DNA of 62,895 bases, counting the filler. It is 5 parts of 5 records of this genome, joined end to end, with 100 filler letters (N's around TTAATTAATTAA, not from the genome) between each part and the next. Parts side by side here need not be neighbours in the genome. Positions count along the whole stretch, not along the records: positions 42,734 to 52,604 come from SRR7504441_2048; 4 more parts are not named here. The stretch is one strand, 5' to 3'. The notes beneath the pieces are model-generated. The model did no database searches. It was given only the letters and a program-made list of their open reading frames with translations, and was not told the DNA's origin. How positions within the stretch are numbered: position 1 is the first letter of the stretch; every line of letters starts with the position of its first letter. The position numbers were made by a program, and so were the translations under genes. Positions 1 through 62,895 of the stretch are shown in pieces.

Positions 1-609
1 TGATCAGGGGTTTGGTGGCGCTGTGCGCTTGCGCGGTGGTGGCGAGGGCGGCGTTCGACATGCAGGAGGTGTGAGCCGGGCGACGAGGTGCAGATGCCTG
101 ACCCCCGTGCAGGTCCGGCTCCTGGATGGCGATGACCTGATGGGCCTCCCGCACCAGTATGTGAAGAAGGGCAAGGGCTTCAGCCACAAGGTGGCGAGGG
201 CTGCCGATTCAGACGTGAAGTATTGCCGATGCGTGAAAGAGGATTCGTCCAAAGGCATCTCGATCTGTAAGACCGGCTGCGGGAAACCCAACAAAAAATG
301 CACCGAGCTCAAAGATGTCCTGAACAGCAACTTCGGGTTGGGGCCTCTGTCGGGGTCTTCGTTGGGGCCTTTGTCGGGGCCGCGGTGACCACATCAATCC
401 ACATGTTTCTGCCGTTGATATTGCAGCCGGTGTTCTTGGCAGCTGCGACCATTCCTGCGTCCTTCGGGATGGTCATTATGACCTTTAACGAGTGCAAGGA
501 GGAATGCGCCAAGGCTGATATGATTATCCCAAAGAACGAAGCTGGCATCAAAGCTGCCAAGGGCACAGGCTGCAACTCCAATGGCAAAAATGTGTGGATC
601 GACATTTAG
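1..609 (+). pseudogene. Cys-rich secreted protein gene interrupted by an inverted paralogous fragment (possible pseudogene or chimera); start codon cut by the window edge
   Basis: Reads (M)IRGLVALCACAVVARAAFDMQE (signal peptide), GT-AG intron 69-112, then ...YCRCVKEDSSKGISICKTGCGKPNKKCTELKDVLNSNFG. It resumes as MTFNECKEECAKADMIIPKNEAGIKAAKGTGCNSNGKNVWIDI* (TAG 607-609) once about 337-476 is removed. Confidence 0.5.
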
Positions 610-1173
610 ACATTGACTAGGTTGCAACACCAACAGCAAAACGTGAGCGAGAACAGATAAATTACATGTTCACGAGCTGTCAAATCAACGGCTTTCCCAT
701 CATCTAAGGGCAACCGGGCAACTCGCCACGCTCGCCACTAATTAATGTATTCACTTGAAAGCAAGAGTACGATATCTACACTATTGTAGTATGCTTATAA
801 AGCGTTTGTGACATTCCCTCCGACCCTCGAGAGTGTTCCGACCTAAGGCTTGTGCACAATTGATTTCGATTTCATTGAACTCACAGAATCGCCACGCCAG
901 CCTGCTCGCGCCGGCCGCGGCAGCACAACGCAGGGCGGTTAAGGTTGAAGACGGTCGAAAAGCAGCCGTGCTTGAGTCCCCGAAGGATCTGGTGCACCGT
1001 CTCCTCGAGCCCGGCATTTTGACGATCGTGGATCCGCGGGGACGGGAGGAGCATCTGCAGGTGTCCGTTGTCGCAAATAATATCTTTTTTTTATACTTCA
1101 AGTTCTGCACGAGCCAAGGCCTGAGCGCAGGTGGCCGCTCGCCGGGAGTGTGCCAGTACAGAGCTCGGGAGCG

Positions 1174-2518
<1,345 letters not shown>

Positions 2519-2859
2519 GTCTCCATCAAACTAGAAATATACTCATTGAGCTCGATGGAGCTCAGAAGGGGTGCAATGGGTTCGCTGTGGGTCTAACAGC
2601 TAACACGTGGGGTGGATTGACTTCATGGTGCTCCTCTCTAGAAGAGGGCGCAGCGAGCTCTAAGCTAACGCAAGGGGGGTGGTGTAGGGTGTGCATTTTG
2701 CACACTTGGTGAACTAACATTTTAGGAGGGAATTTTCAGTGGCGTTTGTGAATAAAATAATATATACACCGTTTGAACATTCAATGTTGATCGCTGCCTA
2801 CTATCATATCCAACTGCGACCCAGGACCTCGATGTCTACTCGTGTCAATACTACTTAGT

Positions 2860-4534
2860 GTTTACTATTGTAGCCGCCTTCGATTAATATCAAAATTAAC
2901 ACGAAATTACTATGCATGTCGATGATAAGTCGATGAAAGAATCCGGCGGAGTTTGATGTCGACAATTCTTTCACCGACTCATCATCGACAGATACATATG
3001 CTATCGGGTTTGGTGTTGGCAGGAATTCTCTCAGATGGGTTGTCTGGCACTACCGACTACACTGGCTCGAAATCACAATGCCAGAGTCGGGCCCATGAAT
3101 ACTGAGAGCAGCTCCAACACAACTTTGGTGGTCGCCAGTGCCGTGCAAACGGACATGACAGTCATCCATCGTTCGTGAATGAAGACATCATAGAAACAAC
3201 CAAATCCGATAGCTTTGGCCCCATCAGGCTGGTCCCTGCATTTGGCCGCTCATTGGCTTGGAAATAACCTATTGTCACCTGATGTACGGCGCTGGCGGGT
3301 GGGCGTATGCAAATGGGTTGCATGATCCGTTTAGTTTAAAGTGGCTGCCCAATGCGGCCGATGCAAAGTGCAGGAGTAGACCAAAGACTCGATAGTCCAT
3401 GTAATCAGTTCCGAGCATGAAATGGCTGCAAAGAGGGTTAAACGCCCGCCCGGCAGGCCGCCCCACCCGATCATGGACCAGGCGTGCGAGTGAAGAATGT
3501 GGTGCCATGTGCCATCGTCCTGGGGCCAATTGGTGAAACTAGGCGGCCGCTCCTGCAACCTGGGCGATTGAGGCAAACTTGATGTTCCATAGGGCGTAGG
3601 CGACAACGTACGCATCGGTATGATTGTAGGTGAAGCTGGCCGCGCACTCTGAGGCTCAGTCGCGTCCTGGGCCACCTGGTCGCGCTGACGCTAGCAGGAG
3701 TGAATGTGGCGTAGATCAGGGTGGCAACAGTGAGCACAGCGCCAGAGACAACGTTCAACATAGCTGCCGTGGCCACCCCTGCATGCACCGTGAGCCGGTG
3801 ATGCGCACACGGCCGGCTCACCTTTGCCCTGGTGAATCTCATTCAATCTGTACTCCAGGACGACACATTCGCCAATGTTGAAAGTGAGCAGCAGCGCCGG
3901 CAGCCAGGTGGCCAGCCATGCGTAACCCGGCAGCTCCCAGTCCTGCCGCTCCAGGTCAGGTCCGCGGGCCGGCCAGCGCGCACCTGAGTGAGGCAGAACG
4001 TGCAGACCGCGATCTCCAGGAACGCGACTGCAAGGAATTTGCCATAAACAAACAGAGCCCAGAGCTGCCGATCCGACTTGTTACCGCGACCCAGACATCC
4101 AGGGCTGAGCCGGCACGCGAACGAGTAGAGCGCCTGCAGCCCCGGGCTTGAGGCCGTCGGCCAGAGGATCACCGAGCACTCCTGTCCGGGCAGCCGGCAG
4201 ACGTTCGAGAGCAGGAATCCGAGCGAGATTTGGGCGCGGATCGCATAGCTGCCGCACCGCGTCAGGCTGGACCGAGCCCAGGGCCCACCCGTTTGAGCCC
4301 ATCGAGGAGAGCGCGTGCACCGTTGCGAAGAAAGCCAGGCCCAACTATTGCCGGTTCAGCGGATCGCCGAGCCCGGCGGGTCACCGCGGCGGAGCCGACG
4401 AACTCGCGCACCAGCACCAACTCATTTCCCTGCACGGTTGGCTTCCAGTAGCCCGCACCCCGCCCTGATTTGTCGCGGTCCTCAATACGCATGCCTTTGA
4501 GAGGAGAGTGGACGATTCGGTAGGGAGACACCAT
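2860..4534 (-). CDS. Multi-exon, multi-pass membrane protein of unknown function (boundaries approximate)
   Basis: Hydrophobic minus-strand segments (LGLAFFATVHAL, LWALFVYGKFLAVAFLEIAVCTFCL, GVATAAMLNVVSGAVLTVATLIYATF, FGLLLHFASAAL) separated by GT..AG-bounded spacers. No family recognised. Confidence 0.4.
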
Positions 4535-4952
4535 CCCGAGTGCGCGTTCGAGAACACTTGAACAAGTTGTCTCTTCGGGCTACCGACGTTGCTCGCAGCG
4601 AGTACAGCACCTGTAGTCAGGTAGTGTCGCCAGACAGGTAGGTGCCCACTCCACACCAGCGCACCGCATGTATCTGAGAGTACGACTAATTTTATGTTTT
4701 ATTATGAGTACGGTTGTTGGGCCCCGCCCCGCTATCCTACCGCTACGTACGGTATCCAAATCCACTACGTGCACTGTCATTGTCGGTACGGTGATCGTGA
4801 TAATTTAACTGAAGACGAATCAAAGGTTTACAGCAATGCGACTCTTGCGTCATCTGTGTGGCAGTGGTGCAGTGCCGCCTACGAGGTTGGCTTGACTGCA
4901 GCACTTCCTCTTGCATCTATATAGTTGGCAAAAATTTCGAGGAGCACAGCTC

Positions 4953-7900
4953 TCAGAGATCACGCCTCCCCTCCACTTGGCACGAGAAGACAAACGAGAT
5001 CATGCTCGCCTCCGAATCTAGCTCCGACACTAGTTTGTCAGGAACTGTCTTGTTGCTATGATGATGCGCCCATTCATCAAGCTTCCCCTCGGCAGGTTTG
5101 TCCGCTTGTCCGCAGCAAAGCGATTTGCGGCATCCCCACCCCTCCGTATCAGACTGCGCTGCATCCAATATCTCCCAGCCATTCTGATCTGCTCCCACCT
5201 CGTTGCCCATTCGACTAGGTCTAAGGTTGACTGAGGTCAGGGTGTCCTCGTCGTCGCCATCTCGGCACACAGCAAACTGGGTCCCACCCTCATGCTTCAT
5301 GACAGTTGCTTGATAATCTCCACGCGCCTTTTTCACAAGAACCCTACATCCGACAAGCCCCTCCATCTTCTGAGGATCCACTGCCTCACACCGGGAGCAC
5401 TCTAGGCTCTCATGCAGAATCGAAAAGTTGTCGTCCTGCAGCTTGAAAATCTGTTTCAGATCTTCGGATGAGAACATGCCTTTGATCTCCACTTGCGCAT
5501 CAGCGGAGCACGAACCAGCTACCATATCTTGCAAGCCCTCTTTGGACAGCTGCCGCTGATAGACCTTCTCTTCGATGGTGCCAGCAGCCACAAATCTATA
5601 GATATAGCACTGCTTCTTTTGGCCATCGCGCCAGACTCGTGCAGCCGCCTGTTTGTCATTTGCAGGATTCCAATCCGGATCGAAAAGGATGAGTCTGTTG
5701 GCGCCAATCAGGTTCAGGCCGCACCCTCCCGCCTTGCTGCTCAGCAGAAACACAAACTCGTCGCGCTTCAGGTCGTTCAGCTGGTCTACCAGAGCTTGCC
5801 GCTTCTTGGTCGCGACACTACCATCTAGCCTGATCACTGGGTAGTTGCTCTCACGGCACAGCGTGCCAACAATATCTAGGGTCTGGGTGAAGTTGGACAC
5901 AATCACAATCCGGTCCTTTGTCTCTGATCGCATCTTGGCCAGCATCTGGCTGAGCAGCCACATCTTCCCGGAGAGCTCAGGCTGCGATCCGACCCGGCTG
6001 ATACGGTCAAACCCGTCGGGAAAGTAGACCTCACAGCCATCCAGACCGACCGCTGCAGGGTTATCAGAGGCCCGCATCGCTTCATACACCAGCCTGGGAT
6101 GATTGACCAGCTTCTTTAGCGTGGTAATCAGCGGTAGCACATCACACCGCTTGCCCTTGACAAGATCTCTTGCCGCCTTGGAGTGCAGCAGATGGTCGTA
6201 AAGCTGCTTCTGCATCGAAGTGAGCTTGCAGCAGACAATCTGCATCACTTTGGGAGGCAGATGGGCCGACAACAGCGCGTTGGTTCGCCGAATCACAAAC
6301 TGATTGGTCAGGTTGGACATAGCCTGCGACGCTGCCTCACCCTTTTCACGTCGCTTATCGCTTGCATCAGGCTCACGAGCACGCAGGATTGGGTTTTCGT
6401 AGTTCTTTCGAAACTCGGCTTCGGTGCCAAAGACATCGGGGTTGCAGAACGAGGCCATGGCGTAGAATTCCTCCAGATCGTTCTGCATAGGAGTGCCTGA
6501 GAGCAGCACACGGCGCTTGCAGTCTAGGTTATTCAGGGTCCGGTTCGTAATTGTCTTCTCATTCTTCAGGCGATGGGCCTCTGCAAGTTGAGAGAGATCA
6601 GGCTTGGCTCAGTGGCGGGCGCACCGTCGCATATCAGCAGATCGCAGACGTCTTTGCACTTAAACAGCCGCTCAGAATGGATCCTAAACGTCTCATATGA
6701 TATGATCAAGATTGGGAATCGGCTCCGTGCGTGGACAAAGTCCATGATCCCTAGAATAACAGCATCGCGACTCGATTCCGACAGAGCAACACAAGCCGCC
6801 CTGCCACCTCAAGCTTATGCACCGGCTCCCGCAAGGAATTGATCACCGCGGGTTGTCGGCACCCAGCCACTTTTTGATTTCGTTCTCCCAGTTGCGAACC
6901 AAACTGTACAAAAGCGAGCGTGTGAGATCGAGACAGCAGGGTTGAAGCCGCACCTGGTCGGGCAGACAACAATCACACGCTTTGCGATGGGCTTTGGTTC
7001 TCCAGTCTCCGGATCCAGCTCCATCGACTGGGTCAGGCAAGTGTACATCAGCGTAATTGACTGCAGGGTCTTTCCAAGCCCCATGTCTGCACAAATCACG
7101 GGTCAGACACCACGCGACCGCGACCCGCGTAGGCGTTTAGGCACTGAACAGCAATCAGTAGGCAGGCACCGTCAGCTAGAATGCAGCCGTTCCTGTCGCC
7201 CCATCAGACCCAGCGCAGGGAGCGCTGCGCACCCGCGGAAGGTGTCAGACTGCTCCTGCCGCATCCCAGCGATGCACTCGAACACAAACTGGACGCCCTC
7301 CCTCTGGTGAGGCCTCAGGAATTTGGCAATCTGGTGCGGCACTTCCACCTGGTCAATCTCAGCACGCCGGGTGTGGCGACAGCAGCCCGACCTGCTTTGG
7401 AGTTCCTTCGGGTGCATCAGGAGGGCACTCCCACAGAACCAGTGGTTCGAAAGCGGGATCGTCAGAGGCCTCGGCCTCCAGTAGCAGGGAGTGCGACTCG
7501 GGCTTGCCTAACTGGGTCGATGCCAGAGGCCCTCCGTTTGAGCACCGGCGCATCCCCAGCGTCTTCCCAACCCGCCGGGTAGAGTCGACAGCTGTGTTAA
7601 CAGGCCGGCGACCCGACCAGGGCCGCTTATACGCCGCTTGGAGTTTAGGCACAGTCAACCCGGCGCAGATCGGAGCACGACGAACCACCAGCCCTCCTCC
7701 AAGTAGCGCCCGCCGATTCACCTCCTTGAGCTCACGGAGCGAGCTCACCCTGGGACCGTCGTCGGTCTCGTCGTCCTGGTCGCCCTCCTGCTTGGCCGGC
7801 ACTGCGGTGCTGTTTGCCATCGTGCGTGCTGCCTTTTGGCCGACCAGGAGCGTATCCTGGCCTCCCGGCTTCTTACGCTTCATCCCAAGGGATCGTTTTG

Positions 7901-8252
7901 GCTGGTTGGAGGGCAGTGAGGCCAGCGGCGCAGCTTTGGATGGCGCAGCTTTGGACGGCACAGCAGCCTCTGGTGCCACATCTACGCTGGGCTTGCTGGG
8001 CTTGGGCGGACTGGCTGCCGGAGCCTTGGCCACGCTAGCTGGCTCGACCGCCATCGCCACTGCCTTGGCAGCGGTGGGTGGGGCTGCGTGACGAGGTCCG
8101 TCTGGGCTGGCGCGGGGAGGCTTGTGGACTGCGGCTCCCGGGGTCTTCTGCGTCGAAGGCTCGACACGGGCAACCTGGGGGGTGGCTGTGTCGCTGGCCA
8201 CCGGGGCCTGCCTCCTGCTGCTCAAACTAAGCAGCGACTTGTTCAGCGGCAT
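4953..8252 (-). CDS. RAD54: DNA repair and recombination SNF2-family ATPase RAD54
   Basis: FLRPHQREGVQF, GCILADDMGLGKTLQ, ICDEAHRLKN, LLSGTPMQNDL, IVSNFTQTLD, LLSSKAGGCGLNLIGANRL, DPDWNPANDKQAAARVWRDGQKK. Short GT-AG introns between 6580 and 7380. Confidence 0.95.
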
Positions 8253-8371
8253 CTGATACAGCTCGCTGCCCGCACCATCTCACCTCTGCCCGTCTCGCCG
8301 GCGCTCCGAGTTCACCGCGCCGCTGTGCGGGCTGCGGGGCGCCAGGTGCTGCTTGAATTTCAACGGACGCG

Positions 8372-9171
8372 ATGGTGCATACCTCCGACTCGCCCGGGCT
8401 GACCGTGGCGTGGGGCAGAGCGTGCAATGGACGTTCGTGTTTGTGGTGCTGGTGGTCGAGCTGGTGGTACTGGCCATCCTGTGTGTGCCCTGGCCCAAGG
8501 TGGTCCAAGAAGCCATCGTCAAGGTCGGACCCTCACCAGTGCAGCAGCCCTCAACCGGGCGGCAGGGCGTCGGGCTCAGCTCCCAGCTCAAGGCCCTGGT
8601 CTCTCTGCTCAAGTGCCCCGCCTCCCCGTCGCTGGCACCCAGCCGCGGGACAGGTGGACCTTCGGGATCGTGCTCATCCTCTTCCTGGATGCTGTCCGGC
8701 AAGTGTACCAGAAGACGGGCACAGACAACCTGAGCTCGCTGGAGTCAAAGCACGACCACCGGTCGTTCGAGTCGCGGATGTACGAGCAGGCAAGCCTGTT
8801 CAGGGCAGAACGCAATCTGTATTTGGCTGGGTTTGTGCTGGTGCTCGGGCTGGTGCTGAACAAGGTCTTGAGCAAGTATGATAGTGTCGCTCATGCTATT
8901 TCCTCAGGTCTACTCTCTGATGGCCGAGGTTGCCACGGCCAACCGTGACCTGGATAAGACCAAGACCAACCTGGAGGTGATGAAGAAGATGAGCGCCAAC
9001 AACGCTGCAGCAATGAAGGACCCCGAGTTTGTCAAGCTGATGGCACAAGCCAATGCCAAAGAACAGCCCGAGGAAGACACAGTCAGCCCCGAAGAGCTTC
9101 CACCGGTCCCTGCCAAAGACCCTGCCGAAGAGACTGGTTTGCGGCAGCGGTCCAACAAGAAGAGCGATTGA
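8372..9171 (+). CDS. BCAP31: B-cell receptor-associated protein 31/29-like ER membrane protein
   Basis: Spliced N-terminus MSVQWTFVFVVLVVELVVLAILCVPWP, conserved LFRAERNLYLAGFVLVL, coiled coil, C-terminal dilysine KKSD*. Confidence 0.85.
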
Positions 9172-9382
9172 GCCCCGAAAAACCGAAGCCTGACTGCCTG
9201 AGTTTAGCCCGGGATATTGATCCATCCGACTATAGAGCTCTAGGCCGGCTGTCACCGCTCATGGCTCCGCCACGCGTGATTGATATTGGAAGGCCGGCCA
9301 TTTTATAGCATTACATGATTGTACATGTGCAGATTTTATTTCGAATCGGGCATTATGATATGATTAATTTTGTTGATTTGTG

Positions 9383-11068
9383 TCAGGTCTCGTAGTCGGC
9401 AGGCAACCAGAATCCGGTCTTTCCAGCCACAGCGCATTGCTTTCTGTCGAACCCGTGTGTATCTGGCGGCAAACCTGACGCATTGCTCGCTGCCCAGAAC
9501 CGCGCGAGCATGGAGCGCAGTAAAGCCGGCTCACTCAGCGAGATGTCGTGCCTCTCCTCCGGGTCGTTATTCAAGTCAAACAGGCAGTGCTCTGCACACA
9601 TGTCCCAATGGAGAACGCCGCTGTGGGCACTCACGTTGGACGTGGACAGGGGGGCATGCACGTCCCAGCCCGGGTAGCCGACGATCAGTTTGTGTGCTCC
9701 CACCATCAGCGCCCCGCCACAGAACGATGATGCAGCGCATGAGAACCGTCGGTCTCTGCGTGTGGCGACACACGATTCGGTCTCTGGGCTCCAGTCGCAT
9801 TGAGGCTGCCGATTGCAGTTGTACTGTGTGGCAGCTACTGCAGACGAGCAGTTGACGCTCGTGGGCTTGGGGTTGTACTGGTTGACAATCATGTGCACAA
9901 TCTCCTTGCGTGGGCTTGGGAGCCCATTACGAATCGCGCCCCAAAGGCTCATGCCATCGAGTGGCCGCGGCCCCGAATCCGCGGGGATGCTCACTCCAGC
10001 CAGCTCGGCGAAAGTCGGCTGTACGTCGGACACATGGGCCAGTCCATTAAAGCTGGTGCCACGCACTGCCTCTGGGAGCAATTCAGTGTCGGGTGAATAA
10101 ATGAAAGCGGGCACCCGAAGCCCTCCCTCCCACAGCGTAGCCTTCCCGCCTCTCAACGGCAGGTTGTTCTGAGGGCTCGGCTGGCCTAGGCCGGTGAACG
10201 GATCGCCTCCATCCACCGGGCCTCCATTGTCTGAGTTAAACAATAAAACTGTGCGCGACCACAGCCCGGCCCGATCGAGCGCCTGCGTGATGTTGCCAGC
10301 CACCCAGTCCATCGCAAGCACCATGGCGCTCAGCACCCGCCGCCCTTTATCCATTGTGGCTGGGAACCGTGCCAAGACGTCCGCCGGCGCCTCAAATGGG
10401 CCGTGGACCGACTGGAGCGTGAGGTACAGGTAGAGCGGTATGTCGGGGCCCGGATGCGCAGCGATGATCCGCTCGGCCTCGGCAGTGTACATGTAGCTCG
10501 AGTACTCGCCACGGTGTGCCACCGGGCGCAGGCTGCTCCCGCTGTTGTTGTTCATGTCTACCAGACTGTCGCACTTGCAGGCGGCTTTGCACTGGTTGGC
10601 CGCGAAGGTGTGGTTCCAGTAGTCCTCCATCCCATTGTGATAACCCAGCCAGCTGTCAAACCCGCGGTACGTCGGCGTCCAGGCTCGCTCGCTGAACCCG
10701 AGGTGCCACTTGCCCAAAAGATGCGTCCGATACCCAGCGCGTTTGAGCAGCTGCGGCGTGAGGGTAAAGTCGAGCGGCACGTCAGGGCCGTTGCCGTAGT
10801 AGCCCACGTTGTGAGGGTACCGGCCGGTTAGGATGCTCGCCCGGCTCGGAGCGCAGTACTTCCAGGCATAGAATCGGTTCAGCCGTACGCCCTGCTCGGC
10901 CAGCCGGGTGAGCGTTGGGGTCTGGATCGCGCTATTGTGCCAGCCGACGTCGTTGTAACCCAGGTCGTCGGCGAGGATGTGGACGATGTGGATCGGGCCG
11001 GTGCTGTTGCGACCAGCTCCGGCCGAAGACAACACTGCCAGGCAGCACCAGCCAAAGAGCCGCCGCAT
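9383..11068 (-). CDS. Secreted formylglycine-dependent (S1) sulfatase, arylsulfatase B-like; intronless
   Basis: Signal peptide, ILADDLG, CAPSRASILTGRY, GKWHLG, SDNGG, LRGGKATLWEGG. Confidence 0.93.
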   Translation of the reverse strand: MRRLFGWCCLAVLSSAGAGRNSTGPIHIVHILADDLGYNDVGWHNSAIQTPTLTRLAEQGVRLNRFYAWKYCAPSRASILTGRYPHNVGYYGNGPDVPLDFTLTPQLLKRAGYRTHLLGKWHLGFSERAWTPTYRGFDSWLGYHNGMEDYWNHTFAANQCKAACKCDSLVDMNNNSGSSLRPVAHRGEYSSYMYTAEAERIIAAHPGPDIPLYLYLTLQSVHGPFEAPADVLARFPATMDKGRRVLSAMVLAMDWVAGNITQALDRAGLWSRTVLLFNSDNGGPVDGGDPFTGLGQPSPQNNLPLRGGKATLWEGGLRVPAFIYSPDTELLPEAVRGTSFNGLAHVSDVQPTFAELAGVSIPADSGPRPLDGMSLWGAIRNGLPSPRKEIVHMIVNQYNPKPTSVNCSSAVAATQYNCNRQPQCDWSPETESCVATRRDRRFSCAASSFCGGALMVGAHKLIVGYPGWDVHAPLSTSNVSAHSGVLHWDMCAEHCLFDLNNDPEERHDISLSEPALLRSMLARFWAASNASGLPPDTHGFDRKQCAVAGKTGFWLPADYET

Positions 11069-11149
11069 TGGCTGCCGTGTGAGTGCCGTTAGATCTCGGG
11101 TGGACTCGGTGGGCGTCGCGGGTCAGGCTCAGCGCTGGTACAGCGCTGG

Positions 11150-12908
11150 ATGAATTCGACGCAGCACAACAGCGGAGACAGCAGCCTGGACACAGCACTC
11201 CGCAACCAGTGGTGTGACTGGGCCAGAGCGGCGGCCCCGGATGAGCTGATCCCCGTCCTCAACAGTCACCTCGCCACCCGCAGCTGCCTCGTGCGCCACA
11301 CCAAAACAGCTGCCGACCAGGCCGTGGCTGAGGCCGTAAAACGCTGCCCTGACTGGTCGGTACAGCCTGTGCGACACGCGCACCCGCACTTGTTTCGATG
11401 GCTTCGATTTGTGGGCGGAAGGCCTCTCCTAGAGCTCTCAGACGAGCTGTCGGTAGTGCTGGGGGAAGACTGTGCGAGCTGTGAGCATCACGCGAGTCAG
11501 ATGTGGGCACGGGCACAGCAGGCACCTGGAATCGCTGTGATCGGGCTCGACACAGAGTGGGGGGATGGCCCTGGAGCTGTCTCCCAGGCTGTGCTGCTCC
11601 AGCTCTGCGACTCCGTGTGCGCGCTGCTTATCCGGCTGCCTGGGTGCCTACCCTCTCCTAGCCTGGAGGCGTTGCTGCTTGATACGCGGCACACAGTCAA
11701 GGCAGGGGTGGCAATCATGGGAGATGCTGCCCTACTGGCGGATGCTGGGCTCACCACTAGGTCGTGCGTCGACCTCCGAGGCCCTGCAGCGGTGTGTGGC
11801 AGCCTGTAGCGTCGGTAGCCTGAAACAGTGCTCGGGGATGCAGGCGCAGGGGATCCACGACCAAGGCCGGAACGGACTTCAGGCGCTCACCAGGGCTGCA
11901 CTGGGACGCGATCTCAGTAAGGATCCGAGGGTGAGGTGCGGGGATTGGACAGCTAGACCGCTGACTCCAAAACAAATCAAGTACGCGGCTCTGGATGCCC
12001 TGGCAGGCCGGCTGATCCTATTGGAAATGCACAACCGGGGCGGAGCTTGCTGCGAGCTCGAGGAGTTTGTCAGACCCTTCGTCGACCTGGCAGCTGTTGC
12101 CAAGACTGGGAGCAGGCAAGTCCGAAGCAGCTCCGGTGATGCATCAGCTCACCAGCTGCGGATGGCTGAGTCGTGTGGGCTGACAGGTCCTCGGGCAATC
12201 CATAAAGAGACCACAGCACCTGTGAGGAAGAAAGGGAACACTCTGTACAAACATAAAGGCATGGACAACCAGTGTGTGGCCTGTGCGGAGACGGAGCGGC
12301 TGCACCGAGTGTATGTGGTCCCACACTGCTTTCGGACCCACCTCCCGGCCCAATACAAGACCGGCCATCATGACATCGTCTTACTCTGCAACCGATGCTA
12401 CAAGAAGATCGAGCCTGCATCGATTCGCCACCGCCAGCAGCTGTTTCGTGCGGCCGGTGTGGACCAAAACGCGAGGCGTTTTCGCTCCAACCTCACCCAG
12501 CAGCAGTCAGCTCTGCGAAATGCGGCCCGCGTATTAGAGCGGCACGGGGATTCACTGCCGGCGGCTAGGGTGCAAGCACTACGAGCGGAGCTACGGACTT
12601 TATTGGGGACTGATCCATCTGTAGACGAGATTAGGGCGCTGGCCGAGCTGGACGTTGTCGTTGAAGTGGAGGGGTTTGCACCTCCAGAGCAGCAGGTGGT
12701 CAACTTATTGCTAAAGCCTGGATGTGGCTCCGAGGTGGACCATGCTAGATACACTGAGTTCGTCCAAGGGTGGAGGCAACTGCTTGTCAACACCCTAAAT
12801 CCGAAGCACTTGCCTAATGGCTGGTCAATAGAAGGGCCATCGGAGGCGTTTGGAGGGCCACATGGAGTCCGACCGCGCCGAGGAGCTCATGAGGTCGACC
12901 CAGGGTAA
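11150..12908 (+). CDS. EXD2: EXD2/WRN-type DEDDy 3'-5' exonuclease with C-terminal HNH-like domain
   Basis: Exo I GLDTEW, Exo III YAALDA, DWTARPLTPKQIKYA, HNH-like CVAC...VVPHCFRTHLP...HDIVLLCNRC. One GT-AG intron at about 11792-11843 joins the two ORFs. Confidence 0.8.
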
Positions 12909-13188
12909 TGATCTGACCCGCTAGGACTATGCTATTACAATGCTATCATATATACAATGCAGGCGTAGAAACGTCACCTAGGCTTTTTGGCCGCCAGCCT
13001 GGACTACTCAGTCTGTCTAGGAATAACCGTATGATCTGTAACGACGAGAATACCTCAAGATGGTGGGTCATCAATAGATCCAGTGCCCCGCCACTGTGTG
13101 GCTCTTCTAAATGCACGCTTAGCCCATGTCGACCCCATGCTCACCGCCATTCATCTCTCGGCGGCAGTCCCAGGTGGCCCCGCCGCCC

Positions 13189-13942
13189 ATGTCGCTCGAC
13201 AGCCCGCGCAGCCCGCGCAAACGGCCCAGCTTGATTCACGCCAACGGGACGCTCAGCTCGCCGCGGGGGAGTATGCTGTGCAGCCAAGAGGCGTGCGGCC
13301 GGCTGCGGGAGTCAGTGGTCAACCTCGCTGGGACGGATGTCTTCAGAGCCAGCGCGCTGCTGGACAGCGTGGGCAAGCTCAGGCCGTCACTGCTCCTGGC
13401 AGGGCTGCCAGGGTCCCCCAACAGTCCCGCCCTCTCTCCAACTGCGCGCAAGTCTCCCACAATGTCCCCGACCAGTGACGCATACGGCCGGTTGGCCGCA
13501 CTGACAGCCTGGCACGCTCTCTACTCGGATGCTCCAGAGCCGACCTGAGATAGATAAGGCAACTGCTGAAGCTTTCGAGATGCTGCGTGGGGCGGGTGAA
13601 ATGAACGCGGCGACAGCTGTCGCTGCGGAGAGTAGAGGCGCCCTGGCACGAAAAAGGGTAAAGGAATTGCACGAGCTAGGACAGCAAAAGTTGCAGCTAG
13701 TTCAAGAATTGCAAGCTGCCGAGAAGAAGATGAGTGCTCTAAAGAAGCAACATTCGATGACTACCGACAAACTGTCAAGCACTGAGATGAGCTTGCAAAC
13801 TGCACTGAGCACGATTCAGGAGCTGGAGGAGGCCAATGCACAACTGCGACGGAATCTCCATCAAAAGGTACTGGCCGAACGCAGCCAAGAAGCTAGTAAT
13901 GTCACATGTAAGACGTCGGATGCCGACGAGGTTGCTGATTAG
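13189..13942 (+). CDS. Hypothetical protein, Ser/Pro-rich N-terminus plus coiled coil
   Basis: MSLDSPRSPRKRPSL... followed by the heptad-rich ORF 13529-13942; splice junction not resolved. Confidence 0.45.
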
Positions 13943-14130
13943 CGCTGGTTTAATCATATCAATTAACATCAAATTGATCCACTGCCTCTAGCTAGATCTT
14001 CCAGCGACTAGCAGATCTAGAACACTTCTATCTAATTCTTCTACTTATCATATAATTATATAATTATTCCTAGTAAAGTACATCAGCATCAGATTAATAC
14101 GTACCGTAGTGTTCGTGTATTTAATCACGA

Positions 14131-17092
14131 TCACAGAAGGCGAACTTGTGCAAAGATGAGATAATCCGTTGGCGTTTGGTCAAATTCTCTGGATGGAAAC
14201 AGTCGCCCACGGAACCGCCCCATGAACTCCGACTGGTTGTAGGTTAGCATTGGCCAGCGAGCGCCCATGTGCCGGTGTAAGACTACAACAGATGTACTAC
14301 ACGTCGCACTCGAGTTGGTAGTACATTGTGCCTCTGGCAGCTCAAATGAACCTGGTCCAGGGTGAAACCCATCATTATAAGGCAGCTCATTTTTGTACAG
14401 TTGCACATGATGCTCCGGGATCCGAATCCACATCGAAAACCCGTCAAGGCCCACCTCTGTCACCTCCCCGTGGATTGCGTTGGCCCCAACAAAATTGCTA
14501 TCCGTGATTTCGATTGTCATACATATGCCTTTGGTAGCAAGTCCACAGGATTGCTGCAAGTGCTTCCATGCACCTCCTGACGTCGAGATAAGAGTATCTC
14601 CGCCACTTGGCTGCGCCGAAAATTGGCGACTGCCGCTCAGGTCAACAGCTGCAAGCTTGTCACAGAGAGACAGGGTAACAAATAGCCAGCCTGCTGAGAT
14701 GCTGGGGAACTGTGGGTAGTCCAGACCTGATGCAATCTTGTCCAATGTGCCCGTTCTCCAGTCCCAGCGTGAAATTGCTCCGGAATCCGGTTGGTCATAC
14801 GCGTTGGCCTCATTCACTATGTACAAGTACCTGCCCATAAGTGCAAGCCCTCGGCATCTCCAAAAGCCCTCTGCGATGGATTCAATGATGCCATCGGCTG
14901 CACGCTTTACTTTCACCTTACCGGCTTGGACCGGTACGCCTGAAACTGTGCCCTGCCCTTGCGGATCTTGCACTGGGCCACCAAAACGACCATACTCTGA
15001 GTAGAACATGTCCCCATCTTGTGCAACGGCAATGCCTTGCGGAGTAGCGATGTCGGGGTCTATTGTCCGATCGACTTTGGTCACCCAACAACCAGCTATA
15101 CTCGAGTTTGCTTCCCGACACACCGCAGGGTCGAACATGTAGATGCTGTTGGCTCCTTCATCGACAACATAAAGCCTTCCAGCGGAGTCGACATTCATCT
15201 GCTTTGGTGAAGTGAGCCCTCTGATCACCACTGCCTCATGTCCATCGGCTCCTAGCCGCCGAACGATCGCCTGCTGTGGGCCACCATCGTAGCTCAAATA
15301 AATCGTCCCGTCAGGACCAATAGCTGTCGCAAAGCTGCCACCCAATCCATAAAACTCCGACTTAGGATTTATCTCGCGGGCAAGGCTCAGTGGTCCGTCT
15401 TCAATACGCCATTGCTTGAGATTGTTTTCACCATACTGCGCTGCAAGGACATATTCAGAGCTTGCTGCCGTCCCAAAGCTGTAATGACTGTCTCCCCACA
15501 AGAAATGCCCTGGGGTTGCATTGGCTGGTAGCCCATCGTCAGCAGAAGCATATGAGCGGGCGTTGGTTGCGACGGAAGGCGGCAGTGTTGCATGGAGGCG
15601 CGGATCTATTGCAGTTGGCGGGGATGTCAACGATGCAGGCCAAGGCGGCTTGAACCTGGGCTGTGGAGGGTCGTCTGTCATGGAGTGTTCTATGGAATTT
15701 GTCGACTGAGAGGGTCGTGGCACTTTCTCTGCTTTGCCATGGGGTTTGTCACCCGAATTGGAGAACAGTGGGTATGACGTAAAGTGCTGTGTCTCTATGC
15801 TGAGGTACGGGATGAATGTGATTTTAACTGGTCCCTTGGGGCTAGCAGAGAAGTGACAAGGCTTACCTTGGATGGGAACGAGCCAATCATTAGGCGTTGA
15901 AGGATCAACCCCGTTAATGACCAAGTTGAGATGCGTACTGTACGGGTTGCCACTATCATTGTGCCAGCTCCAACCCTCATCGCCCTCACCTGTGCCAGCG
16001 ACGGCAGCTAGCAGCAATGGGCCGTAGTGATAGCTGTACCGTGAAAAATCAGCCACCTGACTTGCTCCAGAGTACTTCAGGCTCTTCAACTTTCTGGGCA
16101 ATGCAAATGTCACTCTATCGTAAACACTCCACAGTCTGTTGATTGTGACATATGTCCCAGGCTTACCATGAGCTGCCACTCGGCCATTCACCTTGAGTTC
16201 CAGCGACGGCACAGCTATCCACGACGGTACACGAATATGCAGTCCAAGTTGCACTGATGCTGTGAGATTTGTCATTGCTAGCACCACACTATCGCCGAAA
16301 GGGAAGTCTGTTATCATTGCAACTTGGGCTGCAGAGCCATCGACAGTCCAAGATATGGTTGAAGAACCAAACATATTGACATAGAGATCGCCGCTGCCAT
16401 CCTCAGCCAACGAAAAGAGATACTCTGGCAGCTGAGCAAAGAGCCTCGTCCCTTGAGCCTCACAACAAGTGCCAATATTGTAGCCAGGCTGCTTGTATCC
16501 ATGAAGCCTTGCAAAGTATCGGATTCGCTCGGAGCCTGCCTGGGCTGCAATCCCGACGTTCAATATCGATCTTTCCATCTCGTACACAAAGGTCTCGTTC
16601 CGCGGCTCCAGGCGGTGCAACCTTTGGTTCAGCTTGATCCAAAAGCTTGACCCGCAGAGCTCGCCTGTGTTGAAATTGCACTCCTGCAACTGCTCACTAT
16701 CTGCTACAGGTGGCATCGTGGAGCCGGCACAGAGGTAGTAAGACGAGGGCGGATATCTGACTGTTGTGTTCCATGTGAGTGATCCAGGGTCTGAGGCATT
16801 GGTCAGATATGCAACGCCTTCATTTATTGAAACTGAGCCGCCGTCGTGGAGCCAGTGCTGTCGAAACATCGTCCAGGCACCCATGACCGCATCCAGATAA
16901 GTTGTGTTGCCAGTGAGCACATAGACATCCAGATAAGCCTCAACCGCGGTCAGCTCGTAGTTATGTGGGTACCAGTGCCTGCGCCACACTGCGTCTGTCT
17001 GCTGTTGGGCAAGCTGGGCAAGCCACCAGTCTTCTTGATATAAATCTACCACCACGGCCAAATCCCTCTGGGTTCCAGCCGGCGTCAGTGCC
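14131..17092 (-). CDS. GH127/GH146 beta-L-arabinofuranosidase-like hydrolase fused to a beta-propeller (NHL/SMP-30-like); 5'-truncated at contig end
   Basis: GELCGSSFWIKLNQRL, YEMERSILN, GTCCEAQGTRL (Zn-binding Cys), beta-sandwich LHIRVPSW...YGPLLLA. A Pro-rich linker leads to propeller blades (AIGPDGTIYLS, VDSAGRLYVVD, PQGIAVAQDGDMFYS). Intronless over about 2.9 kb. Confidence 0.75.
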
Positions 17093-17192
17093 NNNNNNNN
17101 NNNNNNNNNNNNNNNNNNNNNNNNNNNNNNNNNNNNTTAATTAATTAANNNNNNNNNNNNNNNNNNNNNNNNNNNNNNNNNNNNNNNNNNNN
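17093..17192. other. Artificial contig linker (N-run, TTAATTAATTAA, N-run)
   Basis: Six-frame stop spacer flanked by Ns, about 100 nt, repeated four times in the window. Confidence 0.97.
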
Positions 17193-17733
17193 CGGGCGGC
17201 CACGGGGAAGCCGTGGATATCCATCTCCTCGCCCGCTCCTCCCTCTCTACTTCTTCTTTCCCGTTCCTCTGCCCAGTGCCGCGCCTCCGCCTCGATCGCC
17301 ATCCGGTGTCCGTCAGGTCGCCAACCAGCTCCACTCGCTTAGCTGCCAGCTCCACCTCCAGCCTCAGCATCCCATCCGGTGGACCTACAATTGGTCCCCG
17401 GCGAACCAGTGTGCCCTCCTTCCACAACATGTCTGCTCCACTCTTCTCCTCCTAACCGACCGTGGTCGGTGCTGAGCCAGTCCAGTGAGTCCACGGCTCT
17501 CATCTGCCAAAGCACCACTGCACAGTGGGCAGCATCTGGAGCACTGTGGGGCCGGGGGCTGGAGCCAGGTGGCGGCACGCTGGAAGCCACGGCGCTGGAC
17601 GTGGCCACCCTCCGGCCAGCGCTGGAGACTGCTGACAATCGCTTGGTGAGTGGATGGCCGCGCTGGCCCGAGCGACCCAATCTGGTGCGGCTGGCGATGG
17701 TCGAATGTCCTGAGCCTGGTGCAGGTGCCTGGG

Positions 17734-19774
17734 ATGGAACCGGCCGACATGGAGCCGGCACACCCAGCAGCACTGATTCCAGAACCGCTGGTCCAGCCCG
17801 ACGACCAACTGGTCGGCGTAGCTGTTGCTGGAGCCGGTATCGTGGCCCCGCCTCTTACGACACCGCATGAGCCGGTGGCAATCCCGTCTCTGCCGGTTTC
17901 TATCCCAGCGCCGTTGATCCATCCTCCATTGGTCGCTCCCAGGCCGATGGCTGCTGGCGCTGACGCTGCGGTGCAGGGTATGCTGCCGCACCAGCAGCTG
18001 CAGGCTCACATGCAGCAGACGGCTGATCCGGTGCTGCTCGCTCAGCCTATCTCCATCACCAACCCTGTCGGCTCAATCACGGTCAAACTCGCCGCGCTGG
18101 TGCTGCCCAGACTGAGCTGTGTTCCAGCCTGCCGCGATGCCCTGTGTCGTTCCAGATTCGGATCCAGTCGAAGACGATAAGCATCTGAAAAAGTGCCCAG
18201 CTTGCTGCGCAATTCGTTGATCGCAATTCGATGGCAGGCCAGCGGGTGCATTCCATTTCTTTTCGATACAGAAGCGAGAAGAACTGAAGATCACGTACCC
18301 AGACTTGAATTATTCTCAGATCAGTTCGGTGCTACAACTTGCACGGGTGACACTGAGTGTGAGCTGCAGAAATTGGGTGAAATATGGCGAGGAATGACTC
18401 AAGAAGTTAAGGAACCATTCATTGTAACGCTGGCTAAGTGTCTGGCGTGACATTCGGGGCAGGAGCAGGGCTGGGCTGACCACGACCGATATAACGACGA
18501 GCGGATTGCTTTAGGGTGAAGCCCACGGGTCCTTGCAGTATTTAAGGTGTGGCGGGTCAGGTTAGAGCCCGTGGGGAAAACCCCAGGGCAGCGACAGCAG
18601 GAGAAAGAAGCAAAGCTGCAGAAGCAGAAGGCGAAGCAAGAACGCAGGGCAGAAAGAGATGCAAACCAAATCCAGAAAAAAAAGGACAAAGAAGCCAGGG
18701 CCATAAAGCGAGAGGAGGAGCGGGCACAGAAAGCCAAGCAGCAGCAGGATAACCAGCAGTTGCGAGAAGCAAAGCGTGCGGAGAAGGAGAGAATGAAAGC
18801 AGAAAGGGCCGCTGAAAGAGCAGCAGAGAAGCAGCGGCTAGCAGAGGAGCGCGAGAAGAAGAGACAAGCGGTAAAGCAGTGATCATGTATTCAGAGTTTA
18901 GAGCCTGGCTGAACCCTAACCCTGACCCTAAAGTCATCGTGTATTCAGAGTTTAAAGCCTGGCTGGGCAGGCCGAACTTAAGCAAGAGGAAAGGGAGGCC
19001 AAGCGTGCTAAGCAAGTGGCGGAGCAGCCTATCAAATCCAAGACGGAAGCCATCGCTGCAGAAGACGTGTTTGAGGTGGAACAGATAGTGGATAGGAGGA
19101 TGCAGGTATAAACTTTAGTTGGATGGCCAAAGTTGTGACGCTTGTATCACTTTTGACAGAAAATTAGAGGCAAAGATGTGCTGCACTACCTCGTGAAGTG
19201 GAGAAGCTATCCAGAATCGGAAAATAGTTGGGAGCCTCAGGCAAATCTTGTGGGTTCTGAGGCAATGATTGCTGCATATGAACGGGAGCTCAACGGTGTT
19301 GATGAGACAGACATCTGCCGCAAGTGGTATCAGGACTTGGAAAGGGGCGATGTTGGTGCATGCATGCATCGCTTGATTGAGGTTTGACATGCTATTCCCA
19401 ACGCTGGCTAAGTGGAGCTGTGCTGTCCAGGATGTGGAGTGGCAAGTGTTTGGCCCCTTCGGATCTGGGCTATATAAAGGACATGAGGGGGTCAAGGCCT
19501 TCTTCAGTAAACTAGATGCCATCACTGACTCTCGTGAATTGATTTGTGACGACTTAAGCTTTTTTCGCGATGTTACCCGGTTGACTGTACATGTGACTGG
19601 GAAGGAAACAGGGTAAAACCCTGCTACAATGCAATTCAGTAACTGGCTTCCAGGTTTTTAAAAGCGGAAGGCCAAAGGCCGTACATCAACAACTTTGACC
19701 ACACCTTCTGGTTCAATGATGACGGTCTTGTTATCAAATTTCGATGCAACTGGAATGCATCCAATCCTGAATAA
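17734..19774 (+). CDS. HMG-box + charged coiled coil + chromodomain + SnoaL/NTF2-like domain protein (start uncertain)
   Basis: Spliced HMG box KPAGAFHFFSIQKREELKITYPDLNYSQISSKLGEIWRGMTQEVKEPFIEQGWADHDRY. Chromodomain VFEVEQIVDRR...YLVKWRSYPESENSWEPQANL. SnoaL-like ICRKWYQDLERGDV...DVEWQVFGP...YKGHEGVKAFFSKL...HTFWFNDDGLVIKFR. TAA at 19772-19774. Confidence 0.72.
18886..18965. repeat. 26-nt direct repeat flanking telomere-like (CCCTAA) units inside an intron
   Basis: tgtattcagagtttagagcctggctg (18886-18911) and tgtattcagagtttaaagcctggctg (18940-18965), one mismatch, separated by aaccctaaccctgaccctaaagtcatcg. Confidence 0.85.
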
Positions 19775-20019
19775 TTAAGACAAGTCCAGGGGCACCACGC
19801 TTGGCACACTTGCAAATCGTCCAATGTTCACTGTTATGACTACCTGCTACTTGTACCAGTAACAATCAATCTAGACAACTAAGCATAAGTGACCAGTATC
19901 CATGGAAATGTCCATACTTGTAGAGCTAACACAACTTCGTAACAAGCCCACGCGTCAATCGAATACATTTTATATAAGTGCTAAGGTTATTCTGATTTTA
20001 TTTATAATTAATACAAGGT

Positions 20020-23000
20020 CTATTTCAGAAGCTTTGACTTACTTTCGTACAATTTGCTAATGCGTGCATGTGCAGCGGCAATTGCACTTTTCAACAATGT
20101 GTGCTCATTGCTAACTTGAACATGTGCCGCTTTGAGCTTTGAGAGCGCATGACCAACTTCTATTCGTGCTTCATTCTTACTCTCGTCAAGAAGCACTAGC
20201 GCATCTCTTAGAGCATGCCCTTTCTGTTTCTGCATGGAGGTTTTCAAATATATTTTGTTGAAATGGCATTCTTTGCATGAGGCCTCATCAACTTCAACTT
20301 TGGGGCTCGACATCGTCTTGGCTGCTGTGACATCTAGCTTAGCCCCAATGCTTCCAGCGTGGACGTTAAAGCTGCCCTGGCGCAGATGGACTGTTTTAGC
20401 GTGATATTTCTCCTGTCCCACATGGCTGTACCACAATTCTGCCTTATCCGCACTCTGTGTTGCTTTACCATAGCCTGAGCGTGCGGACAGCGATATGGGC
20501 CCTTCCCTCACAACCAGATCTTTTTTAGCAATGATGTCTCCGACCTTGGTCTCAAAATCTCCAGCACGCAGATAGAGCACATGCGGAGCTCCATCCTTAA
20601 GCGATCCAAGTTTGCCCCCAGCACGACCAAACCAGAGCTCAAGCTCTGCATCTCCATGGCTTTTACCAGCTATCTTTACCTTTCGAGCACCCACATTTTG
20701 TGCAGCCACAATTGAACCACTCTCCAACCTAAAGTCTCCCTTGTCAACGTACAAGGTATGAGCGTGCCTCTTCTGATTTCCAATTGGTGTATCCACGTAC
20801 CAAAGCTTCGCAAAGCCAGAGCCGAATCCTGGCCGTGCTAAAATTTTCACAGACTCCTGAGCCACGATATTTTTCGACACCACAGACCCTGACTCGACTT
20901 CAAAATTCCCCTTTTCAAGGTAAACTGAACTGCGTTCCTTTCCACGGGCAGCGGCAGCAGTGTAATACAATCTTGCCTGCCTTGTCCTGCCAACAGCAAG
21001 ATACCTGCCGGCCACAAAGTTTGCAGCATGAATATCTCCTGTTTCCGTCCTGAAATCACCAGATTCCAAGTATAAACTGTTTGCGTGGTGATGGCTTGTA
21101 GAGGCTGCAGAGTACCACAGTTTGGCGCTTCCTTCGTTTGCACCAATCTTCAAGTATCGCTTTGCAACTATGTCAGAAGCTGACTTGATAGAACCCTTCT
21201 CAGTCCCAAAGTTTCCAGATTGCTGGTATAGTGTCTTGTCCCGATATTGTGGGTCACCATTCGAGCTGCTGCTGTACCACAGGGTTGCTCTAGAATGACC
21301 AGCCCCAGGAGCACCATGGATGTGCATGTGCCGGCCAACTGTCAGATCTTTCTTTGCCGTGATGCTCCCTTTGCGGGCACTGAAGCTGACGCGATCTGCA
21401 TGTACTGTGTTTGCATTGCCATACTCAGATGCTTCTTTGGCATAAAAGAGAGTTGCATGTCCTTTGCCATAATACGGGAATGCACCAATCTGAAGTTTGG
21501 ATGTCACTAAATCCTTGGCTGCAGCAATTGATCCGGCTTGGGTACTGAAGTCGCCATTTTCCAAATAGACAGTCCGCGACGATACTTTACGCTTGCCAAT
21601 GTGACTGTACCAGAGTTTAGCTACTCCTACTCCAAAGCCTTTCATGGCAGCAATCTCCACATACTCTGAAGCACGAATAGTTTGACCTTCAATGGAACCA
21701 TCACTCACACTCAGATCACCGCGTTTAAGGAAGAGCGTACTCTGTAGCAACCCCATCTCCTGATCAGGCCCTGGCTCACCAGATTCCGAGTACCACAATG
21801 AGGCGAAATCACTCGTATCTTTGGCACCTATTCGCAATTCACGCCCTGCTCGCACTGACTGCGTCGTAGACATGCTTGTCGCCACCGTCGAAAAATCTCC
21901 ATTTTTCAAGTACAATGTGTCGCTGGCAAATTTTTCTTGGCCATTTTGCACGTAAAACAGGTGGCCTCCTGAAGCATGCGGGCGTAAAGGATCTTTGACA
22001 ACAAGCATGTGCTCAGCGTACAGGTCTTCGGAGGCATATATGGATCCCCCTTCAGTCCGGAAGTCTGTGGGACCCTCCAGGTACAGTGACTTTGGAGAGA
22101 GGCCTTTCCCGCCTGTGTCGGAGTAGAAAAATCGTCCGACTCCGTCTCCATAACCTCTGCGTGAGTGTACTGAGAGTTGTATTCCTGGATAGTACTTATT
22201 TGTTTTGGGCTTGTCTTGGTGGCCATCAGTGCCTGGCAGGGGTAGAGCAACCACTCTGAAGTCCGTGATCTTCATAACAGTTCCAGCACTGACCCAGAAT
22301 CCGATGTACCCACCACTCAGACGCGGTGTGAAATTGTCCAGCCAAGTCTTTGGTCCAGCAATAAAGGTTGCCTTGCCATCGACAGCAATCAATATCTTCC
22401 AGTGTCGATTTGGATTTGGCCCCGGTGAGACCCCATAAGCTTTGTTGACGTCACTATTACCATATATTCTGTAACCGTGATCTGCTTTTCGGTCTGTCCA
22501 GTCGATGGTCGGTTGGTTGGTCCTGGTGGACTTTGCACTCGGAGCACCATAGAATATTCCTCCTGTCCGGCCAGGATCTCCCTCAGGAAAGCGAAGGAAA
22601 TTGATGTTGAACGAGATTTCAACTGGTGCCACTCGCGAAGTTATCATCGGCTCGCTGATGAGACAGGCAGCCTCCGCACCACCGGCCACCACGAGCTGAT
22701 CACCATCCACCACGCACTTCGGTGCAACGCCGCTCCTTCCCGCAATCAAAATCGGCAACGATTTGTTGTTGGGTTGTTCGCCTTCCACTGGCGGTTGGCC
22801 AGGCCGAACGACGTCCTGCGCGATGCCGCCCGCATGCTCCTCGGCGTAGAGCTGGTCCATCTTGTCGGCATGCTCGAGCTCGTCTGTAGTGTAGTTGCCG
22901 GACGGCACGCCCGACAGCGCCGAGCTGTTGCGCATCGAACTGGTTGATGCGTCCGGACTTGTCGACTGCATCACAGTGTCTCCAATGTCCTGATTGGAAT

Positions 23001-23333
23001 CCGAAATCTCTGGCAGCGCCTGTCGGGCAGACAATCGTCAATCGGCGTCATCTGGCGTCAGCGGCCGGACCGTCGATGAGGAGCGTTCGCTGTGGCCCCT
23101 AACGCTACGTCTCGGATGGCCATCGAACAGCTTCACGCTCGGCTGGAGCAGGTGCCGCGGCACAGCCTGCGCCCCGTCCAGGTTCTCGACCGATTGGGCT
23201 GGCCCGTCCTGCCGCAAAACTGCGGTCAGCAACGCGCCGCTCGCGCAGGCAGGGGGCTCTCACGCACCCCCGGCACCTCCGCTGAGCCGAGCACAAGCGC
23301 CAGAGCCAGCGCACACAGGAGGCTGGCCCTCAT
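20020..23333 (-). CDS. Large secreted repeat protein (about 1070 aa) with 11 tandem ~53-aa beta-rich repeats and a C-terminal coiled coil
   Basis: Two upstream exons give signal peptide MRASLLCALALALVLGSAE (ATG 23333). Repeat consensus LWYS-x9-14-(T/S)LYLxxGDFxTxxGSIxAxxD. Terminal helix HALSKLKAAHVQVSNEHTLLKSAIAAAHARISKL. Confidence 0.8.
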
Positions 23334-23442
23334 CTGGGATCCCCTTCAGAGAGATTGTCTCGTGTCCGTTGTCGATTGGGCTCGATTCCAAGGCTCCCGG
23401 ACTGCTCGGAGCTGTGCGGTGGCCGTGTGGGAAGGCGATCTC

Positions 23443-23988
23443 ATGGCGGCCCAGGAGGGGATGGCGCACGGGGGGATGGGCGACATTGACGACCTGGAGG
23501 CCAGGATCGCCTATTTAGAGGCCCGAGTCGGCACCAACCGGGGCGAAAGCGCCAAGGATCTGCCCGGACGGAGCAGGGCGCTGGCCGCCAAGCTGGAGAG
23601 CGTGCTGAGCGACAACCAGCTGAGCGAGTTCGTACAGCAGTATGAGCAGCTGGCCGGGCTCCTGATGGCCGGCGACGTGGACGAGTTCCTGCTCTCGGTC
23701 GAAGCCAAGAGGACGGTGCTGCTCTCGTGCGAGAGCATGGTGCGCCAAGTCGCTGGGTTACTGGAGGAGGTGAAACAGCTCGAAGGGTACGCATCGGTCG
23801 GCGCTGATGTCGACGCCATTGGCGCGCAGCTGAAACCATTGAAGGTCCTGAACTTGGACAATCAGCGTGCGACCCAGGAGTTCAGCGCGAGGTTTGAACT
23901 GCTGTTGAGGAGCTACAACGAGTTTGTCTCCCTCACCTCCCACAAGTTCCTCCATTGGGATCAGATCGTGAGCAATCTGGAGCACTAG
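23443..23988 (+). CDS. DCTN3: Dynactin subunit 3 (p22/p24); start at 23443, 23461 or 23476
   Basis: DDLEARIAYLEARVG at the N-terminus and LLRSYNEFVSLTSHKFLHWDQIVSNLE at the C-terminus match the DCTN3 pattern (LLxxYNxxxxxLSxxFxxWD); about 175 aa, helical. Confidence 0.75.
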   Translation: MAAQEGMAHGGMGDIDDLEARIAYLEARVGTNRGESAKDLPGRSRALAAKLESVLSDNQLSEFVQQYEQLAGLLMAGDVDEFLLSVEAKRTVLLSCESMVRQVAGLLEEVKQLEGYASVGADVDAIGAQLKPLKVLNLDNQRATQEFSARFELLLRSYNEFVSLTSHKFLHWDQIVSNLEH

Positions 23989-24170
23989 GCGCTTCATGCT
24001 ATCGCCGATGAGCTCTAAATCATAAAAATTGGTACGTACGAATCGGCGTCGGAATCGTGATCGGATTGATCGGCTTGTGTATTACAGCCTGGCCGGTTAC
24101 TGAAGCATATCGTGGCTCTAATAGACGGCGTATTTCGTGTCACTCAACGTGCGTTTCACTTGGTGTCATC

Positions 24171-27100
24171 ATGGATCGCTTCTCACTTGATGATGATCCC
24201 ACGTGATCAGTGATCTGACACTGACTCAGCGACTGAGCGGACTGCTGCACGAATCAGGGCGATTTCGGACCGAAGCCGACGAGAGCACCTGGCAGGTGTC
24301 TGGAGCCTGAGCTTGGATAGCTCTCTGGGGCACGGCGACTCATGATTGAGCACGCAGCCTCCGGAGAGGCCGTCCTGGCCGGGGAGGCTTGGATCCGGCT
24401 CTTGCAGTCTGAGGACGAGGACGTCCGGGCGGCAACCCGGGCGATCACCGAACTGAAGTGCAAACTAGCCGAGGCCGAGAAGCTGTCTCGTGAGCGGGAC
24501 TCGACACTGGGTTCGGGGAGGGGGAGTCAGCAGCTTCAGGATCAGGCCGACCTGGCCAATGATAACGCCCGGCAGCTGCGCTCGGAGGTGGATGGGCTGC
24601 AGAGGCACAACACCCGGCTGAACGCTCAGGTGCAAGAACTGGAGGAGGCGCGGCTGACAGCCCACACTCGGCTCGCCGACGGCGCTATCGAGGCTGAGCA
24701 GCTCAAGGCTCAGTTCGCCAGTTGCAGCGCCGAGTGTAAACTGCTCCGATCGCGGTGCCTTGCGGCTCAGGAGGCCAGGGACCAGGCGCTTACCGAGCTG
24801 GAGGTCTGCCGTGCCGGTCGTGACAGCGCGGTTCATTCGCTGTCCGCCAGCCAGGCGCAGGTGGCTTCGTTGGAGCTGCGGGTTGCCCAGGCGAGTGCGG
24901 AGCTCGGGGCGTGCGGTCAGAGAATAGCGATGGCCAGCTCACAGCGCCAGGGTCAGCTCGAACGAGAGAAGGCGCAGGTAGACGATCTGCAGTGCCAGCT
25001 ACTGGCCGCCAAGACTGCCGCTATTGATGCACAGGCTGTGAATGCAAAGCTTGAGGAGCAGCTGCAGACTGCTGTCAATAAGAACCAAACACTGAATGCG
25101 GAATTGGAGCAGTGCCGGGCAGACGCTGCGGAGCAAGCCCTTGGCCAGCCCAGTACCGGGCAGCGTGCCAATCAGGTGGAAGCCGGCAGCCCACTTATAT
25201 CAAGTGAACAGCCACAGAAGCGGGCGAGGCCTGTGGATGCCGCGGATGTCGCAGCTGGGAGGAGCTCAGTGGAACAGCTGCAGTTGGAACATGATCTGTC
25301 CCAGCTGCAGGCGAGCTGCGAGGCCCTGCAGCAAGAAGCCGAGCTGCTTCGGAATGAGCATTCTGCATGCTCAAGAGAGAATGAGGTGCTGCATGCCCAG
25401 AACGAGGACCTGGCAAGGCAAGTGAGACTGCTCCTGTATGAAGGGCTCAAACAGACACACCAAGTGCATCAGCTTGTGCGGCAGGCTGACAGCCTAGTTC
25501 CAGCATTTGGTCCCGCCGGTGCAGAAGCTGTGCCTGCTGCTGTGCTAGATTCGAGTGCCCAGGATGTCATATCCAAATACCTGGTCACATTCAAAGATGT
25601 CTCCGAACTGCAGCTAAGGAACGCTGAGCTGCTCCGCGTATCGAGGACGTTGGCACAGGACAAAGAGCGCAATGACGCCGAGATGGAGCACCGGTTGGAG
25701 CAAGCTCAGGCAGAGCTGATGAAATTGCGTGAATCGTCTCAATGGCAGGTGCACTAGACTGCTGTGTGCAAACCTACTCTTAGCACCCCGCTTTTAGTCG
25801 CTTGTGTGCCTTCCCTAAGTATGATGAGGCCTCAAAATTTATAACCAATGACACTGTCTTGATAATTATGCTCTTAGGCACAAGCTCTCAAGTCGATTGC
25901 TCTTCAGCAATCTGAGACGGAGAATGGATCAAGTGTACAAAGCTCCCAGCTTAAAGCTTTGGAAAGCGCTAGAGCTCAGCTCACGCAGGTGTGTGTTGTG
26001 CCGTGTTGTGTTAGCATGCTTAGGAACTCGTAATTTTGACTGTCTGCTTTGTGAAGGCAAATGTCAAAATACAATCTCAACAGGAGGACGCAGCAAGTGC
26101 TCACCAAGAGCTGCAGAAGCTAAGGAATGCTGTTCAGAACCTGGAACAAGCCAATCTGAAAATGTCAGCGCAGATTGTGCAGATGCAAACACAAGCTGTG
26201 GAAACTGCTGCAAAGAACGAAAGCGATTCAATGTATGTATTGCCATCTGCTGAGGCTGATTATGGGATGAAAGCTGCATCACAGAGTTCGGATGTTTTGC
26301 AGCAGCAGCAGGAGAACATGCAGCTGCAAGAACTGATAGGTAGCATCAAAAGGTCCAGTGAAACTATGGCAGGCGCTGACAGAGGTGTAGTTGAGCTTCT
26401 CACAAACAAAGTAGGCAAACTGGACGCAGAGAAGAAAGTACTTGCATCAAAACTCATTGAAAGTCAAGCTGCTGTTGAGCAAGCAACGCGGTTAATGAAG
26501 CTGAAGGAAAGGCAGTGGCAGAGTCAGCTTGACTCAATCAAGTTTCCCAGCATTCAAGGGGGCGAGAGGAGTGATCAAGATACCAGTCGCCCTGATGAAT
26601 CACCGTTGATCAAGAAACTTCAGGATGCCCTGGATTCTGCAAATGCTGAGATCAAGGTGCTCCTTGGGAGAGCAGCGCAGCATGAGCTGAATTTGATGGC
26701 ACAAGGCCATTCAACTGGGAGCAGAAGTGTCGCAGGTCTGCAAGCCCTCAGTGACGCAAATCCAGCCGAGGACCTGTACCACGCAGATATGGAACAAAGG
26801 GTTCAGCAGCTGCTGACTGAAAATTCTGAATTGAACAGCCAAATTCGTCAGAGCAAAAAGCTATTAGAAGCTGCAGAAGCCAACGGCGCAGCAGAAAAAG
26901 ATCAAATACAAGATCAACTGTCAAAGTCACAGAAGAAGTGTGAAGAGCTGGAAGCATCTATACAAAATTCGAGTCGAGAACTAGAGGTGCAGCGTCAAGC
27001 AACAGCTGACGTCAGGTGTGATGTTACAATGTACGCACGAATGCATCGAGAGGCAGTTACAAATTTTGAACAAGAGGTGCCTAGCTGTAGATCTAGGGTG

Positions 27101-29068
27101 TTTAGAGTTTGAATGCTTGATCTTTGCAGGTAGAACTGCATGCAAAAGACTTGACAGCTCTGTCAGCAGCCCGACAGGAGATGACTCAATTGCGGGCAAA
27201 GCTCAGTCAGCAGGGCCGCCAGCCACTTAATGTAGCTCCAGCCGTGCGGCCAGGAGATGCAAATCCCTCTCAAGTGGACAAAGCCGCGCCAAATGCTGAA
27301 GCAGGCGCTGAGACTAATGTAGAGCCTCATCCGCTTGCTGAATTAATCAACCGAATCGACAGCACTTCTAGTCGTGATCTGGCAGTCCAGCAGCAGAAGA
27401 ATGCTATTCTGACCGACCAAGTCGCACAACTCGAAGGAGGGGCTGCCCTTGTTGCACAGGCAGAGGAGCTTGCAGAACTCAGAGTGATGAAAGATCAAGC
27501 TCAGGTGTGGCAACAGGATCGGGACAGTGCTCAAGCACAGATTGTAGAGCTGAAACAGGAATTGGCATCTAACCAAAAATTACTGAATGAAGCCCGCATC
27601 GAGGCCAAACTTGTCACTGATGCGTCATTGCTGCCCACAGGTGATGCTGCTGCTGACTCGAGCAAGCAAGCAGAGCATGAGCTAGTCAAGCGCAGCAACG
27701 TCATTCTTGGGCACGACTACACTAGTGCGAGAGCCAAAATCAATGACCTTGAGGAGCAGATCAGGGTACTGGAAACACAGAAAGAGCAAGATGCGGCACA
27801 AATGCAAGAATTGCGTGCAGTGTGTGCTGCTGAGAGTGCAGGAAAGTCAGTAGCAGAGGAGGAGCTGAAATCATGGAAAAAGTGGATACTCGATGACGAA
27901 AAGACAGGAATGGATCAGAAGTCAATAACACAACTTCAACAGGAGTTGGCCAAATTGCGAACAGAACACTCCACGGCAATGACCACTGCATCAGCTGCAA
28001 GTGCTGAAATTGAGAGTCTGAGGACCCAGCTTTCTGCTGCTCTTGACAGCAACAAAAAGCAGATGTTGAACGTAGAAGAGCTTACAAAGGAGAAAGGCAA
28101 GCAGCAAAGTGAAATGACCGCACTGTCAAAAGAGGCTGCAGCTAACTTGGCCGACTTGAACAAGATTCGGCAGCAAATTTCATCGGATGAGCGGCTTCAC
28201 ACGGAGCAAATGACGAAGGCAGCTAATGAACATCAGGCCACACTAACAGCTCTTCATGAAGCTCAACAGCATGCCGTTGATTCGGAGGCAAATGCTGGAG
28301 CACAGGAGCTGCAGCAACAGTGCAAAAGTTTGGAGGAAGAGTTGCGCCTCGCTAAGCAGAAGATTTTGGAGCTTCAAGAACAAAGCAAGTCACTTGATCG
28401 TCAGGATGACGTGAATCAGCGTCAAGAGCAGCTGACCCAGGCGTGTCAGACGCTTCAGGAGTACAAAGCAATTGTAATTTCTCGAGACAAGGAGCTTGCG
28501 GATTTGAAGTCACAATGCGAGAGTCATTCCTCTGAGCTTAAAGCAAAATCACGCTCTTTTCATGGTGAAATTCAAGGTCTACAGCAACGTTGTAGCGAGC
28601 TGCAAGATGAGCTTGACTGTCACAAAAATGTCCAGGCTAGGCTGGAAGAGCTTCAATCTTTATTGCTACAAAAAGAGAAGATCGCTTCTGATGCCATCCA
28701 TCAGCAGGAATTGCTCAAATTACAACTGCGCCAAACAGAAGATAGTATGTTCACTGCCCAGAGCATGGCGATAAATACAAGTGTCCGAAGCATCTCAGGG
28801 ATGGGATCTGGTCTTCAAGGAGCTTCTACATCTCGCTTAGGGGCGGAAGCTAGAGCCACTGGTGGTGCCAAGCCTTCACAAATTACATCAACTGAAAGGG
28901 ACAGCGCGGCTGCAGCCGCTGAAAACACAAAGAACCTAGCTAAAGCTGAGCAGGGAACTGAACGTGACCCAGTCGAGGAGTTGGCAAGTACAAATCCCGC
29001 AGACCAGAGGGACCCAGTGGTGGAAGAGCAGGTGGATTTGGGTGCTGCAGAGGACGAGGGTAGTGAAG
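24171..29068 (+). CDS. TPR: Nuclear basket nucleoporin TPR/Mlp1-like coiled-coil protein; 3'-truncated
   Basis: Long coiled coil with TPR hallmark blocks DLARQVRLLL, VISKYLVTFKDVSELQLRNAELLRVSRTL and NFEQE|VELHAKDLTAL. Several GT-AG introns; start inferred by splicing. Confidence 0.78.
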
Positions 29069-29168
29069 NNNNNNNNNNNNNNNNNNNNNNNNNNNNNNNN
29101 NNNNNNNNNNNNTTAATTAATTAANNNNNNNNNNNNNNNNNNNNNNNNNNNNNNNNNNNNNNNNNNNN
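29069..29168. other. Artificial contig linker
   Basis: N-run, TTAATTAATTAA, N-run. Confidence 0.97.
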
Positions 29169-29420
29169 TTGTGGTTCTTCGTGAGCAATGCGGCCCGGGT
29201 CCACGGTGAAATTGCCGTATACATTGGGGCTCCGGTGGCGCTTGTTGTTGGGGGCGTGGCGAGCTGGGCCTGGTTCTACTCGATCTCAACAACTAAGAGG
29301 CTTATAGAGAGCGCCAACATTGGCGAGATCAAGTCCGAGCCGGCGCCGGGGGGACAAGAGTGCGTACGATTTGGCAACGAACCGATAGAGATCGAATTCG
29401 TCTTGGAGATGCGCAAGTAG
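29169..29420 (+). CDS. 3' fragment of a membrane protein
   Basis: Open from the contig edge; hydrophobic IAVYIGAPVALVVGGVASWAWFY; stop at 29420. Confidence 0.35.
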   Translation: MWFFVSNAARVHGEIAVYIGAPVALVVGGVASWAWFYSISTTKRLIESANIGEIKSEPAPGGQECVRFGNEPIEIEFVLEMRK

Positions 29421-29757
29421 TTTGATAAATTTATTAGTTGAAGCGCAGATAAGTTGCAGACAGACGTACGTCGCGATAGGTTTGCAGGGCCACCGTGAGG
29501 GTGAATTGTTCAAACCATAGATGGCTTTATTCAACCGAAGCGCTTTGCCCTCAAACTGGTCCCGTGTAGCACTCAGGAGCCTCCATGTAGATCTCTTGCC
29601 CGGCACCCAGCCTAAGGCTTGCATTTGCTGCCAACATCTTGCTACAGGTAGTCTACGTACCACAGCTGCAGGTCAAGGTCATCATTTTCTTTTTGGCGCG
29701 AAGCCCAGATCGTGAAAACTGCGCGCGTGCCGGTCGTCGTGTCGCGCCGGAAGCGCA

Positions 29758-32026
29758 ATGTTACGGGCGGCGGTGCTGCTGCGGAGGGGGCTGGCCCGGC
29801 GGTACTGCGCCGGGGCTGCTCCGGTGATCAACGTGGCGATCGTGGCGCACGTGGACCACGGGAAGACCACGCTGGTCGACTGCATGCTAAAGCACTGCAA
29901 CGAGCAGCACGGCGACCGGGCGATGGACTCGCTCAGCCAGGAGCGCGAGCGCGGAATCACCATCATGAGCAAGGTGACCTCGATGAGCACCAACGGGTTC
30001 CGGTACAACGTGGTGGACACCCCGGGGCACGCCGACTTTGGCGGGGAGGTGGAGCGGGTGATGGGGATGGTGGACGGGGTGGTGCTGCTGGTGGACGCCA
30101 CCGAGGGCCCGATGCCCCAGACAAAGTTCGTTGTGGCCAAGGCGCTCAGCGCCGGGCTGGACCTGGTGGCGGTGCTGAATAAAGTGGACCGGGATAGCTC
30201 GGACTGCACTCGGGTAGAGAACGACCTGTTCGATCTGCTCGTCGACCTCGGAGCCACAGACCAGCAGCTCGAGTTCCCGTTCCTGTACGCCTCGGCCAAG
30301 CAAGGGTACCCCTCCCCCCCTGGGCCGGTCGAGCGGCCGGAGCAGCTGGGTTTCAACGGATACGGAGCGCACGTCGGATGTGACGGCACTGTTCTCGACT
30401 ATTGCCGACCACATTGGGCCGCGCACGCCGGCTGAAGCGGCGGGTCTGCCGTTCAGGATGCTGGTGAGTATGATGGAGTACGACCAGGCGAGCTGGCCCG
30501 GCTGCTCGGCTCACTGGCTGGCAGTTTGTTGGGCGGGTGCTCACTGGGAGAATCAAAGAAGGAATGGTCCGAGTGAACGACGAGATCCGCGCGCTCGACA
30601 TGGACGGCAACCAGTGCGATAGAGGCAAAGTGACCAAGATTCAGGCCCCTCGCGGGCTGGGCCGGTGAGGACAGCGGCTGAGCGGTCTGATGGGGCTGTA
30701 GGGAGAACCTGGACGTGGCGAGCCCGGGTGATGTGATCATGATTGCGGGGCTGTCTAAGGCCACGGTCTCGCACACTGTGTGCAGCCCGGTGCCTGCGTT
30801 GCCGGCCCCACTGACGGCGGCAGCAGGCGGTGGAGGCAGCCCTGCCCGCGCCCTCGATAGATCCACCGACCATCTCAATGATGTTCAGTGTGAATGACTC
30901 GCCACTCGCTGGTGGCCCCAGCCTGCGGACTGAACTAACGCTGAACAGGGCGAGAGGGGAACAAACTGACCTCTGCCATGATCAGGGTAGGCAGCGCTCT
31001 GGGCGCGTGCTGATAACGGATGTTAGGACCGGGTCCGGAAGGAGACTGAGAATAATATATCGTTCAGCATCGGGGAGTCGCCGGATGGCAGCTCGGAGGG
31101 AGTGCTGGTGATGGCGCGTGGCAGCATGCAGCTCGGGATCCTGATTGAAGACATGCGCCGGGAGGGGTTCGAGCTGTCTGTGGGCCCGCCACAGGTGCTG
31201 TTCAAGGAATCGGAGAAGGGCAAGAAGCTTGAGCCCATAGAGGAAGTCTTCTGCGAGATGGGTGAAGCTTACAGCGGTGAGCACAGCAAGCTAGTGCCAG
31301 CCATGACTTGATGCAGGGGTGGTAATGGACGCGCTTGCCGCACGCAAGGGCGAGGTAGTCGAGATGACGCCAGCAGTAGGAGGCCGCTGCAAGATCGTTG
31401 CACAGTGAGTCCCGAGCGTGCGCTCGGTCTGAGCCCAGCTCGCAGTGTCCCATCTCGGACCCTGATGGGCTATCGCGGGGATTTCAACACCAGCACGCAC
31501 GGGACAGGCGTAATGTTCTGCAGCTTTCACGGCTACGAAGACTACAGGGGTGGGACGATCAATATCAGGCGCGGGGTTATAGTTTCAACTGACAAGGGCG
31601 ATGCCACCGCGTACTCGCTGAGTAACTGTGTGAAATCACTGCGTGCTGACCGGCATGTTCCATAGGTGCGATTGAGCCTCGGGGCGAGCTGTTCATCAAG
31701 TCTCAGCAGCCAGTGTACCAAGGAATGATTATAGGCGAGCATTCCAAATCCAACGACATTGAGGTAACACTTGGCAGCCATCATGCTCTGACGCGGGTTG
31801 GCAGGTGAACCCTACCAAGGCTAAGCAACTCACCAACATGCGTGCTTCTGGCACTGACGAAGCGATTCGTCTAGCGCCTCCGAGACTGTCTAGCCTGGAG
31901 GAGTCGATGGGGTACATTCAAGACGACGAGCTGCTCGAAGTGACTCCTACCCGCATATCGATGCGCAAGGCGCACTTGGATCCATCTTCTCGCAAACGTG
32001 CGATGCGCAAGTCAGCACGGTCATAA
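29758..32026 (+). CDS. typA: Organellar (probably mitochondrial) translational GTPase TypA/BipA, multi-exon
   Basis: Presequence-like [102 protein letters not shown]. Introns about 37-42 nt, including GC-AG 30488-30524. Confidence 0.93.
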
Positions 32027-32206
32027 ATTCAAGCATGCAAGTATTAACGTGTATTCATCAAACTCTGAATGAGTGAATGCTGCGTTGAATTTAGCGGTGT
32101 GCTAATGTACGAGTTTCTGATTTTTAACTTAATATCCTTTCTAATAGCTACGTAGTTAAGTAGATCAAGCTCCTTATCAAGCTCCATCATCGAGTAATTT
32201 CAAGTA

Positions 32207-35200
32207 TCAAGCATTGTCTTTGAAATACTGAGCATGTTCATTGAACGTCGCCGCGCTTAGCCAATCACACAACACCTGCAGCACATCCGTATAAATTGAA
32301 TTCGGCTAAATTAACACGCCCAAGCTACGGAGGTCACCTCTGCGGAGCTATAGGGCGGAATCCGCAAGATTCTCTCACATGTAGATGTGGACGGCGGCAC
32401 AGAGTCGTGCGCAATGCCAGACTCTTTTGCCCATTGCGGGATGTGGTTCGTGAGCACACTAAGTCTCGGCTTGAGCTGTTTCAGCCCACCTACTGGAAGA
32501 TTGGGACTACTGGTACAGAATCTGAGGAATGCTCGCCGCTGCGGATCGGTGGCCGCTGAAAGATACTCTAGGACAGCCTGGTACAGAGGGTCATCCTGCG
32601 TAACTTCGCCCTGGCGGCCATCAGATTTGAACTCGATTACCTTTGCTAGCTCAGCGACCTGCAAGCTAGACTCAGCTGGCGGACACAAGTTAGATGCACC
32701 GTCCAGTCCTCAGTGCCCAGCACCCCGTCTCCTTCCAAGAGACTTCGAAGTTCGTGCGGGGAGAAAACCGACAGCCGACTCACCTGCATTGCAACAGCTC
32801 AGCCAGTACGAATGCTCATTCTGACCGGAAAGCATTCATTCACTCCATCGCAGAGAGCTTTGAACTGACAGTGCACTCGGCCATGTAGAATCTTGGAAGT
32901 AGCTAAGTGGCAGTATTCGCCACGATTCTCGACAGTCACCCTCTGACTTACGAACTGCTCATCGCCGTAGTCGCCCAGGTCATCAAAGTGCAACTCAAGA
33001 GCCTCCAAGTCCTCCACGCTATACCCTTTGAGCGCAGCAAGCGAATTGCTGTACTCTTTGTCTACTATGCAAAGCTGGTCGCCAGTTATGGGCTTGCCAC
33101 ATAGCACTTGATACACGGGGAGCGCCAGTGGGATATCTATTAAGTGTTGCTCCATCAGTGCTCGGCCGAGCACCCTGCCTAAATGCTGAAACCACGCCAG
33201 AACCCGGCTCGACTCCTCCGGATCAGTGTGAGGTAACTCAGCAGGAAAAAGCCCAGAGGCAGCTTCAGCCTCCGGGAGTCTCCACAACTTGAGTTCTTGG
33301 CGCCGAAGAGCTTGGGATGCAAGCGTAAAGAAATCCTGATTCACCCCAGAGCCCACCGAAGCCGCATCGGAATACACAAATACTAACTTGTCCGGCCTTG
33401 CTGCGTGCTTCTTTAGTATTGCTACAGCCTCGTCGCCAGCATTTGCTCGAGTCAGCGTGACCTCTACACTGCGGAGCCGCCCCATTCGGAATCTTTGTGG
33501 GTCATTGGCCAGTTCGTGCTCTTGTGTGAAGTGTACTGCCCGGGATACACCAAACGCAGTGCGGAAGAAAAAGCTTTCGCGCTCATCCGGCGCAAACAGA
33601 GCTGGCAGATACGATGGCAGTGACGCACACCATCGGGGCCAAGCTTGAGAACATAAAGTGACGCAGTCCTGCAGCTGCTGGTGCAGTGCGCTCGTTAAAT
33701 ATTCGGAAGATGGCACGACGGTTGCTACAGGGGTGGAAAACATCCCTGAAAGAGAAACATGTCAATCAATGCCTGCAAGGGGCGGGCAGAGCTACCAGAT
33801 CGCTTCGTCAGCTTGCGAGCACCAAAGCGCTTTTCCATGCAGTCGATAAGCAGCAGCAAAGCGATGGCACACCGAAGCGCTCGCGATTCAGCTGGTATGT
33901 GCTCTGGAAGCTGCCAGTTGGCAATGGTGTGATCCCACTGCGTGAGTGCCACCCTTTGGGACTGTGGAGCCAACGTGTCAACAGTTGCGTCGTTTGGATC
34001 TAAGCTCAAAGAGCTGGCATTCGGGTCGGCGTCCTCGCCTTCATCTTCATCGACCTTGGTGAACACAATCCGGTATCTGCAGTCCCAAGGACTTCGTCCA
34101 GGAGTATCCAACTGCACAAATAGCCGGTTTGCCGCCTGCAAGAGAGTTGAACCCCTGAGAATTGGAACGCGAGGCGCGTTTTTGCTGCTGCTGAGGGTGA
34201 GGTGTAGCTTGAATTGGCTGGAATGCCCAGAATGCACGCGGCGCAGCATTTGAATAGGATTGCTCTGCTCAGTCTCTGATTCTGCGGAGGATTCCTCTTC
34301 AGGATTGAACGCGACCAGGCCTGAAAACTGTCGCTGAAGGGTCATCCCGGCGTGCATGGCGGGGCGCTGCAACGGTTGCAGCTCGGCAACCGGCACATTG
34401 GTTGTCGCCAAACCTTCGACTGCTCGGCTGTACTCGACATCCACATGAGTGCGTTCAGCATCCACAGCGGTTATCACTCCGCGAGTCCGGCTCTCTTGGT
34501 GCATGCAAAGGGATCCCACACTGGGCCAGTCCTCGGCTTCTGCAAAGTGTCGGCCCCAGCGCATCAGCTCTTCTCCGGATGTGACGGGCCAGGCGAGTAC
34601 CTCCACGTGTAGATCCCCTGAGTCGCCCTCCAAGAAGCACCGCAGCGGCTGTTTGAGCATCTCGAGCCCGTGTGCAGCACCGCGCGACCTATTGGACAGC
34701 ACGGGTAGATTCTGGAGAGTGGAGATCGTTCCGTGCAGGAGCTCAACCACACAAGCGAGCCTCGCCTCAGCGGCCTGTGCAGTTCGACCGGCCATTTTGC
34801 ATGCCTTGATAGCCTCATCAAGATCTGCTTTGTTTGCTCCATCGGTCCCGTCGCGCAGGACACGGCTGAGGGTAATCTCGTGCTTTTCGAGCAGAGGGTC
34901 ATGCTTGAGAAACTGTGCCCATGCTGCCCATTCAACATCCTCGGCATCGGACCCAGGCGTGTTTGGTACTAGCCTTCCCTGATAGAGCGCTTCAATTAAG
35001 GCTTCACAGGCCGTAGAGTCCAAAGACCCACTGGGAGTGGTCACTGCATTCACTAATGCCTCTGCAAAACCCGAGCTAGCGGCCTGAGAGGGCAGCACGT
35101 CACCAACATTACCGTCCGATAGCAACTGCACTGTGCTTGCTAGATTGTTTGCAGAGAGGTTTTTACACAGCTTTTCGAGGCTAATGGTGTCGAGCTCACG

Positions 35201-37991
35201 GTATAACCGAGCTGGAATAAGTGCTTGGGCTTTGGCGAGATTGTCGGCCGCATTTTCGTAATTCTCTCGCCAGCGTGTGCTAAAAGCCGACTGGCGGACA
35301 AAATCTAGTATCTGAGTCTCTTGTTCTGTCCACTCGGTGACGTCAGAGGAAGGAAAGTAATCGTATGATGGAGATAGCAGGGATCGGCGTCCAGCACCAC
35401 AAGTGTAGCCTAGACGAGTCAATATATCCCGACCATTGGGGTGCTTCAGGACTGCCTGCGAAAGTCGCGGCACCTCGCGGGACGAAGAGTGCTGCAGGAT
35501 CACAGAGCGCGGCATTGGTTTGCCGGGTCCAAAATGCTCTTCTGAGATCGCAGCCAAAAGCTCCTGGGAGGCTGTTGCGTTACTCACAGAAATAAGCAGA
35601 AATGGCATGGACTCGAGAACTTGGGCGCCCACGATGTGCACATTGTAGCGAACGAGCCGCTCGACAACTTTGGCGCCGCAAGCGAGCGATGTAGCCATCA
35701 GGCATGCACCATTCTTGACAGAGCAGCCGTCGTAAGGAGAATTGAGCAGATCTGTGATTAGCTGGGCTAGAACGAGTACAGTAGGGGAGCCATCGTCCAA
35801 CACTTGTGTTGTCACGCCAAGTTTGTTGGCCATCGATAGGATCTCCTCTAGCAGGACTGAGCACCGCGACCGCACGCTACTCCCTTTCTTGGTGCAGTCA
35901 AGCAAGGCAGAGACGATCCCTTCCACCGTATGTGCATCGTCGGAGCACCAGCCATCGGACAACTCGAATTGCTCCTCCACTTTGTGTCCAGCAGTCTGTC
36001 CCGAGATTGCACTATCCTCTTCACAGCTGCGCTCCAGGACCTCATAAAATGAGACAAAGTCCCCAAGAAACTGAAGCGCAGGGCGGGCGTCCACCTCAGG
36101 TTCCAGCTCGACGCCAGGAGCCCGAATCTGTCCGTCGGAGCAAATTGGGGGCGGCACCATCAGCAACTCCTCTGCTGGGCAGAACCCTGTCCCGTAGTCG
36201 CACGACACCTTCACAAAGTCGCTGTGCGTGCTTTCGCCTGCTTGAAGCACAACCCTCCCGTCGCCAAGCTCTCCCAGAACCTCGGCATCGGAACCAGCAG
36301 ATGCAAACACCTTGATGCTACCCCGGCGCTGCGGAGATTCCCGGTGGGTGTGGTCGCTTGCAGCTTGCAGCGACCACACGGCATACCTCGGTGTACCAGC
36401 CCACGCAGCCAGCTCGTCGTCCTCGGCCGCCTGAAGCAGCTCAAGCAGCGCGTCAAAGTCGCCCATCTCGGCTTTGCCGCCGGCCTCGGCCTTGGCCCGA
36501 ATGCAGCGCTCGAGCGGCTTCTCCTTCTCCTTGCCACTCCTGGCCTTCGGGTTGGCCCCATGCTGCAGCAGGGCCGCAGCAGCCGCACAGTTGCCGGAAG
36601 CCCCCGTGTAGTACAGCGGACTGCCGTAGCTATATTCATAGTTTGGGTTGGCTCCGTAGTCGAGCAGAATTTGGACCGATTCCGGCGAGCCCATGTAAGA
36701 AGCCCAAATCAGCCCATTGGCACCCACTGCACAATCTCCCGACGGCGCAAAAGCAGCATCTGGGTCCGCACCTGCCCAGCCTCAGCTGCGGCCTCCGGGC
36801 TAACCCACCACTGGCTAGCAGGTCCTCCAGCCCCTCCAAGTCGTTCTGCTTGACAAGATCGGCAATCTCCTGAGCAGCCGTCGCCTCCTCGCTCCCACCA
36901 TGCGCCTTGTCCTCTTTCACCTTGCCAGAGCCGAACCGCGCCTGCACAGCCGCTGGGCGGTCCAGCTATATACCCGGGGCACCTTGACGTGCTCTGGGCC
37001 CAGAAGCAGCGCAGTGGCAGCCCCGCCTAGCAAGTTGATCGCTGCGTCCACGCACTCGGCCGGCAGCGGCTGGCTCGCCAGCCGCTGCACTGCTTCCACA
37101 GTGGAGCACTGCCCGGCCGACGAGCTCACTAGCTGCCGTATCCCCTCCTCGCTGTGGCAAAACCCGAACGCGCACTCCAGCGCAGCCTGTCCTGGTGGTG
37201 AGCATCGGGGTGCCACCCGGGCTCACCTCTACTGAGACAACGTCGACAGCCGACGCGCAAAACTCGTTGACCAGCGCCCCGCGCACCGCGTCGGTGCACG
37301 GCAGCGGGCCCATATCGGCCCGGAGCAGCGCCTGGTTCAGCGTGCACAGCAGCTTGAACACTTTATCAGCGACTCCGCCGGCCGAGAGAAGAAGAGGCGT
37401 GGTCTGCACCACTTCGTCGCGCACGGCCGACAGGCTCTCGGCGCTCACGAAGCGGGCCGTGTTGGTGAGTAGCTGGAGCAGCCGGCCGATGTCCTGCGGC
37501 GGCAGCTGGGTGCCGTGCCGGTTCATCAGCCCGATCGCCGGGCCGTGGACATTGTGCCCGGCCAGGTCCGACCCGAAATGCTCCGAGATGGTAGCCAGGA
37601 TCTTCACGGCCTCGCCGACCAGCATCAGCCCGCGCGGCTCGGCTGGGTCGTAGCCGAGGATCAAGTCACAAACGCCCGGGGCGATTGCCAACGCCGGCTT
37701 GGCAGCCTGGGCGTTCTCTTCTAGCATGTAGTTGAGCCCGCGCAGCAGATGCTCCTGGAGGCCGTCGATGAACGGCAGCGCCCGGTCGAAGACCTTGATC
37801 AGGGCCGGGATGAACGACTGGGGCGGGTACATGGCCACCCGCTCGTCTATCCCGGGGAGCAACGCGAGTGTGGTGCACATGTTGACCACCGCGTTGCACT
37901 GGTCTTGCTGGACGAACATGAGCGTGTCGAAGTCTTCATCGCCCAGCCCAGACAGGTCCTGATCCAGCTGCTCCAAGGTGTCGCTATCCAT
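32207..37991 (-). CDS. HECT E3 ubiquitin ligase with ARM-like N-terminus, ankyrin repeats and SH3-like segments (HECTD1/TRIP12/UPL3-like)
   Basis: Ankyrin LIWASYMGSPESVQILLDYGANPN and ALLQHGANP. HECT LFAPDERESFFFRTAFGVSRA, GSGVNQDFF, LGRVLGRAL, QRRAFLRFCTSSPNLPVGG, catalytic PSTSTCERILRIPPYSS. Last exon ends AQYFKDNA* (32207). Confidence 0.85.
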
Positions 37992-38111
37992 CCCGCGTAC
38001 GGGAAGCCTCCCGAGCAGCAGTGTGCCACTGGCCCCACAGCGGTTGGGAGCCGTTGTCGAGGCGGTGAGACAGCTGCAGCGCTGCAGCCAAGACAGCATA
38101 CTCGCACGCAG

Positions 38112-38131
38112 ACCCTAACCCTAACCTAACC
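38112..38131. repeat. Short interstitial telomere-like (CCCTAA) tract about 120 nt upstream of the HECT gene
   Basis: accctaaccctaacctaacc. Confidence 0.55.
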
Positions 38132-38676
38132 ATATAAAGCCCATAAAACGAGGACGGTCTAGCTCATGCGAGAGATCCACAATCTTATCTTACATTCCCC
38201 ATCATGCATCTTTATCCTTTGAATCGGCCATGTCAGGACCATCGGCAGGTCGAGTACGAGCTCAGGTGCGTGTCAAAAGAGAATCCGAACGGAATCTGGC
38301 GTCTCTCGGCATATGATCAAATTTGGAAAAAAGAGCAGTTCTCTAGATGCCAAATCAAGGTGAAGAGCGGCCAGTCTCCATTCTGTATCACGTATCCGTT
38401 GTCACCGTTCCAACTTAGACAAGAGACCGACACATTCAAAGACTACTGATCTTGAGCTCTTACTCTTAGTCATACAATAAAATTACCCCCAACTTACTAA
38501 ATAGAAGTGAGCGCAAGTAAGTACGAGTTCTACTCGTAACATTCTAGTACACGACTTGTACATACATGTACAGCCTTTTTAATTAATAGCGTGAGCTACG
38601 TACAGCAGCTCGTAGACTCTACAGCCGTACATGTACCTTGACGATGCCAACGGCAAATCTCTCATCTGGGCAACCA

Positions 38677-39612
38677 ATGGAGTGGGCCTTGAAACTGCTG
38701 GCTGTGGCCGGGCTGGCCGCAGCTGCGCTGTCCGAGACGTTGACTGTAACCCAGCGAGTCCAGCGGATGAGCACTATCGGACGGGTGCCCCCCATGACCT
38801 GCCCCCCGAGCCCGGCCGGCAGGAAGAGTGGCTAGCCAGCAACACCCACGAGCACTGGCCGAGCGAGGCCACCGCGTTCATTGTGGTGGACATGTGGCAG
38901 CAGCACTGGTGCCCATCGGCTACAACACGGGTGGGCGAGCTCGCCACCCCGATGAATCAGTTCATCAAGGTGCGCCCCGGCCGTAGAATCCGCCAGCAGG
39001 CCGCAGGCCGCCAGGGCCACCGGGGCTGTGATCGTGTGGGCTCCGTCGGACGTGACCAGCTTCTACCCGCCGACCAACTCGACTGCGCGGCGCAATACCT
39101 TGAAACTCCCGAACCATACCCTCCCGCTCCCCCGGAACCTCACGATCCCGCCGCTCCCGCTGAGCACGGATACCAACGGCGGATGCGATGTAGACTACCC
39201 CCAGAAGTCACCGATGCCGTGGTACCGCCAGATTGCCAGCCTGACAATCGAGGACTCAGATTACCTGATCGCCGCCGACCTGCCCAACGATAAGATGGCT
39301 GGCACTCGAGAGCTGTGGAACATAATCAAGGCACGTCGACTGACCAAACTGGTCTACTTGGGCGTGCACGAGAACATGTGCATCCTGAACAGGCCGTTCG
39401 CGATCGAGGAGATGCGAAAGCTCGGGTTTGAGCAGCGCGACATCGCGGTGGTGAGAGAGCTGGTCGATGTGATGTACACGCCGCAGGATCCACCATACGT
39501 CAGCCACAGCGCCGGGGTTGGGATCCACACCGAATATGTTGAGAAGTTCTGGGGGTCGAGCATCTCGATGTATGACATTCTGACCCCGTCGTACTCAGTC
39601 CAGGAGCTTTAG
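38677..39612 (+). CDS. Secreted isochorismatase/cysteine hydrolase family protein (3 exons)
   Basis: Signal peptide MEWALKLLAVAGLAAAALS; TAFIVVDMWQQHWCPSATTRV; VIVWAPSD; LVYLGVHENMCILNRPFAI; VVRELVDVMY. Confidence 0.75.
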
Positions 39613-39927
39613 GAGATTGGCTCGCCTCACCGTGGTACCTTTCATATGCATGCGGGCAACGTATTTGCAACGGTTTACATATACGAGTAGTTATGGTGCT
39701 GGTACCATCGGTCCAGTTACATTGTGCTTAATGTACATTTAAGCAGAATAAACTAGTTTTCGTCGTACAAGAGGTTTCTATACTATCTATTGTTTACTCA
39801 TTGGATGAGTTATCAATTAATACGGCGACACTCGAAAGCGTGGCTATAGCCAAGCTTACCCTCCGTTGGTCATCTACTCGCGCGCTCGCATACACTGTGT
39901 CGTGATCGGTTGCCGACTGCGCCGGTT

Positions 39928-40925
39928 TTAGTCTAAGATACCACAATCTGCAATCACAATCTCCTGCATCGGCTTGCCCTCCGCATCAGTCTCAACCGCC
40001 TCAATCGCATCCAACACCTACCACCACGCTCTCAATCTAGCCGCCCACCACCAGGCCCACCTCCCAACCTTCTACCACCTCGCCGAACACCACATGCTTG
40101 CCGTCGCACTGCTTCATCGGCCCCAGTGCCACAAAGAACTGGCTCCCATTCGAATTCTTCCCGCTGTTGCACATACTCAGCACCCCCCGCCGGTCGTGCT
40201 TGAGCTTGAGCGCGCTCTTCTCGTCCTTAAACTTGCCTGGCTGCCGGTGAGCCCGGCCACTCGACTGCGCACCTCCCCAGATAGACTCTCCGCCGGTACC
40301 GTTCCCAAGGGCGAAGTCGCCGCCCTGCGAGCAGCGCTCAGCCGGGCACGGCTGCTGGCGCACCTGGATTATGCTCCCGGGCACCAGTCTGTGGAACCGG
40401 ACGCCTTGGTAATGCAGAGGCACTCCGCTGCCCTTGGCCTTGCCCTTGTCGCCCAGGCACAGATGAATAAAGTTGTCCACCGCGTTGGGCGCCGCGTCGG
40501 CGTACAGCGACAGCACAATCCGTTCGTGCTCGGCCGGCCGGACCTGCCCCGGGCTCGGCGGGCGGGCCAGGCGGGGCGGGGGCCTGCATCCGACCCTTGT
40601 CCGACCAGTCATAGTCGCTCTCGTAGAGCTCAGGCAGCTGCTTCTGCGCCCAACAGTCGGCCCAGCCGGCGGCGGCCCGACCTTCTCGCCCCCGCCGAGC
40701 TCCTCGATGTTCTTGCTGGAGAGACCGTACCGCTGGTCCTGTCCGGCATCACTGGGCCGCCGGCGAAGTGCACCGTGGCATCCACGAAGGCGCAGGCCCG
40801 GGCGTAGGCTTCTCTCGAGCCTGGGCGCGGCTCGGTGGCCGGGAGGGCAGGCGGTGGCGGGCACCGTCGATGTCGATGTCCAGGAAGGCGGTCACCCGGT
40901 CTCTGTTCCCGGCAGCCTTGGGCAT
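39928..40925 (-). CDS. Cyclophilin-type peptidyl-prolyl isomerase with N-terminal insertion
   Basis: AFLDIDI, APNAVDNFIHLCLGDKG, LHYQGVRFHRLV, GGDFALGNGTGGESIWG, LSMCNSGKNSNGSQFF, DGKHVVFGEV; ends IVIADCGILD*. Confidence 0.9.
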
Positions 40926-40977
40926 AGTGCCGTCGAGGAGTAACGGAACGGCCGGATCAACCCGGTGGTCTGGGCCC

Positions 40978-42537
40978 ATGCACCGAGCGCTGGTGCTCGC
41001 CGTGCTGCCTGCGCTGCTGCGTGCCGCGAGCACCCCGCCCGTGGTGCACTTGGTGTTCATCCTGAGCGACGACCATGGCTGGAACAACGTCGGCTGGCGC
41101 AATCCTGCCTTCGCCGGCATCACCCCCTCGCTGGACGCGCTGGCGGCTCAAGGCCGGACCCTGGAGCACCACTACGCGTACAAGATGTGCAGCCCGTCGC
41201 GAGCGAGCTTGCTCACCGGCCGGCTGCCAATCCACGTCAACCAAGAAAACTCGGCCAGCGAGCAGCCAGGCGCTGGAATACTGCCCGCGTTTACAACACT
41301 TTCTGAGCGGCTGGCCGGAGTTGGATATCGGAGCCACCAGATCGGCAAATGGCACTGCGGCCAGGCCTCTGCAAGCCAGATCCCCACTGGACGAGGGTTT
41401 AATTCGAGCCTAGGCTTCTTCAACTTCGGAGAGGACCACTATACTCAGCGCCGCGGAGGGCAGGCCCTCGGGTCAGGGGTCGGGTGCGGTGAGGCCGTAG
41501 ACCTGTGGCGCTCTGACCGGCCCGGATACGGCCTCAACGGCACCTACGGCGGTAGCCTGTACCGGGCCGAGGCGCTGCGGGTGGTGGAGGCTCACCCGGT
41601 GGAGCGGGGGCTGTTCTTGTTCCTGGCGCTGCAGAACAATCACGCCCCGCTGCAAGTCCCGGACTCGTACTCGCAGAAGTGCAGGGCGGCGGTGGGCGGT
41701 GGGCGGACCGGCCCATTCAGCCCCGAGGAGATTTACTGCGGAATGACAGCCTTCAGCGATGAGACGATAGGGCTTGTGGTCGGATCACTGAAGCGGCGAG
41801 GCCTGTGGGAGAACACTCTGCTCGTGTTTAGCAGCGATAACGGAGGCTGGCTCGAGCAGGCCGGCGACAACACGCCGCTGAGGGGCGGCAAGTTCTCTGA
41901 TCTCGAAGGCGGCACCCGGGTGGTTGCCATGGTCGCTGGCGGATTGCTTCCTGCCCAGGTCCGTGGGCGGGCTCTCAAGGGGTACATCCACATGTGTGAC
42001 TGGTACGCCACTTTCCTCACGCGCGCCGGGCTGACCAATCTCACCGACGAGCGGGCGGCCGCCGCGGGGCTGCCCAGCGTAGACTCGATCGACATGTGGC
42101 CGTTGATAACTGGCCAGCGCACAGCCTCGCCCAGGACCGAGATCGCGCTCAGTGCGTCTCCAGCGAACACGACCGGATGGCTCGGCTGGCGGGTGGCGGA
42201 CTATCCGACGCCTGGGGCGGGGTACTATCTCAAGGGGGAGGGTCTGATCGTGGGCCGGTGGAAGCTGGTAGTTGGTCCGCAACAGCAAGGTCCGTTCTCT
42301 TCTGGCGGGCGCGGGTTGTTTCTCGATTGCGGACCGGGCTGTCTGTTTGATATTGAGCAAGATCCGTCCGAGACTACCAACCTCAACATGAGCAGGCCCG
42401 ATGTGCTCCAACGGATGCAAGCACGGCAGGCGCAGATCCGGCAATCCGTATTCGCGCCGGATCGAGGTGCTATGGATCCTCGAGCTTGCGATGTGATCAA
42501 GCAAAATGGCGGCTACTACGGGCCTTGGCTACCTTAG
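40978..42537 (+). CDS. Secreted S1 sulfatase, arylsulfatase B-like; intronless
   Basis: Signal peptide from ATG 40978, ILSDDHGW, CSPSRASLLTGR, GKWHCG, SSDNGG, LRGGKFSDLEGG. Confidence 0.93.
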   Translation: MHRALVLAVLPALLRAASTPPVVHLVFILSDDHGWNNVGWRNPAFAGITPSLDALAAQGRTLEHHYAYKMCSPSRASLLTGRLPIHVNQENSASEQPGAGILPAFTTLSERLAGVGYRSHQIGKWHCGQASASQIPTGRGFNSSLGFFNFGEDHYTQRRGGQALGSGVGCGEAVDLWRSDRPGYGLNGTYGGSLYRAEALRVVEAHPVERGLFLFLALQNNHAPLQVPDSYSQKCRAAVGGGRTGPFSPEEIYCGMTAFSDETIGLVVGSLKRRGLWENTLLVFSSDNGGWLEQAGDNTPLRGGKFSDLEGGTRVVAMVAGGLLPAQVRGRALKGYIHMCDWYATFLTRAGLTNLTDERAAAAGLPSVDSIDMWPLITGQRTASPRTEIALSASPANTTGWLGWRVADYPTPGAGYYLKGEGLIVGRWKLVVGPQQQGPFSSGGRGLFLDCGPGCLFDIEQDPSETTNLNMSRPDVLQRMQARQAQIRQSVFAPDRGAMDPRACDVIKQNGGYYGPWLP

Positions 42538-42633
42538 GCCTCCCGGCGATGAAAGACGGCCACCCGGCGTGCATACATGCACCAGATTGATATAGTTCAT
42601 AATTATTTCTATTGTACATAATTGGTTCTCGGC

Positions 42634-42733
42634 NNNNNNNNNNNNNNNNNNNNNNNNNNNNNNNNNNNNNNNNNNNNTTAATTAATTAANNNNNNNNNNN
42701 NNNNNNNNNNNNNNNNNNNNNNNNNNNNNNNNN
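42634..42733. other. Artificial contig linker
   Basis: N-run, TTAATTAATTAA, N-run. Confidence 0.97.
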
Positions 42734-42940
42734 CCCCCCCCGCTCAGACCCCGGCAGGGGCCGGCTGCCTACCGGATTTCCTTGAAGCTGCCATCTCCGC
42801 AGACCTTGCGGACCTTGTCCTCGCAGACCAGCTCGCGGCCTGCCTTCTGGTTCTGCCCCACCGGCTCGCCCGCCGGCCCGGCCCGGTCTGGACACCGAGT
42901 TGAGCAGCGAGTTTGGCGCGCCAGTCACGGCTCCAGACAT
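42734..42940 (-). CDS. 5' fragment of an unidentified gene, truncated by contig end
   Basis: ATG 42940 MSGAVTGAPNSLLNS, then ELVCEDKVRKVCGDGSFKEIR before a GT donor; too short to assign. Confidence 0.3.
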
Positions 42941-43044
42941 TGTGGTGGTCCTAATATAGCGTGCAACTGCTGATCGACAACGGACATTGAGGGACCTCGG
43001 AGAGCTCAAATGCCCCCTGAGTGACCTCACAGAGTGTTAGCGGG

Positions 43045-46000
43045 ATGGCTGCACCTCACGGTGGCCGGCGGCGGGCTCGGCGCGTGACCGGGCGGCAGAG
43101 ACGCCGCTGCGCTCGGAGACCGAGGCCAAACTGACCAGCCGGCACGATAGCACCTTCGCGGCCGTGTGGGCCATCCTCCAGGCACAGGCCGGCCGGGCCC
43201 GGGCCCATCGGCGGGCAGCACGCCTCCAACCACAGCCGGCACGAGCCCGAGGAGCCGAGGAGCGTGCTGTACATGCTCTACGGGGCTCGAGCCTTCAACC
43301 TGCACCTTCCCCCCAAGCTCGAATTCGAGACGTTCGACTGGGACTTCCTCGTGGTGCCCCCCGCCACTCCGCGGGGCCCACCGCCGGCCAGGTGGCCTCC
43401 TCGATGGAGCAGTACCACGAGAACGTCGAGGGCGTATTCAATGCAGTCCGGTGCCCCGCCGGCTGCTCGGCCGGTCCTAGTTCCAGCCGCAGGGACGAGT
43501 TGGCCAGCCGCTCCCGCCCGCAAGATATTCAGACCTGGTGCCGGGCTGGGCCCGGCGGCCGGGCATGCCTGGCAGGTTCTCTCCGGAGGACAAGTCTCTG
43601 TTCTCGCCGGCCACTTGGCATCTCAAGCTGCGGTGCGAGTGATGCGATTCAGGCGGGCTGAGAGTGTGGGCAGGTCGATCACCATTGCAGACTTTACTTT
43701 CATGGCCCCCGAAAAGTTTGGGCGGATGCTAACCGACCACGGCCCGCCGAGCACGTTCAAGGCGAGCCGCCGGGCCGGGCCGGGGGGCGAGCGGGCGTGT
43801 AGGTGGACGGATTGCATCGGGCGTGTGCTGCAGTCCCGTACTCACAGCAGCGGGCGTGGGCTGTGCACCACTCGTGTGCCTCCACCACGCCCATGTGGCG
43901 GCAGCAGAAGGCCCGCCGGCCCTGCCTCGCCGGCTGAGCGCTCTGCAGGACTCTAAGCGTATCGCGAGAGTATTGCACGCTGAGGATGCCGGGCTGCTCT
44001 GTCCCACTCCGTGCCACGCCGGGTAGTGATCGCTAATCATACTCCGGATTGATATTGGTCACAGCTACTACCTCACTGCGATTAACTCGCTCAAACCTAA
44101 CCAAGGTGCCCAGCCTCCCCAGCCGAGCGTCACCCCTCGCTGCAGACCCCATCGCGCCTCTTCCCAGCACACCGCCACTCACGGGCAACTTGAACGAGGT
44201 GAGCGACGAGGAACGGACCATGCTCACGGACATGGTGAGCCGCACAGCCGTCCCCTGCCCAGGCGGGCCAGGTGCGATCGGTATTCCAACACATGCGCAA
44301 CACGTCGGGAGGAGCAGACAAGGAGGCGCAGCCGGTCCGGGAGTTCCCATCGCGAGGGGTGAGCGCACCGGCCCGGGCAAGTGTCACTGACTGACGGTTG
44401 GTTTAGGTGTACACCCAGCATTTCATGTCGCTCCAGTTTGCTCAGAGCAAAATGGAAGACAACTTTCGAGACTACCGAGACCGGCAGCTCCGGTTGAGGT
44501 CAACCCAAAGCTCCAACCCCGGAGCTCACTCTGTCGCGCAGGTGGCAGTTGGCGCTCCAAATGCCGCAGCTGCAGATGAGCGTGGTGCTGGTGGCGGCTC
44601 TCACTGTGGCCAACGAGATGTCTACTTATGACTATTCCGTGCACCGTGTTCTTCGGTTCGTATTGTTTGCAATCCCTCTAGCAGGTGGCTCGCTGCCCCG
44701 GGCCGGGCTGACTGGCCGGGCCAGGTCTTGCTGTGAAGAGAGACATCGACCACGGCTGCTTCTCCCCGGCGCGGTGCCAGCTTTGGCCTCGGGCTGGCTT
44801 ATGCGTGGCAGGTGCAAGTCTGCGATCTCTGCTGCTGCGAGCTCGCTGGTGCTGCTCGCTCTAGGAAGAAGCACGGGCTCCGGCGAGTACGCGGACCCGA
44901 ACCAGCTGCTGCTGGTCGGGGTGGCGGCCTGGCTGCTTGAGTGGAGCTCGGCGGTGTTGTTTGCCTCAGGATGGGAGGCTCAGCTGAAGTATCAGTCGAT
45001 CACGGTGGCGGTTCATGGGCTGGTGATAGGGCTGTGGCTGGGATCATGGGGGGTGGTGGCGGCGCTGGTGAGCACAGTGACGGTCTGTTGCACCACCGTG
45101 GCCTATCTGATCGACAGCCACAACCGGCGGCACTTTGTGGGTGGGTTGGAGCTGGAGTTGAGGGCTCAGAAGGAGCGGAAGCGGGTAGAGAGTGCGCCCC
45201 AGCCCTAGCGCTCGCTGACCTCACTGGCCAGGCAAGGAGCGCGAAAAGCTGCAGCTGCTGGCTGATGCGCAACAAGAGGTGAAGAGTGTGACCAGCGACT
45301 TGTGGGCAGTCAGGCGGAGCATCCAGGTACCCAGCTAGTCGGGCGGGCTGAGGCGCTGTGCAGGTGTATCAGCGACTGAGCTCGGCACAGTGCCAACGGG
45401 CAGATCCACGGGTGCTGCAGCGCTTCAATGCGCAGAGCTCTGTGGCCCAGCAGTACGAGTTCCTGCTGGTGGTGGACTTTGAGGCTACCTGTGAGAAAGA
45501 CGACCAAGACCACCTACACGAAGTCATCGAATTCCCAGCGGTGCTGCTGTGCACCAGCACGTTTGAGCGGATCGCTGAGTGCGTTGGCCATGGTCGGCTT
45601 TGATCAGGCCCGGGGTAGGTATCACAGCTACGTCCGGCCAGTCGAGAAGCCCATCCTTTCGGAGTTTTGCACGGAACTGACTGGAGTCACCCAAGAGATG
45701 GTGGACAAGGCCAGCACGCTGGACATCGTACTCGAGGAGTTCCACGCGTGGCTGACCGAGCAAGAACTCATCTCGCCCGGCTGGTCCGACTTGCGGTCTG
45801 GGCTGGAGAAGTTTGCGATTGTGACGGACGGGCCATCTGACATGCGGGACTTCCTGGCGGCCGAGGTGAAGAGGAAGAATCTGATGTGCACAACGTTCAT
45901 GGAAATGCTCGGGATCGACCCACAGCAGGCCAGCGAGACCAACAACCGGTGCCCCTGGCCCGGGATGAGCTCAGTTGCGGGCCAGCTGGCGGCATCGGAG

Positions 46001-48139
46001 CTACTTGCACCAGTGGGTGGACGCGCGGAGGTTGTTTGCTGAGTTCTACTGCACTAAGAAGGTGCGCTGGGGGCATGAACTAGTAGCCTAGACCCACTCG
46101 GCTGCTAAATGCACAGCTTATTGGTGGTGGTGGCAGGCTTCAGTGCAGCAGATGCTCCAGCAGCTCGGCATGGTATTCCACGGCCGGCCACACTCCGGAA
46201 TAGACGATGCTAGGTGCCCGCACACATGACCTCGCTGCTTGAGCCTCTCCCAGGAACATTTCTCGGATTGTCGAGCGGATGGCGGCCGACGGCTGTGTCT
46301 TCACTCTCAACGACGGACTTGACGTGTCGGTGCCCGAGCTGTTCCTGCCGCGGCGTGCCTCGCGAGGCTGGCACCCGGGCACGGCCATACAGAGCCTCCC
46401 GTCGCAGGACGATTTGTCTGGGCTGGCTCAGCAGTGCTCTGGCGAGCACGTAGCTGACGGCGTGGCGGTTTACCACCATCCGGGCTGGGGGCACCACCCT
46501 TCTAACAACTATAGCTCAGGATGGAGCCCCCGCAGCCCCCGGGTGGCGCCCGCATCCCCGAATCTGGGCCCAGCAGTCGGCAACGTGCCTCAGCAGGGTT
46601 GCGGCTCCTTCCGTCGGCACGGGAACGAAGGCGCGCTAGTCCGCCGACGGCGGAGCGCGGTGGCGGTGCGCATGTCCCAACTGGGCTGGCTATGTGTGAT
46701 GGACGTCACGCGCACGTTCGACGGCTGCGACAAGTGTCTGCAGAAGGTGCTGCGCGGCGAGTCGGACCGACGAGACGAGACATGCCGAAACTGCCAGAAG
46801 CTGCTCAAGGACGCCGCCCAGGCCGGCCCGACTCAAGAGGTGGTCGAGATCGGGGCCGTGTTGCTTGAGGCGCGGACATGCACCGTAGTGGCCACCTATG
46901 ACGGCCCCAGACGGTTTGTCAAGCCTCGGGCCGAGAGCCTCCCGCAGTTCTTTACGACTGTGACCAATATTAAGCAGTCTGACGTGGCCAATGCCAGCGG
47001 GTTTGCTGCAGTAGCTGCTGAGCACGCGCATTGGATGTGGCAGAGCACCGGAATGCACACCGAGGACCAAATAGCAGTGATCACATTCGGCGACTGGCTG
47101 CTGTCGAGCACTTGGCCGAGCGCCTGCGCCAACTCGGGGGCGGAGTGGCTGCCGGAGCTGCGTCGGTGGGTCAACCTCAAGAAGCTGTACGAGGCCGCCA
47201 CGGGTTGCAGCAGCAAGTCTAACGACCTGCGCCACATGATGAGTGAACTAGGGCTCGACTACCAGGCTCCCGCTGCCCAGTGGTCACTGGCTTGACTGTG
47301 TGCAGGGCCACCACTACAGTGCGTTCGATCGGTGCCTCAACATGGCCAGATGTGTGCCAATTCTGCTTGAAGGTCAAGTAGGCATCTCTGCGAGCGAGGT
47401 GCCCCTGCACTCAGGCTGGCGCTGGATGGCTGCACAGGGTACAGACCATTTGGGGTTCATGCTCATGTTAGAGGCTCAGTATGGGGCCGAGTACACGGCA
47501 AGGCAGCTGCCTCCTGGTGCTTCTTTGCTGCCGTTCTCCAAGCTGACTGATGCGCAGGAATGAGTGCCCCCGGAGTGCCCAAGAAGACTAACAACGCACT
47601 GGACATTTTAGACCCGGCACAGCGGGAGAGCAAGGATACCAAATCCAAGGCGCGGCTGCCGTCCCACTGTGCACTGAGCGCGCTGGCAGAGCAAGACTAA
47701 GAAGAAAAAGAACAAAAAGGCTGCCCAGCAGGCGGCTCTAGAAGCCCAAACGCCCAATGTTGATGGCGGTGAGCCGAGCCAGCCAGCGCCTGCCGAGGAC
47801 GCGACTGCTACTGAGGCCACGGCGAGCTGCGCGCGCGTCGACTCCCTAAACCGGCTGCAGGTGCCGGTCGAGGAGCCACCGGCTACTTGGAGCTCGATTC
47901 TGTTTGATTCGAGCGAGACAGCAGCTGCGAGCAATCCTGGCCCATCGCAGCCGGAGCCTGAGCCCGCTAATCTGGCGGATGACCTGAAGCCCAAGGCGCC
48001 CACCTGGAGCTCGATTCTGACTGCACCTGCAGCCGCAGCTGCCCCTCTAGTGCCAATCAGCCCGCAGCTTAAAGGCTGGGCCAATGCTGTCAAGAAGAGC
48101 ACCAAGCCGGCGGGCGATTCAAACGCAGGCCCCGGATGA
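43045..48139 (+). CDS. Multidomain protein: NCLDV poly(A) polymerase-like nucleotidyltransferase + 6-TM cassette + coiled coil + ERI1-type DEDDh exonuclease + degenerate second exonuclease; about 25 introns
   Basis: Manual splicing keeps one frame from ATG 43045 to TGA 48139. NTase motifs LYGARAFNLHLP..FETFDWDF, TWHLKLRSITIADFTF, WRQQKDSKRI. TM region 44407-45190. Exonuclease VVDFEATCE..EVIEFPAV..YVRPVEKPILSEFCTELTG..VTDGPSD..GRPHSGIDDARNI. Second domain 46680-47380. Confidence 0.7.
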
Positions 48140-48343
48140 CTGTTCAAATCTTGTATAATTATTATCCCTTAAAGGCCTGGGCCAGTGCTCTGAAATTTCG
48201 GAACTCTTGTTTTTATGATTGCAATCGTATTTTTAAACTCAAAAATGCGCTTGAGGCCTCTTCGAAAAATTGGAAAATTGAGCTTTGTTATGAAATTCCG
48301 GAACTCAGGCCTTTGAAGGCATTTAAAGGCTATCTAGTTCGCG

Positions 48344-48782
48344 TCAGCTAGCAGCCATCTCAGCCACCAGTGCCTCGGCGTGCTTGAGCGGCACGTTCAT
48401 CCCAATCACTTCCACCTGGCCAACCAGCCGCTCCCTCACCGGCTCCTCTTCCCCATCCTCCGCCCCCACGCGCAGCAACACCAGGTGCTTGTATCGCCCC
48501 GGATCCTTCAGCTCAGCCACCACCGCCTCCGCCCACCCCGCCTGCCCGCCTTTCACGCCCCCAGCCGACCATCCTGCCGACCTCGGAAGCATGAGCGGTC
48601 CTGAGCACCACCACCCCACCAGCCTGTTGCAGCCGGCTCGCTAGGCCCGGTGCGGGCGAGTCGAGCGCGACGAGCACAACCAGCGGCTGGTACTGCCCCC
48701 GACTGGTCAGCCTGGCCTCGGGGCAGCACCGCACGTGGCCCAGCCACTCCCACCAGTCCACTGCGTCCGAGCAGTGGCACAT
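48344..48782 (-). CDS. Small hypothetical protein, multi-exon
   Basis: Coding-like segments MCHCSDAVDWWEWLGH, YQPLVVLVALDSP and AGWAEAVVAELKDPGRYKHLVLL separated by short intron-like spacers. Confidence 0.35.
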
Positions 48783-48855
48783 TTGTGCGGCCACCCCCCA
48801 GACTGCACCCTGTGTCAGCTGGACACGTTGGCGATTTACAAAGGGCGAAGCGCAA

Positions 48856-49386
48856 ATGGCTCAGCGTCTGGCCGCGCTCCTGGCGGCGGCGGCCGTGCTC
48901 GCGGCGGGCGAGCGGTTCGCCATCTACCAAAAGTACCCCGGTCTACTGGCCCGGTCACCCGGCGGCAGGTGGTGGGAGCCGGATTGCCCTGGCGCCCCGC
49001 CGGTGCTCTCATGCGAGCCAACCGACCAATGCTTCCAGCAGTGCGGTGGGAGCCCCGGCGACCCGTGCATCTCGTACAAGGCGCCGGCTCGCCTAGCCCG
49101 GGCCCGAGTGGTGCAATAGGTGGGCTGTGCTGACGGGGTGATCTCGTGGTACGAGTGCGACACCGAGGACTGCAGCTATCTGTGTCGGGTTACGCGCACC
49201 ACGGCGCAGGTGGGCTATCCGTTGGAGAAATGCATCAACCACCCGTTTGCCGAGAACGGGCTGGTGGCGAGCAGCCGGTGGCGTTGCGGCGATTCGTGCG
49301 CCAATGGATCTGGCCAACTTGTGGCGGGCTGGGCGGGGGGGGTCACGCTGCTCCTGGCGATTTGGAACACATGGGGCCAGGCTTGA
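48856..49386 (+). CDS. Small Cys-rich surface protein with signal peptide and hydrophobic C-terminus (possibly GPI-anchored)
   Basis: MAQRLAALLAAAAVLAAG, about 12 Cys, tail GSGQLVAGWAGGVTLLLAIW. GC-AG intron 49081-49119 removes the in-frame TAG. Confidence 0.65.
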
Positions 49387-49656
49387 CGGCATTGTGTGCA
49401 GTTATAAATCATAGATCTAAGCGCGCTGCGTGTACACGCCTCCGTGCATTATACTTGCGAGTCCAACGACGAGAGAGCTCGAGCGGCTTGTAGGCTGATT
49501 TGTCTGATCTTGAACTGATTGCATCCGGAATCAGTGCTCATAACGCTCAACCTGTGTGCAAATGCATCGTTGTTGTGTGCAACTGCAAGCTGTAAGTACG
49601 ATATTTGTGATCCATTCAATTGTCAGATTCTAGACTAACCATAGCAATCCGAGCTC

Positions 49657-50807
49657 TCAGGGCCGCGGCGGTGAGCCATCGAGTTGCTTCATGATGGCAT
49701 CATACTCTTCACTCATGCTCCGCTCCTGCCACCGATCAGTCCGCCCCGGGGCCGCCTCCTCACCCGCTGCAGCCCCGCCGGCTCGCTCGACTCGGCCTGT
49801 TCACTACTCACCACTGGGGCTGACCCAACAGCCCCTTCGAGCTGCCTCCGATACCGCTCCACTATGGCCCAAATCTCCCCCGTTTCCGCCTGCGAATCAG
49901 CTCATCCGGCCGGCCCACTCGTCCGCACCCGGAGCGCCCCGGCCGCGCTCCACTCGGCTGCGTGCACCGCTGCGGCCAGGCTGCTCGGCTGGCTAGTGGC
50001 TGGCTGCTCCGGCTGAGGGACCAGCAGCCTCCTCACCCGAGCCTTCAGCTCCTCCGCCTCCAGCTGCCCGCCAGCTCCGCTCCTGCAGGGCGGCGTGCCG
50101 CACCTCCAGCTTGCGCAGCTCGGCTTCCGCCCTAGCCTCCTGACCCGTTCGAGCCTCCACCACGCGCTGGACACTCCTCAGCTCCAGACCACCCCAGCAA
50201 CAGACCTTGGCCCCGTCCCGGTCGCGCGTCAGCTTCCCGACCGCCGCGTTCGCCCCTTTCGTCGCTGCGTCCAGCTTGGCCGCAGCCGCCGCGTTTTCCC
50301 GAGCCGCCGCGGCCGCGCTGCCCCCTCAGGCTGAGCGGCGGGCGGCAGGCCGGCGGCACCGGTCCTCCTCCTTGTCCTTGGCCGTGGTGGCGGTCTCCAG
50401 CTCAGCGGCCAGCGCCTTGAGCGTGGCCTCCCTCTCCAGCCGCCCGGCCTGCCAGAGCTCGGCCGAGGCCAGCTGTCCCACACCTCCTCCTCGCGCAGCT
50501 TGACCAGGATCGCCTTGAGCGGCCTGAGCAGCGCCGCTGGCGAGCCGTCCACGATCGGCGGGAACCGGTGCACCTGCCCGCGCCGCTGGCCTGGGCTGGG
50601 CCGGGCCGGGGCCTCCAGGCTGTTGTTGATCCTAGTGAGGATCGCCGCCTCGTCGTGCTCCCCCGGTGGACAGACCGCCTGGGAGGCGTCAAACAGGGCG
50701 GCTGCCAGGGCGTCTTCGTCGTCCTCATCGAACGCGGCGTCGGCAGCCAGGTAGGCCTCCGGGAGCGGCTCCTGGGCCGGAGCCGCCCACCGGTTGAATG
50801 CAGGCAT
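49657..50807 (-). CDS. Hypothetical coiled-coil protein, multi-exon
   Basis: MPAFNRWAAPAQEPLPEAYL..., heptads REATLKALAAELETATTAKDKEE; final exon ...EEYDAIMKQLDGSPPRP*. Confidence 0.5.
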
Positions 50808-50876
50808 CTTCAACCTGTGTGAAAGGATTCCGTTGCAGCTGCCGGAGTGCGGCCAGCAGTCAGCACAGGGCCCGCG

Positions 50877-51654
50877 ATGCGGCGCCGGGCGCTGGTGGTG
50901 GGCAACTGCGGGTACTCGGGCCAGTGCCCGCCACACTTTTGCCCGCTGGGCGAGCAGGGCCAGACCGACGCGGCCGCGGTGGCCGAGGCGCTCGAGTGCT
51001 GTCAGTTCGAGGTGTCGTTGCTCGCCGACGCATCCGACAGCCAAATGCGGGCCGCAATCTCCCGGCTGGCCGACAGCACCGGCCCGGGCGAGCTGGCGCT
51101 GATCTTCTTCGGCGGACACGCGATTGCACACGCGGGCGAACAACTACTGTTCGGGGTGCGGGCTGATCTAGGCCCCGGGCAGGCCGGGGTGCCGGTGGGT
51201 ACACTCGGCCGGCTCTTCTGCCCGGAAGCGACTCTGCTCGTGTTTGTGGACGCCTGCCGCAACCAGTGCGCCGCCACTCGCCCGGCCGGTCGAAGCGCGG
51301 GCCAGGTACGAGGAGGGTAAAGACGACAGCGAGCGAGGCCAACTGCAGGACGGCTTCTTTGGGACGCTGAGACGGGAGAACCCGCCCGATCGGCCGGGCT
51401 GCCCGCAGCTGGTCTCGTGGTCCACCCAGCCCGGCGAGACAGTGCCGGACGGGGAGCCGTGCAGCCATTCGCCGTACGTAGCGGGGCTGCTTAACGGGAT
51501 GGAGGACGGCCTGCGGCTGCCCGCGCTGCTCGAGACTGTCTGCGAGGACGTGCAGTTGCGCACGCGTGGGGCGCAGACGCCGTGCGTGGATGACATAAGC
51601 GGGTTATTAGTAGTTGGCGCGGTAGCCCATGGGTTTGTATTTTTCGAAGGATGA
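50877..51654 (+). CDS. Stand-alone caspase-like peptidase (C14, paracaspase/orthocaspase type)
   Basis: RRALVVGNCGY, DAAAVAEAL, FFGGHA (His), VFVDACRN (Cys), VSWSTQPGETVPDG..SPYVAGLL, VCEDVQLRTRGAQTP. Intron at about 51266-51305. Confidence 0.82.
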
Positions 51655-51822
51655 TTTAAATAAGTACTTGCATTCATTGCACGGTTGCAACCAGATAATC
51701 TGATTGCAATGATCAAAACGGATACAAAATTGACACACTATTGCTACGGCACACTGCAGCACGGCATAGCGCATAGGACCGGCCCTCGGTAGGATGGGCA
51801 AGCCAGCCTCGCAGCCCGCACT

Positions 51823-52604
51823 TCACTTGGCACGGATCCGGCGCAGAATCCCGTAGGCCGCAATCAAGAGTCCGAGCGCCGCTGAGAAGAAAAGCATCTT
51901 GTTCGACTTGAAGCTCTCAACCAGCTGCGACTCCGGCGGCTCGGCGTCCGACAGACAGGCCACGCCCGGCAGCACTTTGCCCTCCAGCAGCTCCAGACTG
52001 GCCCCGCCTCCAGTGCTGATATGACTAACCTTGTCTGCAAATCCAAAGTCGATCGCTGCAGTGGCCGTATCGCCTCCCCCGATGATCGTCAACGCAGACT
52101 TCTGTGCCGTCACATCTACCTCCGCGTGAGTAGCAGGCCAGGCCGCGCGCTCACCGGCCACGGCCTGCAACAACTGACGGGTGCCTTCAGCATATGGTGG
52201 CATCTCGAAAACACCCATCGGGCCTGCCCCCTGAATCACGCCAGCTCGATCGGGCGGTGAGCACCGTTCCACACGACGGTCTGCGCATTCATCACCACCG
52301 CCCTGAACGCCCTGACCGAGTCCGGGCCGACGTCCAGGCCCATCCACCTGCACCCGCTGTTTATTAGCTGGTCACACAGGCACTCACCCGTCAGGGACGC
52401 CCTCGTCGTTGGTGTAAATCTTGGTGGCTGGGACAGCCGTCTTGTCAAACGCGGTCCGCTTGTCGGCGCAGACCGAGTCTTTCGGCAGATGGATCTTGAC
52501 TCCTGCCGGCCAGTACCATCAGCACGCACAGCGGCTATATGGGCGCTGCAAGCAATGAGCAAACATTAGTAAGTAGGATCAGTCAGGGGGGCGCTCTCAG
52601 CGGC
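51823..52604 (-). CDS. PGK: Phosphoglycerate kinase, 3' part, with C-terminal transmembrane tail
   Basis: [53 protein letters not shown], then extension [25 protein letters not shown]. Confidence 0.93.
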
Positions 52605-52704
52605 NNNNNNNNNNNNNNNNNNNNNNNNNNNNNNNNNNNNNNNNNNNNTTAATTAATTAANNNNNNNNNNNNNNNNNNNNNNNNNNNNNNNNNNNNNNNN
52701 NNNN
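52605..52704. other. Artificial contig linker
   Basis: N-run, TTAATTAATTAA, N-run. Confidence 0.97.
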
Positions 52705-55700
52705 GATAGTCCTGGGTTCTCCTCGGTCAGACATTTGCTACGCCTAGGATCAGCGCACCTGATTGATGCTGAAGAGGATGAGCTCAAACAGTGCATACCC
52801 CAAACAGAAGCACGGCGAAATGAGATAAATCTTCTTGAGCACTTCATTGACATCCTTGGTAGCATCAAACAGGCTCATGATAAAGCTGGCCAGCATGAGG
52901 ATGATGCCGCAGAAGATGTTGAACACTAGCACAATAACAGTAGCATTGGAATACTCCGAGAAGAAGAAGCCGCTGCAGTAGCTATACGGGATCACAGACA
53001 ACCCGAACAGGAGCACAATGAAAAGGAGCGCCTCGGTATTGCGTGCCAATGCCTGTACATTGAAAGCCTGGACCAGCCCAACCAGCAAGAATGCCGGAAT
53101 CAGATAGACTGCAAAGTCAAAGAGGTAGGATGCGCAGTAATACGCCGTGGATCTCACCCCAGAAACCCTCTGAATGTGCATTGTTTTGCTCTGCCGCTCT
53201 CGTACAACGAATGAGACACAGCTTGCTGGGATGAAACAGAAGCCCAAGGTAATGAGCAGCACTATCAGCAGCGACACGACCAACTGCACAGTCTCTTTCT
53301 CGCCTGGAGTGAGTGGCCATGGATGAGCAACGACGCTAAGGCTGGTCCCGACTTGCTGTAAGACACCATTGCTCCACAGGTCAAATCCCATGGGCAGTGC
53401 GTGTTGTGCTGCTGAATTGTGGAGGAGCGTTGCATTGTGGTAAGTTTGCGAACTGTCTGTGATTACAGCTCCATAGTACCATTTGAACTTGTTCTTTTGC
53501 TGCTCCAATGCGTGCTCGATGATATTATCAACAAGATCGAGATCCTTGACAGCCGTAGTGTTACAAGAGCGACGCACCGAGGTGCTGGTTGGCAACGTCC
53601 CAAACAGCGAGCCAAACAAAGCGCTCCCGATTTCCACTCCCACTGTTACAGGAGGGCCTGATATGTTTGCCGTGCAGGAATCGAATGCTCTGGGAGGCTG
53701 TGCCATCGATTCGGCAGCTTCTTCGAAGTTGATCTGACAGCCTGGATAACTGAAACCATTGATGGAGCCGCGAGTCTGCAGTACGCGTGCCGGTGAAGCA
53801 AGCCGGCAGCCGCTCATTGCAAGGGCCGGCTGGTCCAGATCCGTGAAGAGGATGTAAAAAACTAGCCCAAGGACCACTGACAGTACTGGAATGAGCGTAC
53901 CGAGGCACAATGAGCGTAAATCACGGGTACAGTACTTGAGCTTCTTGTATAAAATCGCGTTGGAGTGCGTCGCACAAGAAACAGAGTCGCTGCCAGGAGC
54001 CCTTTCGAAGTCATTTCCCGCCACCTCAAGCCTCAAGGGTGTGTCCTCTGTCGTCTGTTTTGTTTCAACAGTCTCCGGGTCGTCCGGTGCTTCCACGAAT
54101 GGCTTCTTTGGGGGGGCATTTTCAGTAGCAGGCGGGTCCTGAGCGTCGGAGGCAATTTGAAGGAAAACCTGTTCCATAGAGGTGACAGCAAGCCCATAGT
54201 CACGAATCCGGAGTTCGCTGCGGCGCTTCTCGAAATGTGCAAATAGGTCGACCAGGTGTGGATTGCTATCGAGAGGAAGGTGATAAACTAGCTCCGCTCC
54301 GGCCATTGACAGAACATGAGCACCTATCAGGGGCTCTCAGGCTAATTCCATGTCAAGAATATTCGACCTGCACCAACAATCTTGGGAACTGCATTGCCCA
54401 TAGATTGCCCAAGCTGTTCGGCCGATATATCGTCTGCGACTATTGTGAGTGTATAGCCAACACCAAACCGAGATTTCAAGAACAGAGATGAGCCACAACA
54501 CCTGAAACTGAGTTGGGCGAATTGCCACAGTTAAGGATGAGTCACCGGAGGCGCCCATGCGATAGAATGGCAATACGATCGCCCAGCACATCTGCCTCGT
54601 CCATGAAATGAGTAGTGAGCACCTAGTTCAGCAGGTCATCTCGAGCCAGGCGGAAGTTTCAGCACCAGTGTTCTGCCAGCTCTCGAAGCCCTGTCACAAG
54701 ACAAACCTGGTCAACACCGGGAACACAAGTAGCAAAATCTTGCCTGAGCAGGTCCCAGAGATGCCGCCTTGCCCCTGGGTCCATGCCTGTTTCAGCCCCA
54801 TCATCAGAGCGAGGAGGTGCAGCCTCGATGTTACCGCTCGAGGGCTCATCCAGGAAGGCAGTCTTTGAGCCGCCGATCAGTGCAATGCCCACACTCAGTT
54901 TGCGCTTCATGCCTCCCGATAGCGCAAATGCCTGAACACTACGTTTCGGCACTAGGTCTACGTCCTGAATAATCTGGTTGATCTCTTCTTTTATGCAAAG
55001 GGCAGGAACTCCCTTCAGGGTCGCATAGAGCCACAAGTGTTCCTACACAATCACACTTACGATTGAACCGCCGCTCAGGCACCTCCACAGTCAAATGATT
55101 GAATAAGACGTCATGCTGAGGGCATACACCGAGCGAGTCACGCACCCGGTCCAATTCGGAGCTAATTGAGTAGCCAGCGACAGTAGCTTCGCCACTGGTT
55201 GGCGGGAGCACTCCAATCAGCATTGAGATGGTGGTTGATTTGCCAGCGCCGTTGTGACCCAGGAAAACAGTGATATGTCCCTCGCAGAATTCCAGCGACA
55301 GTGAAGCCACAGCGACCTGCCACAAAATATGTCAATGAAGCTTTGATAGAGAGACATGCCCTCAGGGCTTCACCTTTGGGCCATCAGGAGTAGGGAAGAC
55401 CTTGCGAAGTCCACGAATCTGAACACCGCTGTCACCAATCTCGGTAGAACATGGTTCAATGTCTGCTGAATTGACCATACCTGGCCCAACACTGGTACCA
55501 GATACAATCCTGCCAGTACCTTCCTCTTCCTCCAGTGGATGAACATTGATGTCCGAGCTTATACTTTGGGGGCACCAGTATGACCGTGTAAAGAGAAACC
55601 ACGGCTTTAACGGCACACCCTGATCTTGTGGCACTACAAGATCAAAATACCAAGCCAGGAATGCATAAAGGAAAACATCAACCAACAGGACCAGCAGCAG

Positions 55701-57521
55701 CGCCCTGCCAATCTGATCAGCCAGTGCGCTAGCTGCCTGGCCACCCAAAGGAGGCATCTGACTCATCCGCGCTGGTATCACCTAGCGAGTTCCAAGAAAG
55801 TCCAATTCCGGCGCTCTCAGCCTGTGCAAGCACTCCAAAAGCCATAGCAAATCCGGCCGGAGAAATCAGAGCGAGCGCAAGCTGCTGCGATTTATGTGTA
55901 AAAGCGGCAGTGGCCAATGTCGGAAAATAGAGCGTCAAATAGGCCACCATGGAGAAAGTGGACGCAACACTGCCTCGCGAGAAAAAGATGGATACCACAG
56001 ATGAGAATTGGAGCAGAGTCATAAGGAACACCAGCCACATGATGAAAATCAGCGAGATATCTGAGTGCGCAAACAAAGCATGCGGCCCCAAGCAGCAGAC
56101 AGCGGTGAGTGCGATGGTCATAACTGCACCGGCCGGTCAGATCAAGCTGTAGCCCAGCTGCAGCCTCACCGAGGTAGATGATCGAGTATGTAGCCCACCA
56201 GTGCAACCAGTACACCCACCCGCTGCCCCACGCTCAGCACGCTCCCTCAGCCCTCCAGCACCGGAGACCCATCATGTGCAGCCCTTCCCGGAGTTTGAGT
56301 TCTTTCTCGAGCACCACGGCCTTGGAGAGCTGGGCCCAGTCCCAGTAAGCAGCCTAGCCCTACCCCAGGGTGCACCTGCCCGACTGCTAGCACGAAGAAA
56401 GCCAGAACCAGGAATTGAGTGAATTGCGCCTTCAGCACCTGCTCCAAGAACGAGTCCTCTGTGAAGCCTGGCGCCGGGAACGCTTTATACGAAAAGCTCG
56501 ACGCCCGCCGGCCGTGACCGCCCGCATTTTGATAAGCGAAATCGGCTCCGATGCTCTGCAGGGCGGTGAACCCCGCACACACGTAGCTCTTCCAGTCGTG
56601 CCGTATGCCGGTCGAGAACGGTCTTCGCAGGAACTTCGTAGAAGGCAGTGTGGTGCCGCATGGGGTGCTCAGCGAGGCCTGGCCGGCGCCTGCAAGCGAG
56701 GACGAGTTCATCCGTATAGTAATCTGCAGCCCGGTCTGCTTGGAACCGTCCGAATCAAGCACTACGCCGGCGTACTGGCAGCCGAGCGTCACTCCGGCGT
56801 ACTTGATGCAATTCCGGCCGGCCACCTGCTTGATGTGCTTCCACATCGCATCTTCGGACGCAAAAACAGCCGAACTCGCGCCGGCGTCACACAGCTGCCC
56901 GAGCGAGTGCTTGTAGCTGGCGGGCACACTGGCCGGGAGCAGCGCTCCGAACTTGCGGACCAGAGAGTCAAACTGGTCTTGGGAGACGCTCGCACAGCTC
57001 AGCTGGTCCAGTGATGGTGCCAGCCCAGGGGCCACCGTCTGGGCCAGCTCGGCCACCACTGTGATGTAAATACACCGGCAGAGCGCCTGTGCGGCCGGCA
57101 GCAGCTCCGGTCGGCTGGGAGCCAGCACGATCCTGGAGGCCTCGGCCGGCTGGAGTGCAGTCACTCGGGGTCCGTTGGGCAACGGCCATTGTCCAGCCGG
57201 CACCGGGGCGTAGAAGGCGAGGAAGCTGGTCTGCGAGAAGTTGCCAGCCGTGTCGAGCAGTCCGGAGTTGATCTGATGCGATTCATGCTTGCCGACCACG
57301 CCGTGCAGAACGACCAGCAGCCCGAAGAATCCCACCGGCAGCCCGAGCTCGAATAGAAACCCCACCGGGTGCCGCCGCTTGAGTTGCCAGTTCTTCCAGA
57401 GCAGCACCCACAGCTGCGTCCACGGCCCCGCCCGCTGCCGCTCACCGGTGCCAGCCGGCTGTCCGGAGATCAGCGGCTCACTGGTCGACGTCCTAGACCG
57501 GTACACACCCTCTCCGCTCAT
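52705..57521 (-). CDS. ABC transporter subfamily A (full-size), 3'-truncated
   Basis: [35 protein letters not shown], Walker [52 protein letters not shown], second [21 protein letters not shown]. Confidence 0.93.
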
Positions 57522-57656
57522 CGCCAGCAAAGGCTTCCGCTCAGGATCAGCACAATAATGCCCGGCCAGCACAATGCCCGGCCGCCTTTGCGCAGTGTGA
57601 CTTGACCAACACAACGGATTTGCTGCGAGGATCTGGCGGAGAAGGCCTTTGCTGGG

Positions 57657-58407
57657 ATGGGCGGAGAGGGTGACGCCGTGCTGTGGGCGCGGGACGAGGA
57701 CGCCCAGCGGACTGTGGCCGGAGTCCACCCGCCCGACAGCTCTGGCAGCCTGGGCCAGAGCGCACGGGCGCCGGTGATGACCTCCGGTTTCCACCACATC
57801 GCACTGGTGTGTAAGGACATGGAGGCTACAATCAAGTTCTACGAGGGCGCGCTCGGGATGAAGCTGCGGGCGGTGTACCCAATGCACGGCATCCGAGGGG
57901 CCAAGCACTGCTTCCTGGAGGCCGGGAACGGCAACGAAATCAGCTTCGTCCAGTTCACCGAGCCGCTGCCCAGCCGCAACCCGGCCTCGTTCTTTACCGT
58001 CTGGCCGGAGGCCTCGCACCACCACATGGCCTACCGGTGCGAGACCCTGGAACAGCTGCACAAGATCCGCAGCCAGATCAAAGCTTTCGGGGTGCCGGTG
58101 AGCAAGGTGCGGCCCAAGCGGCGGCTGCGGGCCGGAGCGGGCGCAGGTTATAGATCACGACTTTATCAAATCGTGCTACTTCACAGACCCAAACGGGTTC
58201 AACCTTGAGCTCACCTGCACCTACCGGCAGTACACTAGGCTCGAGTACCAGCCGGTCGGCTGCCGGACTCGTAGCGTGCCTGACGGGCGCTGTTTGCAGG
58301 AGATTATCTATAGGAAGCTACGACCGGACGAGAACGACCACGCGGAGTCGGACAATCATGGCAAGAATGTGGCCAAGCCGGACCGAAACATCGGCTCGAA
58401 GTTGTGA
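57657..58407 (+). CDS. VOC/glyoxalase family protein with C-terminal PTS1 (-SKL)
   Basis: GFHHIALVCKDMEATIKFY, HHHMAY, spliced VIDHDFIKSCYFTDPNGFNLEL; last exon ends DRNIGSKL* (58407). Confidence 0.82.
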
Positions 58408-58676
58408 CCGGCATCCTAGGTGCAGGCATCATCACAACTAGTACCGGCAATATTGAGCACTGTACATGACATTGTACGAGTACGGTACCGGCATGAACTC
58501 TCATAGTAAGCATGCTCCATTAGCTACAACACAATACCTAAATAATATTTCTATATTTTTAATACTCTACCAAACATTGTGTCGAGCTCGGCGCGCGTGC
58601 ACCTCAAAATAATACTTGTAATTAATGTGCTCGTGTAAGTACTCCGGAGACTTGAAAACCGTCAGGCTCGGCTGGC

Positions 58677-60281
58677 TTACACGGTCCCGGTGGCGACGAT
58701 CGACACCCTAAGCTTGCCATCCAGAGCCGGGTCCATTGCCGAGCCAAAGATGATGTTGACCTCAGGCGACAGCCCCGACTTGTCTTTGTCGCCCTCAACC
58801 TGAGCCCTCACCGTGTTCGCCGCCTCATCCACGTCGAAGAGTGTCATGTCGCTCCCACCAGTGATATTGATCAGCAGGCCCTGACCAACCCGTCAACCAC
58901 CCCCCACCGGCCGGCCACCTTGGCGGAGGCGAAGCCGTGGTTCTCGAGCAACGGGTTGTGCAGGGCCATCAGCGCTGCGTCGGTCGCCCGGGTCTCTCCC
59001 TCTGCCTCCCCGGTGCCCATCATGGCCCGACCCATTCCTTTCATCACAGTCTGGCCGCCCGCTCGAGCCGTCGCCCGGCCGGCGGGGCACCTGCACGTCC
59101 GCAAAGTCCAAATTGATCAGACCTGGGTTGACCATGAGATCAGTTATCGAACGCACGCCTTGGTGCAATACGTCGTCAGCCATCTGCGCCCAATCCACAC
59201 CGGCCGCCGTCGGAGCGGCACCTGGAAGGCGTTGGCAAAGGTGGTGCTGGCGTTGGCCATCTGGAACAGGTTTTGGTTGGGTATGACAATGAGTGTGTCG
59301 ACATATTGCTCCAGGTCGGCGAGCCCAGATTCAGCCAGCCTCATCCGCTGCGCGCCTGGCAGCACAATTTGACGACCGGTGGACAGGCCGGGCACCTTCG
59401 AAGTTGAAGGGCTTGGTCACCACCGCCACGGTTAGGATTCCAAGTTCGCGTGCGCGGCGTGCAATCACAGGGCTAAAACGGACTCAGGCAACAGCGCAGG
59501 CCAAGAGCGGACCTAGCCCCGGTGCCGGTGCCACCGCCCATCCCGGCGGTGAGGAAGAGCATGTTAGGGCTGCCTTGCGCAATCTCGTCCAGCACTTCGA
59601 ACACGTCGTCTGCTGAAGACTCGGCCGAGCGGCGGCTGCAACCCCACTGCTGAGGGCCCTGCCTGGATCTCGAGCGCACCCGTAGTCCGGCTTGGCGCCG
59701 GCACCCAGACCGGTGTCCCCGAGCAGCACGCGGTTCCTAGGGCGGCACACTCAGCGCTGCCTGCCGGGCCGGGGCACTCGCAGACGGAGGACATGAGCGC
59801 TTGCGCGTCCGTGTTGCACACCATGAACTCCACGCCCTCCAGCCCGGCGGTCACCATGTTGTTCACTGCCACAGCCGGTCAGCCCGTCGACCCGGGTGAT
59901 CGCACCGGCGTTGGCGCCGGCGCCGCCGAGGCCGACCAGCGCGATCTTGGGGGTGAGGTGATCGAACATCTGGTCCATGTTCTTCCGGCGGGTGTCGACC
60001 ACTGGCGCCGGCGTGGCTTCAGCGGGCTTAGCCGCCGCGGACTCGGCCTGGCCGCCCACTCGCCCCCCCGGCGCGATTGGGACGGCACCGGCACGGCGGC
60101 GGCGGCAGGGGCCGCGTGCACAGTGGAATAGGCTGCGAGCGACCAGGGTCAGCCGGCAGGCCAGCGTGTCGGGGCGCGCACCACGGCGGAACTGTGGCCG
60201 AAGGAAGGTTTGCGCAAGTCGTCGAGCCTGAACCCGCCGCCGTCAGCCTCACGCATTCAAAAGGAGGGAGCACACCGCCAT
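58677..60281 (-). CDS. ftsZ: Mitochondrial FtsZ, short form lacking the C-terminal tail; about 10 introns
   Basis: Spliced presequence [85 protein letters not shown]; ends [11 protein letters not shown]. Confidence 0.93.
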
Positions 60282-60332
60282 GGTTGTTTGAAAATCAACG
60301 GATTCCAGGCCTGGGGTTCGGATTAGAATCGG

Positions 60333-62429
60333 ATGGCGGCACGTGGGTGCGCGCTCGTGGTCTCGCTGGCAGCGCTCGGGTTGATGGCGGCCCTGATCGT
60401 GCTCGCCTTTAACCAGCCGCTCTCCGGGCCCGACCAGCCGGCGGACCGGTCAGCGCTTCGGATTCTCGGCGCGCCACCGCTGGAATCCATCGATCCCACG
60501 TCCTCCAGGGTCAGCTCGTCCGGCGAGGGCGCTGCACCTGGGAAAGCGAGCGCGCCCACCGTCGTGGATTACGTGATCGTCGGCTCGGGAGCGGGTGCCG
60601 CCGGTGTCCTTCTGGGACTGCTGGACAGGGCCGAGCCGACGGACTCCATCCTGCTGCTGGAGCGCGGGACGGACCAGGCCGATTACGATGCCACTGGGCT
60701 GGGCACTTTCCCGTTCAAGCCGGGGCAGGCGGACCGGGCGATTGCCCGAAAGCAGGCAGTGTCCCTGCGCCAGCTGGCGGCCGAACGAGTACAAGTGATC
60801 GAGGGGAATACCGTGGGGGGGGCCACCGCGAGCAACACGGGTTGCTGGCACCACCAGCCTGAGCAGCACATGCAGGCGCACCCTCCGAATAACGACGCCC
60901 GATTCAACATCAGCGACTGGAGACACAGCACTCGTCGCGCGTCAGAGATCCTCTTCATGGGGCACGTCAAGCAGGGAGGGCTCGCGATGCCTGATTACAT
61001 GACACGCGCTGGTTCCATTCTTGCCGGCGAGGAGGAGACGCCTGCCAAAAAGGCGGCAACCTATGCCGAGGAGGGGCTCCGGCTTCTGCTTCCCTGGGCT
61101 ATCAACGACAATTCTTCAGTGGGATTCACGGACCAATCGCAATACAAGTACCGAGACAAGCTTCCGCTCAGTCATTTCCTGTACACAAGTGATACTGGAG
61201 CTAACATGGCTGTTGCGACACCCATGCATCGACTGATGAAGGCGTACGGCATGCAAGTCGACCAAAACTATGGGAGTCGTCGCGTGCGGACCAAAGCAGA
61301 AGTGGACCGAGTTTTGATTAACGGAGGGAAAGCTGACGGGGTTGTGCTTACTACTGGAGAGTCCATCTACGCCAGGAAGCATGTCTTTCTGTGTGCTGGT
61401 GCCTTCAGCTCGCCAATGATTCTGGCGCGCTCAGGGATAGCCCCTGGCACCTGGCAAAACAGCAGCAAGCCTCCAGCTGTCCAGCATCTTCTAAGGTTTG
61501 ACTCCATCGGTACTTTGTGGGAAACGCCTGGTATAGGCCTTGAACTCAGCGTTCCCCTCAAGCGGCCCAAGGGAGAGACCATGCCGCTTGCCGTATTCTA
61601 CGCTCACGAATCCAAAGACTTGAACGTGGTAAGTTTGGTTTGTGGGGGTAAGGTCTATGGAGGGAGCATGACCGAATCTGCTTCCATCAATGCCAACATG
61701 GTCAGCATCGGCCAGACCGGCACACTCGATCAGATCGCGGTGTTTGCACAGAGCGACAGACAAAGACAGGTTGAGTTTCAAGAAAGATACAATTTCTCGA
61801 TACCTGGTGGAATGGATGGATATGATCCAGCACAGTTTGGTCCCGTCAAAGGCGTATTCGGCTTTACGCAACCCCGTCCAGATGTCACTGAGTATCAAGC
61901 TGGTCGAATGGCCCCACGGAGGCACGGTGTGTTTGATGTCAACGACCTGGATGTGAATTTCAACTGGCAGAGTGTGGACATCATTAAGACAGCGCATGCA
62001 TTGGCAGACTACATGATGAAGACCCTATTGCCAGCAGTGGCCAAGGCTAATCTCACCTTCTCTTCCGTGAAGGAGATAGTCGAATATGGCGTTGAACACA
62101 ACGACACCGACTACTTGTACTATACCATTGAGCAACGCGGGGGGAAAGCGACAGTACGACTCGCCGATGGCACACACGTTGTGGTTGGAGCTGATTATTC
62201 TTCACCCAAGGAGTACCTCAAGGAGGTGCGTCACACATCTGGATGGCACTACGTCGGTAGCACTGCTTCGGCGCATGACCCAGAAACGATGGAGATTGTC
62301 CCTAGGCTCACGGTCGCGGATGCATCTTCCTACACAGCTCCAACGCACAGTAATAGCATGGCGAGTACAGTGGCAATAGGGCATTACGCGGCGAGTCGCA
62401 TTGTATCGTCCAAGTCCAAACTCAATTAA
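60333..62429 (+). CDS. GMC-family FAD oxidoreductase with N-terminal signal/anchor; intronless
   Basis: DYVIVGSGAGA, LLLERG, GNTVGGATASN, VFLCAGAFSSPMILARSGI, WHYVGS, VADAS, NSMAST. Confidence 0.85.
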   Translation: MAARGCALVVSLAALGLMAALIVLAFNQPLSGPDQPADRSALRILGAPPLESIDPTSSRVSSSGEGAAPGKASAPTVVDYVIVGSGAGAAGVLLGLLDRAEPTDSILLLERGTDQADYDATGLGTFPFKPGQADRAIARKQAVSLRQLAAERVQVIEGNTVGGATASNTGCWHHQPEQHMQAHPPNNDARFNISDWRHSTRRASEILFMGHVKQGGLAMPDYMTRAGSILAGEEETPAKKAATYAEEGLRLLLPWAINDNSSVGFTDQSQYKYRDKLPLSHFLYTSDTGANMAVATPMHRLMKAYGMQVDQNYGSRRVRTKAEVDRVLINGGKADGVVLTTGESIYARKHVFLCAGAFSSPMILARSGIAPGTWQNSSKPPAVQHLLRFDSIGTLWETPGIGLELSVPLKRPKGETMPLAVFYAHESKDLNVVSLVCGGKVYGGSMTESASINANMVSIGQTGTLDQIAVFAQSDRQRQVEFQERYNFSIPGGMDGYDPAQFGPVKGVFGFTQPRPDVTEYQAGRMAPRRHGVFDVNDLDVNFNWQSVDIIKTAHALADYMMKTLLPAVAKANLTFSSVKEIVEYGVEHNDTDYLYYTIEQRGGKATVRLADGTHVVVGADYSSPKEYLKEVRHTSGWHYVGSTASAHDPETMEIVPRLTVADASSYTAPTHSNSMASTVAIGHYAASRIVSSKSKLN

Positions 62430-62576
62430 AACTCGGATTGCGAAGCAAACTCGTGCGTACTCGTGCGATCGAGATTAAGAAAGTAATTAAGATGTTCTAA
62501 AGTGCTAGCTATGGCTAAGAATTAGATGCTAGATCCCGGATATTATCCCGGATACGAGTGTAGAGATATATAGTTG

Positions 62577-62895
62577 ATGGCGGGACCGACGGCGGAGCAG
62601 TCCCGGGTGCTGCGCCGGGACTTTGCGCGGTTCGATCCTGAAGCGACTGGCTTCATCCAGGACGCCCAGCTCGACGTGTTGCTGGCCGCTCAGCTCGGCC
62701 GGCCGCCCGTCCGCACCGAAGTACACGAGTACAGTACACCCACTGGTCGTCGCCGCGCGCGCGCAGCCGGTCCAGCGAGATGGGGTTGATCAGATCTTCC
62801 TCGAAATGCGGCCCCACAGTGCTGTCCGGGCCGTCGGGCGAGCCGCTCGCCTGGTCGGTCATGTTCTGCCTAACCAAGCAGTTGCAAGGTCCATC
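62577..62895 (+). CDS. EF-hand-like protein, 5' part
   Basis: LRRDFARFDPEATGFIQDAQLDVLL resembles an EF-hand; runs off the window. Confidence 0.4.

Follow-up and report, generated by a model that had tools for sequence, protein, structure and literature searches.

Membrane attachment of DEDDh exonucleases has precedents. TREX1, a DEDDh 3'-5' DNA exonuclease, is tail-anchored in the ER through a single C-terminal anchor and belongs to a DEDDh subfamily different from that of ERI1. According to the accessible part of its description (PMC12702573), TbLrRP1 of Trypanosoma brucei is an ERI1-like DEDDh membrane protein of 378 aa with one domain and a single C-terminal helix, and is involved in rRNA processing; it does not require its DEDDh motifs to function, and its location at the ER and nuclear envelope indicates that ERI1-like domains can function at membranes. 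The hexahelical anchors of class III adenylyl cyclases, as the available portions of the reports present them, consist of six helices with short loops and a short conserved stretch before helix 1 (PMC9552081; PMC11606603), while a partly helical linker of about 80 aa leads from helix 6 to the catalytic domain (PMC9552081). The poly(A) polymerases Mg561 (Megavirus) and R341 (Mimivirus) are described, in the part of the paper available, by the pattern hG[G/S]x23Dh[D/E]h, with D94-E96-D143 in Mg561; the latter also contains a dimerisation domain at its N-terminus, an inactive, duplicated NT-like domain, and one more domain, and the calculated masses of its delta-D1 constructs are 57.7 and 63.4 kDa (PMC4402537).

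A giant-virus-type poly(A) polymerase, six membrane helices, and tandem ERI1 exonucleases had been predicted to form a single "writer-eraser" fusion protein encoded at positions 43045 to 48139 of the window, by which we mean the whole stretch of DNA analyzed (62,895 nucleotides). In our analysis, this interval probably holds two tandem intron-rich genes on the same (plus) strand, A (43045-44026) and B (44220-48139), rather than one fusion, with the gene boundary expected to fall at 44026-44220. The host is most likely a GC-rich marine eukaryote, alga-like. The curated model contains 21 short introns, 20 of them of 37 to 49 nt and 5 of the GC-AG type, a count that leaves out a disputed junction at 44018-44167; longer introns occur as well, the model including a homology-supported one of 75 nt. 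The seven introns listed originally (GT/GC...AG ends, 37 to 48 nt) are all in this model, and the locus turned out to be densely interrupted by short introns, as predicted, though their number is 21 plus the disputed junction and not about 25.

Gene A comprises eight exons (43045-43060, 43099-43181, 43219-43353, 43392-43537, 43576-43632, 43674-43761, 43803-43910, and 43949-44026), the first intron starting 16 nt past its ATG, and encodes 236 aa with no internal stops. When the three frames of each exon were scored by a codon table trained on sequence beyond this region, the proposed one always came out best. A metagenome fragment (P0001) is 100% identical to the residues of exon 3 and diverges in the intron; the exon 3/intron 3 boundary is supported, since the identity stops at the intron. 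The exon 3 identity and the frame-specific codon scores support the view that gene A is a real coding sequence, and its product, which has no hydrophobic window, is most likely a soluble orphan protein. The model of this gene is least certain in the loop around 43451-43480 and in exons 7 and 8.

Exon 3 carries a helix-turn-like motif, Y-G-A, 16 residues, D-W-D-F (43279-43347, plus strand; candidate residues G55, D73, and D75), identical in P0001, and a candidate third-carboxylate strand, ITIADFTF (D152), can be read at 43678-43701 on the same strand. The coordinates given in the original prediction for YGARAF...FDWDF (43279-43347) and for the Asp codon (43690) were exact. Judging from the G-A...DxD and hDh motifs, gene A is a candidate for a small Pol-beta-type nucleotidyltransferase, and would have the corresponding fold and activity. 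The chance that it is not one, that is, that the G-A...DWD...ADF spacing is an accidental likeness in a lineage-restricted protein of another fold, is only a little short of even. This alternative draws on the absence of any family match in Pfam, NCBIfam, PADLOC, and PHROGs at E up to 10, on a comparison with PDB sequences that yielded nothing beyond a chance HLA match (E 0.35), on a search of 1.84 billion representatives in which the sole match was the protein's own relative, a metagenome fragment, and on the presence of G-A where G[G/S] is canonical; against it, these searches were low in power because the queries were single exons of at most 45 in-frame residues. The comparison of exon 3 with the Atlas cuts both ways: it gave values of 0.91 to 0.92 with just 108 to 118 of 256 features shared and a recognition of 2093, below 2300, but all six of the clusters carrying a family among the best 30 are nucleotidyltransferases (PF10706 in four, PF19244 in two), a weak language-model lead that may point toward this class. 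A loosened three-part nucleotidyltransferase pattern fits gene A and was matched by 3 of 20,000 shuffles of its protein, which also argues against accident, though the pattern was written post hoc.

As to which nucleotidyltransferases gene A might resemble, PF10706 (the aminoglycoside 2''-adenylyltransferase family) consists of small single-domain nucleotidyltransferases similar in size to the gene A product, but is bacterial, and gene A gives no HMM match to it at E up to 10. With R341 and Mg561 (PF19244), gene A shares the general hG[G/S]...Dh[D/E]h arrangement and a later acidic strand, while it differs in its length of 236 aa and in having G-A, 16 residues, D-W-D in place of the 23-residue helix-turn loop, as far as the available text on these enzymes goes. 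Gene A has no profile or sequence match to that family, and the designation "giant-virus-type poly(A) polymerase" finds no support in this form; the "DYDF" pattern cited in its favor likewise does not fit the published Mg561/R341 signature and D94-E96-D143 residues in the portion of the paper available (PMC4402537).

The second point at issue was whether the gene A domain forms one protein with the downstream anchor and nucleases, as implied by the claim of one continuous frame. The frame of gene A ends at two tandem in-frame stops, TAG TGA (44024-44029, plus strand), which sit at the only usable donors; on read-through of the 21 curated introns, an in-frame stop was met 8 to 601 nt past the exon end, in no case (0/21) within 7 nt. 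The stops are followed by a 3'UTR-like AT-rich spacer (44027-44113), whose GC content of 0.47 is lower than that of all 21 curated introns (0.56 to 0.88) and which carries GATTGATAT at 44047-44055. GATTGMWAT occurs 8 times in the window, where 1.06 matches would be expected, and none of 100 shuffles comes to 8. As a 3'UTR motif it is defined from just five sites besides 44047-44055, those at 9278, 42585, 48217, 49641, and 51702, which lie 8 to 118 nt past stop codons in AT-rich intergenic DNA and fall in five of the eight identifiable 3'UTRs; the match at 54261 is inside an antisense coding ORF. Beyond the spacer, the GC-rich, C-rich, ATG-free stretch at 44114-44219 is either the promoter/5'UTR of gene B or in part (44168-44219) a fusion exon. 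There is no ATG in 44027-44219 (nor in 3,265 of 20,000 shuffles), and the ATG at 44220, the first after the gene A stop, is preceded by ACC at -3 to -1, is in frame with a long ORF, and is followed 15 nt later by an intron.

That the interval is nonetheless a single gene, with either one output or two, seems doubtful. Here the nucleotidyltransferase-like domain would be fused to the anchor and nucleases by splicing from 44022/44025 to 44114 or 44168 into a product of 1358 to 1380 aa, and, in the two-output form, a 3'-end signal inside that intron would yield a short gene A product. Six in-frame, stop-free splice paths do cross 44018-44167, but 58 to 93% of shuffled junctions have such a path by chance alone (175/300 with one intron, 280/300 with up to two), so its existence is no evidence for fusion. 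A point for fusion is the strongly coding-like codon usage of 44187-44219, the 11 codons before ATG 44220 in its frame, a stretch with no available start codon: their score of +8.6 bits was reached by none of 963 noncoding windows, by 13 of 20,000 shuffles, and by 9% of coding windows, and if they are coding, gene B does not have its own start and can only be expressed by splicing to gene A. The acceptor contexts also speak for fusion, with a CTAAC branch-like site 13 to 17 nt ahead of the acceptor at 44113 and a pyrimidine-rich acceptor at 44167 that is frame-compatible with donors 44023 and 44026, and fusion combined with alternative polyadenylation would explain the coding signal as well as the 3'UTR motif. 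The intron required would, however, measure 88 to 145 nt, whereas 20 of the 21 curated ones have 37 to 49 nt, although the 75-nt intron speaks for the occurrence of longer ones; in its 5' part it would exceed every curated intron in AT content, and it would begin at the double stop and hold the 3'UTR motif; moreover, its acceptor is followed by C, versus G in 17 of 21 introns, and 44115-44184 scores as noncoding-like in all three frames. No homologues of gene A or B informative on the split or fused state in relatives were retrieved. Given the double stop, the AT-rich spacer, and the 3'UTR motif, together with a bridging path of the kind expected by chance, we prefer two genes over a continuous frame.

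Gene B, read from ACCATG at 44220, has 15 exons (44220-44234, 44272-44358, 44407-44492, 44542-44684, 44725-44773, 44812-45191, 45232-45326, 45364-45578, 45619-45948, 45986-46061, 46137-46213, 46254-47265, 47306-47516, 47558-47649, and 47690-48139) and encodes 1105 aa, again with no internal stops. Alignments to solved ERI1/ERI2 run on contiguously across introns 45579-45618 and 46214-46253 and back these two; intron 47266-47305 is backed by alignment to its donor and then by that of domain 1 with domain 2, while introns 45949-45985 and 46062-46136 come from a reading of the ERI1/ERI2 and domain 1/domain 2 alignments. This model is least certain in the disordered linker at 46321-46674, between the two ERI1 domains, and in the stretch 47381-47516. 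From N- to C-terminus, the protein has six helices that lead into a long helix, then an ERI1 domain that is intact and one that is degenerate and carries a Cys4 insert, and finally a tail that is disordered; this order is solid. The exons from 45219 to DFEATC contain no Met and are joined by canonical introns of 37 to 40 nt, so the sequence forces the membrane segment and the ERI1 domain into one protein, and domain 1 ends, and domain 2 for the most part lies, within a single open frame (46243-47295). Thus, a multipass membrane segment and ERI1-type domains do reside in one intron-dense eukaryotic gene, as had been proposed. We found no described protein with the architecture of gene B.

The membrane region (44558-45118, plus strand) shows the six hydrophobic helices predicted, as six Kyte-Doolittle peaks with 17-residue means of 1.61 to 2.14 (aa 70-86, 99-115, 128-144, 159-176, about 190-213, and 208-228). 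Ahead of the helices lies a basic juxtamembrane stretch, of which FMSLQF...EDNFRDY (from 44422) is part, and both of the flanking strings reported earlier, SLQFAQSKMEDNFRDY and YLIDSHNRRHF, were recovered. A single-sequence AlphaFold2 model of exon 44813-45187, of low confidence (mean pLDDT 62), has four helices, with a GSWG turn parting the last two and the last one continuing as one long helix into the linker. This charged helical linker of about 84 aa (45119-45447, plus strand) runs from the last membrane helix to the nuclease and is probably a coiled coil, given its heptad-like charged sequence. Gene B is like the class III adenylyl cyclase anchors, as the available excerpts describe them, in its six helices, short loops, stretch before helix 1, and linker length with helix 6 continuing into it, but unlike these cyclases it lacks a Pfam AC_N match, a cyclase domain, and any recognisable cyclase-transducing element, its output being a nuclease. 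No Pfam family, AC_N included, matched the membrane region. In the Atlas, the clusters closest to it consist of hypothetical proteins from haptophytes (0.92 to 0.94, 184 to 191 of 256 features), and in one near ESM-Atlas cluster (0.93, 184/256) 11% of the members carry AC_N, which gives weak support to the adenylyl-cyclase-like anchor proposed earlier.

Domain 1 (45448-46320, plus strand) is a DEDDh 3'-5' exonuclease domain of the ERI1 type in which, as predicted, none of the five catalytic residues is missing (DFE at 45475, TDG at 45824, and H..D at 46191). It matched Pfam RNase_T with 38.7 bits (cut-off, 24) and the solved ERI2 (7n8v, 4.5e-11) and ERI1 (1w0h, 2.4e-8), with whose catalytic positions its DFEATC, TDG, and HSGIDD align; it is alike over the whole fold to ERI1/3'hExo, ERI2, and ERI3 (1w0h, 4l8r, 7n8v, 7k05), which have the same DFEATC, TDG, and HSG-DD positions. 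Domain 2 (46675-47380, plus strand) is of the same fold family, matching ERI1 1w0h at 7.7e-12 and domain 1 at 24% identity (E 2e-10), while its RNase_T score of 18.6 bits is under the cut-off of 24. It has a CxxC-x17-CxxC insert after the first strand (46723-46794), and its catalytic motifs are degenerate: MDVTRT replaces DFEATC (motif I Glu to Thr), ITFGDW replaces TDGxxD (motif II Asp to Phe), and motif III, HHYSAFD, is shifted by one residue in a gapless alignment. The tandem of ERI1 exonucleases thus exists as a tandem of domains, only the first of which keeps its catalytic motifs. Unlike ERI1, ERI2, and ERI3, gene B has no SAP or other known ERI accessory domain that we could find, and its nuclease comes after six membrane helices and a long helix and is followed by the degenerate Cys4-insert copy.

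We infer that gene B specifies a polytopic membrane protein with a basic cytosolic N-terminus, whose last helix extends into a long cytosolic helix through which the protein would pair. An active 3'-5' exoribonuclease would in this way be held at the cytosolic face of the membrane and trim RNA 3' ends there, with the dead domain 2 and the Cys4 insert possibly binding the substrate or exerting regulation; through the six-helix module, a membrane or lipid signal may be transmitted to the nuclease, in the manner proposed for adenylyl cyclase anchors. Such a protein would resemble TREX1 as a membrane-tethered DEDDh exonuclease facing the cytosol, and differ from it in that TREX1 has one C-terminal anchor, is of another DEDDh subfamily, and has a DNA substrate. 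It would differ from TbLrRP1, as outlined in the accessible part of that report, in its N-terminal, polytopic anchor and duplicated nuclease domain. It is improbable that gene B serves as a scaffold, or that its substrates are DNA or oligonucleotide messengers instead of RNA 3' ends, as might be suspected from the degeneracy of one of its two ERI1 domains and from the dispensable DEDDh motifs of the membrane-bound TbLrRP1 (PMC12702573, in part), since domain 1 keeps 5/5 catalytic residues with close motif matches to the active ERI1, ERI2, and ERI3, and this conservation of residues and motif surroundings argues for selection on catalysis.

The low-complexity C-terminal tail of 225 aa (47381-48136, plus strand) has a Lys-rich patch, two [AP]TWSSIL repeats (47882 and 47999), and GWANAV (48074), and gave no Pfam match. 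It is attached through a canonical intron, 47517-47557 (GTGC..CTGAC..CAG/G); its ORF (47678-48139) has no Met, and there is no AT-rich dip ahead of 48169. An RNA-library contig covers 47771-47997, which does not prove transcription. Gene B has its AT-rich 3'UTR (48140-48343, plus strand) in common with a converging minus-strand gene; TTGTATAA (48151) and a palindrome, GATTGCAATC (48217), lie within it.

What stands in this region is, as we read it, an ERI1 exonuclease behind a six-helix membrane anchor and with a dead twin domain (gene B, 44220-48139 (+), 15 exons, 1,105 aa), adjoined by a small orphan with nucleotidyltransferase-like motifs (gene A, 43045-44026 (+), 8 exons, 236 aa). We built the gene model manually from frame-specific codon scores and from alignments to the solved chains of ERI1, ERI2, and ERI3. 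It comprises 21 introns, of which 20 are 37 to 49 nt long and one is 75 nt; a G directly follows the acceptor in 17 of them, and a branch-like CTGAC, CTGAG, or CTCAC usually lies 11 to 18 nt ahead of the AG. Five of the 21 are GC-AG introns, and we regard GC donors as real here since homology on either side backs one such intron, 47266-47305. The seven introns of gene A (43061-43948) include three of the GC-AG type, and six of them have a GC content of 0.82 to 0.88 and share GGCCGGGCC-like runs, while the 14 introns of gene B (44235-47689) range from 0.56 to 0.82 in GC content and include two GC-AG introns. All seven introns listed by the original prediction start with GT or GC, end with AG, and measure 37 to 48 nt, and direct reading of the sequence placed the motifs it quoted exactly where it had put them. 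The interval 42734-48400 gave no Rfam match, so no snoRNA accounts for a long intron.

The ERI1 part of gene B is a solid assignment at the level of sequence comparison. The central exon of domain 1 passed the 24-bit cut-off of Pfam RNase_T (PF00929) with a score of 38.7 and matched ERI2 (7n8v) among the PDB sequences at 4.5e-11. All five catalytic residues (D, E, D, H, and D) are present across motifs I to III: the DFE of motif I (DFEATC) lines up with the DFE of ERI1 and ERI2, TDG is in place, and the H..DD of motif III (HSGIDD) lines up with that of ERI1. Domain 2 reached only 18.6 bits with RNase_T, matched ERI1 (1w0h) at 7.7e-12, and shares 24% identity with domain 1. Its catalytic set is incomplete, with Glu replaced by Thr in motif I and Asp by Phe in motif II, the His and Asp of motif III are shifted by one position in a gapless alignment, and a CxxC-x17-CxxC insert lies behind the first strand. 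Domain 2 is thus most likely inactive, and the tandem exonucleases originally proposed come down to one intact and one degenerate copy. The two domains belong to one protein, since a single open frame (46243-47295) extends from the final helix of domain 1 through almost the whole of domain 2. A SAP or other accessory Pfam domain was absent from every exon piece; an N-terminal SAP domain is the mark of ERI1 proper (3'hExo).

The six hydrophobic helices of the original prediction were borne out by six hydropathy peaks at residues 70 to 228 of gene B. Beyond residue 229 there is no hydrophobic window, and the helices are all N-terminal. No Met occurs in the exons that link the last membrane helix to motif I, and these exons are separated by canonical introns of 37 to 40 nt, without an AT-rich spacer, and the anchor and the nuclease are accordingly read as parts of the same protein. 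Both ends of the six-helix module would be cytosolic, in agreement with the concentration of basic residues at its N-terminal side, in loop 2, and past helix 6. A single-sequence AlphaFold2 model of the exon 44813-45187, of low confidence (pLDDT 62), separates helices 5 and 6 and extends helix 6 into the cytosolic linker. Pfam, including AC_N (PF16214), gave nothing in the anchor at E values up to 10. In the ESM Atlas, the nearest neighbors of the anchor exon were clusters of haptophyte hypothetical proteins (0.92 to 0.94, with 184 to 191 of 256 features in common), and in one of these clusters 11% of the members carry AC_N; clusters of bacterial origin, MASE8 and 6TM_PilS, ranked lower. As a lead, not proof, these neighbors point to a haptophyte-like organism and to a six-helix module of the sensor type.

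The tail of gene B (47381-48136) is joined through a canonical intron and lacks a Met; the first real AT-rich 3' region comes after it. Within this disordered tail, [AP]TWSSIL occurs at 47882-47902 and 47999-48019 and GWANAV at 48074-48091; Pfam gave no family match for these repeats, which may be a short linear motif. The segment 47822-47874 varies in length: an RNA-library contig has 18 other letters in place of 51 nt, and a DNA contig of a different study carries 6 additional letters at 47873.

ERI1, ERI2, and ERI3 are soluble, and their family is known for its part in RNA 3'-end metabolism; TREX1 is a tail-anchored DEDDh DNase. The trypanosome ERI1-like DEDDh protein TbLrRP1, the one membrane-bound relative so far described, has one C-terminal helix and resides at the endoplasmic reticulum and nuclear envelope; its authors describe the helix as absent outside kinetoplastids and the catalytic motifs as dispensable (PMC12702573). 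TbLrRP1-like proteins carry a single membrane helix C-terminal to the DEDDh domain, whereas in gene B the helices are N-terminal and none lies past residue 229. The anchors of class III adenylyl cyclases are hexahelical; a short conserved stretch lies ahead of them, and behind them comes a linker of some 80 aa that includes a transducing element (PMC9552081). Recent work makes the case that these anchors are receptors (PMC9552081; PMC11606603). Gene B resembles them in its six helices and short loops but differs in having no AC_N match and no cyclase domain on any piece, with an ERI1 domain instead. A narrow literature search on ERI1-type DEDDh proteins with transmembrane segments gave no description of a polytopic ERI1 protein, and the protein searches returned no homologue; on this basis we provisionally call the architecture undescribed. 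With its intact ERI1 domain placed after a six-helix module and a long helix, the protein is built like a membrane enzyme that receives signals. If this reading is true, it would point to RNA trimming that is controlled at, or confined to, the membrane in an abundant marine algal group, and six-helix, cyclase-like anchors would be combinable with outputs other than cyclases.

We judge gene A, the N-terminal part of the proposed fusion, to be real coding sequence: the proposed frame scored best in each of its exons with a codon table trained elsewhere, and P0001, a metagenome fragment of a relative, is identical across exon 3 and diverges in the following intron. Its protein has Y-G-A, 16 residues, and D-W-D-F, which partly recalls the Pol-beta helix-turn signature hG[G/S]-x(n)-Dh[D/E]h but with Ala, not Gly or Ser, at the second position, and at the motif level the ADF of ITIADFTF, 77 residues past D75, is a candidate for the third carboxylate, h[D/E]h. 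A loosened three-part nucleotidyltransferase pattern, composed after the sequence had been viewed, was matched by 3 of 20,000 shuffles of the gene A protein. Searched as single exon frames, which gives low power, gene A had no match in Pfam, NCBIfam, PADLOC, or PHROGs at E values up to 10 and none among the PDB sequences. HMMER over 1.84 billion representatives with a 273-aa frame (exons 3 and 6) returned P0001 as the sole match, and so did a word-index search with exon 3; in the same kind of search, none of the 89 candidates for the ERI1 central exon and neither of the 2 for the junction frame scored. A viral-contig scan gave no match. Two metagenome loci (L001 and L002) were considered as homologues and judged spurious, tblastx having given scattered low-scoring pieces. 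AlphaFold2 folded exon 3 alone, a 45-aa piece, into a low-confidence helix that is uninformative as to the fold. Among 30 Atlas neighbors of exon 3 (about 0.92), 24 were without a family, 4 carried PF10706 (aminoglycoside 2''-adenylyltransferase), and 2 carried PF19244 (giant-virus poly(A) polymerase catalytic subunit), and one unnamed cluster was of Nucleocytoviricota origin; the recognition value (2093) and the features in common (108 to 118) were both under the guide values of the tool.

For gene A as some kind of small nucleotidyltransferase, we consider the chances evenly balanced, and its membership in the giant-virus polymerase family appears clearly less probable. The original label of a giant-virus-type poly(A) polymerase found no match in Pfam (E up to 10) or the PDB in these low-power, exon-wise searches, PF19244 being an Atlas lead only. 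The DYDF that the original prediction gave for the viral enzymes is also at odds with the D94-E96-D143 of Mg561/R341, a four-domain dimeric enzyme with a 23-residue loop (PMC4402537). Giant-virus polymerases are built of a dimerization domain, a catalytic domain, a duplicated inactive nucleotidyltransferase-like domain, and a fourth domain (PMC4402537). Compared with the enzyme so described, gene A, 236 aa in one block, has no room for the duplicated domain, and if genes A and B were fused, membrane helices would come next in its place. On the minus strand, a small gene (42769-42942) apparently starts about 100 nt from the gene A ATG; the two form a head-to-head pair, and the upstream region they share is very short and not AT-rich.

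Across the junction (44026-44220), we favor two genes, with some confidence. The frame of gene A stops at TAG TGA (44024-44029), right at the only usable donors, and in 21 of 21 curated introns the read-through stop was never closer than 8 nt to the exon end. The 87 nt past this stop have a GC content of 0.47, under that of every curated intron, and contain GATTGATAT; a common repeat was rejected for GATTGATAT, which is taken as a motif because its flanks do not align. GATTGMWAT (9278, 42585, 44047, 48217, 49641 (-), and 51702) has 8 matches in the window against 1.06 expected and occurs on the sense strand in AT-rich 3' regions: its five other positions lie 8 to 118 nt past stop codons in such regions, and three of these sites fall between converging genes, a setting in which a promoter would not be expected. 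One match runs antisense within a coding ORF, roughly what chance would give. TTGTAYAW often comes next (7 matches against 2.27 expected), and GATTGMWAT may belong to the 3'-end signal of the organism. No ATG is present in 44027-44219, as in 16% of shuffles, and the first one, that of gene B, is in frame in an ACCATG context with an intron 15 nt later, gene A being similar. Identical GTGAGC donors, in frame and 36 nt apart, occur at 44199 and 44235; they are a possible alternative 5' splice site, use of which would lose 12 codons, including the ATG at 44220.

A fusion of genes A and B, or an alternative fusion isoform, is the reading that survives next best, though we hold it to be rather unlikely. 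In its favor, the 11 codons ahead of the gene B ATG score +8.6 bits in its frame, a value that none of 963 non-coding windows and 13 of 20,000 shuffles attained, and frame-compatible acceptors are available at 44113 and 44167; against it stand the stop codons directly at the donors, the low GC content and 3'-region motif in the gap, and the start context of gene B. An open path across the junction means little, since 175 of 300 shuffled junctions had one with one intron and 280 of 300 with up to two. Caution is due in compact GC-rich genomes with tiny introns, where an open frame can be threaded over a gene boundary by chance. The features from which the original prediction composed its "writer-eraser fusion" are real and accurately placed, but the join of gene A to gene B is probably false and the nucleotidyltransferase fold is putative. 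It strikes us as improbable that at least some transcripts are truly spliced across 44023-44167 and that the N-terminal domain also works as a nucleotidyltransferase with kinship to the poly(A) polymerases of giant viruses; such a protein would bring 3'-end tailing and trimming enzymes to the same membrane face, under a six-helix, sensor-like module.

The DNA is eukaryotic, with about 62% GC, and AT-rich dips of 200 to 300 nt separate the genes. Linkers of the form N44-TTAATTAATTAA-N44 occupy 17093-17192, 29069-29168, 42634-42733, and 52605-52704; the window consists of separate contigs strung together, and genes flanking a linker are hence not neighbors. Parts of the piece that carries genes A and B were found publicly only in marine or aquatic metagenome runs, the contigs of which are short and 95 to 100% identical to it. 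In two RNA-library and two DNA runs, no contig covered 43624-45071, and RNA-library contig coverage of the gene region was limited to 47771-47997. The window contains no paralogues. Intron density is very different between genes or contigs: long intron-free frames lie at 40627-42537 (+), 9383-11122 (-), and 52750-54336 (-), compared with 21 introns in 5 kb at genes A and B. Named by eye, these frames are two sulfatase-like ORFs (636 and 579 aa) and an ABC-transporter-like ORF (528 aa). Further along the piece of genes A and B, a caspase-like frame (50823-51654 (+)) converges on a phosphoglycerate-kinase-like frame (51823-52565 (-)) that ends in a hydrophobic extension, both likewise named by eye.
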